This document shows, piece after piece, positions 1 through 64,000 of a stretch of DNA of 64,000 nt. Origin of the DNA: an uncultured delta proteobacterium (GTDB taxonomy: Bacteria; Myxococcota_A; Polyangia; Polyangiales; B10-G4); assembly GCA_963727445.1 (NCBI GenBank), contig CAVSGI010000006.1:576001-640000 (forward strand), written 5' to 3'. The notes under the pieces are model-generated. The model made no database searches, was not told the origin of the DNA, and was given only the letters and a program-made list of their open reading frames with translations. The position numbers and the translations under genes were made by a program. How positions within the stretch are numbered: the stretch's first letter is position 1; every line of letters begins with the position of its first letter.

Positions 1-21
1 GATGATGAGAGCTCTGCGCAT
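1..21 (-). CDS. 5' end of a gene running off the left edge (MRRALII...)
   Basis: Minus-strand ATG at 21 preceded by purine-rich GGGGAAAC; only 7 codons visible, resembling the start of a signal peptide. Confidence 0.35.
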
Positions 22-180
22 GTTTCCCCCGAATCTTCGTGACCGAAGGCGTGATGGTCGCGACTCCGGGTCGATGCGTCAAACCCGGTGTTCGATTCCG
101 ACCGCACGAGAACTGCATCGAGCACCGAAATCGACGCGCCAGACGCGAATACGGTGCGAAGCTCCCCGTCTGAGGGCGCC

Positions 181-1545
181 ATGACGCATTCGAGCGGACG
201 TTCGATCCTCCGGTCTGGCGAGACGCCAACGGCGGCCGAGCTCATCCGAGGCTGGCGGCGGCGCCTGCTGCTCTCCGCGGTCGGGGCGCTGAGCGCCTGC
301 GGCGGCGCCGGCTATTCACCCGTCATCGCGACAACCAACGCGGCAGAGGCGCCGCAGGTCCAGTCGGCCGCGTACTACGCGTTCGTCGAGCCATTGGACG
401 CCTCGGCGTCCTTCGGCGGCATGCGAGGACCAGCGATCTCTTTGGAGACCGAGGGTCGCCGTTGCGCGCACTATCTCTCGCAAGCGAGCGAGCCCATCGA
501 AGCGCTTGCCGGCGACGAGGACTGTCCCGCCGATCTCGCGAGGCTGCTTCGCGCGCACGAGCGCGACGGACGGATGGTCTTGGTCGTCGACGGGGAAGGG
601 CAGGAGAGGGACTACCGCTCGCCCGCGGACCTCGCGCCCATCGACACGCCGGCGGCCGCTCTCGCGGCGGCCTGGCTCCACGGGGGCTACGCGCTCAGCT
701 TCGAAAACGGGCAGCAGTACCTCGGCTCGCTCAGCGAGGGGCAGGTGCGGGCGGTGGACGGCGGCTTCGAGGTCACCGTCGGCGCGGAGCAGAGTGAAGG
801 CGACTGCCAAGAAACCCGCGTGCACCAGTATCGCGTGACGCTCGTCGTCGGCCGCGATGGGAGCATCGAGGAGCGAGGACGCGTCGAGACGGATGAGTAC
901 GTGGACGGCAACGCCTGCATGCCGCTCGGCAGGCGCCCCGAACACTTCGTCGATCGCGATGGCGCGCGCTCCCTCGAGAGCCTGGTCGCGCGCGCCGCCC
1001 ATCACGAAGCCGAGTCGGTTCGCGCCTTCGCGCGCTTCGCCCGCGAGCTCGAAGCCTTCGGTGCGCCGGCCGCGCTGGTGAAGGCCGCGCGCACCGCCGC
1101 GACGGACGAGGTGCGCCACGCGCGGATGTGGGGCGCGCTGGGGCGCCGCATGGGTTTCGAGATCGACGCGCGCATCGCCCAGGACCATCTCGCGGTGCGC
1201 TCGCTCGAAGAGGTCGCACGCGACAACGCCGTCGAGGGCTGCGTCTACGAGACCTTCGGTGCGGCGCTCGCGCTCTACCAGGCCCGGCACGCTCAGACCC
1301 CAGCGCTTCGCGCCCACTTCGCCTCCATCGCCTCGGACGAGCTCGATCACGCCGCGCTCTCCCGCGCCTGTGCTGATTTCTTCGAGGCGCGCCTCGACGC
1401 GCCGGCGCGGCGTCGTATGCGCGCGGCGGCCGCGCGCGCCCGTGAGGAGCTCGCGCGAAGCTTCACGCATCCGACGGCCGCCGAAGCGCTGCTCGGCTAC
1501 CCGGCGCAAGGGGACGCGCGACGTCTCTGGGCGTCCGTCGCCTGA
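181..1545 (+). CDS. Lipoprotein with C-terminal ferritin-like (diiron-carboxylate) domain
   Basis: Lipobox WRRRLLLSAVGALSAC; motifs HEAESVRAF, DEVRHA, NAVEGCVYET, DELDHA (two ExxH). ORF track starts at 88; ATG 181 preferred. Confidence 0.75.
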   Translation: MTHSSGRSILRSGETPTAAELIRGWRRRLLLSAVGALSACGGAGYSPVIATTNAAEAPQVQSAAYYAFVEPLDASASFGGMRGPAISLETEGRRCAHYLSQASEPIEALAGDEDCPADLARLLRAHERDGRMVLVVDGEGQERDYRSPADLAPIDTPAAALAAAWLHGGYALSFENGQQYLGSLSEGQVRAVDGGFEVTVGAEQSEGDCQETRVHQYRVTLVVGRDGSIEERGRVETDEYVDGNACMPLGRRPEHFVDRDGARSLESLVARAAHHEAESVRAFARFARELEAFGAPAALVKAARTAATDEVRHARMWGALGRRMGFEIDARIAQDHLAVRSLEEVARDNAVEGCVYETFGAALALYQARHAQTPALRAHFASIASDELDHAALSRACADFFEARLDAPARRRMRAAAARAREELARSFTHPTAAEALLGYPAQGDARRLWASVA

Positions 1546-1618
1546 GCGGCCGATCACGATCGACGAATCGACCACACCTCCGTGAATGCGCTGCCGGGCC
1601 CCTGCAACGGAGCCGGGC

Positions 1619-2656
1619 ATGCGTTCATGGGGTGCATGGGTGCTCGTCCTCTTCGTGGGTTGTGGGGGCGGGCGGGAGCGGGGATCCGTCGACGGGGCGA
1701 CCACGCCGCCGGGATCGGACGGCGGGACGGAGCGTCCGGACACGTCGGCGCCGGTCGACGGGAGCCTGCCGATGGCGGACGGCTCCGTGCCAGTGACCGA
1801 GGCGTGTGAGCCCACGCCGGGCAGCGAGACAATCTCCGGATACTGCCAGCAGGTGATGATCTCGGTGCTCCGGCGCGACGGTCTGCCCACCGCGCTCGAA
1901 GCGCGCGGCATCACCACCAGCGTCGGAGACGGATGCCGCGTGGTGGACAGCGTGGAGCTGCTCGACGCTGACGGAACGGTGCAGGTGCTCGCCGGCGTCA
2001 CCCCCGAAGCGCGTCCGGGCATGGAGACCTTCGTCGCGCGCGCCGACGAGACCGCGCCCGCGCTCGAAGCGCTCTGCGATGGGGACGAAGGCCGCTACGA
2101 CCCGTACGAGGTCGTCGTTCACGGACACATGGACGGCGGGAGCTTCGTCGCGCGCTGCGGCGCCGAGCTCGACGGTGGGTTTGGGTGGCCGCCGGATTCG
2201 GTCGTCACCTGTCACCGCAATCTTCCGACCGGGCCGACGTTCATGGGCGGCGCCGAGGTGCAGGTCAATTCCGCGTTTACTGCGACGCAGCTGTGGTTCA
2301 GCTATCCGAACGTGGGTGGCATCGCCATCGATTCGGTCGCCTCGGATCTTCGGGTGGTGCCCACCGCGGACCCCTTCGGGGGCGGCTTCGCCGACCCCAT
2401 CGCCTCCACCGGCTGGGACACATCCGTCAGCTTCGAAACCAGCGAGCACCGCTTCATCAGCGTGCAGATGAGCCTCCTCGAAGATCCTTTCGGCACCGAT
2501 CTCTGCCCGACGCCAGACACGAGCGGAGATCCGTCCACCGAGTTTCCGCCCGTGCTACGCGTGGCGCTCACCGGCAGCGGCGCCATGGGTGCCTTCGAGA
2601 GCGAGGCCTACGTCGACACGTGCTACCGCATCAGTCTGATGGGCGGGGCGCCCTGA
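1619..2656 (+). CDS. Hypothetical lipoprotein
   Basis: MRSWGAWVLVLFVGC lipobox, DG-rich linker, then a Cys-containing globular region; GC3-biased frame. Confidence 0.7.
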   Translation: MRSWGAWVLVLFVGCGGGRERGSVDGATTPPGSDGGTERPDTSAPVDGSLPMADGSVPVTEACEPTPGSETISGYCQQVMISVLRRDGLPTALEARGITTSVGDGCRVVDSVELLDADGTVQVLAGVTPEARPGMETFVARADETAPALEALCDGDEGRYDPYEVVVHGHMDGGSFVARCGAELDGGFGWPPDSVVTCHRNLPTGPTFMGGAEVQVNSAFTATQLWFSYPNVGGIAIDSVASDLRVVPTADPFGGGFADPIASTGWDTSVSFETSEHRFISVQMSLLEDPFGTDLCPTPDTSGDPSTEFPPVLRVALTGSGAMGAFESEAYVDTCYRISLMGGAP

Positions 2657-2683
2657 CGCTCTCGACGGCGTGCCGAGCGCTGT

Positions 2684-3169
2684 TCAAAATCCGGAGGGCG
2701 GCGCGCCGTAGGCAGCCGCGGGGGCGCCGTAGAGAGGCGCCACCGTATCGGGCGGCGGCAACGGCCGTCGGCGCCGTCTCCGGCGCATGGTGGCCGGCGG
2801 CGGGTCCTCCACTTCGGGCGCCGGATCGACGACGACCTCGCGTGGCGGATCGACCGCGGGCGGCGGTGAGGGAGGGGGCGCGGGCTGTGGCGCTTCCGCG
2901 ATCGGGCTGAGCACCGCGGGCGGGACACCATCGGGGGACGGCGCGGGCGCGGGGGCCGGGGTGGCGTCTTCACTCCCACACGCCGCAGCGGCCACCGCCG
3001 CTCCCCACGCGAGCATCGCAGCGCGTCCCATCCGCCTCTGCGGAAGGCGCGGGGCGGGCGCTGCGCGGAACGACTCGGTGGTCTGCGCTCCGCAGAAAGG
3101 ACACGCCCGCTCGGTGGCGCGAATGTGTCGCGCGCATCGTGCGCAGGGCATCAAGTGCGTATTCGACAT
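2684..3169 (-). CDS. Zinc-ribbon / Pro-rich protein with tandem C-terminal YGAP motifs
   Basis: PCARCARH...CPFC, internal hydrophobic stretch ending AAAAC, Pro-rich linker, Arg7 run, LYGAPAAAYGAPP. Confidence 0.75.
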   Translation of the reverse strand: MSNTHLMPCARCARHIRATERACPFCGAQTTESFRAAPAPRLPQRRMGRAAMLAWGAAVAAAACGSEDATPAPAPAPSPDGVPPAVLSPIAEAPQPAPPPSPPPAVDPPREVVVDPAPEVEDPPPATMRRRRRRRPLPPPDTVAPLYGAPAAAYGAPPSGF

Positions 3170-3219
3170 GTGGATCTTCGACGTGCGGAAACGCCGAAAA
3201 GTCTACGCGAAGCGGCGCC

Positions 3220-5589
3220 TCAAGTGCAGACCCCTCCGTCGCAGAAGCTGCCGCCGCAGCACTCGCGTCCGGATTGACAGGATTCGCCCCGCGCGCGGCA
3301 GAGGCACTGTCCGCCCAGGCAGAGCATCTCGCCGCAACACTCGCTGTCGTCCGCGCAGTTGTCGGTGTCGCTCTTGCAGCACGTGTTCTCGCCGCCGCCT
3401 GCGGCCAGGCTGCAGACGAGCGTGCCGCAGCACGCGCCAGCCACCGTGGGGTCGCAGCCGATGCCCACCGTGGCGGCGCCGCCGCAATCGACGCAGTCGT
3501 TGTTGACGCAGCTCAGGCCGTCGCAGCAGTCGGCTTCGCTCTCGCACATCGCGTAGGCTTCGCCGCAGGCGCCGGGGCACTCGGACTCGGCGTGGGCGAT
3601 CGCGGGATCGGTCGACATCATCGCGTCGCCGCAGGTCCCGGTGTCCGTGTTCCACTCGCACATCTCGGAGCCGTTGCGCGTGCACTCGCGGCAGCTCACG
3701 GCCTCGCCGCAGCCCGCCTCCGTGTTGTCGCAGGCGATGCCGAACCAGTCCCAGTCCTCGCCGCAGGTGCTGCCGAGGCCGTCCGCGTCGGTGGGCCCCC
3801 AGAAGCCGCCGGGCATGCACTGATCCGAACCGTCGCACCACCCGCAGCCCTCGTGGTCCAGGCACTCGCCGCAGTTGGTGATGCGCGAGCACTCGTCCGG
3901 CCGGCAGGAGAGCTCGGTCCCACGATACGAGCCGCAGCTGACGTTGTCTGCGTCTTCTTCGCCGCCGAGCACACAGCTCCCGGCGGTCGAAGCGGGCTCG
4001 ACCGTGCCCCCCGAGGGGCTGGGACACCATCCGCATCCCTCGAGCGCCGCGCAGCTCCCGCAGTCGGTGCCCATCCGGCAGTCGCTGCATTGATTCGGTG
4101 CGTTGCGGACGTCACCGCAGGACCGCGTTCGGAGCGCCGGCGAGAAGCACGCGCTCGCGTAACCTCCACACCAGTCGCAGCCCTCCGCCGCGACACAATC
4201 GCCGCACTCGGTGTGGACCGCGCAGGGGTCCTCGGTCGTGGGGCAGGTGTCGGCGTCCATGGTGGTGGCGCACGCGCTCGACGCCGCCTGGCATCCCGTT
4301 CCTTCGCACCAGCCGCAGCCCGACAGCGCCGCGCAAGTCGCACAGTCGCTCACGGCATCACAGCGCTCCGCGGCGCTGAGGGTGCCGCTCGTGCCATCAC
4401 TGCCCATGTCGCCGGTCCCCGCGTCGGCGTCCGCGTCACTCGTCGCGTCCATACCCTCGCACGCGTTGCCGGGTAGGGTGGTGTCGAGGTCGTCGAGGGC
4501 GCCGCCGTCGTACGCGTAGCGAGTGAGGAACGCGTACTCCATCGTGCCGTAGCCGCCGTCCCCCCAGGTCTTGCCCCACGAGTTGAGGAACTGAAAGCGC
4601 TGCGTGGCGTCGTCGTAGCCGGTGAGGAGGACGGAGTGGTAACCATCCAGGCACATCCCATCCATGCAGCTCGTTTCGTGGCAGCTGCAGGGCTCCTCCG
4701 TGGGGGGAGCGCCTACGTTCGGGTGATCGTATTCCCAGTCCTGTCGCGTGCTCCCGGCGTCGTAGTTCGCGATGAAGACAGGCACCGAGATCAAGATTTC
4801 GCGTCCGGAAGCCAACTCGCCCTTCACCGCATCCAGATCGTGGAGGTCGACGGTGTGGTAGCCGGTCGGGCGATAGGCGGCCATGGCCAACACGTCATCG
4901 GAGGGGCGGTCGTTGTTCATCCCGCGTCCGTTGGGGACGTAGGGCCAGGTGGCGTTGTCGACGATCGGAGCGCTCACCAGCGTCTGAAGCGCGGTCATCG
5001 TGTTCCAACCATAGGCGCAGCTTCCGAAGGCATCGCCGCCACGGGAGTTCGAGCGCAAATGCGGCTCCGAGAGCTCGACGCCGTCGCAGCCCTTGCTGCA
5101 GATGAGCCCTTCGAGCATCGCGGTCGACGCGTGCACGACGCACCACGCGCACGCCCGCTGGCTGCTGACGGTGACGCAACCATCGAGATACTCCGCGCGA
5201 TGGTCCACGCGCGCCGGCAGGTCCTCGGGGACGTCACGAAGCGCTGCGCTCGATCCGCCCACGTCGTCGCCGCCGCCCACGAGCTCGTCTTCCGGTCCGA
5301 GGCGGCCCAGCGTCCCGTTCTGCGGCGTCGACATCACGCAGACCTGCCGGTCGTCTCCCCAGGGGAAGAAGGGGATGCACTCGCCTTCGATCCGGTGCTC
5401 GAGCTCCGAGCCGGGCGCGACCACGAGGTCGGGGGGCAGGCGCTGATCGCCGGGGTTGACTCGGTGAGCGCTCGCAGAGGCCGTGGCGCCGTCGGGCGCC
5501 GTCAGGTCTTCGCCGTCCGGAACGCAGCCGGTGGGGACGAGGAAAGAGAGGAGGAGCAGAGAGAGGAGGGGTGCTCGAAAAACCGCCAT
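3220..5589 (-). CDS. Papain-like (C1) cysteine peptidase lipoprotein with Cys-rich repeats
   Basis: Lipobox LVPTGC; catalytic motifs SQRACAWC, GYHSVLLTGYD, FLNSWGKTWGDGGY; C-terminal PSI-like and knottin-like repeats. Confidence 0.85.
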   Translation of the reverse strand: MAVFRAPLLSLLLLSFLVPTGCVPDGEDLTAPDGATASASAHRVNPGDQRLPPDLVVAPGSELEHRIEGECIPFFPWGDDRQVCVMSTPQNGTLGRLGPEDELVGGGDDVGGSSAALRDVPEDLPARVDHRAEYLDGCVTVSSQRACAWCVVHASTAMLEGLICSKGCDGVELSEPHLRSNSRGGDAFGSCAYGWNTMTALQTLVSAPIVDNATWPYVPNGRGMNNDRPSDDVLAMAAYRPTGYHTVDLHDLDAVKGELASGREILISVPVFIANYDAGSTRQDWEYDHPNVGAPPTEEPCSCHETSCMDGMCLDGYHSVLLTGYDDATQRFQFLNSWGKTWGDGGYGTMEYAFLTRYAYDGGALDDLDTTLPGNACEGMDATSDADADAGTGDMGSDGTSGTLSAAERCDAVSDCATCAALSGCGWCEGTGCQAASSACATTMDADTCPTTEDPCAVHTECGDCVAAEGCDWCGGYASACFSPALRTRSCGDVRNAPNQCSDCRMGTDCGSCAALEGCGWCPSPSGGTVEPASTAGSCVLGGEEDADNVSCGSYRGTELSCRPDECSRITNCGECLDHEGCGWCDGSDQCMPGGFWGPTDADGLGSTCGEDWDWFGIACDNTEAGCGEAVSCRECTRNGSEMCEWNTDTGTCGDAMMSTDPAIAHAESECPGACGEAYAMCESEADCCDGLSCVNNDCVDCGGAATVGIGCDPTVAGACCGTLVCSLAAGGGENTCCKSDTDNCADDSECCGEMLCLGGQCLCRARGESCQSGRECCGGSFCDGGVCT

Positions 5590-5737
5590 TGCCGCACATC
5601 AGCGCAAGGCTCGTTCCACCTGTTTCACTCGTGATTTCATCGGCCGCAAAGGCGCGCTTTCGACAGATGAGCAGCTCTTGCGCGCAACGATGTGTGGAAG
5701 GCGCGTGGTAGCCTCCCGCGGTCACCGAGGAGAAACC

Positions 5738-6598
5738 ATGCGTCTGCCGCTCATCGTCATCATCACGTCGTTGTTCACGGTCGCATGTGGAGGCAGCCAG
5801 TCGGCGGGCTCCCAGAGCGAGGGATCCTCGACCGCGGGCGCTACCTCCGGGTCGGAGGGCGGGGGCGACACGGGGGACGAAAACGAGTTCCAGATCAGCG
5901 ACTCGGATACCGCTGGGCAGGCGCACGGCGATCATCCCTCGGAGATCGAGGCCACCGAGACCGAAGCCGCGATGCGGCTCTTCGTCGTCAACCCGGACAC
6001 GGGGCCCATCGAGGGCATCGTGATCAAGATGACCGCACCCGACGGCACGGCCTACTTCACCGGGGAGACCGATTCCGTGGGCTACGCAGAGGTGCTCGTG
6101 CCCGCGGGGCAACGCTACGACATCGAGTACCTGAGCCTCGGGCGGCGCAACACCACCGCGAGCGTCGACGTGCCCGAGGGGCCGCGCCAGGACATCCGTC
6201 TGACGATGCGCTACCGCCGCATCCGCCCGGAGCGGCCGCAGCCGCAGCAGCCCGAGGCAGAGGAGCACTTCGTCCTCGACGGTGTGCTCTTCGACAGCAA
6301 TCGGGCGACCCTGCAGGAGGAGTCCTTTCCCCGTCTCGACCGAGTCGTCGAGTACATGACACACCGGCCGGCCAGCCGGATTCGTATCGCGGGTCATACC
6401 GACAACGTCGGCAACGCGCGCCGCAACCAGCGCCTCTCCGAGCAGCGCGCCGAGGCCGTGCGCGCCTACCTCGTCGCACATGGGATCGACGAGAGCCGCA
6501 TCGAAGCGGTCGGTTTCGGCGACCAACAACCCGTCGCGTCGAACGATACGGAAGAAGGCCGCGCGCAAAATCGACGGATCGAAGCCATCGAGCTGTAG
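5738..6598 (+). CDS. OmpA-family (peptidoglycan-binding) lipoprotein
   Basis: GAGGAG RBS before ATG 5738; lipobox FTVAC; OmpA-C motifs GVLFDSN, IAGHTDNVG, NQRLSEQRAEAV, GRAQNRRIE. Confidence 0.9.
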   Translation: MRLPLIVIITSLFTVACGGSQSAGSQSEGSSTAGATSGSEGGGDTGDENEFQISDSDTAGQAHGDHPSEIEATETEAAMRLFVVNPDTGPIEGIVIKMTAPDGTAYFTGETDSVGYAEVLVPAGQRYDIEYLSLGRRNTTASVDVPEGPRQDIRLTMRYRRIRPERPQPQQPEAEEHFVLDGVLFDSNRATLQEESFPRLDRVVEYMTHRPASRIRIAGHTDNVGNARRNQRLSEQRAEAVRAYLVAHGIDESRIEAVGFGDQQPVASNDTEEGRAQNRRIEAIEL

Positions 6599-6710
6599 AC
6601 CACTGGCGCACCTACCGAGCGCGCCTAGAGGGTACGGAGCACCTGGTCTCCCTTCAGGAATAGTGTCCCTGGTTGGGAGGTTGGGGGTTGGTGAAGCGGG
6701 AGGTCTTGGC

Positions 6711-7373
6711 ATGAAGAAGCCGCTCGAACAGGGCATCCTCAAGTACCTCGCGGGCGTTGCGCTGGCGTTCACAGCAGGCAGTGTCGATCCCGCGCCAGAG
6801 CTGCTGAGAGTGCCGGCGTCGCTGGTGGGCGACATCGTCGAGGAAGTCGAGGAGGCCGACTGGCAGCCAGAGGCACGCCAGCGGATGCTGCAGTTGCTCA
6901 CCCACGATCCGCGACCGATGGTGCGCGTTCGGGTGAGTGAAGCGGTTTCTGCGATCTGGACGGAAGCGCCCAACGACGCCTCCGAGATGCTGCGCAACCT
7001 CGCCAACGACGAGTCGGGCCTGGTGCGCGCGGCGGCCGCCGCCACCCTCGCCGACATCCTGGCCCGGGCATCGCTGCTCGATCGTGTGGCGCTCGTCGCC
7101 GAGTGGACGATCTCGGAAGAGGCGACCGAGCGGCGCACCCTGGCGCGCGCCCTCTGCGCGCCCACCCCCGTGCTCATCGGCGATCTCGCGATCGATCAGC
7201 TCGCGCGAGACAGCGAGCCCACCGTGCGCCGCTGGGCGATGCTCGCCGCCACCCGCCATTTTCGGGACAACCCCGCCCTCTACGCCACGGTCGCCCGCGG
7301 CCGTCTCGCCGACCCGGATCTCGAGGTCCGGTCCGCGGCGCAGCGCCTCCTCGCTGCGGTACGAGAGGCGTGA
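6711..7373 (+). CDS. HEAT-repeat protein
   Basis: GGGAGG RBS; repeated DPRPMVR, DESGLVRAAAA, DSEPTVR, DPDLEVRSAA motifs. Confidence 0.75.
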   Translation: MKKPLEQGILKYLAGVALAFTAGSVDPAPELLRVPASLVGDIVEEVEEADWQPEARQRMLQLLTHDPRPMVRVRVSEAVSAIWTEAPNDASEMLRNLANDESGLVRAAAAATLADILARASLLDRVALVAEWTISEEATERRTLARALCAPTPVLIGDLAIDQLARDSEPTVRRWAMLAATRHFRDNPALYATVARGRLADPDLEVRSAAQRLLAAVREA

Positions 7374-7424
7374 TCGCGTTGGGAGCCACGTCGCTCCCCA
7401 GGCTCGGCGAGGGCGCGCGGGCTC

Positions 7425-7441
7425 GTTAATCTCCCGTTAGG
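7425..7441 (+). promoter_or_regulatory. Possible OmpR-family (PmrA/QseB-like) tandem box upstream of the efflux operon
   Basis: GTTAAT-N5-GTTAGG direct repeat with 11-bp period, AT-rich in a GC-rich intergenic gap. Confidence 0.35.
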
Positions 7442-7466
7442 CCGGCGGTGGCATGGTCTGTCTCGC

Positions 7467-8882
7467 ATGCGGAGCGCCGGACACGCGGGCTGGTGCTGTG
7501 GGCCCAGCCGCTCGAAATCGATGGGAGCCATCTTGATGGCGACTCAGCTACTGGCGTGCGTGTCGGGGAGAGGTCCGCTTCCCACCGGCGGCGCCCTGAC
7601 CCGCGAGCTGAGGCGGGCCCCCACCCACTCCCATGTCGAGGCGGCCACCGCGCCCGCCGCCGCTCGCCTGCCCTCGGTGGTGATCGACCCACGCGATGGG
7701 CTCGCGCCGGACGAAGCGGCGCTGATCGCCGTCGCGGTGAACCCCGCCCTCGCCGCCATCCGGGATCAGCACGCCATCGGCCGGGCGACGGTCGTCACCG
7801 CCGGCATCCTGCCGAATCCCCAGGTCGTCGGGAGCGTCTCCGTCCCGACCGACGGCCCGACGGCGAACACGGTCGTCGGATACGGCGTCAACCTGAGCTG
7901 GAATCTCACGCCAATCCTCTCGCGAGGAGCCGCGGTCGAGGCGGCACAGCTCGGGCTCGAATCGATCGATCTGAACATCGCCTGGCAGGAGTGGCAGGTC
8001 GCCCAGTCGGCTCGACTCGCGGCGGGTCGCCTCGTCTTCCTCGACCGGCGCGCGGCGATCGCCGAGCGGAGCGTCACGGCGTTTCAGGCGCGCGTGGCTA
8101 CGGTCCAGCAGGCCCTCGATGAAGGCAACGCCACGATCCTCACCGTCTCCGCGGCGCAATCGGCTTTGCAATCGGCCACCCTGAGCCACCTGCGCATCGT
8201 TCAGGCGCGACGCATCGCGCGGCTCGACCTCCTGAACGCGCTCGGCGTTCCACCCACGACAGAGCTCGATGTGGACTCGAACGCGACCTTGCCGAGCTGG
8301 GAGCACGTGGATTCGCTCGAGTCCATCATGGAGTCGCTCCCCGATCAGCGACTCGACCTCCGTGCGCTACGCCGCGGGTACGAGAGCCAGAGCGTGCAGA
8401 TCCGAACGCAGGTGCTGCGCGCATTCCCGCAGTTGGTGGTGCAGGTCGGTCGTGCGTCGGATACCTCCGCCCTGGGCACGGTGGGGGTGTCCGTCAGCCT
8501 CGGGCTTCCCTTCTTCAACCGGAATCAGGGCGCGGTTCAGACCGCCGAGGCGACGCAGGCGCAGCTCTACGATCAGTATCTCTCTCGCGTGCAGAGCGCG
8601 CGCAACGCGGTCGCCCAGGCGCTCGCCAACATGCGCTCGGTCCGCGAGCAGATCGCGGTGGCTCAGGAAGCGGTGAGGATCCTCGGGAATCTGGTTCCGC
8701 TGGCCGAGCAACAAGCAGGGCAGGGCAACGTCAGCCTGATCGACCTCTACGACCTGCGGGTCCGCTACCTCACCACGCAGCTCACCTTGCAGGTGCTGCT
8801 TCAATCCCAGTTCGAGCTCGGAGTCGCCCTCGATGTCGCGGCCGGGCGAATCCTCGCCGACACCCAGAGGGGGAGCGGATGA
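7467..8882 (+). CDS. TolC-family outer membrane efflux lipoprotein
   Basis: AGILPNPQ and LGLPFFNRNQG motifs, coiled-coil character, first gene of a tripartite operon; start may be 7521 (MGAILMATQLLAC). Confidence 0.85.
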   Translation: MRSAGHAGWCCGPSRSKSMGAILMATQLLACVSGRGPLPTGGALTRELRRAPTHSHVEAATAPAAARLPSVVIDPRDGLAPDEAALIAVAVNPALAAIRDQHAIGRATVVTAGILPNPQVVGSVSVPTDGPTANTVVGYGVNLSWNLTPILSRGAAVEAAQLGLESIDLNIAWQEWQVAQSARLAAGRLVFLDRRAAIAERSVTAFQARVATVQQALDEGNATILTVSAAQSALQSATLSHLRIVQARRIARLDLLNALGVPPTTELDVDSNATLPSWEHVDSLESIMESLPDQRLDLRALRRGYESQSVQIRTQVLRAFPQLVVQVGRASDTSALGTVGVSVSLGLPFFNRNQGAVQTAEATQAQLYDQYLSRVQSARNAVAQALANMRSVREQIAVAQEAVRILGNLVPLAEQQAGQGNVSLIDLYDLRVRYLTTQLTLQVLLQSQFELGVALDVAAGRILADTQRGSG

Positions 8883-9931
8883 AGACCGAGATCGTGACTC
8901 TGGCGTTTGGCGTCGTCCTCCTCTGCGCGTGCTCCTCGTCCCCTCCCGATCAGAGCGCCGGCGGCGGTACGCCGACCGCGACGGTGCAGGTCATGACGCT
9001 GGCCCTCGATACGCTCACTGAAGAGATCACCGTCTACGGCCGGATCACCTCGGGGCCCGCGGGCCGCCAGACGCTCTCGGTGCCGTACGAGTCCCGCGTC
9101 GCGCAGATCCTGGTCAGGCCCGGGCAGGAGATCGCCGCGGGTACCCCGGTGATGGAGGTGGATCCGAGCCCAGACACCCAGCTGACGGTGCAGCAGGCGA
9201 GGGCGACCGTGGAGTCGACGCACGAGACACTCGATGCGGTCCGCCAGCAGTTCCACCTTCAACTCGCCACCAATCAGCAGTTCGAGGCGGCCGAGCAAGC
9301 GGCGCGCACCGCCGAGCTGCAGCTCGCGAGCTTGTCGCGCCGCGGGTCGACGCGAACGCGGCAGCTCGTCGCGTCTGGGCCGGCGGTGGTGGCCAGCGTC
9401 CGGGTGAGCGAGGGGTCGATCGCCGCTCCGGGCTCGCCGCTCATCGAGCTCGACCTGCGCCAACATCGCGAGGCGGTGTTCGGGATGGAGGTGGAGGACG
9501 TCCATCGCGTATCGCCCGGCATCGAGGTCACCGTCGCGGACCTCGCGCTGCCGCCGCTGGTCACGACCGAGGGCGAGGTCCGTGCCACCGCGGACGTGGT
9601 CAATCCGGAGACGCACCTGGTCGACCTCTTCGCGACCCTGCCGGCCGCGGTGCCGCTGATCCTGGGTCAGCCGGTCACCGGCACCCTCGAGATCACCAGC
9701 GCCCCCGCGCTCATCGTCCCCCGGTCCGCGCTCCTTCCCGTCGAGGATCACCTCGTCGTCTTCACCGTCGTGGACAATCACGCGGTCGCGCACACGGTGC
9801 AGACGGGTGTCGAGACGGACGCGGAGGTCGAGCTCGTCTCGAGTGACCTGAACGAGGGAGACGATGTCGTCATCTCTGGGGTCTCGGTGCTCGAGGACGG
9901 CATGGCGGTGCGGGTGGAGCAGAGCTCGTGA
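8879..9931 (+). CDS. RND efflux periplasmic adaptor (MFP)
   Basis: Lipobox LLCAC; lipoyl-like ILVRPGQEIAAG; LIVPRSAL; LNEGDDVV; ATGA overlap with the TolC gene. Confidence 0.88.
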   Translation: MKTEIVTLAFGVVLLCACSSSPPDQSAGGGTPTATVQVMTLALDTLTEEITVYGRITSGPAGRQTLSVPYESRVAQILVRPGQEIAAGTPVMEVDPSPDTQLTVQQARATVESTHETLDAVRQQFHLQLATNQQFEAAEQAARTAELQLASLSRRGSTRTRQLVASGPAVVASVRVSEGSIAAPGSPLIELDLRQHREAVFGMEVEDVHRVSPGIEVTVADLALPPLVTTEGEVRATADVVNPETHLVDLFATLPAAVPLILGQPVTGTLEITSAPALIVPRSALLPVEDHLVVFTVVDNHAVAHTVQTGVETDAEVELVSSDLNEGDDVVISGVSVLEDGMAVRVEQSS

Positions 9932-12900
9932 TCGCGCGCTGGCTCGGACGCCACCGACGGTCCGTAGCCTTCGTCTTCGTGTTGCTGGTGGCGGCCGGCG
10001 CCGCCAGCACCTTCTCGCTGCCAGTCGCGCTCTTTCCCCACGTCGACTTTCCCCGCATCGTCGTCTCCGTCGACGCAGGTGACCGACCTGCCGACCGGAT
10101 GGCCATCGAGGTGACGCGGCCAGTGGAAGAGGCGCTGCGCAGCGTGCCCGGTGTGCGTCGGGTGCGGTCACAGACCTCGCGCGGGAGCGCCGAGATCTCC
10201 CTGTCTTTCGACTGGGGGCGCGACATGGTGTCGTCGCTCCTCCTCACCGAGTCCGCGATCACGCGGATCGCGCCGACGCTGCCGAGCGGAACCAGCTTCG
10301 ACGTTCGCCGGATGGATCCCACCGTCTTTCCGGTCATCGCCTACAGCCTCACGTCGGCCAGGCTCTCTCCGACCGAGCTGTACGACATCGCCAAGTACCG
10401 GCTCGCCCCGGCGATCGCGACCATCGAAGGGGTAGGGCATACGACGGTGCTCGGCGGGCGGCAGGAGGAGTATCGCATCACGGTCGATCCCGAGAGGCTC
10501 GCGACCTACGGCCTCACGCTGCAGGACGTCGTGAACGTGGTGGGTGCGAGCAACGTGATCACGGCGGTGGGGCGGATCGAGGACCTGCACAAGCTCTACC
10601 TGGTGATCGCCGAGTCGAACGCCGTGGAGCTGGAGAAGTTGGGGACCATCGTTCTCAAGAGTGGGGAGGATGGGGCGGTGCTGGTGGAGGACGTCGCCAC
10701 CCTGAGCGACGTTGCGGCGCCGAGTTGGACCCGGGTGGCGGCCGACGGACGAGACGCGGTGCTGCTGCAGATCTATCAACAGCCCACTGGCAACACCGTG
10801 GCCGTCGCCCAGGCCGTTCGCTCGCTGATTCGCACCGAGCGCCCGAACCTCCCGCCGTCGCTCGAGATACACGCTTGGTACGACCAGAGTGAGCTGATCC
10901 AGGCGTCGGCGGCTTCGGTTCGCGACGCGGTCATCGTGGGAGTGGCGCTCGCGTGCCTGGTGCTGCTGGTCTTTCTCCGCAGCTTCAGAGTCGCGCTGGT
11001 CGCGCTGATCGTCGTCCCCGGTGTCCTGGCCGTCGCCGCGCTCCTGCTCGAGGTCCTGGGCATGAGCTTCAACATCATGACCCTCGGCGGAATGGCGGCG
11101 GCGGTGGGGCTGATCATCGACGACGCGATCGTGATGATCGAGCACATCCAGGTGCGCCATGCCGCCGCCTCCGGGGCGCTCGCGGCGGGTGAGGAGCTCA
11201 CCCGTCCCCTGGTCGTGTCCTCCACGGTCACGGTGGTCGTCTTCGCCCCCCTCGCGTTCCTCAGCGGGATCACGGGTGCGTTCTTCAAAGCGCTCTCACT
11301 GACCATGGCCTCGAGCCTCATCATCTCCTTCTTCGTCGCATGGCTCTTCGTGCCCATCGTGACCGAACGCCTGGCGTTCACCGGGGAGCACCGCGGGGAG
11401 GATGCGAGCCCGGGCTTGGTGATGCGCACATACGACCGGCTTCTGTCCGCTGTGCTCCGTCGCCCGTGGGTGGTCATTGTCGCGCTGGTGCCGCTCCTCG
11501 GCGCCGGCTGGTTGAGCTATCGCAACCTCGGTTCGGGCTTCATGCCGTCGATGGACGAAGGCGGCTTCATCATCGATTATCGCGCGGCTCCCGGGACCTC
11601 GCTGACCGACACGGACGCGCTCTGTCGCCGCCTCGAAGGCATCCTCGCGGAGATCCCGGAGGTCGATAGCTACTCCCGACGGACCGGCGTTCAGCTCGGT
11701 GGTGGGTTGACGGAAGCCAACGAGGGAGACTTCTTCGTTCGTCTGAAGAACGAGCGCTCGCGCGGCGTCGAGGCGGTGATGGACGACGTGCGCGGGCACG
11801 TGGAAAGAGAGCTCCCCGGGCTCGAGATCGAGCTGGCCCAGTTGATGGAGGATCTGATCGGCGACCTCACCGCAGTGCCGCAGCCCATCGAGATCGAGAT
11901 CTTCGCGGACGACCCCGAGGCGCTCTCGGCGACGGCGAACACAATCGCGGAGAAGATCGCGTCCGTGCCGGGGGTGGTCGACATCAACCCCGGCGTCGTT
12001 CTCGCGGGGGACGCCCTTCACGTGGACGTCGATCCGGTCCGCGCAGCCCTGCAGGGCATGGATCCGGCGAGCATCGCTGCGGCCGTGCGCGATCAGATCG
12101 AAGGGACCATCGCCTCGAACGTCCAACACGACCCCAAGATGATCGGGATCCGGGTCTGGGTCCCCGAACGGCTGCGCGAGACCACCCGCAGCGTCGCCTC
12201 TCTCAGGATCCGCGCGCCCGATGGCCACGTGTTCCCGGTGGGGCGGGTCGCCGAGATTCGCCGGGTGTCAGGCGAGCCGCAGATCTCTCGCGACGACCTG
12301 CGCCGCATGGTCGCGGTGACCGCGCGCATCTCCGGGCGCGACATGGGCTCGGTGGTCGCCGACGTCCAGGAGGTGATCGCGGCGGACGGGGTGATCCCCT
12401 CGGGGATGAGCCATCGCCTGGGCGGCCTCTATGCGGAGCAGCAGAACGCCTTCGTCGGGCTCATCGCCGTCTTCGCCGCAGCCGTGGCGCTGGTGTTCTT
12501 CGTTCTTCTCTTCACCTACGAGAGCTTTCGCGTCGCGGCCAGCATGATGGTCACCACGCTCTTGTCCTTCTGCGCGGTGCTCGCCGGACTCGTCTCGACG
12601 GGGACCGCGCTCGACATCTCCTCGATGATGGGCATGACCATGGTCGTCGGTATCGTCACCGAGGTCTCGGTGTTCTACGTGTCGTCGGTGGCCAACCACG
12701 CCCACGAACAAGAGGCTCTTCGGCTTGCGGCCCTCGAGCGGTTCCGCCCCATCGCCATGACGACCCTCGCCGCGATCCTCGCGCTCATGCCCCTCGCGCT
12801 CGCGATCGGCGAGGGGGCGTCCATGGAGCAGCCCCTCGCCATCGCCGTGGTCTTTGGGCTCGTCGCGCAAATGCCTCTGGTTCTGCTGGTCCTGCCAGCG

Positions 12901-12948
12901 CTTCTGCGGCTCGCAAAGGCCACGAAGGTGCTCCGCAGAGCGAGTTAA
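9928..12948 (+). CDS. RND efflux permease (AcrB/CzcA superfamily)
   Basis: LPVALFPHVDFP, NIMTLGGMAAAVGLIIDDAIV, GFMPSMDEG, RFRPIAMTTLAAILALMPLA; 1006 aa; GTGA overlap. Confidence 0.92.
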   Translation: MIARWLGRHRRSVAFVFVLLVAAGAASTFSLPVALFPHVDFPRIVVSVDAGDRPADRMAIEVTRPVEEALRSVPGVRRVRSQTSRGSAEISLSFDWGRDMVSSLLLTESAITRIAPTLPSGTSFDVRRMDPTVFPVIAYSLTSARLSPTELYDIAKYRLAPAIATIEGVGHTTVLGGRQEEYRITVDPERLATYGLTLQDVVNVVGASNVITAVGRIEDLHKLYLVIAESNAVELEKLGTIVLKSGEDGAVLVEDVATLSDVAAPSWTRVAADGRDAVLLQIYQQPTGNTVAVAQAVRSLIRTERPNLPPSLEIHAWYDQSELIQASAASVRDAVIVGVALACLVLLVFLRSFRVALVALIVVPGVLAVAALLLEVLGMSFNIMTLGGMAAAVGLIIDDAIVMIEHIQVRHAAASGALAAGEELTRPLVVSSTVTVVVFAPLAFLSGITGAFFKALSLTMASSLIISFFVAWLFVPIVTERLAFTGEHRGEDASPGLVMRTYDRLLSAVLRRPWVVIVALVPLLGAGWLSYRNLGSGFMPSMDEGGFIIDYRAAPGTSLTDTDALCRRLEGILAEIPEVDSYSRRTGVQLGGGLTEANEGDFFVRLKNERSRGVEAVMDDVRGHVERELPGLEIELAQLMEDLIGDLTAVPQPIEIEIFADDPEALSATANTIAEKIASVPGVVDINPGVVLAGDALHVDVDPVRAALQGMDPASIAAAVRDQIEGTIASNVQHDPKMIGIRVWVPERLRETTRSVASLRIRAPDGHVFPVGRVAEIRRVSGEPQISRDDLRRMVAVTARISGRDMGSVVADVQEVIAADGVIPSGMSHRLGGLYAEQQNAFVGLIAVFAAAVALVFFVLLFTYESFRVAASMMVTTLLSFCAVLAGLVSTGTALDISSMMGMTMVVGIVTEVSVFYVSSVANHAHEQEALRLAALERFRPIAMTTLAAILALMPLALAIGEGASMEQPLAIAVVFGLVAQMPLVLLVLPALLRLAKATKVLRRAS

Positions 12949-12988
12949 GTGGACTTCGGGGCGGGGGGCATTCATGTACCCGCCGCCG

Positions 12989-15109
12989 ATGCTTCGATGG
13001 ATAGCCCCGACGGTCGCGCTCGTGCTCGCTGCATGTGGCGTCGACGCGGTCGACGGTGCGGAGGCCGCCATCGTCGGCGGGACGCGCTCCGAGCGCGATT
13101 ACGTGGTCTACATCGAGGGCGTGCGAGACGGGCTGACCTTCAGCTGCTCGGGGACGATCATCGGCGACTACGCGATCCTCACGGCGCGTCACTGCGTGAT
13201 GGGGGGTGGTGCGCGCTACGACGTCCCCCTGCCGGTCGACACCCTCACCATCCGCTTCGGAGGCCACGCCGACCGACCGACGCGTGAGCTTCGGGTCGCA
13301 GAGGTCGTCACCGCGGGCGGCGAACGGCGCAGCTATCAATGGGAGGGCAAGGACCTCGCGGTGATCATCGCCGAGGAGCATCTGGGTGACCTGCAGACGG
13401 TCGTCGCGCCCGACCTGGTCTCGCCCGATGCCCCGGTGACCCTCGTCGGCTACGGCACGCGCGGCGGCGTCACCGGTGCGGGCGAGCGCTGGGAAGGAAC
13501 CACGGTGGTCGACCTCGTCGCCCCGGTCAGCCTGGATCCGGCGGCGCGCTACTTCGGCTTCCTCTCGACCGACGAAGGAGAAGTGACCGGCTGTCCGGGG
13601 GACAGCGGCGGCCCGGTGCTCGACGCGTCCGACGAGGTGGTGGGCGTGATGAGCACCTACGTCCGCTGTGCGCCGGGGAGCGTCAACTATCACGCCAGCC
13701 CCTACGCGAACCGGGGGCTCATCCGGCGCGCGCTCGCGCGCGTGCCCGGCTGCGCGCAGATCGATCCCGGCGGCGGATGCGAGCCCCTCGAGGTGACCCC
13801 GCTCTTCGAGGAGGTCGTGACCACGGGCGTCGACACGGACGAGGTCGCCTTCTTGGCCGGCGACGTCGTGGTGCCCGTGCCGGGCGGCGCGCGCATCTTC
13901 GTGCCGGGCGCAGGAGCGCCGACCACCGTCGACATCGCCGCGAGCGGCGTGTCCGGCGTCCCCGCGCTCGCCGCCACCGATACCCTCCTCGCGCTCGGCG
14001 AAGGCGACGCGGTGGCGCTCTTCGACGCGAGCGGGGCACACGCCTCCCTCGGCTCGGTCGTTCTGGGGAGCGCTGGGGCGCCCATGACGGCGCTGGCGCT
14101 CGGCGGGGACACGCTCGTCGCGGGCTTCGAGGGCTTCTATTCGGACGAGGGCGACGACCGGGCGGGGAGCGCGTACGTGTCGGCGGACGTCGCTGTCGCG
14201 ACCGGCGAGCCTGTCGCCACCAGCGTGTCGCCCAGCTTCGCCTCGGCGCTCGCGGTGAGCGGCACCGCCTTCGCGGTCGGGGAGCGGTGGGCGAGCGACG
14301 ACGAAGAAGCGCAAGGCCAGGTCCATCTCTATGAGTGGATGGGCGGCGCGTTCAGCGAGACCGCGACCCTCGTCGCCGACGATCCCCAGCCCTTCGACGA
14401 GCTGGGCGCGAGCCTCGATTGGGACGGGGACACGCTCGTCGCCGGCGCGCCGGGGGACGACACGGTGAACGGCGACGCCGGCGCGCTCTACGTCTTCGAT
14501 ACCCGCGACCTCGGCGCGCCGCCGCTGAAGCTCCTGCCCGAGAGCGGTCCGAGTCATGGGGCCGAGCTCGGTCGCAGCGTGGCGGTGGACGGCGATTACA
14601 TCGTCGCGGGCGCCCCGGGAGACACGCAGCGCGCGGGCGCGGTGTACGTCTTCTACCGCAGGCCCGGTGGATGGGGCCGGCTCGGGCGGATCACGCCAAG
14701 CGAGACCACGCCTCCGCGTTTCGGCACCGCGGTCGCCATCGCCGGGGACCGGGTCGCGGTGCTGGCGACGCCGAGCACCCGCGGCGGAACACAGGACGCG
14801 GCGCTCTCGCTGTTCCAGATCGCCGGCGCCTGCACCGGGATGCCGGCCGCGCCCCCCGCCTGCGTGCCGCCGCCGGCGCCCGGAGCCGAAGACGCGGGCA
14901 CCCTGCCGGACGCGGGCATGCTGGACGCAAGTTCGCCGCCAACCCCCGACGCCGGTGAGGACGCCGGGGGTGGCGACGCCACGGTGTCTCCGAGCGATGA
15001 CACCGCGGGAGGTTGTGGCTGTCGCGCTTCGCCGGGTGCGGGAGACGCGCTGCCGTGGGCCGTGTTGCTGCTGTTGGTGGCCACGCGGCGGCGACGACAG
15101 GTCGCGTAG
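12989..15109 (+). CDS. Trypsin-like (S1) serine protease with FG-GAP-type repeats and MYXO-CTERM tail
   Basis: IVGG, LTARHC, DLAV, GDSGGP; repeats such as LGASLDWDGDTLVAGAPG..AGALYVF; tail GGCGCRAS...LLLLVATRRRR. Alternative start 12974. Confidence 0.88.
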   Translation: MLRWIAPTVALVLAACGVDAVDGAEAAIVGGTRSERDYVVYIEGVRDGLTFSCSGTIIGDYAILTARHCVMGGGARYDVPLPVDTLTIRFGGHADRPTRELRVAEVVTAGGERRSYQWEGKDLAVIIAEEHLGDLQTVVAPDLVSPDAPVTLVGYGTRGGVTGAGERWEGTTVVDLVAPVSLDPAARYFGFLSTDEGEVTGCPGDSGGPVLDASDEVVGVMSTYVRCAPGSVNYHASPYANRGLIRRALARVPGCAQIDPGGGCEPLEVTPLFEEVVTTGVDTDEVAFLAGDVVVPVPGGARIFVPGAGAPTTVDIAASGVSGVPALAATDTLLALGEGDAVALFDASGAHASLGSVVLGSAGAPMTALALGGDTLVAGFEGFYSDEGDDRAGSAYVSADVAVATGEPVATSVSPSFASALAVSGTAFAVGERWASDDEEAQGQVHLYEWMGGAFSETATLVADDPQPFDELGASLDWDGDTLVAGAPGDDTVNGDAGALYVFDTRDLGAPPLKLLPESGPSHGAELGRSVAVDGDYIVAGAPGDTQRAGAVYVFYRRPGGWGRLGRITPSETTPPRFGTAVAIAGDRVAVLATPSTRGGTQDAALSLFQIAGACTGMPAAPPACVPPPAPGAEDAGTLPDAGMLDASSPPTPDAGEDAGGGDATVSPSDDTAGGCGCRASPGAGDALPWAVLLLLVATRRRRQVA

Positions 15110-15126
15110 CCGCCGCGGGCCATACG

Positions 15127-17214
15127 TCAGTCGAGCGGCGTGATGGTGACGCGGACGACGTCTCCCACCGGCGGATAGGACCACACCGGCGCGCCATCGG
15201 CGTTGCGGACCGTGCCGTCACCCTCCGCCGCGCCGGTGTTCGGCGCCGACTGCGCGGGCGCCTGGTCAGCGCCGAGGGCGCTCGCCTGGTTCTGCTCGCT
15301 GCCGGCGTCCCAGGCGCCGAGCATCGCCGCCACGTCGGTGGCGATGTCCGCATCGCTGCGCACGGCGCCGGTGCTGTCGACGAGCTCGATGCCGCTCTCC
15401 GGGAAGGCGAGGAAGGTGTCGTTCGAGGGAACGATCATCGAGGCCACGCTCAGAAAACGGTGCGTCGCGTCCATGGTCACGGTGAAGGTGTAGCCGTCAC
15501 CCGCCATGATCGGGCCGCTGCCGCCGCCGTCGCGCATCGCCTGGGCGCCTGCGGACAGGACGCCGGAGGCGCCGTCGATCTCGGTGACCAGATCCGCGGG
15601 GCTGCCGTCCTCGGCGAGCTTCTGCAGGCCCGCCGACGCCGGCATCCCTTCGGTGAAGAGGCTCGCGGTGTCGTCGTGCACGGCGTGGAACATCGGGCCG
15701 AGGACACCCGGATAGGCCGTGCCATCGCTGGTGTTCGTCACCTGGACCTGGAAGTCCATGCCGCTGGTGTGGGTGATGGTGAGGTCGACGAAGCCGCCGG
15801 CCATCGCACCCGCGAGGTCGTTGGTGCTGTCGTCGTAGAGACGCACGTTGTCGTCGGGATCCGCCGCACCGTCGCCGGGCGCCGCCTGGCGGGGCGCCTG
15901 GTTCGGCCCGACGCCGGGGACCTCGTTGGCCTCGGTGCCAGCATCCCAGACCGCGATCATCTTGCGCATCTCGGCTTCCACCTCCGCCGCCGGGCGAGGG
16001 GCACCCGTACTGTCGAGGAGGGCGAGACCGGAAAAGCCCAAAAACGCGTCGTTGCTCTGACCGATCATGGTCGCGATGGTCAGAAGCGGATGGTCGCTGT
16101 CCGGCGTGACGGTGAGCGCGTAGCTCTTGCCGGGGGTGGCGGGGCCGGCGGAGGAGTCTCCGACCGGAATGGCCATCGCTCCCGCCATGAGCACTCCGCT
16201 CGCGCCCGTGTAGGAAGTGACCAGCGTGGATGGGTTGCCTTGTTCCGCGAGGTCTTCCAGTCCCATGCCGTCGTCGGGCGTGCCGGCCGCGAACACGGCG
16301 ACCGTGTCGTCGTGCAATGCGTAGAACACTGGCGAGATCGGGGAGACGAGCGTCCCGCGATCGCCGGAGACGTTGTCGATGGTGATGGTGTAGTCACCAC
16401 TCGACTCGCTGACCGAGATGCCGATGATGTCGGCCGGGAGCGGGATGGCGCGGGTGTTGTCGGAGAACGCGCGGACGACGCCTTCGGTCGCGCCCTGACC
16501 GGGCATGGACTGCCGTGGTGCCTGGTCAGGACCGAGGTGAGGCGCCTCGTCGATCTCGGTGCCCGCGTTCCACAGGGCGATCATGTCCGTCACGTCGCGC
16601 TCGGCGAGGGGGTTGCCCATGGAGTCGAAGAGGGGGATGCCGTCGCCGTTCGGCGCCACGAAGACGTCGTTCGACTGACCCACCATGGAGGCGAAGGAGA
16701 GGTTGGGCATGTCCGGGGTCGCGGTGATGTCGATCTCGTACGCGTCGCCGGGGAGGATCGGTCCGGGGTCGGTCGCGCCCATGGGCATGTTGAAGACGCC
16801 GCTCGCGCCCGAGGGAAGCGCCGCCGCGAGCGTGCTCGGGTCCGCGTCCTCGGCGATGTTCTCGAGGCCGTCGCCGTAGTCGGCCGAACCCTCCATGAAC
16901 AGGGGGTCGGGATCGCTGTGCAGGACCCAGACGCCCGGGCTCAGGGGTGTGACGTAGCCTCCGCCCGTCGCGTTCTCGATGCGCAAACGGAAGTGGGCGC
17001 CGGTGCCGGCGTCCCCCCCGCCATCGACGCTGCCGTCGGTCGAGCCGTCGGGGCTCGCATCGACAGAGCCGTCGGGCGAGCCGTCGGGCGAGCCGTCGCT
17101 CATGACCGAGGAGTCGGTAGAAGCGTCCATCATGACCGTGCTGTCGTCGCCGCAGCCCAGGGCGAGCCCCGGCGCCACGATGAGCACGAATGCTGATCGA
17201 ATAAGTGAATTCAT
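15127..17214 (-). CDS. Lipoprotein with three tandem spondin-N-like domains
   Basis: Lipobox LALGC; three copies of SP(G/V)..H..GL..(I/L)AE.G...SM...SND.F...W(D/N)AG(T/S)E. Confidence 0.85.
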   Translation of the reverse strand: MNSLIRSAFVLIVAPGLALGCGDDSTVMMDASTDSSVMSDGSPDGSPDGSVDASPDGSTDGSVDGGGDAGTGAHFRLRIENATGGGYVTPLSPGVWVLHSDPDPLFMEGSADYGDGLENIAEDADPSTLAAALPSGASGVFNMPMGATDPGPILPGDAYEIDITATPDMPNLSFASMVGQSNDVFVAPNGDGIPLFDSMGNPLAERDVTDMIALWNAGTEIDEAPHLGPDQAPRQSMPGQGATEGVVRAFSDNTRAIPLPADIIGISVSESSGDYTITIDNVSGDRGTLVSPISPVFYALHDDTVAVFAAGTPDDGMGLEDLAEQGNPSTLVTSYTGASGVLMAGAMAIPVGDSSAGPATPGKSYALTVTPDSDHPLLTIATMIGQSNDAFLGFSGLALLDSTGAPRPAAEVEAEMRKMIAVWDAGTEANEVPGVGPNQAPRQAAPGDGAADPDDNVRLYDDSTNDLAGAMAGGFVDLTITHTSGMDFQVQVTNTSDGTAYPGVLGPMFHAVHDDTASLFTEGMPASAGLQKLAEDGSPADLVTEIDGASGVLSAGAQAMRDGGGSGPIMAGDGYTFTVTMDATHRFLSVASMIVPSNDTFLAFPESGIELVDSTGAVRSDADIATDVAAMLGAWDAGSEQNQASALGADQAPAQSAPNTGAAEGDGTVRNADGAPVWSYPPVGDVVRVTITPLD

Positions 17215-17442
17215 TTTTCCTCCGCGAGTGGAGGGCGCGCCAAACGTCCTCACGCCCCAAGCGTGGCGGCACGTCCCACGGGGGGCTTACGAGTGCGGCG
17301 GACGCAAGTTACGCACGCGTCGATCTTTTTCGGGAAGGTGCGCCAGAGGCCGCCGTAACCCCTAGTCGATAGCGCGCTCGACACCGCTGCTTCCCGCCGT
17401 TTGGGGCGCGTTCAGGGGCTCGCCGAAAGGGAGGATTACGTC

Positions 17443-18648
17443 ATGATGTACGTTGGATTTTTCGTTCTGGTGCTGGCCCTCGTCGCCAGCGTGTTCGGCT
17501 TTCTTCAGCTCCGGAAGATGAAGGCCATCAACTCTGCACCGAAGAAGCGCACGGGGGAGCTTCGGAGCAATCCCGCCGCGGCTGGGATGGTGGCTTGCGA
17601 AGGTGCGATCCGCGCCGAGTCGCCGCTCGTCGCCCCTTGCTCGGGCCGCGCCTGTCTCTACTACGAAGTGGAGATCAAGCAGGAGTGGGAAAAGCACGTT
17701 CAGACCGAGAACGGCAGCAAGACCCAGAAGGGCAAGGACACCGCCCACACCGACCGGACGGGCAGCGTCTTCCTGCTCGACGACGGATTGGGCGCGACCC
17801 AGGTCGACGCGCGTGAGAACGTCGACTCGAAGCTCGAGAAGTCCTTCGAGGAGAAGAAGAGCTACGGCTGGGGTGACATCACCTTCGGCAACTACACCAC
17901 GCACGTGAACCGGCCGAGCGATGGCGACAAGCACGCGATCGCGACTTACTGCGTCGAAAAGATCGTTCCCGCGGAGGGCTCCATGTTCGTGGTCGGCGAG
18001 TACGACGGCAACGTCGTGAAGCGTAAGAGCTCGCTCGGCGGCAAGCTCATCCTCGCCCGGGAAGGCATGGCCGCGCTCGTCGGTGCCACCAAGCGCAACA
18101 TGATCATCGGCTTCGCCGCGGCGGGTCTGCTCCTGCCGGTCGGCGGCGCGATGGCCATCTTCGGCGACGCGCCGGAGGCCCCAGCGGACACCTGCGCGTC
18201 GATGCAGGACGACATCGAAGAGGCATGCCTGGGGCGGCTCTACGGCGCCGACGACGTCACCTACGCGTGGACCGTCACCGAGGCCGGCGACTACCGCTTC
18301 GACGCGGTGGGCACGGGGACCGACCCCGTGATGCGTCTGTGGCCCGACGTCCAGGTGCGCGACGCCGCGGGCGGCGTGCTCTTCTCGATGAGCGCCACCG
18401 ATGGCGCGCCCGTCAGCCAGAGCGCGCACTTCGAGCCCGGCGTCTACACCATCGCCGTCAACGACACCCACTTCGGCTGGGCGGACAACCTCGAGGGGGG
18501 CGCCGGCTTCAGCCTGGAGATCGACGCCATCGCGGCCGACCCCGCGACCGAGACCGGCACCGGCACCGCCGCCACCGATGAAGGGGAGGGCGAGACGCCC
18601 ACCACCACCACCGAGGTGATCACCGGCGAGGCGCCCACCGCGGGCTGA
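17443..18648 (+). CDS. GIDE-like domain membrane protein with C-terminal extracytoplasmic beta domain
   Basis: GGAGGA RBS; N-terminal TM; PLVAPCSGRACLYY, FLLDDGLG, EKIVPAEGSMFVVG; second TM; PPC-like tail. Confidence 0.7.
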   Translation: MMYVGFFVLVLALVASVFGFLQLRKMKAINSAPKKRTGELRSNPAAAGMVACEGAIRAESPLVAPCSGRACLYYEVEIKQEWEKHVQTENGSKTQKGKDTAHTDRTGSVFLLDDGLGATQVDARENVDSKLEKSFEEKKSYGWGDITFGNYTTHVNRPSDGDKHAIATYCVEKIVPAEGSMFVVGEYDGNVVKRKSSLGGKLILAREGMAALVGATKRNMIIGFAAAGLLLPVGGAMAIFGDAPEAPADTCASMQDDIEEACLGRLYGADDVTYAWTVTEAGDYRFDAVGTGTDPVMRLWPDVQVRDAAGGVLFSMSATDGAPVSQSAHFEPGVYTIAVNDTHFGWADNLEGGAGFSLEIDAIAADPATETGTGTAATDEGEGETPTTTTEVITGEAPTAG

Positions 18649-18680
18649 AGGCGCGCGTCCGACGACGCGATCCGATGCGG

Positions 18681-18712
18681 AGCCCGTCGCGCCCCTGGCG
18701 CGGCGGGCTTTT
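18681..18712 (+). terminator. Intrinsic terminator
   Basis: AGCCCGTCGCGCC-cct-GGCGCGGCGGGCT hairpin followed by T-run, downstream of the stop at 18648 and between convergent genes. Confidence 0.75.
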
Positions 18713-18755
18713 CGCGTTCAGTGGGCGAAGTCGGCGCGCCGCAGCGAAGCTCGCC

Positions 18756-19628
18756 TCAACCCGCGGAGGGTATCCACGCGGCGGCGATCAGCGCCTTCAG
18801 CCGCTGCGGATCCGTCGCGCTCGTCTTGCACATGAAGCCGCTCTTGTGGGCGAAGTGCACGTCGTCCTCGCCCTCGACCCGTGAGAAGTCGAGCTGCGGA
18901 TGGTCCTCGTAGCGCTGGATCCCATACCCCTCGCCCCGCCGATCCGGATAGACGAGGGCTGCGATCACTTCGCCGAGCGCGTGGGCGCGGACGTAGCCGG
19001 CGAGGGACCCGCTCGGCTCGTCGGGGAGGGGATCGGTGCGCGGCAGGAACACGGCCTCGATCGACTCACCGCCCTGGTCGACGGACCAGCGCTTCACGTG
19101 CGCGTCGGCGAAGGCCAGGCGCTCGTGCGAGGTGCGCAGATAGTCGAGGAGGTCCTGGCCGACGAAGCGCATGTACTCGTAGAGCGGATCCCCTTCGCCG
19201 AGCTCGGTCTTGGCCGCGAAGCGCCTGAGGAGCGTCATGTCGATGGGCGAGTTGAGCTGCGAGATCGCCCGCCGCGGAACGCCCAGATGCTCCGCGGTCT
19301 TCTTCGGCCCGCGCGAGTCGAACCACTCGGCGGGCTCGAGCCAGTCGCAGAAGACCCGTGCGTCCTCGTAGAGCCCGAGATGTTCGAGGACCAGGCTCAG
19401 GGCGCAGGTGGGCGGATGCTCGCGCGGGAAGTGGTGGTGATCGAAGTTCATCCGCTCGGGGGCGTGCTCGCCTCCCACGTCCACCACGGCGACGCCCGCG
19501 TCGCGCAGATCCGCGTCGGTCGGGACGCGACGCACCACGGGCGCGCCATGCTCGGCGATGAGGGCGCAGACGGCCAGGAGGTCGTCTTTGTGCGCACCGC
19601 CCGGGTGGGTGAGGATGGTGTGGATCAT
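18756..19628 (-). CDS. MYG1-family protein (DHH-like nuclease/hydrolase)
   Basis: THPGGAHKDD, VVDVGG, FDHHH, FAHKSGF motifs. Confidence 0.85.
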   Translation of the reverse strand: MIHTILTHPGGAHKDDLLAVCALIAEHGAPVVRRVPTDADLRDAGVAVVDVGGEHAPERMNFDHHHFPREHPPTCALSLVLEHLGLYEDARVFCDWLEPAEWFDSRGPKKTAEHLGVPRRAISQLNSPIDMTLLRRFAAKTELGEGDPLYEYMRFVGQDLLDYLRTSHERLAFADAHVKRWSVDQGGESIEAVFLPRTDPLPDEPSGSLAGYVRAHALGEVIAALVYPDRRGEGYGIQRYEDHPQLDFSRVEGEDDVHFAHKSGFMCKTSATDPQRLKALIAAAWIPSAG

Positions 19629-19655
19629 CGAGAGGCGTTCAGGACGCCGGCGCGA

Positions 19656-20525
19656 TCAGGGACGCAGGATGCGGCCCGGCGCGTCCATGGTCCCCAGCTC
19701 GTTGTGACAGGTGTTGCAGTCGCCGTCCATCTGCGGGGTGTGCATGGCCCGCTCGAGGCCGTCGCCGGTCACCACCTTCGCGGTGTAGGGCATCACCACC
19801 GGTCCATCGAAGGTGTAGAGGAAGAAGTTGCCGGAGTTGTTCACCGGGAGGCGGAACTCCGTCCCTTCGGCGTCGGTGATCAACACGTCCACCGGGCCGT
19901 TGCCGCCGAGCGTCCCCTCGCAGTCGTCGGGCTGGTGGGCGCTGTCGTAGACGGTGCCGCCGATGAGGAGCTGGGGCGCGCGCCGCATGGCGTGACATTC
20001 GATGCACGCGGTGCCCGGGTGCATGAAGGGAGACTCCCGGTCGCCCAGGGTCCAGTACATGTCGCTCGTGCACTGGTCGGGGGTGTCGTAGGGGTTGGGC
20101 ATCGCCGGGTACTCGGTGTCGCAGCCCGCGCCCGTGCCCCCGCTGGTGACCCAGGCTTCGAAGGCCGCGATCTCTGCCTCGGTGGGCTGGGTCATGGGGT
20201 GGGGGGGCATCGGGGCCGCGGTGTTCCGCATGCGGCCGAGGCTCGCCTCCGCCACCGTCTGGGCGGGGGCCGCCGGGTCGGGGGCCATCAGATCGGCGAG
20301 GGTCATCAGGGACATGGGCGCGCTGGCGATGGGGGGATCGCCATGGCAACCGATGCAATAGGTCGCCAAGAGGGAGCTGACCTCGCAGGGCATGTCCGAG
20401 GCCGTGCCCGTGGTGCCGCCTCCGTCGCCGCCTCCGTCGGGCGCACCCGCAGGCCCGTGGTCACGCCCACCGCCGCAGGCCGTCAACATCAAGAAAAGAA
20501 GAGAAAAAACGGAACGCGAAGCCAC
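19656..20525 (-). CDS. Triheme c-type cytochrome lipoprotein
   Basis: GAGGAGG RBS before GTG 20525; lipobox MLTAC; CIGCH, CIECH, CNTCH. Confidence 0.8.
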
Positions 20526-20637
20526 TGCCAAGACCTCCTCCAAGTCCCCCCGGGCGGGAGTTTGGCCTCCGGGGCGGGCCATGCAACCGGGATGGTCGAT
20601 CGGGCAACCAGATATCCACCTGCTAGGATTCGGCACC

Positions 20638-22594
20638 TTGACCCGAGGCCTCACCCCTCTTCGAAGGGCCCGTGGCCAGGGGGCCAGCGCCCAGCGCGCG
20701 CCGGCCTTCCTGCCCACCACCCGCGCCGACATGGATGCCCGCGGCTGGGACGCCCTCGACATCCTCATCCTCAGTGGGGACGCCTACGTCGATCACCCCG
20801 CCTTCGGCCCGGTCTTGATCGCCCGCTTCCTCGAAGCCCGCGGCTATCGGGTCGGCTTCATCGCCCAGCCCCGATGGGCCGACCCGGAGGACGTGCTGCG
20901 CATGGGGCGTCCGCGGCTCTTCGTCGGAGTGTCCGCCGGCAACCTCGACTCGATGCTGAACAAGCTCACCGCGCAGAAGAAGACGCGCTCCGAGGATCAA
21001 TACTCGCCGGCGGGGCGGACGAACGCGCGACCGAACCGGGCGACCATCGTCTACGCGAATCTCTTGCGCGGCGCGATGCCGGGGGTGCCCATCGTCCTCG
21101 GGGGGATCGAGGCGTCGCTCCGGCGCATCGCGCACTACGACTACTGGAGCGACAAGGTGCGGCGCGCGATCCTCCTCGACGCCAAGGCGGACCTCCTGGT
21201 CTTCGGCATGGGGGAGCGGCCGATCTGGGAAGTGGCGCGCCGGCTCGATGCGGGGGAGGCCATCGGCGACATCCGCGACGTCCGCGGGACGGCCTTCGTC
21301 CTGGGCAAGGGCGAGCACGAGCACCTCGAGGCGAGCCGCTTCGTCAAGGATGGCAAGACGGTCATCCTGCCGAGCTACGAAGAGGTCTCGGCCGACGCGC
21401 GCGCCTTCAGCGAGATGTCGCGCGCCTTCCAATACGAGACGAATCCGGGCAACGGCCGGCCGCTCCTTCAGCGCCACGGCGACCAGGCCGTCTACTTCAA
21501 TCCTCCGGCGCTACCGCTCGACCAGAGCGAAATGGACGAGCTCTACGATCTGCCCTTCGTGCGGCGCCCGCACCCGAGCTACGCCGACCGGATCCCCGCG
21601 TTCGAAACGGTGAAGGACTCGATCGTGACGATGCGCGGATGCTTCGGCGGTTGCAGCTTCTGCTCGATCACCGAGCACGAAGGGCGCGTGATTCAGTCGC
21701 GTTCGGCCGAGAGCGTGCTCAGAGAGGTGCGCGCGCTCCGGCGGATGGATGGGTTTTCGCGGCGTGATCAGTGACGTCGGTGGACCGACCGCGAACATGT
21801 ACGAGATGAAGTGCAAGAGCGAGGAGATCGAGCGCTCTTGCCGGCGCCTGTCGTGCGTTCATCCGGGCGTCTGCGACAATCTGGTCACCGATCACGCGCC
21901 GCTGGTCTCGCTCCTTCGCAAGGTGCGCGCAGAGGACGGGGTCAAGAAGGTCTTCGTCGCCAGCGGCGTGCGCTACGACCTCGCCGAGCGCTCGCCCGAG
22001 TTCGTCAAGGAGCTCGCCGAGCATCACACGGGCGGGCAGCTCTCGGTGGCCCCCGAGCACGTGGACGAGGGCGTGCTCGCCAAGATGAAGAAGCCGGGGG
22101 CCGAGAGCTACGAGCGCTTCGCCCACATGTTCGCCTGCGCGAGCGAAGAGGCCGGCAAGGATCAGCACCTGGTCCCCTACTACATCAGCGGTCACCCGGG
22201 CTCGACACTCGACTCGATGATCGCGCTTTCTCTCTACCTCAAGAAGCGCGGCATCCGGCCGCGTCAGGTTCAGGACTTCATCCCGACGCCGATGTCGATG
22301 GCCACGAGCATGTACGTGACCGGGATCGATCCCTTCACCCGCGAGCCGGTCTACACGGCCAAGACCATGAAGGACAAGCGCATGCAGAAGGCGCTTCTCC
22401 TGTACTGGGATCCCGCGCATCACGATCTCGCGCGCGAGGCCCTCGCGCTGGCGGGTCGCCGGGATCTGATCGGGAGCGGTCCGTCCCACTTGATCCCGCC
22501 CGCCCGGGGCAAGGGCTCGCTGTCGATTCACCAGCGGCGGGGCGGGCGCGCGGGGAGCGGGCGTTCACGCGGCCGGCGCAAGAAGAAGCGCTGA
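20638..22594 (+). CDS. ygiQ: YgiQ/UPF0313-family radical SAM protein, split by one extra base at 21754-21757
   Basis: [33 protein letters not shown]; the conserved [14 protein letters not shown] is restored by deleting one T from GGGTTTTCGC. Start uncertain (TTG 20638 or ATG 20581). Confidence 0.85.
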
Positions 22595-22640
22595 GAGGAG
22601 CGAGCGGGCGGCGGCGCCGGGGCGGTGGTATCATGGTGCG

Positions 22641-23612
22641 ATGGTGCGCCTCCCTCGTTCCTGTTTCCTGATCGTCCTTTTGGCCCTCGTCTCGGCATGC
22701 AGCGACGACTCCACGGTGACCGCGGACAGCGGCACCGCGGACAGCGCAACCTCGGATACCAGCGTCACGCCGGATGGCGCGCCGAGCGACACCGGCACGC
22801 CGCCGGGCGATGGCGGAGGGGGCGTCACGACGGTCTCCGCCGACATCGGTCCGCTGATGCTCGACCCGGGCGGTGAAGCCACGAAGTGCATCATCCGCGA
22901 GCTCCCGCTCGATGCGGACGTCTTCGCGACCCAGGTGCGTACGCAGATCTCCCCCGGGAGCCACCACGTCATCGTCTATCGACTCGAGGGCGGGACCCCC
23001 AGCGACACGCCCTTCGAGTGCACGCCCTTCACGGATCTCATCTCGCGCAACGGTGTGCCCATCGTGCTCGCGCAGGAGGCGGAGCGCACCGTGCAGTATC
23101 CGGACGCGACGGGGCTTCGGCTCTCGGCAGGGCAGCTCATTCGCATCGAGCTCCACCACATCAACACCACCGCCGATCCGATCGCCGTGACCGCTCACGT
23201 GGAGTTCGACGTCCTGCCCGGCGCCTCGGACGTTCAGGAGATCGGCTACATCTTCTCGGGCACGACCGCGATCAACATCCCGCCGCGCTCCACCGGCAGC
23301 GCCCGCCGGAGCTACACGCCGCCGACCGGGCTCAACCTCTTCGGCGTCACCACGCACACGCATCAGTGGGGCACGCTCGCGACGGTGACGCTCTCGGGCG
23401 AGGAGATCCATCGCTCGACCACCTGGTCCGAGCCGCCCATGGACACCTTCGACCCTCCGCGCGTCCTCGGCGCGACCGACACCTTCGAGACTGTCTGCAA
23501 CTACGACAATCTTTCGGACTCGACGGTCACCTTCGGCGAGAGCGCCAACGACGAGATGTGCTTCATGATCGGGCTCTACTACCCGTCGCGCGGCTTCATC
23601 CTCGACATCTAA
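22641..23612 (+). CDS. Lipoprotein with copper type II ascorbate-dependent monooxygenase (PHM/DBM)-like domain
   Basis: Lipobox LVSAC; copper-ligand-like motifs GSHHVIV, ELHH, THTHQWG, DEMCF. Confidence 0.75.
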   Translation: MVRLPRSCFLIVLLALVSACSDDSTVTADSGTADSATSDTSVTPDGAPSDTGTPPGDGGGGVTTVSADIGPLMLDPGGEATKCIIRELPLDADVFATQVRTQISPGSHHVIVYRLEGGTPSDTPFECTPFTDLISRNGVPIVLAQEAERTVQYPDATGLRLSAGQLIRIELHHINTTADPIAVTAHVEFDVLPGASDVQEIGYIFSGTTAINIPPRSTGSARRSYTPPTGLNLFGVTTHTHQWGTLATVTLSGEEIHRSTTWSEPPMDTFDPPRVLGATDTFETVCNYDNLSDSTVTFGESANDEMCFMIGLYYPSRGFILDI

Positions 23613-23619
23613 GCACTAG

Positions 23620-24774
23620 CTACGGGCACACCGGCGTGACCGGCTCTTCTGGGCTGAGCCACTGCACCGTGTTCAGCCAGAACTGGGGGATGGGCGGCAT
23701 CGTGGACCACTCCGAGTCGAACTCGATCCATTCGTCGCCGAAGAGAAGGACGCGCCCGTCCCCGAGCGGGCCGGCTACGCCCACGGTCTCGGTGCCGATC
23801 ACCGCCATCGGAACGATGGTCGTCTCGAGGGAGGTGGGGACCACCGTCCGGAGGCCGCCGAGGAAGGTCACCGGGGGAAGGGTGCCGCTTCCGTCGGCGG
23901 TCATCGTGGTGGGATGGGGCAACAGGGTCGCTGGCCCGTCGAGCGGTCCGGCCGCGAGGTCGTAGGTGGGGCCGAGGGTCGTGAGCAGCGAGAGGTGACG
24001 ATCGGCCGTGGCGCCGGAGTCGTGACCAGTCATCACCATCAGCGCGCCTCCCGCCATCACCCAATCCGACAGCACCGTCGCCTCCTCGGTCGTGTAGGTC
24101 CGCTGCAGCCAATCCACGATCACCAGATCGAAGGTCTCGAGGAGCGCGCGCACGAGCGTGGGCGCGGTGGCGGTGGCGTGGAAGCGCGTGACGATCGCGC
24201 CCTGCATCTCGAGCCACGCTTGGAAGTTCGCCGAGGGGTTCGCCCCGGGGGCGCCCATGATGCCGATCCGCCGGCAGCCGTAGAGCGAGCTCCCGCCATC
24301 GGCGCTGCCGCTGGTGGTGCAGGGGCCCCACATGCCGAACTCGGCCATCCCCTCGCAGCTCATCTCGCCGTAGGCGCAGAAGGAGCCGGTTGGCATGGTG
24401 CGTCCGGGCAGGCAGCGGGCCGTGGTGCCGATCGCGCAAGCGCAGCCCTCGTCCACCGAGTCGTCGCAGTCGTCGTCGAAGCCGTTGTAGCAAGTCTCGT
24501 CGGCCTCGCAGCTGAGTGAGACGCAGCCGTCGGCCGACGCATCCGAGACGGTCGAATCGGGGGCGGTGCGGCTGGTGTCCGGAAGCGTCGCGTCGATGCC
24601 CCCACTGTCGGGGACCGCCGTGCAGCGCCCATCCACACAGGCCTCCGTGGTCGCACATTCGACGCTCGACGCGCACTCGGGCTCGGCGGGCGAGGACGAG
24701 CAGCTACACCCTGCGACCTGGACCGAGACGAAGTAGAGCGCGACGAGGGACCAGGGCCGCGAGGTGCGCATCAT
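23620..24774 (-). CDS. Cys-rich lipoprotein with DDDCD..VDEG motif and C-terminal GATase-like domain
   Basis: Signal ending VAGCSC; NGFDDDCDDSVDEGC; LSDWVMAGGALMV, GDGRVLLFGDEW. The N-terminal part of the 683-aa ORF is a shadow of the neighbouring gene. Confidence 0.7.
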   Translation of the reverse strand: MMRTSRPWSLVALYFVSVQVAGCSCSSSPAEPECASSVECATTEACVDGRCTAVPDSGGIDATLPDTSRTAPDSTVSDASADGCVSLSCEADETCYNGFDDDCDDSVDEGCACAIGTTARCLPGRTMPTGSFCAYGEMSCEGMAEFGMWGPCTTSGSADGGSSLYGCRRIGIMGAPGANPSANFQAWLEMQGAIVTRFHATATAPTLVRALLETFDLVIVDWLQRTYTTEEATVLSDWVMAGGALMVMTGHDSGATADRHLSLLTTLGPTYDLAAGPLDGPATLLPHPTTMTADGSGTLPPVTFLGGLRTVVPTSLETTIVPMAVIGTETVGVAGPLGDGRVLLFGDEWIEFDSEWSTMPPIPQFWLNTVQWLSPEEPVTPVCP

Positions 24775-24806
24775 CCACCCATTTCTATCACATGGGATGG
24801 ACGGGC

Positions 24807-26990
24807 TCAGGCGAGGGCGTCCTCCTCGCCCGAGTCGTGCACCAGGAGGCAGGTCGCGTCGCCTCGTTCGAGCATCTCGCGCGCGAATGCGATCTCGCCC
24901 ACCGGCGGGAGGCCGAGGATGTGGAGATCGCAGGGAGGAGCCGCGCCGATGGCGTCGTGAAGGGAGCCGGTCTCCACCGCGATCTCGGAGTCGGACGGGA
25001 TCCGGGTGAGCTCGACGATCTGAGTGAGGTAGGCGCGGGCCGGCTGGATCTCCTCCTCGCTGGCGACCGAGCAGCGGAGCGTGAGCCGCCCGTCCCACTT
25101 CTGCGACATCAGATAGGCCACCAGGATCTGGAGGTTCAAGTTGCTCAGGCGCGCGCCTTCTTCGAGAGACCACTCGGGCCCCTGCGGGCGGACCCAGACC
25201 GTGATGTCTCGACGCTGTCCGAGGCCGAGCTCGGGCGAGAGGAGCGCGAGGACGACGCCCATTCGGTTGTCCGTCGCGGCCCGGACGATGCGCTCGATTT
25301 CGGGCTCGAGAGCGGGATCGGTGCCGGGGGTGAGGAAGAGGATGTTCGGCCGCAGGAAAGCGTCGCGCAGCGTCTGCATCGCGTGCGTCACTCCCCGGTG
25401 CACCTGCTCGACCGTGATCTCGGCCGCGGTGGTGTGCACGCCCGCATCGAGGAACTCGTTGGCGAGGGCGTCGATGCGCTCTTGAAAGTCCGGTGGGGCG
25501 CCCGGTCGCGACACGCCCAGGAGCGTGATGGAACCGAAGCGTTCGGTGAGATCGACGATCAGCGGGATGTGACGGCGCACCTCGTCCACGTCGAGCACCG
25601 GCACCAGGAGGTTGACCTTCCACGCCCGTGAGCGGCGCTTCGAAAACCTCCCCGCGCGCCGCGCAGCCCACTCGGCGATCATCAGGAAGAGCCCGCTTCG
25701 GACGTCGTCAGCCGGCGCTTCGAGATGGCGGCGCATCAGGACGGAGTAGACGGCGCCGACGACGGCGACCGCTACCAGGCTGAAGGTCGCGTTCACCACG
25801 AACATCGCACCGATGGCGCCGATCGCGCCGATGAACGGGACGGCGGAGGGGAGGCGCAGCCGCGGGCGAAAGCTGACCACGGCGAGGCGCTGCTCGAGGA
25901 GAACCACCGCGTTGATCATCCCGTAGGTGATCAGAAAGAAGAGGGTGATGAGCGGGGCGATCACGTTGAGGTCGCGAAGCAGGAGCCCCAGCAACACGAC
26001 CACGCCCGTAGCGACCGTCGCGCGCCGCGGCTCGAGCTCGGAGCCGCGGACGAGCCACTTGCCCGCGGGGACGACGCCCCCCTTGGCCAGGGCGTGCAGG
26101 ATGCGGGGCGCGCCGACGAAGGAGCTGAGCGCGGAGGAGAAGGTCGCGGCGAGAAGCCCTGCGAGCACCAGCGGGGAGAACGCCGCGCGATCGATCATCA
26201 CCGTGTAGTTGTTGCGGAGCTCGTCCCCAGTCGCGACGTTACCGAGCCAGAAGGCGAGGGCGATGTAGACCGCGGTGGCGATGGCGGTCGCCGTCAAGGT
26301 GCCGAGGGGGATGCTCCGCCGGGGCCTGACGAGCTCTCCCGACATGTTCGCGCCCGCGAGGATCCCGGTAGTGGCGGGGAAGAACACCGCGAAGACGAAC
26401 CAGAAGCGTGACTGCTCCCAGAAGTTGCCGGGTGACCCCCGCCACCACTCGATGGCGTGAGGCTCGATCGGATAGAAGAGCCCGGCCCCGACGCTCACCA
26501 GCGCCGCGGCGATGATGGCCAGGACCACGTACTGCACGCGAAAGGCGAGGCTGGTGCTGAGCAGCGTGAGGCCGGCGACGAGGACGAAGGCGAGGCCGTC
26601 CACCAGCCACGCGGGGTGGTTCGGAAAGATCCAGCACCAACCTTCGCGAAGCCCAAAGATGTACATGGCGACCGCGAGGCCCTGGCTGAGATAGAGGGGG
26701 ACCCCGATGCTGCCGCCCACCTCGATGCCCAGGGAGCGGGTCACGATCGCGTAGGGGCCGCCTGCCCCGAGCTGGACGTTCGTCGCGATCGAGGAGACGG
26801 AGAGGGCGGTGCAGGAGGTGATCACCGACGCGGCGACGATCACGCCGATGGCGCCGAGCACCCCCAGCTCGCCGACCACCCACCCCTCGCGGAGAAACAT
26901 GATCACGCCGAGGATCGTCAGCAGCGTGGGGGTGAAGACGCCCTCCAAGGTGCCGAACCGTCGTACCGCTCCGGAGTCTCGTCGACCCAT
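24807..26990 (-). CDS. Cation-chloride cotransporter-like APC permease
   Basis: FGTLEGVFTPTLLTILGVIMFLR.GWVVG, GGPYAIVTRSLG.EVGGSIG, FAVFFPATTGILAGANMSG; many TM segments plus a soluble C-terminal domain. Confidence 0.88.
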   Translation of the reverse strand: MGRRDSGAVRRFGTLEGVFTPTLLTILGVIMFLREGWVVGELGVLGAIGVIVAASVITSCTALSVSSIATNVQLGAGGPYAIVTRSLGIEVGGSIGVPLYLSQGLAVAMYIFGLREGWCWIFPNHPAWLVDGLAFVLVAGLTLLSTSLAFRVQYVVLAIIAAALVSVGAGLFYPIEPHAIEWWRGSPGNFWEQSRFWFVFAVFFPATTGILAGANMSGELVRPRRSIPLGTLTATAIATAVYIALAFWLGNVATGDELRNNYTVMIDRAAFSPLVLAGLLAATFSSALSSFVGAPRILHALAKGGVVPAGKWLVRGSELEPRRATVATGVVVLLGLLLRDLNVIAPLITLFFLITYGMINAVVLLEQRLAVVSFRPRLRLPSAVPFIGAIGAIGAMFVVNATFSLVAVAVVGAVYSVLMRRHLEAPADDVRSGLFLMIAEWAARRAGRFSKRRSRAWKVNLLVPVLDVDEVRRHIPLIVDLTERFGSITLLGVSRPGAPPDFQERIDALANEFLDAGVHTTAAEITVEQVHRGVTHAMQTLRDAFLRPNILFLTPGTDPALEPEIERIVRAATDNRMGVVLALLSPELGLGQRRDITVWVRPQGPEWSLEEGARLSNLNLQILVAYLMSQKWDGRLTLRCSVASEEEIQPARAYLTQIVELTRIPSDSEIAVETGSLHDAIGAAPPCDLHILGLPPVGEIAFAREMLERGDATCLLVHDSGEEDALA

Positions 26991-27112
26991 CTCCCCGCCC
27001 TTCCTTCGCCTGCGGCGGATGCGGCCCCAAAGGGATCATCTAAGCGCCGACGGCAGCCGTTCAAGTCCTATCGGACGGTTGCGGCCGGCGATCTTCTGGC
27101 CCTGGGCTCGTT

Positions 27113-29209
27113 TCAGTTGGCAGCGCCGGGGCTCGGCGTGGCCTGCACGTAGGCTTCGGTGCCGAAGGGGTTGCCGAGACCGTCGTACTGGCGCTGGTTC
27201 GACTCGACCGAGCCGCTGCTGCCCTCGTTGATCTGCGGGTGGCCCGGCGTGAGCGCGCTGAGCAGCTCGGGGTCGTCGGCGTCCGCGGTGTCGTAGACGA
27301 GCGCGTCCAACAGGGTGGTCCCCGAGGGCGTGCCGACCGGCGTGCCGTTCGGGAAGTCCGCCGCGTTGCCGGTGTAGAGCGCCACGGCGTCCGCACCGTT
27401 CTGCAGGCTGTCCGCCGCCGACACGCGGCAGTTGACGCCCAGGGTGCAGCCCGACGCGGTGATCGCGTCGGGGTTGCCGATGAGGAAGAAGCCGCTGCTG
27501 TTCGTGACGTAACCATCGAGGTCGAAGGCCATGTACGACTGGTCGTTGGAGCCGTTGAAGAGGACCACGACCAGCCCGTCGAGGGAGGTCCCCCCGGCGC
27601 CGCCGTCGTAGAGCTCGATGAACTCGGCCATGTCCGTGCCTGGCTGATCGGCGTCCACCTCGTTGATCACGATGTCGCTTCCGACCGCGTCCCAGCACAT
27701 CGACATGGCGCAGCCGAAGCAGCTGGGTGCGGTGCCGGGGCAGTCGCTGCAGCTCGAGAGATCCGGCGCGAAGACGTCGGCCGGGCAGTCGACGGAGGAC
27801 CCGTCGCAGGTCTCCGCGGCGTCGCAGTCGATGGTGGCCGCGCGGCAGACGGTGCCCGAGGGCGAGAGCATGTCCGCGGGACAGGCCGCTGCGGCGCCGG
27901 TGCACATCTCCGCCGGGTCGCACAGGCCGGTGGAGGCGCGGCACTCGGTGGAGCTCGCGAGGAAGGAGTCGGCGGGACACGTCCCCCCGGATCCGGTGCA
28001 GGTCTCGGCTACGTCGCAGACGCCCGCCGATGGGCGACACTCGGTCCCGCCGGTCACGAAGGAGTCCGAGGGACAGGCGCTCGAGGAGCCATCACACGTC
28101 TCGGCGACGTCGCAGCCGCCCACCACGGCCCGACACTCGGTGCCCGAGGGCAGGACGTCGTCGCTGGGGCACGCCGCGCTCGCCCCGGTGCAGGTCTCTT
28201 CGGCGTCGCAGAGGTCCGCGGCCGCGCGGCAGACGGTGGTCGAAGGCTCGAGGGCGTCCGCGGGGCACATCGCGCTCGCCCCGGTGCACGTCTCCTCGGC
28301 ATCGCAGAGGTCGGTCGACGCGCGGCAGACAAGGGTCGAAGGGGCGAAGGCGTCGGCGGGGCACATGCCGCTCGTTCCGGTGCAGCTCTCCGGGACATCG
28401 CAGCCGCCGGCGGCCGCGGGACGACAGACCGTGGAGGACGGCGCGAAGGCGTCGGTCGGGCAGTCGGTGGTCGTCCCGTTGCAGAGCTCGTCGACGTCGC
28501 AAGCGCCGGAGGCGGCGCGGCAGACGGTGGAGGACGACGCGAGGCTGTCGCTGGGACAGGCGCTCGACGCCCCGTCGCATGTCTCCGCCACGTCGCAGGG
28601 GCCCGCGGCGGACCGACACTCGGTGCCCGCGGGCGAGAGCGCGTCCGCGGGACAGTCGGCAGAGGCGCCGGTGCACATCTCCGCGGCGTCGCAGGCACCT
28701 GCGGAGGCGCGGCATTCTGTCGAGCTCGGCATGAAGGAGTCGTCTGGACACGCCGCGCTCGTCCCATCGCAGCTCTCCGCGACGTCACACGCGCCCGCGG
28801 CCGAGCGACACTCGGTGTCCGCGGGGCTCACCTCGTCGTCGGGGCACGCCGTCGTGGCTCCGTCACAGGTCTCGGGGACGTCGCATGTTCCCGCCGCCGC
28901 GCGGCAGACCGTGTCGGCTGCGGCCGGGCCATCACAGGTCGCGCTGCAGCATCCGTCGATGCCCGGGTCGCACGTCTCACCGGGATCGAGCGTGCCGTTG
29001 CCGCAGGGCGTGGCGCTGTCGGGGGTCGCGTCGGCGCTTCCATCCGTCGCGGCGTCGGGGACGTCGGAGTCGGTGCTGCTGTCCGTCCCCCCTTCGCCAA
29101 TGCCGGTGTCGGTGGGGGTTCCGGTGTCCCTCACGCGGCTGTCGTCGCCGCAGCCGGCGAACAGGAGAGAGGAGAGAAGAATTCCGACGAGCGTGCGGGC
29201 CATGACCAT
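27113..29209 (-). CDS. Lipoprotein with tandem disintegrin-like repeats and C-terminal lamin-tail-like domain
   Basis: Lipobox LFAGC; CGNG..DPGETCD; 12 repeats CR.....CD..E.C.G....CP.D; IVINEVDAD..EFIELY..TPSPGAAN. Confidence 0.85.
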   Translation of the reverse strand: MVMARTLVGILLSSLLFAGCGDDSRVRDTGTPTDTGIGEGGTDSSTDSDVPDAATDGSADATPDSATPCGNGTLDPGETCDPGIDGCCSATCDGPAAADTVCRAAAGTCDVPETCDGATTACPDDEVSPADTECRSAAGACDVAESCDGTSAACPDDSFMPSSTECRASAGACDAAEMCTGASADCPADALSPAGTECRSAAGPCDVAETCDGASSACPSDSLASSSTVCRAASGACDVDELCNGTTTDCPTDAFAPSSTVCRPAAAGGCDVPESCTGTSGMCPADAFAPSTLVCRASTDLCDAEETCTGASAMCPADALEPSTTVCRAAADLCDAEETCTGASAACPSDDVLPSGTECRAVVGGCDVAETCDGSSSACPSDSFVTGGTECRPSAGVCDVAETCTGSGGTCPADSFLASSTECRASTGLCDPAEMCTGAAAACPADMLSPSGTVCRAATIDCDAAETCDGSSVDCPADVFAPDLSSCSDCPGTAPSCFGCAMSMCWDAVGSDIVINEVDADQPGTDMAEFIELYDGGAGGTSLDGLVVVLFNGSNDQSYMAFDLDGYVTNSSGFFLIGNPDAITASGCTLGVNCRVSAADSLQNGADAVALYTGNAADFPNGTPVGTPSGTTLLDALVYDTADADDPELLSALTPGHPQINEGSSGSVESNQRQYDGLGNPFGTEAYVQATPSPGAAN
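27775..28925 (-). repeat. 12 degenerate ~96-bp (32-aa) intragenic tandem repeats
   Basis: Counted from the translation; four invariant Cys per unit; one unit has a one-residue insertion. Confidence 0.85.
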
Positions 29210-29279
29210 TCCCTTCGGGCGCGATGGTCTGCGGGTCCGAACGGAACTTCAAGCCCCGGCAGATACACGCCGGGAAGGC

Positions 29280-30329
29280 TCAGTTCGCGCCGGTTTCGAC
29301 GACCGCGTTGGTCGGCTCCGGCGCGGCTTTGCGGGCCATGGTGCTCAGCCGGTAGGCGTGGTTGCGCGCCCGCATCATGTTTCCGAGGGGGCGGTGCTCG
29401 ACCAGCGCGTGCCAGGGGTCGAAAGACAGCGTGTCGACCAGGGCGGCGAGGCGCTTGCCTTCGTCGCTCCGCAGATCCTGCTTCGGCACTTCGAGTCGCG
29501 CCACGCGCACCCAGGGGGCGACGTCCTCGCTCCAGTCCACGGACGCGTCCTCGATCGGCGTTTGCGCCTCGTCCACGAAGAACTGGAGGGCGAGGTCCCA
29601 CGCGAGGGGACCCGCGGCCAGGTGATCCGCGAGGTCTTCGAGGAGCGCCCACTTCGGGTCGCGACTCCGACCGGAGCGGGGCTCGGCGCCGCTGGTGGCG
29701 GGCAGGAGCGCCGCCCGCACGGCGTAGGGCCCAGCGCGGAAGGGCAGGGCGCTGAACATCGCCCGTCCCGCGAAGCTGTCGAAAGGCTCTTTCAAGCCGG
29801 CGAGGAGCTTGCGGACGAGCCCGACGGCCCGGCCCCAGCCGACCTGCGACGCGAAGCGCGGCAGCAGGAGGAGCTGGCCCTTGGATGCCGCGACGACGAA
29901 GGCGACGAACTCGTAGGCGTCGCGAAAGGGCGTCGCGCGTGAGTCGATGAAGAGAAAGTCCTGCGTGAGCGCGTCCTCGAGCCCTTCGATGATCTTCGTG
30001 CCCTCGACGCCGAGCACCTTGATGGCGATCCCGCGTACGTCACCGGTGGTGTCGCGCTGAAATCGTGGAGAGCCGTTCGAGAATCGGAGGTAGCAGTGAT
30101 GGGTGTGCGGCTGCGCAAAGAGGCCGTGCCGACAATGCTCCGGAAGGTCGTCGAAGACGCGGAGCGTCCCCATTACGCCGGCGTGCTGCTTGTAGTGCAG
30201 AGCGCGACCGATGGGCCGCTGTTTCGCGTTCGAGAGTTGGATGTCGCGCAGGGCTTCGGCGAGGGCGACGAGCTTCGCCTCCTCATCGTCTGGGACGACT
30301 TCCTTCCAGTCGGTGGTGGGGCTCGCCAT
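29280..30329 (-). CDS. Catalase-like heme protein (short, catalase-related)
   Basis: RALHYKQHAG (distal His), RFSNG, DVRGIAIKV, QDFL, RARNHAYRLS (proximal Tyr). Confidence 0.8.
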   Translation of the reverse strand: MASPTTDWKEVVPDDEEAKLVALAEALRDIQLSNAKQRPIGRALHYKQHAGVMGTLRVFDDLPEHCRHGLFAQPHTHHCYLRFSNGSPRFQRDTTGDVRGIAIKVLGVEGTKIIEGLEDALTQDFLFIDSRATPFRDAYEFVAFVVAASKGQLLLLPRFASQVGWGRAVGLVRKLLAGLKEPFDSFAGRAMFSALPFRAGPYAVRAALLPATSGAEPRSGRSRDPKWALLEDLADHLAAGPLAWDLALQFFVDEAQTPIEDASVDWSEDVAPWVRVARLEVPKQDLRSDEGKRLAALVDTLSFDPWHALVEHRPLGNMMRARNHAYRLSTMARKAAPEPTNAVVETGAN

Positions 30330-30396
30330 CAGGAGCGCGAGGGTATCAGCTGTTGCCGCCGTTGACCCCGTCCACCGAGGCGCGCACGATCCATCG

Positions 30397-31848
30397 GTGT
30401 TGGTCGAAGCGAGGGGCGGGGCGCGCCTGGTCGCGGTCGCGTTCGTCGTGGCGGGTTTCGTCGGGTGTGAAGGGAGTGACGTCTCGCCCGACGCCGGCTT
30501 CGACGCAGCGGCGGGCGACGGGGGCGATGCCGGAGTCGCCGATGCGGACGCGGGCCCCGTGACGCCCGAGCCCGTGTTCCTCCGTGACGCCGAGGGCGGC
30601 GTCGTGATGTTGCGTGGAACCAACGTCGAAGGCGACGCGAAGTGGGCCGCGGACTTCCTGCCGACGACCTACACGACCACCGCGGACTTCGAGCGGCTCT
30701 CGGACGTGCTCGGCATGAACGCGGTGCGCTTTCTGATCTTCTGGGAGGCCGTCGAGCCCGAGCCGGAGATGTTCGACGATGCCTATCTGGCAGAGGTGCG
30801 CCGGCGGGTCGATGCCGCTCACGAGGCGGGTCTGTTGGTCGTCGTCGACATGCACCAGGACGTCTACGGGCGCGGCTTCGGCGGTGATGGCGCGCCCCGA
30901 TGGGCCTGCGACGAGTCGCTCTACGCGAGCTTCACGCCGCCGGACAACTGGTTCGAGGGGTACTTCGAGCCGGAGGTTCAGGAGTGCTTCGACCGTTTGT
31001 GGCTCGACCCGGAGACGCGTGGGCACTACGGGCGGATGTGGGCGCACGTCGCCGAAGCGCTGTCGGGGTCGGCGGGCGTCTTCGCTTACGAGCTCATGAA
31101 CGAGCCGTCGTGGGGGACGACCGATCTCTCCGCCTTCGAACGCACCGTCGCTCCCGCCGCGTACGCCGAGTGGATCGACGCCATCCGCGAGGCCGACCTG
31201 GGGCCTTACGTGGTGGTCGCGCCTGCGTCGGCAGCGAACGTGGGCCTTCCGTCGGCGCTCGTTCCGCCTGATCGCGAGCGGCTCGTGTACGGACCGCACG
31301 TCTACCCACCGGCCCTCGAGCTCGGGACCGGCTGGACGGGCTCCCTCGACGACGCCCTCGGCTTGGCGCAGCAGATCGAGCGCGACGGGGCGCGCATGGG
31401 ACTGCCGGTGTTCGTCGGCGAGACGGGCGCACGCGGTGAGGTTCTTGGCGCGCTCACGTTCCTGGACCAGATGTGGACGGCCTTCGATGAACAGCGTCTG
31501 TCCGCGACCCAGTGGGACGGGGGCAGCGGACCGAGCACCGGCTACGCGCTCTTCGACGACAGCGGCGCCCCGAGCGGAGTGGCGCTGTCCATCGCGCGCC
31601 CGCACCCCGCGCGCACCGCGGGCGTGCCCCGCGATTGGTCGTGGGACCGGGAGACGGCCACCTTCGTGTTCGAGTGGGAGGAGGACGGAAGCGCGACCGG
31701 CGAGACGCGCGTCACGCTTCCATCGGTCGTGTTCTCGGCGGGCGTCGACGCCACCCTGGACGACGGCGGCGAAGCGCGCGTCGAAGGGGCCAGCCTCCAG
31801 ATCCCGCAGATCGGCGGCGACCGCCGACTCGTACTCACCGCGCTGTGA
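30397..31848 (+). CDS. GH5 endoglycoceramidase-like glycoside hydrolase lipoprotein
   Basis: Lipobox FVGC; VDMHQDVY, YELMNEP (acid/base), VFVGETG (nucleophile), RP.P.RTAG.P C-terminal domain. Start approximate. Confidence 0.85.
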   Translation: MLVEARGGARLVAVAFVVAGFVGCEGSDVSPDAGFDAAAGDGGDAGVADADAGPVTPEPVFLRDAEGGVVMLRGTNVEGDAKWAADFLPTTYTTTADFERLSDVLGMNAVRFLIFWEAVEPEPEMFDDAYLAEVRRRVDAAHEAGLLVVVDMHQDVYGRGFGGDGAPRWACDESLYASFTPPDNWFEGYFEPEVQECFDRLWLDPETRGHYGRMWAHVAEALSGSAGVFAYELMNEPSWGTTDLSAFERTVAPAAYAEWIDAIREADLGPYVVVAPASAANVGLPSALVPPDRERLVYGPHVYPPALELGTGWTGSLDDALGLAQQIERDGARMGLPVFVGETGARGEVLGALTFLDQMWTAFDEQRLSATQWDGGSGPSTGYALFDDSGAPSGVALSIARPHPARTAGVPRDWSWDRETATFVFEWEEDGSATGETRVTLPSVVFSAGVDATLDDGGEARVEGASLQIPQIGGDRRLVLTAL

Positions 31849-31855
31849 CCCCGAC

Positions 31856-32593
31856 TCAGCTCGACTCGAGCAGGAGCCGCTCGATGCCGTCGGCGGCGTA
31901 GCGGACGCGCCGGACGGTGTAAACCGAGACGTAGACGGCCAGCGCGCCGAGCGCACACGCACCCCAGAGAAGCCAGTGGAAGAAGTCGCTCATCTCGACC
32001 GCCGAGACCTCGAGCACCAGGGTCGAGACCGCCGGGGTGAGCCCGAGCAGGCCGTAGGCCACGGCGCGCCGCACCTGGTGTCGGGTCGCGCGGGCCGCGG
32101 ACGCATGCACCCGCTCGCCGTAGGGCGCGGCGCCGGACGCTTCGCGATACCCGGCATCTTCTGCGGGAGCGCGCTTTTCGGCGAGGGCGGCGAGGATGAC
32201 GGTGCAGGCCGGCGACTTCGTGTTGAGCTCGACGGTATGCGGCTCGTACTTCTTCAGGTGGGGCTCGAGGTCCCGGAGGACGATGTCGACATACCTCGGC
32301 CAGTCGCGTAGCGCGTAGTGGGCGATCACCGGTGCCGCGAGGCCTGCCGCGTAGAGGGCGCCGTAGAGCCAGTCGATGGGCGGCACGTCGCGGGCGCAGA
32401 GGTAGCTGATGTACAGGCCAGCGAGGCCGATGGGGACCGACCAGCCGGCGACGAGGAGGCCGCCGAGGCGCGTGTAGCCCTGCGGTCGGTTGGCCGTCTT
32501 GCCGGTCCAGCTCCCGGTCACGATGGACACGCCGAGGGAGAGGAACATGAGGCCGGCTGCGAGAGCGACCGCTGCGAGAAGGAGCAGCCCCAT
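31856..32593 (-). CDS. Hypothetical multi-pass membrane protein
   Basis: About five hydrophobic segments; starts 5 bp after the radical SAM gene stop. Confidence 0.65.
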   Translation of the reverse strand: MGLLLLAAVALAAGLMFLSLGVSIVTGSWTGKTANRPQGYTRLGGLLVAGWSVPIGLAGLYISYLCARDVPPIDWLYGALYAAGLAAPVIAHYALRDWPRYVDIVLRDLEPHLKKYEPHTVELNTKSPACTVILAALAEKRAPAEDAGYREASGAAPYGERVHASAARATRHQVRRAVAYGLLGLTPAVSTLVLEVSAVEMSDFFHWLLWGACALGALAVYVSVYTVRRVRYAADGIERLLLESS

Positions 32594-32598
32594 GACCG

Positions 32599-34374
32599 TC
32601 AGCTCCGTAGGAGTGGAAGCGCTCGCCCGGTCGGCTCGGGGTCGCCCATGCCGGAGATGATCGCGCGCGTGATGGGGTGGATGAGCACGATGATGCGGTC
32701 GAGGGCGCCGAGCGCCTGCGCGCTGGCCGTGGGCTCGCTCTTCTCGTAGGAATAAGCGACGCCGGGCAGGATGCGCAACGCGCGGGTGTCCGGCTCGGCG
32801 GGAACGGCGCGGAGGACGACCTCTCCCGTGGTGTGAGAGAGCACGATCCTCAGTCCCTGGCGCGCGTCACCGTCGATGACGGTGACCTCCGCCAACGTGA
32901 AGACGCCGAGCGAGTCGACGCGCCGCGCGAGGGCGTCGTGCATGTGCTTGTGTGCGACGCCGGCGTCGGTCGCGGGCGGGTCCGTGGACGAAAAGGAGAT
33001 CGGTTCCTCCCGTATACCCGCCGCGGCGCGATGTGCGTCGCGCTGGCCGGGCCGCGGGAACTTCCAGGTGCCTCCGTGGGGGATGTCCCCGCTCTCGTCG
33101 TGAGCGAAGTCGTCGAGCCACCGGCAGGTGTCCTCGAGCTCCTCTCGAGACCAGCCGCGGCAGGAGATGAGCTGAAGCGTGAAGGGGTCGTAGACCATCG
33201 CGTCGCGGGCCGGTGCGTTCTTCATGAACGCGCTCGGAAGCACCAGACAGTGGAAGACCCGGATCGAGGCGGGGAGCTTCAGGACGCGCTCCAGGGTGCG
33301 CTTGAAGCTGTCGGGGTCATCGCCGGGGAGGCCGAGGATGATCTCGACCGTCGTGTCCGGGACGATCGACGCCACTTCGGCCACGACTCGGTCGAAGCGC
33401 TCCTCGTCGAAGGGCCGGTCGACGTGTTTCAGCACCGACGCGTCATACGATTGGAGGCCGATGCCGGCGTAGGCAGCGCGCGCGGACTCGAGGAAGGCGA
33501 GGTGCCCGTCTTTCATGTGCGAGGGATAGACCTCGCAGCGCAGGCCTCCGAGCTTTGCCAGGGCGCCGACCTCGGCCTCCGCCCGAGACAGGTTGGCGAA
33601 GGCGCGGCTGCTCAGGTTCAGGGCCGGGTCCACCAACCAGGTGCCCTTGACGTCCAACTTGGAGAGCGCCTCGAGCTCGCGCACCAGATGTTGGTGGCCG
33701 AAGACCCGCGACCGTACGCCGGTGTCGCCCCAGGCGCAGTAGGCGCACGACAACGGGCAGCCGCGAAAGGACTCGAACTGCGCCGTGACGCCGTCGGGCA
33801 TCAAGCCGAGTTGGTAGGGCGACGGGTGGACGTCGGGGGGACCATAGTCGCGGAGCGGCGTCTCAATCCACGCGTCACCGTCGTGGACCGCCAGCCCCGG
33901 GATCTTCGCGAGGGCCCCGCGGTCGAGCGCGGGGGAGAGCAGGATCTCCTGAATCGCCGCCTCGCCGTCCCCGATACAGATGGCGTCGACCACCTCTGCT
34001 CCGTCGGCGTGCTGCGGTAGCTCGAACATCTCCGGACGGCTCGAGGGGCCGCCGAAGATGATCGTCCGCTCGGGGCGCGCGCGCTTCGCTCGGCGGCAGG
34101 TTTCGAGGAGCGTGGGGAAGGACCACACGTACGCGCTGGTGCCGATCACGTCCGGGTCGAAGGCCTCGATCCGCTCCAAGAGCGCGTCCACGTCGAGGGT
34201 GCGCATCTCGATGAGCGTGTGCTCGGTGATCTCGCCGAGGATCTCGTGGCCGACGATGGCGGCCTGGATCCGTCGTACCGCGTAGTTGAAGGGTTGGTTG
34301 TCCACGCTCTCGGTGAGCTGCCACGGATCCAGGCAGAGCAGCGCCACACGACGTGGCTTCACGGAGGGGGGCAT
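32599..34374 (-). CDS. Cobalamin-binding (class B-like) radical SAM protein, copy 1
   Basis: B12-binding-like DVIGTSAYVWS..IIFGGP..GDGE; ESFRGCPLSCAYC; IGLQS; EIILGLPGD. Confidence 0.88.
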   Translation of the reverse strand: MPPSVKPRRVALLCLDPWQLTESVDNQPFNYAVRRIQAAIVGHEILGEITEHTLIEMRTLDVDALLERIEAFDPDVIGTSAYVWSFPTLLETCRRAKRARPERTIIFGGPSSRPEMFELPQHADGAEVVDAICIGDGEAAIQEILLSPALDRGALAKIPGLAVHDGDAWIETPLRDYGPPDVHPSPYQLGLMPDGVTAQFESFRGCPLSCAYCAWGDTGVRSRVFGHQHLVRELEALSKLDVKGTWLVDPALNLSSRAFANLSRAEAEVGALAKLGGLRCEVYPSHMKDGHLAFLESARAAYAGIGLQSYDASVLKHVDRPFDEERFDRVVAEVASIVPDTTVEIILGLPGDDPDSFKRTLERVLKLPASIRVFHCLVLPSAFMKNAPARDAMVYDPFTLQLISCRGWSREELEDTCRWLDDFAHDESGDIPHGGTWKFPRPGQRDAHRAAAGIREEPISFSSTDPPATDAGVAHKHMHDALARRVDSLGVFTLAEVTVIDGDARQGLRIVLSHTTGEVVLRAVPAEPDTRALRILPGVAYSYEKSEPTASAQALGALDRIIVLIHPITRAIISGMGDPEPTGRALPLLRS

Positions 34375-34384
34375 CGTCCCCACT

Positions 34385-36751
34385 CTACGATGCGGGTGCG
34401 TCGTCGGCCAACCGCTGGGCCCAGCTCGCGTACCGGTCCCGGACCCGCGCATGGGACGGCTCGACCCGCACGCCGCCGATGACGATGAGCGTGGGCTCGT
34501 CCAGCACCGAGAGGTCCTCGCGGGGATCGCGCGGATAGACGACGAGGTCCGCCGGCGCACCTTCGGTGATCGCGGGCTCGCGGAAGTAGGCGCGCGCGCC
34601 GAAGGAGCCGGCGGCGAGGGCGGCCATACGCGAGAGCCCCAGCTCGTGGAGCTGCCGAATCTCGTCGGCGACGGTCACCTCGGGGAAGAGATCGGTCCCG
34701 GCGAGGATCAGCACGCCGCGCGACTCGGCGTGGGGAAGGAGCTCGGCCAGGCGCACCATCGTCTGCTCGATCCACGTCGCGCGTTCGGGCTGCCGGTCGC
34801 GTCGCGCGATCCGCCACATCGGGTGCGCGATCGCGGTGAGAGGAGCCCATGCCGTGCCGCGCTGCGCCATCTCCGCCAACAGCGCTTCGTCGAGCCCCCA
34901 CCCGTGCTCGAGGCTGTCCACGCCGGCGCGCACGGCGACCTCGGCCCCCGCGTGCGTGAAGCAGTGGGCGGCGACGCGTCCCCCGAGCGAGTGGACCACG
35001 CGCACCGCCTCCGAGAGCAGGGGCAGCGGATAGCTGACCGCGTCGTCGCGGGTGAACCCGGAGTTGATGCGGCCGCGGTAGTCGCTGGTGAAGTCCGCGA
35101 AGACCTTGACCCAGCGCCCGCCGCGCTCGATGCGCTCCGCAGCGGCGCGCACCAGGTCCTCTGGCTCGGTGGCGGTGAAGGGCCACTCGTCGTTGCGCAG
35201 GATCATCGTGCCGCATGCGTGAACGCGCGGCAGGCCGGGCACGTCCAGGAGCTGACTGGGGGCGTCGTCGATCGAGCCCATGTCGCGGATCGCGGTGACG
35301 CCCGTCACCGCGTAGTCGGTGCGCCGCTCGTCGAGCCAGGCCTCTGTGCTCACCGGCGCGTCGCGATCGTGGGGATAGCTGATGTGTCCGTGGCATTCGA
35401 AGAGCCCCGACGTCACGAAGGCCGAGCCCCGGGTCAGGAGCTCCGCATCGGCGGGTCCCGCCGAGTGAATGCATCCGTCCACCACGAAGAGGTCTCGCGT
35501 GCGTCCGTCCGGCAGCGTGGTGCCGTGGACTCTCGCGCCGCGCTCGTCGCTCGACGGCGCGATCCGCGGCGCGTCCGCGGGGTAGACCAGGGGCCACCGC
35601 GTGCTCGCGGCGGGGTCGCCGGGGTGGGCGTCGGGGGCCGAGTTTTCGAGGAGCATCCGCATCTTCGGCGTGGTCGGCGCCTTGATGCGCGCGCCGTCGG
35701 CGAAGCAGTGCAGGGCGAGCGCTGCGCGCGGCGAGTCCCCTTCGTTCGGAAAGGCGCCGTGGATCATCTTGCCGTCGTGGAAGCTCACGTCGCCGGCGAA
35801 GACCGGGGGGAGCGTGTCCACGACGAGGCCGGCCTCCGCGATGATGGTGGCGAACTCGGCCTCGCTCACGTCGTTGATGTCCTCCACGTGGGCGATGCCG
35901 AGTCGCTGGGCCCCGCGAGCGAAGCGGAGCAGGCCGTCTCGTGGCCCGACGTCACCGAGCGGGATCCAGCAGGTGATCGTCGCCTCCGCGTCGAAGGGGA
36001 AGACAGCCTCGTCCTGGTGCCAGGGGGTGATGCCGGCGCCCGCCTCTTTGATGAGCCAGTCCTCGCAGAAGAGGCGAAGCGACGAGACGCCCATCAGCTG
36101 CGCGGCCATCCCGAGGACGCGCCTCGACCACGCGAAGGTGCGGAGCTCCGGATCCGAGAGCCCGAGGTCGACGATCTGGGTGAAGGATCGCGCGTAGGCG
36201 TCGGGGCGCGCGTTGGGCGGCGGGAGGTCTCTCGGCCATGCGCGCTCGAGGGCGAACCACAGATGCGGCGCCGCGGCCAGGACCACGTCGCGGCCCAGCG
36301 CGCGGCGAACCAGCACGTGCCCGTCGCGCCGGTAGGCGTCGATGATCGCAGGGTCGAGGTCGACCTCGCTCGCGAGATGGGCGCGTTGGTAGGGCGTTGG
36401 AAACCCAGCGTCGCGGGGAGGCGGAGCCAGTGTGGAGGCGGATGGATCGAAGCGCTCCGCCGACAGGAGCGCGGCGAGGGCGTCGATCGCGGCGTCGAGG
36501 GCTCTGCGGCGTGGCGGCGAGAGCTCGCCGTCGTAGCGGTAACTGAACGCGAGGGAACGGACTTCGCGGTAGCACCGGCCCCGCCCGGACGCCGGGCGGA
36601 CCTCCAAGACCAAGCTGGGCTCGTGCGCGAAAGCAATCCACACGGCGCCACGCTCCTGCCACATGCGGCTTGTCTCCAGCGTGCGGGCGGTGGCCTCGGC
36701 GACCGCATCCGCCATCCGCGAGCGCAGGTTCGAAGACCGTTCGCTCGACAT
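34385..36751 (-). CDS. Fusion: unassigned N-terminal module + PhyH-type Fe(II)/2-oxoglutarate dioxygenase + amidohydrolase
   Basis: YRRDGHVLVR, TPWHQD, GDVSFH, IHGA; then ECHGH, GVTAIRDMG, VAAHC, SLEHG, AGTD, GAPADLVV. ATG overlaps the upstream TGA (TGATG). Confidence 0.85.
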   Translation of the reverse strand: MSSERSSNLRSRMADAVAEATARTLETSRMWQERGAVWIAFAHEPSLVLEVRPASGRGRCYREVRSLAFSYRYDGELSPPRRRALDAAIDALAALLSAERFDPSASTLAPPPRDAGFPTPYQRAHLASEVDLDPAIIDAYRRDGHVLVRRALGRDVVLAAAPHLWFALERAWPRDLPPPNARPDAYARSFTQIVDLGLSDPELRTFAWSRRVLGMAAQLMGVSSLRLFCEDWLIKEAGAGITPWHQDEAVFPFDAEATITCWIPLGDVGPRDGLLRFARGAQRLGIAHVEDINDVSEAEFATIIAEAGLVVDTLPPVFAGDVSFHDGKMIHGAFPNEGDSPRAALALHCFADGARIKAPTTPKMRMLLENSAPDAHPGDPAASTRWPLVYPADAPRIAPSSDERGARVHGTTLPDGRTRDLFVVDGCIHSAGPADAELLTRGSAFVTSGLFECHGHISYPHDRDAPVSTEAWLDERRTDYAVTGVTAIRDMGSIDDAPSQLLDVPGLPRVHACGTMILRNDEWPFTATEPEDLVRAAAERIERGGRWVKVFADFTSDYRGRINSGFTRDDAVSYPLPLLSEAVRVVHSLGGRVAAHCFTHAGAEVAVRAGVDSLEHGWGLDEALLAEMAQRGTAWAPLTAIAHPMWRIARRDRQPERATWIEQTMVRLAELLPHAESRGVLILAGTDLFPEVTVADEIRQLHELGLSRMAALAAGSFGARAYFREPAITEGAPADLVVYPRDPREDLSVLDEPTLIVIGGVRVEPSHARVRDRYASWAQRLADDAPAS

Positions 36752-37516
36752 CAGGACCCCGGCAAGAGCGACGCGAGGACCTCGTCGGCCTCGGCGGCGG
36801 CGCGGAAGGATTCGTCGACCCAGGAGGGCCGTGGCGCCCATGCGGCCGTGAGGTAGAAGGCGATGAAGATCCGGAGCCCCGCGGAGCGCTTTTCCGTCGC
36901 CGCGTGCCAGGTCGCCTGGTCGAGGAGGACGACGGTTCCCGCGGTGCAGAAAAGCTCGCGCTGCCCCGCCCAGTCGGTGGCCTTGGGATCGAAAGGCGGC
37001 TCGGTGGGGTCGGTGAGCGCCCGCGGCCGAATGCGCAGCGCGCCGTCCTCCGGCGATACGTCCTCCAGGTAGAGGAGCGCAGTGATCCGCTCCGGGCGCT
37101 CGTAACGCGGGAAGATCCCCTCCTTGCGATGACGGATGTTGTCGACGCCGCCCATGTGCGCGTGCCAATCGAAGAAGGGGCGTCGCCCCGACACGACGAC
37201 CGCGCTCGCGTATTCGAGGTACATGCCGGCGCCGAGCAACTCCCGCGTGACGCCGAGCACTTCGGGCGCGAAGATGTGTGCGCCGAGCTCGGGGAAGTGC
37301 GATCCCAGCTTGTGAAACACCAGGCCCACCGGCGAGATCTCGACGTCGGTCGCGGGCGCCTTCGGGGGCCGGGCGTAGGTCTCGGGGGACCCGAGGGCCT
37401 CGTAGCGCGCCACGATCGGCGCGCGGATGCGCGCCACCTCGTCCGCGGAGACCGAGATCCTCGAACACCGCGTATCCCTCGTCGAGGAGCGCGCGTGCCC
37501 GGGCCGACTCAGACAC
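36751..37516 (-). CDS. PhyH-type dioxygenase, split by one extra base at ~37452
   Basis: GTG 37516 overlaps the upstream stop; DEGYAVFEDL + VSADEVARIR join after removing one G; WHAH, LLYLEDV..EDGAL, AGTVVLLD..TWHAA. Confidence 0.78.
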
Positions 37517-39143
37517 CGTCGCCTCCGAGGGGCGCCACGACCGGTCCCACGTCCTGGTGGAGCGCGGCGATGAACGAGCGCAGGCGCGACGCGCCTCCAG
37601 CCTCGAGCTCGCCACGGTGCGAGTAGGCGATGCCATCGTGCTCCGCGAAGAGCGCTTGCCCGGGCGTGGCCACGCGGGCTTCGAGCACCACCCCTCCTTC
37701 GCCGGCGTCGAGGTCGAGGATCAAACGCCCGCCGTCGGCGCGCGCGTCTCTGAGGCGGTAGCCCATCTGGGTGGAGGCTACCGCGCGGCGGAGGCGCGCG
37801 AGCGCGAGGTCACCGAGGGAGCGCGAGCGTTCGGCCGCGCCGTCGGTGCGAAAGTCGACCCAGTCGCGCCCGAAGTTCGGGCGGTGCATCTGGCCTGCAA
37901 TCTCGCGGACGTAGGCCCATTCGTTCTCGAGGTCCTCGCGGCTCCATCCGAGGCAGGACTCGATGGCGAAAGTCTCCGGATCGAAGACCAGATCGAACTC
38001 CTCCGCGCGTTCGAGGAGGGCGTCGGGCAGCGCCAGGCAGTAGAAGACGCGCACCGTCGCGGGGATCGAGAGGGCCCGTTCGAAGGTGCGGCGAAACGAG
38101 GCGGGATCGTCGCCGGGGAGGCCGAGGATGAGCTCGAGGTCGATCGGATATCGGCCCGAGAGCTCGTCGAGCACGCGAGCGAAGCGCGCGGCGTCGAAGG
38201 GCCGCCCGAGACCCTTCAGCACCGCTCCGTCGAAGCTCTGGATCCCCACCGCGAGCTCCACCCGGCCAAAGGTGTCGAAGAGATCGAGGTGCTCGTCCTT
38301 CAGGTAGGTGGGGTAGACGTGGCCCAGGACCTGGCGCGTCCCGAGCGCGCGCACCTCGCGCTCGGCAGCGGCGAAGTTGCGGAATGCGCGCGGGCTCAGG
38401 TTGAAGGCCGCGTCGAGCACGTGCACCCGCTCGACGCCCGCCGCGTCGAAGCCGCGCAGGTGCTCGGCGAGGTATTCGGCGGAGTACACGCGGTCGGCAC
38501 GCGCGTCGCCCCATTGGCAGAAAGCGCAGCTGATGGGGCAACCGCGGAAGGTCTCGAGGAAACCGTGCTCGGCCCGCGGGATGGTGCCGAGCTGGTAGGG
38601 CGACGCGTAGTCGTCGAGCGCCGGCCGCGCGGCCTCGCCGCTCGCGCGGAAACCCAGGGCGTGTGGGACGTGGAGTCCGGCGACTCGCTCGCGCCAGTCG
38701 TCGTTCCCGTGCTCTCTGACGATGGCGCGGATGACCTCTTCACCTTCACCGGTGGCGATGGCGTCGAAGAAGCGCGCGTAGGGAGCGTAGGGCGAGAGCG
38801 CCAGCACCGAAGGACGCGCCGCCGGCCCACCCATCACGACGCGGACCTCTGGGTCGTGCTTCTTCACCAGCTCGGCGACGCGACAGAAGAGCCCGATGGA
38901 CCAGATGTAGGCCGAGGCCGCGACGACGCTGGGTCCGAAGGCGCGGATCGCCTCGAAGTACGCCTCGGGGTCGTCCTCGCGGAGGTCGATGGCGCAAGTC
39001 TCCACGTGCCCGAGGTCGGGCGCGCTTCGAACCGAGGCCTCGAGCTTCCGGGCTGCGTAGGAGAAGGGGAGCGAGCCTCCCGACACGTCGCCCCAGACGA
39101 GGTCGCGGGCCAGGAACGCGACGCGGGGCTCTGAGCTCACCAT
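37509..39143 (-). CDS. Cobalamin-binding (class B-like) radical SAM protein, copy 2
   Basis: SAYIWS..VVMGGP..GEGE; ETFRGCPISCAFC; VGIQS; ELILGLPGD; collinear with copy 1. Confidence 0.88.
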   Translation of the reverse strand: MVSSEPRVAFLARDLVWGDVSGGSLPFSYAARKLEASVRSAPDLGHVETCAIDLREDDPEAYFEAIRAFGPSVVAASAYIWSIGLFCRVAELVKKHDPEVRVVMGGPAARPSVLALSPYAPYARFFDAIATGEGEEVIRAIVREHGNDDWRERVAGLHVPHALGFRASGEAARPALDDYASPYQLGTIPRAEHGFLETFRGCPISCAFCQWGDARADRVYSAEYLAEHLRGFDAAGVERVHVLDAAFNLSPRAFRNFAAAEREVRALGTRQVLGHVYPTYLKDEHLDLFDTFGRVELAVGIQSFDGAVLKGLGRPFDAARFARVLDELSGRYPIDLELILGLPGDDPASFRRTFERALSIPATVRVFYCLALPDALLERAEEFDLVFDPETFAIESCLGWSREDLENEWAYVREIAGQMHRPNFGRDWVDFRTDGAAERSRSLGDLALARLRRAVASTQMGYRLRDARADGGRLILDLDAGEGGVVLEARVATPGQALFAEHDGIAYSHRGELEAGGASRLRSFIAALHQDVGPVVAPLGGDGV

Positions 39144-39159
39144 CGAAGCATGACCGCGC

Positions 39160-41350
39160 TCAGCCGCCGATGCCACCGCCGAGATCCAGGTCGGGTAGGG
39201 GGAGGGCGTCGGTTTGAAGGCTGGTTTCGTTGTCCTGGTAGTGCATGCTCTCGGCGGTGAGCGACGTGAGGTCGAAGCCGGGCCCCGAGATGCAAGCGCC
39301 GATGGTGTTGTCCTCGATGTACCCGTCGGAGACCGTCAGAGTCGTGTCGCTCTCTCCGCCGCTGTCGAAGACGTAGAATCCCGCAGGTGGCGTTGTTGCC
39401 GCTCAGGAAACGCGAAAAGGTTGCGGCTGCGTCGGCGACGACCACCCCATGGCCCCGCGCCCCGGCGCCCGTTCTCGCGACGTTCGAGACGGTGAAGTCG
39501 TGGGCCTCGAGGGTGGCTTTCGTGACGACCAGCCCGTACTCGCGAAGGTCGTCCATCTGCACCCGCTCGAGCTCCGTTCGCGAGCTCGCCTGCGCCTGAA
39601 CGGCTCGGCCACCGACGCCATCGGGGGTGCCCGTGACGTGACGCACCACCACGTCGCTCAGCGACATCAGCGAGCCGCTGTGTTGTGCCAGCACTCCCAC
39701 GTCCACCAGATCCTCGAGCAGAGCGCGCGACAATCGAAGGGACGAGCCGAAGACGATGTTGGCGGCCCGCCCGCCGAAGCCGCCGGCCCCGGGGTGGTTG
39801 TTTCGAATCACGACGTCCGTGAGGTCGATCTGCGCGTTGTTCTGGCCGTTGATGGCCGTGGCGTAGCCGCCGTCGAAGCGCCCCCGGCTCACGGTGACCG
39901 AGGCGCTGTCGGCGTGAAGGTGGACGCCAATCTTGCCGCCCTCGTTGCTCGTCGCTTCGATGGAGAAGTCGCTCAGCTCCACCCTCGCTCCCGTCAACAA
40001 CACGAGCCCGCCGTCCTGGACGCGGGCGACCGCGACCCGCGATCCGGTGAAGGTGCTCTCCGATTCGACTACGAATCCACGGCCGGTCATGGGCACGGAA
40101 GAGGGAGTGCTGTCGCGCACCACCAGGTCGGTGACGTCCAAAGAGCTGGCATTTACGACCGATACCGAGAAGACGTCGACGCCCGACAGCACCACGCGCT
40201 CCGCCTCGAGCGTGCCGCCGACATCGACCAGGATCCCGTATCCCCTGGGGTTGCCCCTCGGCGCGGCGACGTCGCGGATCACCACGTCCGAGAGGCTCGC
40301 GGATGCCTCGAGGTCGGCGACGCCCGCTTCGGCGCAGCGCTCGACGAGGACTCGCGAGAGCGTGAGTGTCGCCCCCATGTCGACGTTGAACGCCCGCCCT
40401 CCTTCTCCGCTCGCCGGCACCGTGTCCAAGACCGCGGCGTCGCTCATGGACACCGCGACCCCTTCGCCCCGAATGATGACGCCGCCCTTGGTGCTGTTGC
40501 GGATGACGAGGCGCTGCGCGTCGATGGTGCCCCCGAGGAGAAGAAAGGCGAGACCTTGGCCGAGCTGGGGTGTCACGTTTTCGATCAGAACGTCGGCGAC
40601 CTCGAGATGCGCGTCGCCGGCGCTCACGGCGAAGGCCTCTCGTAGCACTCCGTCGACGACGACGCCCTCTACGCGCAGGTGTCCAGTGCCGAGTTGAACA
40701 CCGCGCTGAGGCGCGCCGCGGATCGTCACGTTGCGGAGCACCGCTGGATCACCGTCGGCGGTGACCGTCACCACCTGCGCCACGGGCGCGTCGACACCGG
40801 TGAGTACGGTTCGGGCCGCGCAGGCGCCGACGACCTCGACGCCAGGACGCAGCGGGAGCGAGCCCGCGTAGGTCCCGGGCCCCAGCGCCACCACCGTCCC
40901 CGAGCCGAGAGAGCTCCAGTTGACCTGCGACAGCGATGTGTAGGGCGCGCCCCGGCTCCCGTCGCCATTTGCTGCTGCGCTTTCGAGCACGTAGATGGTT
41001 CCGGAGACTTCGGCGAATTCGCCCGAGGGGCACACGTCGCCCACGGGCCGGCAGCCCGCCTCACCGACGAAGTGCGCTTCACCGTCGGCGCAATCCGCCG
41101 GGCCGCCTTCTGGGTAGGGGTCGCATTCGACGATCCCGTCGACTGTCACCTCGCGCCATCCCGACGGACACGGCGTCAGCACCGGCGCGGCAACCGGCGG
41201 CTCGCCCTCCGCGAGCCACGGGATCTGTGGTGGCGTGACGCGCTCCTCCACCATCGAGGCGTCGCCGCCGGCATCTGCGCTCGAGTCCGGACCGGAGCAC
41301 CCGGCCACGAGGCTGAAGATCACTGCGACGGCGGCGCGCGGAGACACCAC
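39160..41350 (-). CDS. Parallel beta-helix lipoprotein, split by one extra base at ~39381
   Basis: Lipobox LVAGC; GDGSRGAPY, VVGACA; beta-helix repeats; the shifted frame gives DGYIEDNTIGAC..GFDL..LQTDALPLP, matching the paralog at 43320. Confidence 0.78.
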
Positions 41351-41397
41351 CAGATCATACTCGAACGCGCGCGCAGGCTTCTGGCATTCTGCGGTCG

Positions 41398-42120
41398 GTG
41401 CGGATCACGGGGCAGAGCAGGTGTCCTCGCTGTGGGCTGCCGGCGCCGGACGCGAAGCCCTGTGCGCGGCACGTGCTCGTCTCGGGTCGTCGCGTGGCGT
41501 TCGGCCAGTCGAGCCAGCTCGCGTTCACCATGACCCTGAGCGGGATCCTGATCGGCATCGTCCCTTCGGTGCTCGTGGGGATGGCGTTCCACGGCGGCAT
41601 CGGCGCCTGCTCGTTCTTCGGGTTCGGGCCGCTGTGTGGCGTGCTGCTCGGCTACGTGGGGTCGCGCATCGCGGAGCGGCGCGAAGAGGCGAGGCAGCGA
41701 GCGCTTCGGGAGGCCGCGAAGCGCGCTGCGTCGACGCTCCCCTGGGCGTCGGACGAGGGGGAGGGGAGGGTCCGGATACGCGGGCGGATCCGCGTCCTCC
41801 GCAGCGTGACGGATCCCCTCTTGAAGACGCCGGTCGCGGCGGCCACCGACTATCGCGGCGAGCGGGTCTGCGGCCGCTTCGAGGTGGTGGGGGACGGCGT
41901 CGTGGGCGTGGTCGACGACGACTTGATCGAGCTCTGGGACGATTGGGGCTGGACCGTCAGGCTGAACGACGGAGACGAAGTCGAGGTCGCGGGGGAGGCG
42001 AAGCGCGGGCCCCTCGACGATGGTGAGGAGGGCTATCGCGACACGGCGATGGGGATGATCTTCGACGGGCGCCCCGGCCAGCCGGTGCACGTATTCCTCG
42101 TCCGCCCGTCCGGGTTTTGA
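41398..42120 (+). CDS. Hypothetical membrane protein
   Basis: N-terminal CPRC..C..H, two TM segments, beta-rich C-terminus with GDEVEVAG..GYRD. Confidence 0.6.
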   Translation: MRITGQSRCPRCGLPAPDAKPCARHVLVSGRRVAFGQSSQLAFTMTLSGILIGIVPSVLVGMAFHGGIGACSFFGFGPLCGVLLGYVGSRIAERREEARQRALREAAKRAASTLPWASDEGEGRVRIRGRIRVLRSVTDPLLKTPVAAATDYRGERVCGRFEVVGDGVVGVVDDDLIELWDDWGWTVRLNDGDEVEVAGEAKRGPLDDGEEGYRDTAMGMIFDGRPGQPVHVFLVRPSGF

Positions 42121-43210
42121 GAGCGCATCTCCAGTGCCTGGTCCAATGACGTAGAAGGGTTCTCGCTCGTTCGTCGGCCGCCTCGCGGCGTCGGGAAACC
42201 TCGAATGTGCGCGGACCCTCGGTCTCAGTCGTAGCGGGCGATCGAAAGAGATCCGAAGCGTCTACGGGAAGGTCACAAGGGCGCACGCCCGCGTCGACGG
42301 CGACGAGCACCTCGCCCCAGACGCCCTGCGCATGTGGGGTCTGCGTGTGGTCTGCGCCACGCACGAATCGACCGCTCCCCTCCGGCACCTCTCGCCCGAC
42401 CACGCCTCGCACGACGAAAGCGCTCGGCAGCGGGCCCCAGGCGACCAGGAGGGTCTGGATGTCGCCCAGACTCTCGAGGAAGCGCGTCTGCATTTCGTTC
42501 AGGGCGCCCGGGTTGGGCGACGCCGGGACGGGCCCGCCGTCTTCCGCGCTCGCCCGGGCCAGCTCGATGCCCACCGCCACGTCGACCACGGCGTCGCCCG
42601 GCAGGTTGGACTCGTCGCCCGCCACGGCCACGACGAGCTCGAGCGCTGCAGCGGTCTCTCGGAGGTCGCCGAGTTCGGCCGAGTCGAGAGCCATGGACGC
42701 ACGTGCACCACGAATCAGGGCCGCGGTGGCGTGCTCGGCGCCGAGCGCGCGCACGGCGGGCGGCTTCCCATCGCTCAGCGCCGCGAGGCGCGCTTCGAGA
42801 CGGAGGAGCTGCGCGTGCGGCTCCGGATACATGTCAGCGTCGACCTGGGTCAGGAGCGCGCTCACGAAACCGTGCGCTGACAGCTTTTGATTCGGCAGCC
42901 GGACGAAACGAGTGAAATCCGCTCCGGCGTGCTCGAAGAAGCCGCGCGGCGCCACCGCCTCGTCTGCGGCGCAGCCGGCGGTGACGTACGCATCGACCAC
43001 CGCGTTCTGAAAGTCTTCGGTCGCGGCGATGGTGGCCGGCGCGCCGGCGCTGAAGAGCCGACCCCAGCGGCTGATCAGGTAGACCAGGAGCATGTTGCAG
43101 CCCGCCTCCGAGCGGACCTCCGCGAGGTCACCGCTTCGGATCTCGTCGAGAGCCTGGGGATCCTCGCGCTCGGCGCGACCGAGCTTTTCCGCGCGGTAGA
43201 CGTGTTGCAT
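41957..43210 (-). CDS. Hypothetical protein (3' end overlaps the convergent gene)
   Basis: Most protein-like frame across 42120-43210; start at MQHVYRAE inferred; no motif recognised. Confidence 0.45.
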   Translation of the reverse strand: MQHVYRAEKLGRAEREDPQALDEIRSGDLAEVRSEAGCNMLLVYLISRWGRLFSAGAPATIAATEDFQNAVVDAYVTAGCAADEAVAPRGFFEHAGADFTRFVRLPNQKLSAHGFVSALLTQVDADMYPEPHAQLLRLEARLAALSDGKPPAVRALGAEHATAALIRGARASMALDSAELGDLRETAAALELVVAVAGDESNLPGDAVVDVAVGIELARASAEDGGPVPASPNPGALNEMQTRFLESLGDIQTLLVAWGPLPSAFVVRGVVGREVPEGSGRFVRGADHTQTPHAQGVWGEVLVAVDAGVRPCDLPVDASDLFRSPATTETEGPRTFEVSRRREAADERARTLLRHWTRHWRCALKTRTGGRGIRAPAGRGARRRSSPSPCRDSPPHHRRGARASPPPRPRLRLRRSA

Positions 43211-43319
43211 CTGCGCGGGAGCGTACGTGCGGCTTCCGGTTCGCTCAAGCACGCCGCGTCCGCCTCGCTGAGTCGAACAGTGGTGGTGGCCGCGACCTGA
43301 TGGAGCATACTCTGGGTTC

Positions 43320-45134
43320 GTGCGCGGAGTCCTCGGCATCGTGCTGCTCTCGGCGGTCGCTTGCAGCGACGACGCGGCACCGCCCGCAGACGCTTCCGTG
43401 GACACCGCGACGGTCGACGCGCCGCCCGTCGATTCCGGGCCCCTGGTCACGCCGATAGAGGAAGCTGCGCCGCCGAGCTTCGCTCCATGTCCGTCCGGGT
43501 GGCGAACCACCGCGCATCCCACCCTTGGCCTGGACGTCTGCGAGCCGTGGCCCGCCTCCGGTCGTGCGACCTGCGCTGCGCACGAGATCCATCTACCCGG
43601 GAGCGCGGGGTGTCAGCGGGTCGGCTCTGCCTGTCCTTCCGACGGATGGCCCGCGTCGCTGCCGCCGGGTGAGGTGCTCTTCGTTCGCGCGGGCGCGGCC
43701 GCGGGCGGCGACGGGTCGCGCGCGGCTCCCTTCGGCACCGTGTCAGAAGCCCTCGACGCGGCCGCAGGCGGAACGACCCTCGCCCTCGCCGTCGGGGACT
43801 ACGACGAGGGAGTCGTCGTCTCGGGCCTCCACTCCATCGTCGGTGCCTGCGCCGAGGGAGTCGTGCTCCACCGCACGGACTCCGCCGGCGGGCTTCCGAT
43901 CATCGAGGTCTCCCGCGAGGCGAGCGTCGACCTCCGGGACGTGACCCTGCGCTCCGATCGCGACGATCTCTTCCATGCGACCCAGGCCAACGTCACCATC
44001 CGAAGCGTCGTCTTCGACGGTGTGGGGCTGAGTCAGTACGGCGGCGAAGCCAGCGTCGAAGACGCGCGCTTCGCGGGGCCTGTCAGCGCCGCGCTCTCCG
44101 CCGTGTCCATCTCGAGCGTCGATGTCGCCCACGTGTCTCGGTTGGTCGTCACGGATTCCGACGCCAATGGCGTGACGATCCTCGGCGACGAAGTGACGGT
44201 TTCGGACGTGGCGGTGGCCCACGCCCAATCCGTCGGCTTTCAGGTCACCGCCGCTGTGTCGGCGACGATCGAGCGGGTCGTGGTGGAAGACGTGATGGAT
44301 CTCGGCGTCAGCTTGGATGGGCCGATGACCGTCGCCGATCTGCTCGTGCGGAGAGTCGTCAGAAGCGAGATGGGTGTGGCTGGCGGGCTCGGGACCGTGG
44401 GGGACGTGACGCTCTCCCGGGTACGCGTCGAAGACGCCGGGGACGTCGCGGCGTCCATGGTGGAGGGGATGGTCGAGGTCGACGACCTGGTCATCTTCGG
44501 CGGTCGAGAGGGCGGGGGGTACGAGCGCGGACTGGAGCTCGGAGGGGCGGCGCAGATCGCCATGAACCGCGCGGTCCTCGGCTCGTTGCACGATATCGCT
44601 TTTCTGGTCTTCGACGAGGGCACGGCCGTCGAGCTCTCCGACGTCCGGGTGGAAGACGTCGCCAGCGGGCCTGGCGGGAGATTCGGCCGCTGCCTGCACG
44701 CGCAGCAGGGCTCCAGCGTGACGGCGATCCGCACCCGATTCACCCGCTGTCGCGAGGCCGCGGTCACCGCGTCGTATGGCGCGCGCGTGCAACTGAGAGA
44801 TGCCGTGGTCGAGCACATCCTACCCCTCGACTGCGCGACGGCGGGCTGCCCCGACGCGCAGGCCGGGATCGGCTTCGTCGCGCTCGAAGGGGAGGGGGCC
44901 ATCGACGTCGAGCGCTTCTCGGTGAGCGATGTCGCGCTCGCGGCGGTGCAGGTGATCGAGGGCGGGGGCATCGATCTGCGGGACGGAACGATTCGGGACA
45001 ACCCCGTCGGGATCAACATCCAGGTGGATGGATACGACCTCGCTCGCCTCATGGACCGCGTGGTCTTCGAGAACAACGGTCTGAACCTCGACACCGCAGA
45101 GCTCCCCGTCCCTGCCGCCAGCGCCGGGCCCTGA
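43320..45134 (+). CDS. Parallel beta-helix lipoprotein (paralog of 39160-41350)
   Basis: Lipobox AVAC; PCPSGWR..CEPWP..C..VG..CP; GDGSRAAPF; IVGACA; GYDLARL..LDTAELPVP. Confidence 0.8.
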   Translation: MRGVLGIVLLSAVACSDDAAPPADASVDTATVDAPPVDSGPLVTPIEEAAPPSFAPCPSGWRTTAHPTLGLDVCEPWPASGRATCAAHEIHLPGSAGCQRVGSACPSDGWPASLPPGEVLFVRAGAAAGGDGSRAAPFGTVSEALDAAAGGTTLALAVGDYDEGVVVSGLHSIVGACAEGVVLHRTDSAGGLPIIEVSREASVDLRDVTLRSDRDDLFHATQANVTIRSVVFDGVGLSQYGGEASVEDARFAGPVSAALSAVSISSVDVAHVSRLVVTDSDANGVTILGDEVTVSDVAVAHAQSVGFQVTAAVSATIERVVVEDVMDLGVSLDGPMTVADLLVRRVVRSEMGVAGGLGTVGDVTLSRVRVEDAGDVAASMVEGMVEVDDLVIFGGREGGGYERGLELGGAAQIAMNRAVLGSLHDIAFLVFDEGTAVELSDVRVEDVASGPGGRFGRCLHAQQGSSVTAIRTRFTRCREAAVTASYGARVQLRDAVVEHILPLDCATAGCPDAQAGIGFVALEGEGAIDVERFSVSDVALAAVQVIEGGGIDLRDGTIRDNPVGINIQVDGYDLARLMDRVVFENNGLNLDTAELPVPAASAGP

Positions 45135-45270
45135 GGGCCGGCCGCACTCTCGGTCACTGACCGATTCTCCTCGGGGGAGCTCGGGGAGGTGCGCATTCGT
45201 CGTCTCGTAGGACCCGCCGAACACGCGACGGCCCGCTGGCCGGCGCATCGACCAAAGAAACGAGACCAAC

Positions 45271-46671
45271 ATGAAAACGAGCACACTCCTGTCCATCGCC
45301 GCCCTCGCCCTCGCGACGGCATGCGCCGCCGAGGCCGCGCACCCCAGCGCCGAATTCTCCGGCTCGGCGGCAGACCTCGACGCCACCGACGCCGAAGCGA
45401 CCGCGATGCTGCGTGTCGCCAACGAATCGAGCTTCGACACCCTCGACCTCGACGTCGGGCTCGACCGACGCGCCGCTCGAAACATCGTGGACACGCGCGG
45501 CACCGGCTTCACCACCCTCGAGGCGCTCGACGCCGTACCCTGGGTGGGACCGGTCGCTCTCTCGCTGCTCCTCGACTACGCCTACGCCGAAGACATGGTC
45601 GAAGAGGATCCCGCGGCCGTGTACGGCATCGCCGAGGGCTCGCCGGAGGCGCACGGCGTCCTCACGGTGGCCAACACGCTGGACCAGACCACCCTCGACG
45701 ATGCGGTGCGTCTCGACAGTCGGGCGGCGGCCAACATCGTGGCCCTCAGAGGAACGGGCTTCCCCAGCCTGGCCGCGCTCGACGAGGTCCCCTACGTCGC
45801 CGAGCGAGCCTTCGGGAAGCTGCTCGCGTACGCCACTGACAACGGCTACGTGGTGGACCCGTCGGTGGTCGAGTTCGAGGGAGCCGAGCAGTGCAACTCG
45901 AGCGGTGAGTACTACGGCTTCTTCGTCATCTCCGATCCCCCCGCCGCCACGAGCGACGGGCGCATCACGCTGACCTTCCGAAGCGGGAGCCCCTACGGTC
46001 CGCGACCCTTCGACATCGCGATCGAGACGGCGCCCGACGAATGGACGGTGGTCGCGACGACCGTCGGTGCGGTCTCCGAGAGCCAGACGCAGACCTTCCC
46101 CATCTCCGCCGACACCCTGAACGAAGCGATGGGCGCGCTGGGCTGGGTGCGCTTTCGCGTGAACCCGGGCACGGCGTACCTCGCCTGCAGTCAGCTCTCC
46201 CTCACCTACAACTGTCCGAGCTGCCTCGCCTGCCCCGAGGGTGAGGTCGATCGCGGCTTCGGCTGCGAGGCGGCTGACGCCGGCTACGACCGTACGATCC
46301 TCGATCACTCGACGGGCGCCTGCTCCTACCGCGGCGGCGACCTGACCTTCTCCGGCGCCCCCGAGGCGGGCAGCGACGGGACGCTCAGCTTCGACTACGT
46401 GGTCTGCGACGGCGGCAGCGCATCGGTCCGCATGTACACCGACAACGCCGGCTGGGTCTCCATCGGCAGCGACGCCACCGGCCTCTCCTGCGGCTTCACC
46501 ACCGCGACCATGACCATCCCCGAGGCGTATCTCGATCACGCGCGGAACGAAGCCGGGGAGATCCAGATCCGCTACTCCCTGAGCGACCGTTGCGTCGCAG
46601 GGGTCGGCTGCTCCGGCTACAACGATCCGTGCATCCGGCGGATGCGGCTGCAATACGGTCCCCAGCTCTGA
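45271..46671 (+). CDS. Lipoprotein with two helix-hairpin-helix-like domains and two Cys-containing beta domains
   Basis: Lipobox LATAC; duplicated LD..V.LD.RAA.NIV..RGTGF..L.ALD.VP.V; duplicated P.A.SDG module. Confidence 0.75.
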   Translation: MKTSTLLSIAALALATACAAEAAHPSAEFSGSAADLDATDAEATAMLRVANESSFDTLDLDVGLDRRAARNIVDTRGTGFTTLEALDAVPWVGPVALSLLLDYAYAEDMVEEDPAAVYGIAEGSPEAHGVLTVANTLDQTTLDDAVRLDSRAAANIVALRGTGFPSLAALDEVPYVAERAFGKLLAYATDNGYVVDPSVVEFEGAEQCNSSGEYYGFFVISDPPAATSDGRITLTFRSGSPYGPRPFDIAIETAPDEWTVVATTVGAVSESQTQTFPISADTLNEAMGALGWVRFRVNPGTAYLACSQLSLTYNCPSCLACPEGEVDRGFGCEAADAGYDRTILDHSTGACSYRGGDLTFSGAPEAGSDGTLSFDYVVCDGGSASVRMYTDNAGWVSIGSDATGLSCGFTTATMTIPEAYLDHARNEAGEIQIRYSLSDRCVAGVGCSGYNDPCIRRMRLQYGPQL

Positions 46672-46680
46672 GCGAGGTCC

Positions 46681-46726
46681 GGGGGCGGAGGCGACGCGGA
46701 TCTGGATCCGGGTCGCCGCCGCTCCC
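46681..46726. terminator. Long imperfect inverted repeat between convergent genes (bidirectional terminator or REP-like)
   Basis: GGGGGCGGAGGCGACGCGGATC-tg-GATCCGGGTCGCCGCCGCTCCC; 22-bp arms with 3 differences; no U-tract. Confidence 0.55.
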
Positions 46727-46742
46727 GAGCTGGCCCATCGAT

Positions 46743-47246
46743 TCAGTCGTCGTGAAAGATGGGCTCGCGAATGCTCGCGAACTCCTGAATCGTCGCGAGG
46801 GCCTCGTCGCTCAGGCGGGTGAAGCGGATGCCCATCCCGGCGCTCAGCTCGCTGTCGAAGGTCACCCCCTGACGCGTCCACGCGACCTCCCCTTCGGCCT
46901 CGACCTCCAGGCCGCCCGGAAACGAAAAGGACAGGGTCACGGCGGTCCCGATGGGCAGCAGCGAGACCGTCGTCAGGAAGATGCCGCCCTCCGAGACGTC
47001 CCCGGAGAAGCCAACGAAGAAGTTCGTCTCGGTGCGCAGGCCGATCTCCACTGCGATGCGGGCCCGATGTGCCTGACGGCGTTCGTCTTCGACCTTGGGG
47101 GGCGGCTCGGAGAGCTCGGTGAACCACTCTCGGTAATAGCTGGTGAGCTCGGCTTTGGTGTTTCCCTGACCGTGCACGATGCCGCGCCACCGAAGCTCGG
47201 CAAACATCTCCTCCTTGGTCAGCTTTGCGAAGTCGTCGGGCGTCAT
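46743..47246 (-). CDS. TIGR02266-type PilZ protein with N-terminal HeH/SAP-like motif
   Basis: ERRQAHR (RxxxR), DVSEGGIF (DxSxxG), GEVAW, GMGIRF; N-terminus LTKEEMFAELRWRGI....TKAEL. Confidence 0.85.
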   Translation of the reverse strand: MTPDDFAKLTKEEMFAELRWRGIVHGQGNTKAELTSYYREWFTELSEPPPKVEDERRQAHRARIAVEIGLRTETNFFVGFSGDVSEGGIFLTTVSLLPIGTAVTLSFSFPGGLEVEAEGEVAWTRQGVTFDSELSAGMGIRFTRLSDEALATIQEFASIREPIFHDD

Positions 47247-47247
47247 C

Positions 47248-47706
47248 TCAGTGGCAGTTGGAGAAGTCGAGGTCGCCTCGCACCATGCCGCCCGAGTGCA
47301 GCGCGCAATCGAAACGCGCGTGCCCCCGCATCACGCGAACGCCGTTGATGAGGGTGTTCGTCGGCTGCACCAGGACGTCGAGTGTCGAGCAGTTGTCGCG
47401 GCTGAGCTGGAGGCCTTCGCCGGGGGTGGCGGCGTTCACCAGCGTCAGCGTCGGTCCCTGTCCGGGGTTGGGGTTCTCGACGATCCGCATCACCACCTGC
47501 TGGTCCGCCGACCCCACGTCCACCCCGAGGAAGTACTCCCGCGCGCCCGACTCGCAGATGGTCATCGGCGCGTCGAAGGAGCCGATCCCGGTGTCCTTGA
47601 CGGCGACCGCGCCGGTCACGTGAGACCGAAACGCTCCACAGCCGGCCCAGGCGAAAGCCACGGCGAGGATGGCGAGGGTCGAGGTGCACCGCGCGAAACG
47701 AGTCAT
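47248..47706 (-). CDS. Small hypothetical lipoprotein
   Basis: Lipobox AWAGC; ends 1 bp before the PilZ gene start. Confidence 0.7.
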   Translation of the reverse strand: MTRFARCTSTLAILAVAFAWAGCGAFRSHVTGAVAVKDTGIGSFDAPMTICESGAREYFLGVDVGSADQQVVMRIVENPNPGQGPTLTLVNAATPGEGLQLSRDNCSTLDVLVQPTNTLINGVRVMRGHARFDCALHSGGMVRGDLDFSNCH

Positions 47707-47777
47707 GTGCCGAAGGCCAGAATACGCCCCTCCTGACGACGAACGAACCGTAATCGCCTTTCGTTTCGGTCCTGGCC

Positions 47778-49433
47778 ATGCTGGGAAACATGGGACTGCG
47801 CCTCCTGTTTTCGATCGCGGCTGCGGGCCTGCTCGGCGGGTGCGTGGGGCAGATCAGCGATGTCGGGGGGGCGCCGGGCGACGCGCCGGACATCGACCCC
47901 TTCGACCCGCCCGAGGGGTATTGCGACGGCGCCGGACCCGACCTCGCCGACGTCCCGATCCGGCGTCTGAGCCGCGTCGAGTACATGAACACGGTTCGGG
48001 ACGTGCTCTTCGGCGCCAGCTTCGAGATGCCCGAGATCCCCGGCGACATCACCGAGCAGGGCTTCGAGAACGTCTCGCGGCACCTGAGCCCCTCGACGCT
48101 CCTGGTCGAGCGCCACGAGGCCACGGTGACCGCGGCCGCAGAAGCGGCGATGAACGACGCCGCCGTCCGTGATCAGATCCTGCCCTGCGCGGGATGGGAT
48201 ACGCCCGCCGCCCAGAGCGACTGCGCCGAGATCTTCCTCGCGACCTTCGGGCAGCGCGCCTTCCGTCGTCCTCTGGACGCGGACGAGACGGCGTTCATGC
48301 TCGATTTCATCGAGCAGCAGGCGGCGGCCATCGACTTCGAAGCCGCGATCGAGCTCGCGATAGGCGCGCTCCTGATGTCGCCCGAGTTCACCTATCGGGT
48401 CGAGGTCGGCGAGGGCACAGAGGTGACGCCCTTCGAGATGGCGAGCCGGCTCTCGTACTTCCTGTGGCAGACGATGCCCGACGACGAGCTCTTCGCCGCC
48501 GCCGAGCGAGGCGAGCTGACGACGCGCACCGAGATCGAGGCGCAGGCCTTGCGAATGCTCGAAGACCCGCGCGCCGCCGAGGCCTTCACGGACTTCCACC
48601 GGCAGTGGCTCGACTTCGATCGCGTTCTCGACGAGGCGAAGGACGGGGTGCTCTTTTCGAGCTGGAGCCCCGCGCTCCGCGACGCCGTGCGCGAAGAGAG
48701 CGATCGATTCGTCGAGAGCATCTTCGAAGGTGACGCGACCCTGGGCTCGCTCCTGACCAGCCAACGGACGTGGGTGAACGGGCCGCTGGCCGCGCACTAC
48801 GGGCTGCCGCCGGTCTCGGATTGGACCCAGGTCGAGCTGCCGGCCGGCGAACGATTGGGGATCCTCACCCGCGCCGACTTCCTCGCCGGTCACTCTCACT
48901 CGACGAACGCCTCGCCGGTGCTCCGCGGCGTGATGGTCCTCGATCGCGTGCTGTGCATGGCGCCGGGCGCGCCTCCGCCGGGCGCCGCTGCTTCGGCGCC
49001 GGAGGTCCCGCCGGACGCCGTGATGACCAACCGCGAGGTCTTCGCGCTCCGCACCTCGCCCGACGCCTGCCAATCCTGTCACCAGCAGATCAACGGCATC
49101 GGCTTCGGGTTCGAGAGCTACGACGCGATCGGCCAGTTCCGGACTCGAGACAACACGCTGCCCGTCGATGCGAGCGGGGAGCTGATTGGCACCGACGTCG
49201 ACGGACACTTCGCGGACGCGGTCGAGCTCTCGGAGATGCTCGCGGGGAGCGAGACCGTGCGCGACTGCACTGCGACCATGTGGGTCCGCTACGCGACGGG
49301 ACACACGGTGGCGCCGGCCGACGCGTGCCTCCTCGAAGAGGCGCGCACTTCCCTCGAGCAGAGCGGCGGTGACGTTCGACAGATGCTCGTGGACATCGTC
49401 ACGAGCCCGCACTTCACGCGAGGGGTCCGATGA
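47778..49433 (+). CDS. DUF1592/DUF1588 multi-domain (PSD-type) lipoprotein
   Basis: RRLSRVEY.NTVRD, RAFRRPL, SPEFTYR, ASRLSYFLW..PDDEL, SPVLRG, CQSCH..GFGFESYD.IG. Confidence 0.9.
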   Translation: MLGNMGLRLLFSIAAAGLLGGCVGQISDVGGAPGDAPDIDPFDPPEGYCDGAGPDLADVPIRRLSRVEYMNTVRDVLFGASFEMPEIPGDITEQGFENVSRHLSPSTLLVERHEATVTAAAEAAMNDAAVRDQILPCAGWDTPAAQSDCAEIFLATFGQRAFRRPLDADETAFMLDFIEQQAAAIDFEAAIELAIGALLMSPEFTYRVEVGEGTEVTPFEMASRLSYFLWQTMPDDELFAAAERGELTTRTEIEAQALRMLEDPRAAEAFTDFHRQWLDFDRVLDEAKDGVLFSSWSPALRDAVREESDRFVESIFEGDATLGSLLTSQRTWVNGPLAAHYGLPPVSDWTQVELPAGERLGILTRADFLAGHSHSTNASPVLRGVMVLDRVLCMAPGAPPPGAAASAPEVPPDAVMTNREVFALRTSPDACQSCHQQINGIGFGFESYDAIGQFRTRDNTLPVDASGELIGTDVDGHFADAVELSEMLAGSETVRDCTATMWVRYATGHTVAPADACLLEEARTSLEQSGGDVRQMLVDIVTSPHFTRGVR

Positions 49434-50857
49434 GCGCGACGCGACGACGATTCCTTCAAGCGCTCGGGCTCGGTGGCGCGAGCCTCCTGCTTCCCTCCCT
49501 GGGACGGCGCGGCGCGAGCCCCGCCCGCGCGGAAGGCGAGTACCCCACGCGCCTCTTGATCTTCACGACCCAGCACGGCGCACCGCGCCAGCACTGGCAG
49601 ATGGACCTGCCGGGGCTGCCCGCCGCCGCCGATGGATACGTCGACCTCGCGCCTCTCGCCGCCACGGACTTCAGCCACGTCCTCGCGCCGCTCTACGACG
49701 TGCGCGACCGGGTCACGATCGTCCAGGGACTGTCGATGATGTCGTCGATGCTCGACGATCCGGGCAACAACCACGGCGTCTCGTGGGCGCACCTTCTGAC
49801 CAACGCCTACGCCAACTACGACGAGCCTTTTCAGACCAGCGGCGGGATCCACCCCGTCGCGCGCGGCCGCTCCATCGATCAGTACATCGCCGCGCAGGTC
49901 TCGACCGCGGGGATGATCCCGACCCTCGAGTGGGGTGGGGGAGGGCGTTTCGCCAGCGGGCCTGTCGGCTACGCGACGGGGCCGGACGGATCGTGGCTCC
50001 CCTACGAGACCGACCCCGCCCGGGCCTTCGCGCGGCTCTTCCCGATGGGCCCACCCGACCCGGCGATGGCCGCGCCCAGCCGCCGCGACCTGATCCGCGC
50101 GGCGCGCCCGAGCGTGCTCGACGCCGCCGCGGAGCTCTACGACACGACGATCCCCCGCCTCGCCGCCGAGGATCGCACGAAGCTCGAACAGCACCGCGAC
50201 CTGATCCGCGACCTCGAGGCCCGCCTCAGCGGAACCGCGACGGGTGGGGCCGCCTGCGATCCGAGCTACGACGATACGGCGAGCCGCTACGACCAGTTCT
50301 TTCAGCTCCTCTCGGTCGCTTTCTCCTGCGACCTCACGCGCGTCGCGACCATCGACGTACCCCAGCTCTCGACCAGCGACTTCGGCGCGCCTCCGGGTGA
50401 CGTCCACGAGGTGTACGCCCACGGAACCAGCCCCGAGGCGTACATGGCCATGGCGGATTACTACCGCTACCATGCGAACCAGTTCCGTTCGCTCGTCGAG
50501 CACCTCGACGCCATCCCCGAGGGCAGCGGGACGCTGCTCGACAACACGGTGGTGCTCTGGTTCACCGAGCTCGCGACCGGGGGCCACGACATGGCGGACA
50601 CGCTCGCGGTCGTCGCGGGCGGCGGGGGCGGCGCGCTCAGCCCTGGCAGGTACGTGCGCTTCGCGCAGAATCGCCCGAACCCCTGCTCGACCTACGGCTG
50701 TCTCGGCGGCGGCAACATCGGTCCCGGCCACAGCCACCTCTTCGTGAACGCGATGCAGGCGATGGGCCTCAGCGACGACTCCTACGGCATCGCGAGCGCC
50801 TCCGCCCTCGACGGCTCCGCCATCGATCTCTCCGGCCCGCTGCCCTTCGTGAGCTGA
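49430..50857 (+). CDS. DUF1552-family Tat-exported protein
   Basis: TRRRFLQALG Tat signal; SIDQYIA, DP..AFARLF, AFSCDLTRVAT, GTLLDNTVV; ATGA overlap with the DUF1592 gene. Confidence 0.9.
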   Translation: MSATRRRFLQALGLGGASLLLPSLGRRGASPARAEGEYPTRLLIFTTQHGAPRQHWQMDLPGLPAAADGYVDLAPLAATDFSHVLAPLYDVRDRVTIVQGLSMMSSMLDDPGNNHGVSWAHLLTNAYANYDEPFQTSGGIHPVARGRSIDQYIAAQVSTAGMIPTLEWGGGGRFASGPVGYATGPDGSWLPYETDPARAFARLFPMGPPDPAMAAPSRRDLIRAARPSVLDAAAELYDTTIPRLAAEDRTKLEQHRDLIRDLEARLSGTATGGAACDPSYDDTASRYDQFFQLLSVAFSCDLTRVATIDVPQLSTSDFGAPPGDVHEVYAHGTSPEAYMAMADYYRYHANQFRSLVEHLDAIPEGSGTLLDNTVVLWFTELATGGHDMADTLAVVAGGGGGALSPGRYVRFAQNRPNPCSTYGCLGGGNIGPGHSHLFVNAMQAMGLSDDSYGIASASALDGSAIDLSGPLPFVS

Positions 50858-50861
50858 AGCC

Positions 50862-52292
50862 GTGGAATCGAAAGATCACCGCCTCGCACCGCCGCTCTGG
50901 CTGCTCCTCGCGCTGCCCATGCTCTCGGGGCTCGGATGTGAAGGGATCATGAGCGGCACCACCACCGGGGACGCGTCGGCGATGGAGGACGGAAGCGTCG
51001 CGGGAGACGGCGCGGTCGCTTCGCCTCCCGATGGCTCCGCCACGTCCGACGCGGGCCCAGACGCCGACGCGGCGACCGTCGACGCCGGCCCGACCTGCGA
51101 CCCACCGCCCGGGCCGCCGGCGATCACCGGCGCGACCCACGACGTCCGCCCTGGGGACGACCTCGGCGAGGCGATGGCTGCTGCGGCGAGTGGCGACGAG
51201 ATCGTCGTTCACGCCGGCAGCTATGGCGACGTCGACGTTCGAGACCTCGCATTCGATGGCCTTCTGGTCATCCGGGCCGCCGACGCAGAGAGCGCGGACT
51301 TCGGTTCGCTCTGGTTCGAGCGGGTCCACGGCGTCTACGTCGAGGGGCTCTCGTTTTCGAGCACGGTGACTGTGCAGAGCGGAGAGCGCGTGGTCTTCGA
51401 TGGCGTCTCCATCGACGTGGGCGACATCGGCGGGGCCGCCTTCCACGTGCGCGGGCGGGGCGGAGAGCTCGGGAGCAAGGAGATCACCCTTCGCCGATCC
51501 GTCGTCTCCGGCGGCGCGCGCACCCTCTTCCTCCAATCCCTGTTCACCCCCGCTGACGAGTGGAATCAGGACATCGTCGTCGAGGACAACGACGTGACCT
51601 GCGATGCCTACGGATGCGTTCAGATCTCCGGCTCCCAGCACGTGCGGATCGAAGGCAACGTCTTCCGCGATTCCCAGGGCGACGGCGTGCTCCTCGCGGG
51701 CGCCATCGACGTCGAGGTGCTCCGGAACCGCTTCGTCGGCATCGCGGGCGCGTCGGGGGGCGCCATCCGCGTGGCGAGCCCCGGGCGCGAATGGGACGAC
51801 TTCGACGGCGTGCGCTACATGGTCTCCGAGGACGTCCGCATCGCGAACAACCTCGTCACCGACTACGGAAACGGGATCGAGCTCCTCGCCTGCCGCCGCG
51901 TCGACATCGTCTTCAATACCGTCATCGGCGGCCGCGGCCTGTACACCTGGCGCCGCACGCCTCACGACCGCTCGGGTGCGGAGATCCTCGTCGGCAACGA
52001 CGACTACCGCCTCTGGAACAACGTCCTTCCCGAGATCGCCATCGACGATGGCGACCCACGCCCGACGCTCGAGTCGCACAACGCGGTGCTGCGCGGCGGA
52101 GCGGGGGAGGGCCTCGTCACCGACGATCCAGGCGTCGATTCGGAGGGTGCGCTCGCGGCTGGCAGCCCGTTGCGGGACGCAGCGCTCGCGCACGCCGACA
52201 ATCCCGCCGACGATCTCGACGGCGATCTTCGCGTGGGGACGCCCGACATCGGCGCCATCGAAGATGGCGCGGTGGCCCCCTGTGCGCCGTAG
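50862..52292 (+). CDS. Right-handed beta-helix lipoprotein
   Basis: Lipobox GLGC; SGDEIVVHAGSY; IEGNVF/IANNLV repeats; GSPLRDAA..DLDG..R...PDIGAIE tail. Confidence 0.8.
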   Translation: MESKDHRLAPPLWLLLALPMLSGLGCEGIMSGTTTGDASAMEDGSVAGDGAVASPPDGSATSDAGPDADAATVDAGPTCDPPPGPPAITGATHDVRPGDDLGEAMAAAASGDEIVVHAGSYGDVDVRDLAFDGLLVIRAADAESADFGSLWFERVHGVYVEGLSFSSTVTVQSGERVVFDGVSIDVGDIGGAAFHVRGRGGELGSKEITLRRSVVSGGARTLFLQSLFTPADEWNQDIVVEDNDVTCDAYGCVQISGSQHVRIEGNVFRDSQGDGVLLAGAIDVEVLRNRFVGIAGASGGAIRVASPGREWDDFDGVRYMVSEDVRIANNLVTDYGNGIELLACRRVDIVFNTVIGGRGLYTWRRTPHDRSGAEILVGNDDYRLWNNVLPEIAIDDGDPRPTLESHNAVLRGGAGEGLVTDDPGVDSEGALAAGSPLRDAALAHADNPADDLDGDLRVGTPDIGAIEDGAVAPCAP

Positions 52293-52333
52293 AGCGGGCC
52301 TGGGCCGCGGGGTCAATCGGGTAACATGCACCG

Positions 52334-55300
52334 GTGGCGACTTCTGAAAGCAAGCGGCTCTTCATCGGGCTGCTCCTGTTCGCGTGTGCCTGCAACCCCG
52401 GCGACGGGCCTCGTGATGCGGCGAGCGATACGAGCCCCCCCTCGGACGCCACCGTCGATGCAGGCGCCGACACGAGCGTGACGACGGATGGTGGCATGCC
52501 CCCCTATCGGCGCTGCGATCTCGAGGTGGAGCCGGTGGTCCTGAGCGCCGGACGCATGCTCCAAACCGTGGCCAGCCCGACTGTCTCCGGTGATCAGATC
52601 TACTTCTGGGGCAGCGACGAGATGGTCCTCGACGACGACCTCTGGGTACAGGTCGGCGATGCGCCCGCGGTGCGGGTGATGCGCGAGAACACCGAGGTGC
52701 CGGTCGAGGGGTTCGGCGATCAGCGCATCGACCAGATCGCGACCGGCTTCGACCAAGGACCATCGGTCGCACCGGTCGGTCCGTTCTGCGAGCTGCCGCA
52801 GCGGGTCGTGCTCAGCACCCAGCTCTTCGACTTCTCCGTCGACTTGCGCGTGATCCCCCAGAACCTGCTGCGGCTGGAGCACGACGGGGGTGCGAACGCG
52901 CGCCTGGTCCGGCTGGTCGGGGAAGAGACTCCCGCGCCCGACTCCGGCGGCGAGGCGTTCGAGTATTTCGGTCGTCCGACGATGACGGCCTGCGGCGACG
53001 TCGGCTTCGTGGGCACGCTCACCGGTGGTCATCGGCGCGCCTATTTCCGCCGCGGCGCGGACGGGAGCCTGACGCGCGTCGTCGGGGAGGGCGACACGCT
53101 GCCAGGTATGTCCGAGCCCGTGGCCGCGATGGGGTGGGCGGGCATGGCGGACGGGGCGACCGCCGTTCAGGCGGTGGGGGCTTCGGGCAACGAGAGCGTG
53201 TGGTGGATCCCCACGGGCGGGACGCCGACCTGCCTGGCGACCGGCGACACACCGACCGAGTGCACGCTCACCGGTGCGACCCGCATCTCGTCTCTGACCA
53301 TCGGCGAGGGCGCGGTGGCTTTCGAGGGTGACGGGAGCGACGGGCGCCATCACGTCTGGGCCGTCGCGAACGTGGGCGGCGGCGGACCCGTCTTCGACGC
53401 GAGCCCCGGCACTGAGACGGCCGAGGGGGCGGTCCTCAACCTCGTCCAGGCGCCCGTGATGGATCCGGTCACGGGCGATGTCTACTTCGTCGGCCGCGTC
53501 GACGGGACCCTCGTCCGGGACGTGTACCGCTATCGCACGGAAGGAGACGTACTCGAGCGGCTCACAGATTTCGCGGCGGCCTATGCGGGCGAGACCGTCG
53601 ACCCCGATTACGGCGCGACGGGCGTGAGCGTCTCCCCCGCGGGCGGCTGGATGGTCGTCCAGTCGTCGGGGCTGGACCTGAGCAAGACCCTGTGGGTGGT
53701 TTCCCCGGACGGTCGGATGGCGCGCGGACCCAGCGAGGGAGAGCGCCTGCCCTATCCGATGGGCAGCGGCGCGGCCGACGGTGAGATCAGGCGGCTCGGC
53801 ATCGCGACCGGGGGCAACGCCCTCGACGGAACCGCGGTGGCGCTCAGCGGCCCGGAGCGCGTCGTCTTCAGCGTCGGCTTCGCGGACTTCCAGCAGGGGA
53901 TCTACCGCGCGCGCTGGCCGGCGAACGATTGCGTTCCTCAGACGGACGTGAACACCACGGGCGACGCGAGCGACGCGAGCCCCGGCGACGGAAGCTGCGA
54001 CACCGGATCGACGGCGCCCAACGGCGATCCGGAGTGCACGCTCCGCGCCGCCATCGAGGAGTCGGAGGCGGCGCCGGGGCCCGATCGAGATCAGGTTCGC
54101 CATCGACGGGGTGGGCCCTCACGTGATCCAGCCGGCGAGCGCACTCCCGGACATCACCCAGCCGCTCTCCATCGTGGCCACCGGCCAACAGATTGTCCTC
54201 GACGGCGCCAGCGCGGGCGACGGCGTGGTGGGGCTCTCCTTCGTGGCCGACGGCGCGCGCGTGGAGGGGCTCACGGTGCAGGGCTTCGGTGGCCACGGCA
54301 TCTTCAGCGCGGCCGCCGACACCGTGCTGTCGTCGGTCACCTCGAAGGACAACTGCGGTTGGGGCGTCTGGGCCGAGGGCAACCTCCGGATCGACGACGC
54401 CTCCGGGATGCCGAGCGAGGTCTCGAACAATGGGGCCACCGATGCGTGCGAAGCGGGCGGCGTCTACGTCGGCCGTGCTCCGGCGGGATCACCCGGGTCG
54501 ACGAAGGTCCGTCTGAAGGGCGTCACCCTGACGGCAAACGACGGGCCGGGGCTCTTCAGCCTCGGGGATGTTGTCATCGAGGGGAGCCGGATTTCCGACA
54601 ACGCCGGAGAGGGGATCGCGGCGTACCCGCAAGCCGGAAGCGGCGTCTCCAGCAGCGCCGACTACGTGCGCTTCGACCCGGGGGAGACCGAGGTGAGCGG
54701 CAACGGGAGCCACGGCATCTACGTGGACACCGGGAAGGTCGAGGCCGTGTACGGCGCACGCCTGATGATCCGCGACAACGCGGGCTGGGGGATCTGGGCC
54801 GCCATCGGCGAGGTGGTTCTCGGCGAGGAGTTCCTCGGCAGCATGACCCCGGACCCACACGAGCTGATGCGCAACGGAGGCGGCGGGACCTGCCAGTCGT
54901 GGTCACCCGGGGACGCAGGGCCACAACGCGCCGCTGAGCCCTGTCGCGGCGGCGCGATCTTGGCCGTCTCGAACAGCGCGAGCCGGCACGTCTTCGTGGA
55001 GAACGCGCTCCTCGCCGACAACGCGGGGCCGGGCGTGCTCACGACGATGCGGATCCGTCTCGGAGGAGCGGTGATCGTTCGTGACAACCGCGGCCAGGGC
55101 TTGGTGTCGGTCGGCCTCACCGGGTTCGCCCTGCCTTCGATCGGCGTCGACGTTCGGGAGCCGGGCCTGTCGGTCACCGGGAACAGCGGGGACGGGATCG
55201 AGAGCAGCTCCGGTAGCGTGCAGGTCGCGGCGCTGATCGGTTTCGACGTGAGTGACAACGACGGATATGGGGTCCGCGCCGAGGCCGACGTGACGATGGA

Positions 55301-55610
55301 GGCCAGCAGCGGGACCACGCCGACGCGCGTGATCTCGGGCAACGGGGGCGGAGTCACGTGCGAGCGGTGGAGCATCGACGAGACGGATGAGACGAGCACC
55401 GTCACGAGCGTCGCCTGTGACGGCGGCGGCTTGACGAGTGAGGTGAACGTCGACGCCCACGATCTGGTCTCGCGCGACAACATCGGGCCGGGCGTCTACG
55501 CCGCGGGCGATTCCGCGCTCACCGATTGTACGGTGTGCAACAACACCGGCACGGACATCGACGCCGGTGGGGGCAGCACCCTCACGCGCGTCTCCACCAC
55601 CTGCCCGTGA
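52334..55610 (+). CDS. Large lipoprotein with CSLREA-like motif and beta-helix, split by one extra base at ~54086
   Basis: VNTTGD..D..PGDG.C..CTLRAAIEE then (shifted frame) EIRFAI..GPHVIQP.SALPDIT; repeated N.G.GI beta-helix turns in 54111-55610. Confidence 0.75.
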
Positions 55611-55657
55611 GCGAAATCTCTACGCGCAGATCCCGCGACTCGGTCGCCGAGTGGCGG

Positions 55658-58600
55658 CTACTCGCCCCGGAACACCTCCGGCAGCTGTTCGACCTCGAGC
55701 CCGGTGTTGCCGAGGAGCCGCTCGGTGAACTCGTTCGGGTCGAGGCCCTGGGCGTCGATGAACTTCTCGGCGCAGGTGGGGTGCATGTAGCCCGGGCCCT
55801 TGCCCTTGAAGCGAGGCGTGTCGATCTCGCGCTCGATGATGATGCGCACCGTGCCCTTCTCGATCTTCTGATCGCAGTGCATGCACTTGGCGCGCGCGGT
55901 GGGGGCGTGGTCGGCGCTGGGGAAGTCGTTCGACATGTCGAGGAGGGCGCGCTGGGTCGTGCCTCCGGCGGTCTTTGCCGGACCTCGCACGGCCGCGGGC
56001 GTGGCGTCCTTCGGCGCTGCGCTCTCGAAGAGGCACATCACGGCGTACTGCGCTTCGCTGAAGGCGACCGGGTCGACGTCCTCGGGTTGGATGCTGCCGA
56101 CATGGAGCTGTCCGAAGGAGATCCCGCTCACCTGGATGTCTTCGCCCCAGCCCACGTCGCTGACGATGTAGCCGCTGTGGTTGAGCTCGACGTTCACCCG
56201 GCGCGCCGGCATGCGCATCCAGTCGTGGTAGACCCAGCCCGCGTCCTCGGCTTGGCCCCGGTTCCAACCAGCGTCTCTGAGGCGCGCGACGAACGTGGCG
56301 GGCTCGATCTTGTCCTTCGGGATCTCGAAGGGGGCGTCTGCGCGGAAGACCGGCCGACCGATTTGAGGGAAGGGCTGGATCACCTCCGACTCGGAGAGAT
56401 GCTCGCCCCAGGCGGCGAGCTCGGCCTCCGACAGATCGAGGGGATGCGCGACACGGAGCACGTCGTCGTCCGCGAGATTCACGTCGTCGCTGGCGGCGTC
56501 GATGGGCGTGTACTCCTCGCTCAAGCGCAGGCTGCGGCCGTCCTGGGTCACGAAGACGATGCTACTCGCCACGGTGCCCATGATCGGATGATCGACGAAG
56601 ACCTCGCGGAAGCGGCGCGCCTCCCAAGTCCGCCCGCTCTGCATCGCCCGCTCGAGCCGGCGCACCACCCGTCGGACCTCGCGTGGCGCGCTGTCCGATA
56701 GCTGGCTGAAGAGGCGCTTGGCCGCGGTCACCGCCTTTTCGTCGTCGCCCGCCTTCTTCGCCGGCATGGACTTGGTCGTCTTCCCGGCGTCGTCGACGAC
56801 CTGGAGCGTGGCGTCGAGGAGGAGGCGAATGGTGACCTCGCGGTCGCCGTAGCTCACCTTCTGTTCGCCGCGGCGATCGAAGCCGAGGGTCGGAACCGCG
56901 CGCTCCGCCTGCTCTTCGGCGACGAAGGGATTGAGCGTCGCGCGGATGTCCTGGGCGGAGACGCCGGCTGCCTCTGCGAGGGCGCCGAGCTGCCCGACCG
57001 CCTTGCGCATGAGGCCACCGGTGAGCGCATGATCGGCCCAGTAGCCGATCCAATCGCGCGCGGTCTGGGTGTCGAGACGCGCGAAGACCTCGAGCATCCA
57101 ACCAGCGAAGGCGTGCTTGCCGGCGCTCGAGAGGTTGTCGAGGCGGGGCGCGATGCCGTGCACCCATGCGTCGTCGGCGAAGAGGGCCATCTGATAGAGC
57201 GCCCACTTGTCGGCGGCCTTTCCGCCCTTCTTCTGCCACGCGTCGTAGATCGCCGTGCCGAAGGCGAGCGCGCTCGCGCTGTCCAGGTGTGGGCGAAGGC
57301 CCCAGGCGACGGGATCCTGTCGCTCGTGCTCCTTCTTGAGGCGTCCGATCAGCCCAGCGACGGCGGTCGCGTCGAGGGGCTCGCCGGTGCAGAGCAAGAG
57401 CTGCGGCAAGTCGTCGAGGTCGATCCACTTGGGCAGGCGCGGCTTCTTCTTGCCCGCGAGCTCGGCTGCCCAGTCCGCGGCGCTTCGCTCGCCAGTGTCC
57501 GCGCTCAGGGTGTCCGCAGTGCTCTCAGGGGTGGGGTCGCCGCCCGCCGCGCGGATCGCGAGGTCGAGGGCCATCTGCACGTCCTCGCTCGTCTCCCCTT
57601 CGTACGCTTCGTGAAGCGCGGGCAGGGCCTTGTCGGCGCCGATCTTCGCGAGGACCTGTGCCGCCGCGAGACGCGCGGGCTTCTTCTTCGACGCGAGAAG
57701 TGGGACCACCTGATCCACCACGCCCTCGCCCTGGGTCGCGAGCGCCTCGATGCAAGGCTCCTGAATCGCCTTCGCGCTTTCAGACAGGCCATCGACGAGG
57801 ACCTTCGTCGTCCGATGGGGCGCCTTGGCGGCGATCGCGTAGAAGAGGGGCGCGAGCGGGGTCTTTCGCGTCTCGAGCACCATCGCCGCTGCGGGCGCCG
57901 CCCAGCCCTCGAAGCGCTTCGGCGTGTCCCGCAAGAGGGTCCGCGTCATGTACTTCTTCATCTTCGGGAGCTGGCCGACGATGTCGAGGTAAACGAACGC
58001 CGCTTCGATGCGGCGCTTCTGGGACGCTTCGTCACCCGCCGTGTAGAGGCTCTTCGACGCGTACTGAAAGCCGATCAGGGGATCCACCATCGAGTCGAGG
58101 ACCATGCCCGCCTCGTAGGAGGAGGTCTTGAAGCGCTCGAGGTACCACTCGCGAACGGCGAGGAGCGCCTCGGGCCCGTGCGCCTCCGCTTGCCCTTCGG
58201 CGTACGTCTTGAGCTCGTGGCTTTGGCCCGGGATGCCCTCGACGATCGCCTTCTTCACGGCGTCGTCCATCGCGTCGAAGCGCGCCTGGACAGCGCCGAG
58301 CGGTGAGTCCTCCGCGGCCGAGGACGCTGCGAGAAGCTCGAGCATCTCGGCGCACGCGGTGCGGACCGCCTTCTTCCTGGCCTTGGCGCCTGCTTCGAGG
58401 GCGGCGCGCGCCGGCTCGCCGATCTTGCCGAGCGCGGCCTGCGCCGCCTCACGGACGACCTTGGACGAATGACCGAGCACCGTGACCAGGAGCTCAGCGG
58501 CTTCCTTCGTGGGGATGTGCCCGAGGGCGCGCGCCGCGTGGGCCGCGAGATGGATCGGCGGCTTCTTCACGTCGAGCGCCCGTGTGAGCGCCGGCAGAGC

Positions 58601-59662
58601 ACGCGGGCCGACCGCGCCGATCTTGTCTGCGAGCCCCGCCGCGTACTGGCTGTCGAGCTTCGCGACGGCCGCATCGAGAAGCGACTCGTCCTCGACCACT
58701 GGGAGGAGATCCGCAGCGCTGCCGACACTCACCGAAAGGATTGCGCTCGCGCGCGCCGGCTCGAGCGCGCCGAAGAGCCGTCGGTCGTGTGCGATGTCTT
58801 CGCTCACGAAGTACTTCAGGTGCTCGTCGACCTCGGCGGGGACCTCTTCGCCTGCGTCGAGAGCGAGGTGGGCGAGCAGATAGGCCGCGTTCTGTTTCGA
58901 CTGGTGGGGCGGGTTTTCCATCGCCCCGAGGCGGGCGAGCTCTGCCTGGACGAGCGCCTTGGCGTCCGTCATGTCCCGCAGCCGTGTCAGGGCGAAGCTG
59001 CGCCGGTCTTTTTGGGAATGGCGGACGAGCGCCGCCACCCTCTCGGCGTCGGTGAGCTCGGGCCAACAGCGCTCGATGATCTCGGACTGGTAGATCGGCT
59101 CGCTGTCCTCGAAGGTGCGCGCGAGCGCACGGGCCAAGCGGCCCGGGGGGATGGTGTCGCGGTTCTTGTCGAGCCAGCTTCCCTCCCAGATCGAGCTCTG
59201 CGCGCGGTAACCGCGCGCCAGCGCGTCCATGGTCGCGTCGCTCACGACGCTCGCGTCGCCGCGGAGCATCTGCGCTACCTCCAGCTGCTGCTGCACTTTG
59301 GGAGAGAGGCCGCTCGACAGCGAGAGGAACGCGTCGCCGTGCGCGTCGAGCGCGGTGAGGAGCGCTTTTTCGACCTGTTCAGACCACTCGTAGACGACGT
59401 GGCCGCCCATGCTCCCCGCGTCCTTGCCGAGGAGATTCGCGAACATCACGAAATCGGCCGCGGTGCCACCGCTCGGATGGTCGAGGAGGAGCATCTGCTC
59501 CTCGCGCATCTTGCCGCTACCTTCCCGAAACTCCGCCCACAGGCCGGCGCGCATGCCCTCCCAGAGGGTCTTCGTCAGCTCCGCCGGGTTCGCCGCTCGG
59601 ACGATGTCTTCCTTGTCCCAATGACTCGCCTTCTTCAGCTTCTTCAACAGGGCTTCGTTCAT
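55658..59662 (-). CDS. HEAT-repeat + DUF4132-like protein with C-terminal PARP-type zinc finger
   Basis: VPTLGFD..G, RLERAM..GRTW..F...FVDHP, VAHPLDL..W..QPFPQIGR; tail APTARAKCMHCDQKIEKG..R...YMHPTC. Start inferred at MNEALL. Confidence 0.85.
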   Translation of the reverse strand: MNEALLKKLKKASHWDKEDIVRAANPAELTKTLWEGMRAGLWAEFREGSGKMREEQMLLLDHPSGGTAADFVMFANLLGKDAGSMGGHVVYEWSEQVEKALLTALDAHGDAFLSLSSGLSPKVQQQLEVAQMLRGDASVVSDATMDALARGYRAQSSIWEGSWLDKNRDTIPPGRLARALARTFEDSEPIYQSEIIERCWPELTDAERVAALVRHSQKDRRSFALTRLRDMTDAKALVQAELARLGAMENPPHQSKQNAAYLLAHLALDAGEEVPAEVDEHLKYFVSEDIAHDRRLFGALEPARASAILSVSVGSAADLLPVVEDESLLDAAVAKLDSQYAAGLADKIGAVGPRALPALTRALDVKKPPIHLAAHAARALGHIPTKEAAELLVTVLGHSSKVVREAAQAALGKIGEPARAALEAGAKARKKAVRTACAEMLELLAASSAAEDSPLGAVQARFDAMDDAVKKAIVEGIPGQSHELKTYAEGQAEAHGPEALLAVREWYLERFKTSSYEAGMVLDSMVDPLIGFQYASKSLYTAGDEASQKRRIEAAFVYLDIVGQLPKMKKYMTRTLLRDTPKRFEGWAAPAAAMVLETRKTPLAPLFYAIAAKAPHRTTKVLVDGLSESAKAIQEPCIEALATQGEGVVDQVVPLLASKKKPARLAAAQVLAKIGADKALPALHEAYEGETSEDVQMALDLAIRAAGGDPTPESTADTLSADTGERSAADWAAELAGKKKPRLPKWIDLDDLPQLLLCTGEPLDATAVAGLIGRLKKEHERQDPVAWGLRPHLDSASALAFGTAIYDAWQKKGGKAADKWALYQMALFADDAWVHGIAPRLDNLSSAGKHAFAGWMLEVFARLDTQTARDWIGYWADHALTGGLMRKAVGQLGALAEAAGVSAQDIRATLNPFVAEEQAERAVPTLGFDRRGEQKVSYGDREVTIRLLLDATLQVVDDAGKTTKSMPAKKAGDDEKAVTAAKRLFSQLSDSAPREVRRVVRRLERAMQSGRTWEARRFREVFVDHPIMGTVASSIVFVTQDGRSLRLSEEYTPIDAASDDVNLADDDVLRVAHPLDLSEAELAAWGEHLSESEVIQPFPQIGRPVFRADAPFEIPKDKIEPATFVARLRDAGWNRGQAEDAGWVYHDWMRMPARRVNVELNHSGYIVSDVGWGEDIQVSGISFGQLHVGSIQPEDVDPVAFSEAQYAVMCLFESAAPKDATPAAVRGPAKTAGGTTQRALLDMSNDFPSADHAPTARAKCMHCDQKIEKGTVRIIIEREIDTPRFKGKGPGYMHPTCAEKFIDAQGLDPNEFTERLLGNTGLEVEQLPEVFRGE

Positions 59663-59819
59663 CTCTCGAGGTCGCCTTTCTCGGTTCCGCGCTGCGGAAT
59701 ACGGCGGGCGCGGCGAATAACTCCCCTCCAGCGATCGCCGCCGAGAGATCCTCGGTGGTCGTCGGCAGCGAGCACGACGGGCTGGCTTGGCCGGCTGCGG
59801 GTGAGATGCTACTCCACGG

Positions 59820-61286
59820 ATGGAGATGAAGCGGTACGGCATCGGGATCGCGGCGGGGTGCCTCGTCCTCGCGATGGGCTGCGGCGATGACGGCGCGCCC
59901 CCGCCGGTGTCACCCGATCCGATCGACGGTCTCGGGGTGGCGAGCGGCAAAGCCGACGGCGGCGCCTTCTCCTCCTGCGAGCTCGATCAGGTGGTCCTCT
60001 ACCTCAACGCGGGGCCGACCGCCGAGCAGCTCGTCGACGCGGGCGTTCACACCGAGGCCGCGACGCATCTCGAGACTCACCGAGACGGACCAGACGGCGA
60101 ATACCCGACGGGGGACGACGATCCCTTCGACGACATCGAAGAGGTGGATGGCGTCGACTACGTCGGTGAGACCGCGATGCGCCAGTTGGTCGGCGTGGTG
60201 GAGCAGGGTTGCGCCGATCGACCCGCTGCGTGCGCCGATGCGCCACTCCTCGGCAGCCCGGGCTTCGCCCAGCGCCAGATCTACGACGTCCCCTTCACGT
60301 GGGGCGACGGCTGGGCCGTCGGCGAGCCCATCACCGTCGCCGTGCCGGCGGATCTCGAAGGCCTGGTGGTCGCCGTGATCTCCGGGGACGTGGACGTCGG
60401 TATCGATCGCGTCGTTTTCGACGGCGCGATCCTGCAGGACATCGGGCGTGACGATCCGATGCTCGAAGGGATCCTGCCGCCCTTCTTCCACTCGCTCGTC
60501 CCGGCGGGCGCCATCGCCTTTCCCATGGACGAGGACAGCAGCCTCTCGGCGGGCTGCCTCGAGATCACACCGGTGGCCCTCGACGACATCGGGACGGGAC
60601 GGGTGGCCTTCGTTTCGCGGCGCATGCCGCGGGGCGGGGCCATCGACATCAACGCCGTCATCGTCGGGGCGACCGCCGTCACCGAGGAACAGCTGCACGA
60701 GACCTTCGACGTGGCTGCCGCGGTCTACATGGGCGCGGGTGACCTCACGATCGGCAGCGTGAGCACCGTCCCACTCAGCTGGCCCGATCCCTACGTCGAA
60801 TCCGAGGGGGCGACCATCAACATGTTGCGCGGGGCCGTGACCACGCCCGACGAGGGGAGGATCAACGTGTTCTTCGTACAGGACTTCCTCGAGGTGGGGA
60901 CCCTCGGTTTCGCTTCGGCGATTCCGGGGCCGAACGGTGTCCACGGCACGGCAGGGAGCGGGCTGGTGATCTCCATCGACAGCCATCTCGACGACGCGGG
61001 CGCGCTCGACGTGACGACCATGGGCGAGACCATCGCCCACGAGATTGGGCATCAGCTCGGCCTCTTCCACACCACGGAGGACGACGGCGTGGAGCACGAC
61101 ATCCTGGACGATACGCCCTTCTGCGGGATCGAGAACGACACCGACGGGGACGGCCAGGTCGGCGCGGAGGAGTGCGCCGACTTCGACGGCCACAACGTGA
61201 TGTTCTGGGTCTCGGGCGATCTTCGGCAGAACCAGCTCTCCCCGACACAGCTCGACATCCTCTCCGCTTCACCGGTGGTGCGATGA
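59820..61286 (+). CDS. M43-like zinc metalloprotease lipoprotein with HhH-like domain
   Basis: Lipobox AMGC; GKAD motif; HEIGHQLGLFHT zinc motif; NVMFW Met-turn. Alternative start 59826. Confidence 0.82.
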   Translation: MEMKRYGIGIAAGCLVLAMGCGDDGAPPPVSPDPIDGLGVASGKADGGAFSSCELDQVVLYLNAGPTAEQLVDAGVHTEAATHLETHRDGPDGEYPTGDDDPFDDIEEVDGVDYVGETAMRQLVGVVEQGCADRPAACADAPLLGSPGFAQRQIYDVPFTWGDGWAVGEPITVAVPADLEGLVVAVISGDVDVGIDRVVFDGAILQDIGRDDPMLEGILPPFFHSLVPAGAIAFPMDEDSSLSAGCLEITPVALDDIGTGRVAFVSRRMPRGGAIDINAVIVGATAVTEEQLHETFDVAAAVYMGAGDLTIGSVSTVPLSWPDPYVESEGATINMLRGAVTTPDEGRINVFFVQDFLEVGTLGFASAIPGPNGVHGTAGSGLVISIDSHLDDAGALDVTTMGETIAHEIGHQLGLFHTTEDDGVEHDILDDTPFCGIENDTDGDGQVGAEECADFDGHNVMFWVSGDLRQNQLSPTQLDILSASPVVR

Positions 61287-61816
61287 GCTGGCTTGGATAC
61301 GCGGCCATGTCGGTCCTGATCGCGCTCTCGGCGTGTAGCCCCGCGAGCCGTGAGGAGCCGCCGACCGAGACCGTTGCGAGCGACGCGCCCGCCAGCGCCG
61401 ACGCCATCGCCACGCTCCTCGGCGCGCGCCACACCGAAGATCTGCCCGACGAGGCGACCCTCGCGGCCCACGAAGAGCCCGCCGCCGCGCTCCGCTACAT
61501 CGCTGGCCACCACGGCCGGATGGTGATCCGGGCGCGGGCGCTCTCGTCCCTTCGCTTCTACGACGACGGCGAAACGCGGGCGTACCTCCTCGCTGTGCTG
61601 CGCAGCGACAGCGCGCACCCGGCGCTGAAGGCGGCGGCCGCCGAAGGCACGACGCGGCTCACGCTCGACGACGAGCTACGGGCGGCGCTGGCTGCGGCCC
61701 GCGCGGGCGGCGACCCGCGCGTCGAGCGCGCCGTCGACGCCCGCCTCCGAGGCCCCGATCCCGTCCTCGAGGAGACGGGGGAGGGCCCCGGCCCCACGAC
61801 CCCCACCGGACCGTGA
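61283..61816 (+). CDS. Small HEAT-like lipoprotein
   Basis: ATGA overlap with the protease; lipobox ALSAC; helical repeats (DPRVERA). Confidence 0.7.
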   Translation: MSWLGYAAMSVLIALSACSPASREEPPTETVASDAPASADAIATLLGARHTEDLPDEATLAAHEEPAAALRYIAGHHGRMVIRARALSSLRFYDDGETRAYLLAVLRSDSAHPALKAAAAEGTTRLTLDDELRAALAAARAGGDPRVERAVDARLRGPDPVLEETGEGPGPTTPTGP

Positions 61817-61886
61817 GCTACGCATCACTGTGGCCGAGCCCCTCGTCCGGGCCCGCATTGGACGAGGCTCGCGCTCGTCGCGCACC

Positions 61887-62204
61887 TCAGCTCTCGGTGA
61901 GTCTCGCCTCGGGCGCATTCCAGATGCGCACGAAGAAGTAGACGGGGACCGCGAGCAGGTTGCCCATGAAGAGCATCAGGGCCCACAGGAGCCGCTGCTC
62001 CATCGGCAGCCTCGCGTCCCCCAGGACGTCGGGCCGGGTACGTGGGGAGAGCTGCCGCATCTGCGGGCCCCTGCCCGGGCGGGCCGCCTCATTCGGGCGG
62101 CTGGATCTCGTAGTGCCCAGCCTCTCCCTCATCCGGAGCCGCTGCGCGCTCGAGCTCCTGGCGAAGCTCTCGGAGCGCGTTTCCACGATGAGGGAGCGCC
62201 ACAC
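61887..62204 (-). pseudogene. Probable remnant of a small membrane protein
   Basis: Only the C-terminal DARLPMEQRLLWALMLFMGNLLAVPVYFF looks protein-like; the upstream part is Arg/Ser/Pro-rich. Confidence 0.35.
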
Positions 62205-62241
62205 GTGGACCGGCCCAGTGTAGCCCCTTTGCGCTCGCCGC

Positions 62242-63240
62242 TCAGCCGCCGCCGGCGGCGCGGAAGGGCACGCCCATCACGATCGCGACGTCCCCATCGA
62301 GCGCGAGCCCGAAGGTCTCTCGGTCGCAGGCGCTGTTGTCCATCTCGGAGCACTCCTCGTAGGCGACCTCGCGCTTCTCTCCGCCGACCACGTGCCAGAC
62401 CACCTGCTGCCACCAGACGCGATGGGGAGAGCAGGAGGTGAGGCTGCAGCCGGAACGCTCCGACGCGTCCTCGTAGGAGAGGAAGTAGTAGTCGTCGAGC
62501 GTGCCCACCACGGGCGGGAAGAGCGAGTTGGGGAACTGGGGGACGAAGGGGAGGGCCTGCACCTCGGTTCCCGCGAGCCCGAAGGCGAGCCCGTCGAGGG
62601 TGGTGGCGATCACGCCTCCGCCCGTGCGGCGAAAGGCGGCCACCGCGTGATCGAGGTCGAGCTGTGTCGGCGCGCCTCGGTCGAAGCGGTAGAGCCCCAT
62701 GCCCCCGTTGTAGACGTAGACCGCGCCGTCGCCGGCGAGGGCGATTTGCATGGAGTACGACTGGACCGGCGGCTCGGGGACGTCGAAGCAGTCGGTCGTC
62801 ATGCCGTCGATCGCATGACACAGCCGATGCGGCGACGGGCCCACGTCCGTGTGCCAGAAGTCCGCGAGCGAGGTTCCGTCGATCGCGTCGACAAGGCCGT
62901 CGAGGGCCAGCGGCGAAAGGGCGCCGCCCACCGGCACCGCGTGGACCGTGCCCTCGCTGTCCAGCACCATCACGCCGCCATCGTCGAAGACCCGCATCGA
63001 TCGAGGGACGGCCACCTCGTCGAGAAAGTCGGGGTCCTCGACCCCTTCGACGACTCCCCCACGCAGGCGCATGACCTGTCCGCCGCGGTCCAGCCACGTC
63101 GGCTCCCCGCGCATGGGGTCGCCGAGCAACGGCGCCGTGGGCTCCAGGCGCACCGCGAGGCGAGGCGACGTGCGCTCCGGCGGCCCCGGCGTGGCGGCAC
63201 AACCACAGAGGCCGAGGATGAGGACGAGGCGCCAGCGCAC
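62242..63240 (-). CDS. Hypothetical lipoprotein (beta-propeller-like)
   Basis: GTG start, RWRLVLILGLCGC lipobox; short beta-strand repeats. Confidence 0.65.
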   Translation of the reverse strand: MRWRLVLILGLCGCAATPGPPERTSPRLAVRLEPTAPLLGDPMRGEPTWLDRGGQVMRLRGGVVEGVEDPDFLDEVAVPRSMRVFDDGGVMVLDSEGTVHAVPVGGALSPLALDGLVDAIDGTSLADFWHTDVGPSPHRLCHAIDGMTTDCFDVPEPPVQSYSMQIALAGDGAVYVYNGGMGLYRFDRGAPTQLDLDHAVAAFRRTGGGVIATTLDGLAFGLAGTEVQALPFVPQFPNSLFPPVVGTLDDYYFLSYEDASERSGCSLTSCSPHRVWWQQVVWHVVGGEKREVAYEECSEMDNSACDRETFGLALDGDVAIVMGVPFRAAGGG

Positions 63241-63308
63241 GCCTGACGGTAGCACGGGGAGAGGAGACCGCGCTTGCGCCCGAACGCCGGCACGTCGTAG
63301 TGGGGGGC

Positions 63309-64000
63309 ATGGTCGAGCTCGTCCGCGCGCGGCACATCCCGACGTGGGTCTGTCTCGTCGCCGTGCATGTGTTTGTCGCGTGTGGTGCGAGCGCTCCCGA
63401 GCTCTGGGAGGCGGGTCGCTTCCCAGAGGCGTGTCGCGAGATGGACTACGCACAGAAGCCGCAGTTCCTCGACGCGCTCTACGCCCAGTCTCGCCTCCGC
63501 GTCGACGTGCACGCCTACACCGCGTCGGAGCTGGAGGCGATGCTGCCGGTGGTACCGCCCCTGCTCGTCGACGACAGCCACGTACTGCTCGGGATCCGAG
63601 CCGAGGTGGCGCACGAGGTGAGGGGCTCGCTCGAGATAGCAGTGGCGCCGCGCCTCGGCGGCCGGCAGTTTCGGCTGGAGCCCTTCTGTGCTCCCGTACA
63701 GACCGCTCTCGACCCCAGCCGTGAACCAGAAGTCGCGCCCGAGGGTTGGATGACGCGGCTCGGGCGCACCATGCGGGTCGTCGGCGGCAGCGCCGCCGCG
63801 AGCGTGGCCGACGTAGTGTGGGCCGCGACCGGTGGGGCGGTCGACGCGAGCCCTGGATCCCTCGAGGAGGGGGTCGTCAGTCTTCGCACCCTCGGGGAAG
63901 CCGTGGCGAACGCAGAGGCCGACGACGGGAGCAGTCCCGCGAACGCGGCCGACGAGGAGGCGCGGCAGCGGGCGCTCGCCGAGCGGTCTGCACAGGTCCT
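63309..64000 (+). CDS. Hypothetical lipoprotein, truncated by the window edge
   Basis: Read by hand: ATG 63309, MVELVRARHIPTWVCLVAVHVFVAC; no stop seen; absent from the ORF track, consistent with running off the end. Confidence 0.6.
   Translation, partial: MVELVRARHIPTWVCLVAVHVFVACGASAPELWEAGRFPEACREMDYAQKPQFLDALYAQSRLRVDVHAYTASELEAMLPVVPPLLVDDSHVLLGIRAEVAHEVRGSLEIAVAPRLGGRQFRLEPFCAPVQTALDPSREPEVAPEGWMTRLGRTMRVVGGSAAASVADVVWAATGGAVDASPGSLEEGVVSLRTLGEAVANAEADDGSSPANAADEEARQRALAERSAQV

Follow-up and report, generated by a model that had tools for sequence, protein, structure and literature searches.

How three enzymes of one operon, built on unrelated catalytic folds, come to carry what looks like the same terminal segment, and what that segment does, are the questions raised by this locus. 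It lies in a window of 64,000 nucleotides, the whole stretch of DNA that was analyzed, taken from a genome of ~70% GC. An initial annotation had proposed that the segment is an unassigned module of approximately 80 aa that is common to the three enzymes and is of possible use in docking or substrate recognition. The features of the locus are summarized in the table.

Table. Genes of the operon and copies of the domain (positions within the window).
Feature	Coordinates	Strand	Description
rSAM2 gene	37509..39143	(-)	544 aa, ATG at 39143; B12-binding radical SAM; opens the operon
Small PhyH-family dioxygenase	36751..37437	(-)	228 aa; PhyH E 3.9e-7; without domain copy
PhyH-amidohydrolase fusion	34385..36751	(-)	788 aa; order from the N-terminus: domain copy, PhyH dioxygenase, amidohydrolase
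rSAM1 gene	32599..34374	(-)	591 aa, ATG at 34374; second B12-binding radical SAM enzyme
245-aa ORF	31856..32593	(-)	begins 5 nt past rSAM1
Domain copy 1	32602-32952	(-)	rSAM1 C-terminal ~115 residues; own-genome profile match E 2.7e-29
Domain copy 2	36425-36751	(-)	fusion N-terminal ~109 residues; own-genome profile match E 5.7e-33
Domain copy 3	37512-37829	(-)	rSAM2 C-terminal ~106 residues; own-genome profile match E 1.4e-35

The rSAM1 and rSAM2 proteins were assigned to the class B (cobalamin-dependent) radical SAM enzymes on the basis of a B12-binding domain (PF02310; residues 54-144 and 53-141, respectively), a Radical_SAM domain (PF04055; residues 202-363 and 197-356) and the CxxxCxxC motif, present as CPLSCAYC in rSAM1 and CPISCAFC in rSAM2. 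The two proteins share 39% identity over residues 9-424, and neither attains any NCBIfam equivalog cut-off. The nearest solved relatives of rSAM2 are TokK (7kdx; E 1.2e-23, residues 70-383) and CysS; the C-terminal tail of rSAM2 is covered by neither alignment, that of TokK ending at residue 383. Within the fusion protein, Pfam distinguishes PhyH (residues 177-344) and Amidohydro_1 (residues 483-760), and this layout is repeated in the orthologues L015 (60% identity), L048, L053, P0031, P0054 and P0073. The stop codon of the 228-aa PhyH gene overlaps the start of the fusion gene (TGATG, read from the sequence). The module occurs in three enzymes of the operon, as annotated, and the operon also encodes a fourth enzyme that lacks it. 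Three other proteins (P0018, P0019 and P0028) match this 228-aa enzyme outside the domain, and all three add a C-terminal domain copy. Judging by its spacing, the 245-aa ORF may be the operon's last gene. To the eye, it resembles a membrane protein; no Pfam family was assigned to it, and loci L013-L015 yielded no counterpart.

The strings originally quoted for all three segments were located in the translations, on the minus strand, where they had been placed. The C-terminus of rSAM1 reads ...GEVVLRAVPAEPDTRALRILPGVAYSYEK...DRIIVL... (GEVVLRAV from nt 32826, DRIIVL from 32700), the N-terminus of the fusion MSSERSS...SLVLEVRPASGRGRCYREVRSLAFSYRYDGEL...AAIDAL, and the C-terminus of rSAM2 ...GGVVLEARVATPGQALFAEHDGIAYSHRGEL...SFIAAL. 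Pairwise BLASTP aligned the three copies in identical register, with E values of just 0.002, 0.019 and 0.003 (single comparisons). Profiles crossing the enzyme classes were run against 81,323 ORFs from the six-frame translation of the genome. When the HMM was derived exclusively from radical-SAM-attached copies (29, from other organisms), it detected the fusion copy with an E value of 7.9e-16 (best non-family ORF, 0.067). When it was derived exclusively from oxygenase-attached copies (14), it detected the copies of rSAM2 (1.4e-14) and rSAM1 (4.3e-8), the next ORF having an E value of 0.23. Comparison of 12 rSAM2-type with 5 fusion-type copies using hhalign gave a probability of 98.1% and an E value of 8.3e-14 over 74 columns. 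These results confirm the homology of the three segments, which are copies of one domain of ~100 residues. Its size had to be corrected to about 95-105 residues, because the N-terminal helix belongs to the domain. Copy 1 is the most divergent of the three and is preceded by a low-complexity linker of ~40 residues. The source genome holds exactly three copies, the fourth-best match in the own-genome profile search having an E value of 0.048. A chance or compositional likeness of high-GC coding tails without a common domain, with which the pairwise E values and the GC content would agree, has practically no probability and is refuted by the cross-class profiles (E 1e-8 to 1e-16 against a background of 0.07 or weaker), by hhalign and by the AlphaFold model of oxygenase-attached copies, as well as by the identical order of predicted fold elements and the 89 credible carriers described below.

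The best Pfam and NCBIfam matches of the three full proteins stop short of the module. When the module alone (seven copies of alignment A2) was compared with Pfam-A (hmmscan, E up to 10), no family was found, the scattered single matches having E values of 0.03 or weaker. The best match of a PDB profile search had an E value of 0.47, and an Atlas feature search gave a top score of 0.79, to clusters without names. The module is therefore unassigned, as had been noted, and matches no described protein family. Its definition fills an annotation gap, because ~100 residues of each carrier are at present without a family.

AlphaFold models were obtained for copy 3 (pLDDT 88.7, pTM 0.80; H7-19, E24-32, E35-42, E45-53, E62-64, E67-72, H79-101) and copy 2 (pLDDT 92.1, pTM 0.85; H2-20, E27-33, E36-41, E44-53, E62-64, E67-72, H79-98), one of the two being built from oxygenase-attached copies only. 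Both predict the order helix, five strands, helix, so the comparison of predicted folds agrees with the significant profile-profile result. The positions conserved in 46 copies are all hydrophobic or aromatic (W24, L49, Y/F61, A68, F/Y69, Y71, L85 and I89), no polar residue is invariant among them, and the median cysteine count is 0 and the median net charge +1. The domain appears to be non-catalytic because of this residue character, that is, the hydrophobic/aromatic conserved positions, the lack of an invariant polar residue and the cysteine median of 0. The conserved positions could simply constitute the core of the fold. In the fold searches every match was at noise level; the weak neighbours included protein-binding domains (Aha1 N-domain, KA1/AMPK C-terminal domains, RseB/MucB C-domain).

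Alignments A2, A3 and A5 retrieved 89 credible carriers among 1.84 billion proteins searched, and a Pfam scan revealed a partner family in 47. These comprise 31 radical SAM enzymes (27 of them also with a B12-binding domain), 14 oxygenases (six PhyH, three PhyH-amidohydrolase, four IPNS-like 2OG-FeII_Oxy and one WelO5) and two proteins of the metallo-beta-lactamase fold. Genome scans added non-B12 radical SAM and nitrogenase-type Oxidored_nitro partners, so that there are at least seven Pfam-defined partner families, with the domain located N-terminally, C-terminally or between two catalytic domains. Tandem copies occur in P0015 (residues 487-595 and 608-714), and B12-rSAM/domain/PhyH and PhyH/domain/PhyH arrangements exist as single polypeptides (P0097, P0039, L055 and L064). 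In the tree, the three copies of the window fall in three separate parts and at least three changes of the radical SAM label are required; a topology that unites all radical-SAM-attached copies in one clade is rejected (AU test, p 0.0155). The domain has thus been repeatedly transferred between enzyme classes, which bears out the earlier description of a mobile module found at either terminus of unrelated catalytic folds and extends it to internal positions. All carriers with names belong to Myxococcota.

Two to four strong carriers are adjacent in four of 26 loci, i.e. the window, L015, L048 and L046/47, and this occurrence of several carriers in one cluster was counted for a link of the domain to a pathway. 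The L048 cluster also contains an FPP-synthase-like gene and a gene of the fatty-acid-desaturase family. One conserved neighbour resembles ABBA prenyltransferases (Atlas feature search 0.90; PF11468 in 11% of cluster members). This context comes from the clusters of relatives only; no prenyl- or lipid-type neighbours of the window operon were found within the 64 kb.

As regards function, we give about an even chance to a non-catalytic module that holds the substrate. The domain would grip a common part of the substrate, and successive tailoring enzymes would act on one molecule by means of it. We infer that it binds the substrate rather than a protein, and as ligand we favour a small-molecule handle, hydrophobic or other, over a leader peptide. 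In the TokK preprint, the C-terminal domains of solved B12-radical SAM enzymes vary in architecture and share a part in interacting with the substrate, that of TokK touching the pantetheine tail (10.1101/2021.07.10.451909). Domains of this type, known from TokK, TsrM and OxsB, are likewise placed after the barrel of a class B radical SAM enzyme, and TokK, whose equivalent domain contacts the pantetheine tail of the substrate, is also the nearest solved relative of rSAM2; they support a substrate role by positional analogy, not homology. However, the alignment with TokK stops before the domain, TokK is absent among the fold matches listed, and the present domain is also found on oxygenases, hydrolase-fold and nitrogenase-like enzymes. 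The tandem copies of P0015 would suit a dimerising domain equally well.

The SCP2 lipid-carrier domain is fused to peroxisomal lipid enzymes, and phytanoyl-CoA hydroxylase, the founding PhyH enzyme, reportedly uses SCP2-bound substrate. The likeness to the present domain is one of logic only, namely a small substrate-presenting domain on different enzymes sharing hydrophobic substrates, and SCP2 was not seen among the sequence or fold matches. Lipid-binding domains of the TULIP type (BPI/PLUNC/SMP) run from a short helix through a five-stranded antiparallel sheet to a long helix, an order that is also predicted in both of our models (H7-19 to H79-101 and H2-20 to H79-98). Together, the prenyl/lipid genes of L048 and the ABBA-like neighbour point weakly to a hydrophobic ligand. 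We put forward, as a speculative and rather doubtful proposal, a miniature BPI/TULIP-like carrier that would grip a prenyl or lipid tail and pass the intermediate among B12-radical SAM methylases, Fe/2OG hydroxylases, hydrolases and nitrogenase-like reductases. If true, a substrate-presenting domain common to these enzyme classes would be a first, and it would mark a family of tailoring pathways for myxobacterial lipids or meroterpenoids that has gone unrecognised.

Docking or oligomerisation ranks second after substrate holding and is clearly less probable, yet somewhat less doubtful than the carrier proposal. The domain would bind itself or one scaffold protein, yielding an enzyme complex or a dimer of each enzyme. 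Such a role would fit the adjacent carrier genes of the four loci, the tandem copies of P0015, the hydrophobic/aromatic conserved positions and the protein-binding domains among the weak fold neighbours, but the fold matches are all at noise level and 19 of 25 domain-bearing loci have a single copy within ~10 kb. Moreover, the domain is retained in covalent rSAM/domain/PhyH fusions, which need no inter-enzyme docking and sit amid housekeeping genes. Simple homodimerisation is left unaffected by these points.

RiPP recognition elements (RREs) are winged helices in which three helices follow a sheet of three strands. The domain had been likened to them, and as a functional analogue it would bind the leader of a precursor peptide and deliver it to each tailoring enzyme, which we consider unlikely. 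What stands of the analogy is the distribution: like the RRE (PqqD, PF05402), which is sometimes stand-alone and is believed to present a single substrate to many enzymes, the domain is small, non-catalytic and attached at either terminus to several unrelated tailoring enzymes per cluster. In addition, B12-radical SAM enzymes, Fe/2OG oxygenases and SPASM-like/HxsC-like radical SAM enzymes are usual in peptide tailoring, and the clusters of relatives are rich in HxsC-like genes, one of which scores 583 bits against the HxsC4 cut-off of 500. In contrast, neither PqqD nor another Pfam family is matched (E up to 10), and no RRE-containing chain was among the best 50 of either fold search, which is no exclusion. 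No conserved small ORF was found next to carriers in 26 loci, where poorly conserved short genes can escape, and none in the window operon, nor was a His-x-Ser repeat ORF found. Some carriers are solitary among housekeeping genes, those of the fused family f38 lying between an argininosuccinate lyase gene and a tRNA synthetase gene. The leader-peptide reading is thus weakened, because the predicted helix, five strands, helix topology differs from the winged-helix order, no precursor gene was found adjoining the carriers and some of these lie amid housekeeping genes. Candidate small conserved ORFs near carriers proved to be shadows of larger genes or the off-frame reading of a coiled-coil ORF, which we take to be SlyX, and an ORF of 28 aa that lies upstream of rSAM2 corresponds to the shifted tail of the beta-helix gene.

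Slightly less likely still is an appendage with a regulatory, stabilising or localising role and no contact with the substrate, by allosteric metabolite sensing or as a membrane tether. A non-catalytic domain on flexible linkers, the weak KA1-type likeness, suited to membrane tethering, and the possible membrane protein encoded past rSAM1 would be consistent with it. However, membrane-binding KA1 domains are basic, unlike the near-neutral copies of this domain, and one would hardly expect a general stabiliser to follow a narrow set of tailoring enzymes within one phylum.

If the domain binds the substrate, as in the reading that we prefer, it could serve, in isolated form, as bait for the unknown substrate of these enzymes; substrate discovery is usually the most difficult part of assigning B12-radical SAM chemistry. 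The domain also provides a searchable marker for uncharacterised myxobacterial pathways that involve B12-radical SAM, Fe/2OG, hydrolase-fold and nitrogenase-like enzymes. Carriers are encoded by the cultured strains Paraliomyxa miuraensis SMH-27-4, Chondromyces apiculatus DSM 436 and Enhygromyxa salina, and the question is therefore accessible to work at the bench.

Four genes on the minus strand of the window, whose GC content is ~70%, form a tight operon, and the last ORF possibly belongs to it. The stop codon of the small PhyH gene overlaps the start of the fusion gene by one base (TGATG, at 36751), no sigma-70-like promoter was found inside the operon, and the single terminator-like site at this locus is on the plus strand. 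Three of the encoded enzymes carry a copy of a common non-catalytic segment, referred to here as the shared domain: copy 1 at the C-terminus of rSAM1, copy 2 at the N-terminus of the fusion protein and copy 3 at the C-terminus of rSAM2.

Genes of the operon and other features of the window
Feature	Coordinates	Strand	Content
rSAM2	37509-39143	minus	B12-binding + Radical_SAM (Pfam)
Small PhyH	36751-37437	minus	228-aa PhyH dioxygenase (Pfam)
Fusion	34385-36751	minus	788 aa; PhyH residues 177-344, Amidohydro_1 residues 483-760 (Pfam)
rSAM1	32599-34374	minus	B12-binding + Radical_SAM (Pfam)
Last ORF	31856-32593	minus	245 aa, without family
Beta-helix lipoprotein gene	39137-41350	minus	737-aa ORF
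Disintegrin-repeat gene	27113-29209	minus	698-aa predicted lipoprotein; 12 Disintegrin stretches (E 1.3e-73) and a Lamin Tail Domain
First radical SAM ORF	20362-21774	plus	Radical_SAM_N and start of Radical_SAM
Overlapping ORF	21692-22594	plus	DUF3362

Upstream of rSAM2, the first gene of the operon, is the beta-helix lipoprotein gene, which changes frame near 39400. The 737-aa ORF ends in an Arg-rich tail of low third-position GC, and another frame, with high GC3, runs to a stop at 39160; a frameshift, either genuine or from the assembly, is the likely reason.

The strings quoted in the initial annotation were all located at their positions, and its proposal of a segment common to the three enzymes was confirmed by BLASTP, cross-class profiles and hhalign. 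Pairwise BLASTP placed the three copies in one register (E 0.002, 0.019 and 0.003), and with the orthologous copies from three related genomes they form a single block of ~105 columns (alignment A2), in which no stretch of 7-10 columns is conserved. Cross-class HMMs were built from library matches only, with zero window sequences, using 29 radical-SAM-attached and 14 oxygenase-attached copies, respectively. Among the 81,323 six-frame ORFs of the window's own genome, the radical SAM profile recovered the N-terminal copy of the fusion protein (E 7.9e-16; best unrelated ORF 0.067), while the oxygenase profile recovered the copies of rSAM2 (E 1.4e-14) and rSAM1 (E 4.3e-8; best unrelated ORF 0.23). 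An hhalign comparison of 12 rSAM2-type with 5 fusion-type copies gave a probability of 98.1% (E 8.3e-14). The genome contains exactly three copies.

Matches to Pfam and NCBIfam models on the full proteins end before the shared domain, and the domain alone had no Pfam match with E values up to 10 allowed, nothing better than E 0.47 among PDB sequences, and a best score of 0.79, under the lead level, in the Atlas feature search. TokK and CysS, the solved proteins closest to rSAM2, align to its residues 70-385 only. AlphaFold2 models were obtained for copy 3 with seven rows of A2 (pLDDT 88.7, pTM 0.80) and for copy 2 with an alignment made up solely of 11 oxygenase-attached copies (A5; pLDDT 92.1, pTM 0.85). 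The order of elements is the same in both: an initial helix, three long strands and, after a loop, two short strands before a long closing helix. For neither model did Foldseek return a PDB match with E <=0.001. Both lists are headed by BPI, PLUNC, Mdm12, CETP, Der f 7 and JHBP, each at a value weaker than E 0.001; these are lipid binders with the element order of the shared domain, and the likeness serves as a lead only. No RRE-bearing chain occurs among the Foldseek matches listed. Conserved positions of the domain are hydrophobic or aromatic, no polar residue is invariant, and the copies are joined to their enzymes by linkers. An iron-sulfur or metal-binding domain was rejected, as the copies have a median of 0 cysteines and lack any conserved His or Cys. 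Taken with the lack of cysteines, these features indicate a binding or structural module rather than a catalyst. Full-text searching, judged mainly at the abstract level, found no description of such a domain; new are the family itself, the order of elements in its predicted fold and the range of its partners.

When A2 was run by hmmsearch on a library of 1.84 billion representative proteins without taxonomy, 93 matches reached the cut-off of E 0.001, 17 of them at <=1e-10. Four long proteins (P0041, P0043, P0045 and P0071) were rejected as carriers and left out of all tallies, since re-scanning gave at most a marginal match (5.9e-4, for P0071); for the last three, Pfam yields only scattered zero-stretch noise. 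A Pfam partner at E <=1e-4 was identified in 47 of the remaining 89 carriers. The largest group are radical SAM proteins (31 carriers: 27 with B12-binding and Radical_SAM, one with B12-binding only and three Radical_SAM-only fragments), including P0097, which has PhyH too. The others carry PhyH (six), PhyH with Amidohydro_1 (three), 2OG-FeII_Oxy of the IPNS-like kind (four), a WelO5-like domain (one) or Lactamase_B_2 (two). Outside the domain, 13 of the 42 carriers without a Pfam partner resemble the radical SAM cores of the window and three resemble the small PhyH, and in P0083 and P0089 the copy precedes an enzyme of unknown kind; the rest are mostly <=200 residues long, possibly as fragments. 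An N-terminal position is also seen in P0030, P0031, P0050, P0054, P0064 and P0073 and an internal one in P0039, P0059 and P0097, the copy being otherwise C-terminal; P0015 has two in tandem. The 47 carriers with Pfam partners thus bear out the occurrence of the domain on unrelated catalytic folds and at either terminus. Genome scans added non-B12 radical SAM partners (loci L059, L060 and L065), as well as a nitrogenase-type Oxidored_nitro protein with a copy, neighboured by NifH-like and second Oxidored_nitro genes (L067, 9756-13780), and a single open frame containing NifH, a copy and Oxidored_nitro (L062, 1558-4224).

Within the sample of the phylum, a profile match at E <=0.001 was present in 32 of 401 genomes and 26 of 255 genera. 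Named carriers are Enhygromyxa salina (WP_146659827.1), Paraliomyxa miuraensis SMH-27-4 and Chondromyces apiculatus DSM 436, and carrier MAGs are labelled Polyangiaceae, Sandaracinaceae, Nannocystaceae and Enhygromyxa. Among myxobacterial rSAM2-like loci 21 of 22 possess the copy, the exception ending at a contig edge; it occurs in none of four weak non-myxobacterial matches. A word-indexed protein search with A2 returned only five proteins, three of them the window's own.

In an IQ-TREE analysis of 49 copies, those of the window fall in three different parts of the tree. The rSAM2-type copies cluster with C-terminal PhyH copies (support 99/97), whereas the fusion copy joins one radical SAM copy and one N-terminal PhyH copy (98/86). 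At least three changes of the radical SAM label are required by branches with good support, and a single radical SAM clade was rejected (AU test, p 0.0155), in agreement with the mobile module postulated earlier. The deeper order is unsure, since the domain is short and the bootstrap not fully settled. Relatives of the small PhyH (P0018, P0019 and P0028) have a C-terminal copy; the window protein has none, and the adjoining fusion gene starts with one. Judging from this arrangement, the domain may have moved between the two genes by a stop shift; contrary to such a transfer, the fusion copy does not group with the C-terminal PhyH copies.

We compared 26 loci: the window, six from relatives and 20 places from the phylum scan picked to span genera. 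The domain was detected at E <0.001 in 25 of them, with two to four strong copies side by side in four (the window, L015, L048 and L046/47), a weak second match in L013 and L050, and a single copy in 19. L048 repeats the window set (PhyH, fusion, a frame-broken rSAM1 orthologue and an rSAM2-like gene) and contains in addition an rSAM-PhyH fusion, another B12-rSAM, an HxsC4-class radical SAM (583 bits vs a cut-off of 500), a fatty-acid-desaturase-family gene and an FPP-synthase-like gene. Its rSAM1 orthologue (G195:C5, 10474-12295, minus strand) is broken into ORFs of 407 and 296 aa, and the C-terminal piece retains the domain. In five loci a B12-rSAM carrier lies near a pair formed by a ~280-aa protein without family and an HxsC-like radical SAM. 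In the Atlas, the ~280-aa protein falls near clusters partly carrying the aromatic prenyltransferase PF11468 (score 0.90 where 11% of members carry it, 0.85 where 41% do), a lead to a possible ABBA prenyltransferase relative. The window has neither this pair nor such a set of HxsC-like genes; the pair was found elsewhere in the same genome (contig C20, ~828.8-831.0 kb), in a region (~764-842 kb) where seven or more HxsC-like radical SAM matches lie, one of them orthologous to the HxsC4-class gene and 58% identical to it. One family of rSAM/domain/PhyH fusions is flanked by argininosuccinate lyase and tRNA synthetase genes, without biosynthetic neighbours.

RREs, the analogue suggested by the initial annotation, are a known precedent for one accessory domain common to many tailoring enzymes. 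For the shared domain we give a substrate-holding role about an even chance. It is favoured because the domain is confined to a few kinds of tailoring enzyme that would work one after another, is kept in covalent two-enzyme fusions, and suffices as one copy in most clusters, and because in solved B12-radical SAM enzymes the non-conserved C-terminal domain contacts the substrate's handle, as described in the TokK preprint (10.1101/2021.07.10.451909). A docking or dimerising role, with which the tandem copies and the side-by-side carriers would fit, is less likely. If the domain holds a substrate, a hydrophobic or other small-molecule handle is more likely than a leader peptide, given the evidence counted against an RRE-like reading.

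Several candidate precursor peptides were rejected. The 28-aa ORF upstream of rSAM2 (39160-39246) belongs to the end of the beta-helix gene, which continues there in another, high-GC3 frame. A six-frame regex search of the window and further loci for a His-x-Ser repeat substrate gave just three two-repeat chance matches, off-frame. Among the conserved small ORFs near carriers, clusters 9, 14, 15 and 16 are shadow ORFs, as they lie on the opposite strand of radical SAM genes, and cluster 23 results from reading a small coiled-coil ORF, presumably SlyX, in the wrong frame.

Two further observations concern other genes of the window. The architecture of the Disintegrin-repeat protein is unusual in a bacterium. 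The two overlapping plus-strand ORFs look, from their arrangement, like halves of a single gene interrupted by a change of frame, and their combination of Radical_SAM_N with DUF3362 is one that we take to be of the YgiQ type.
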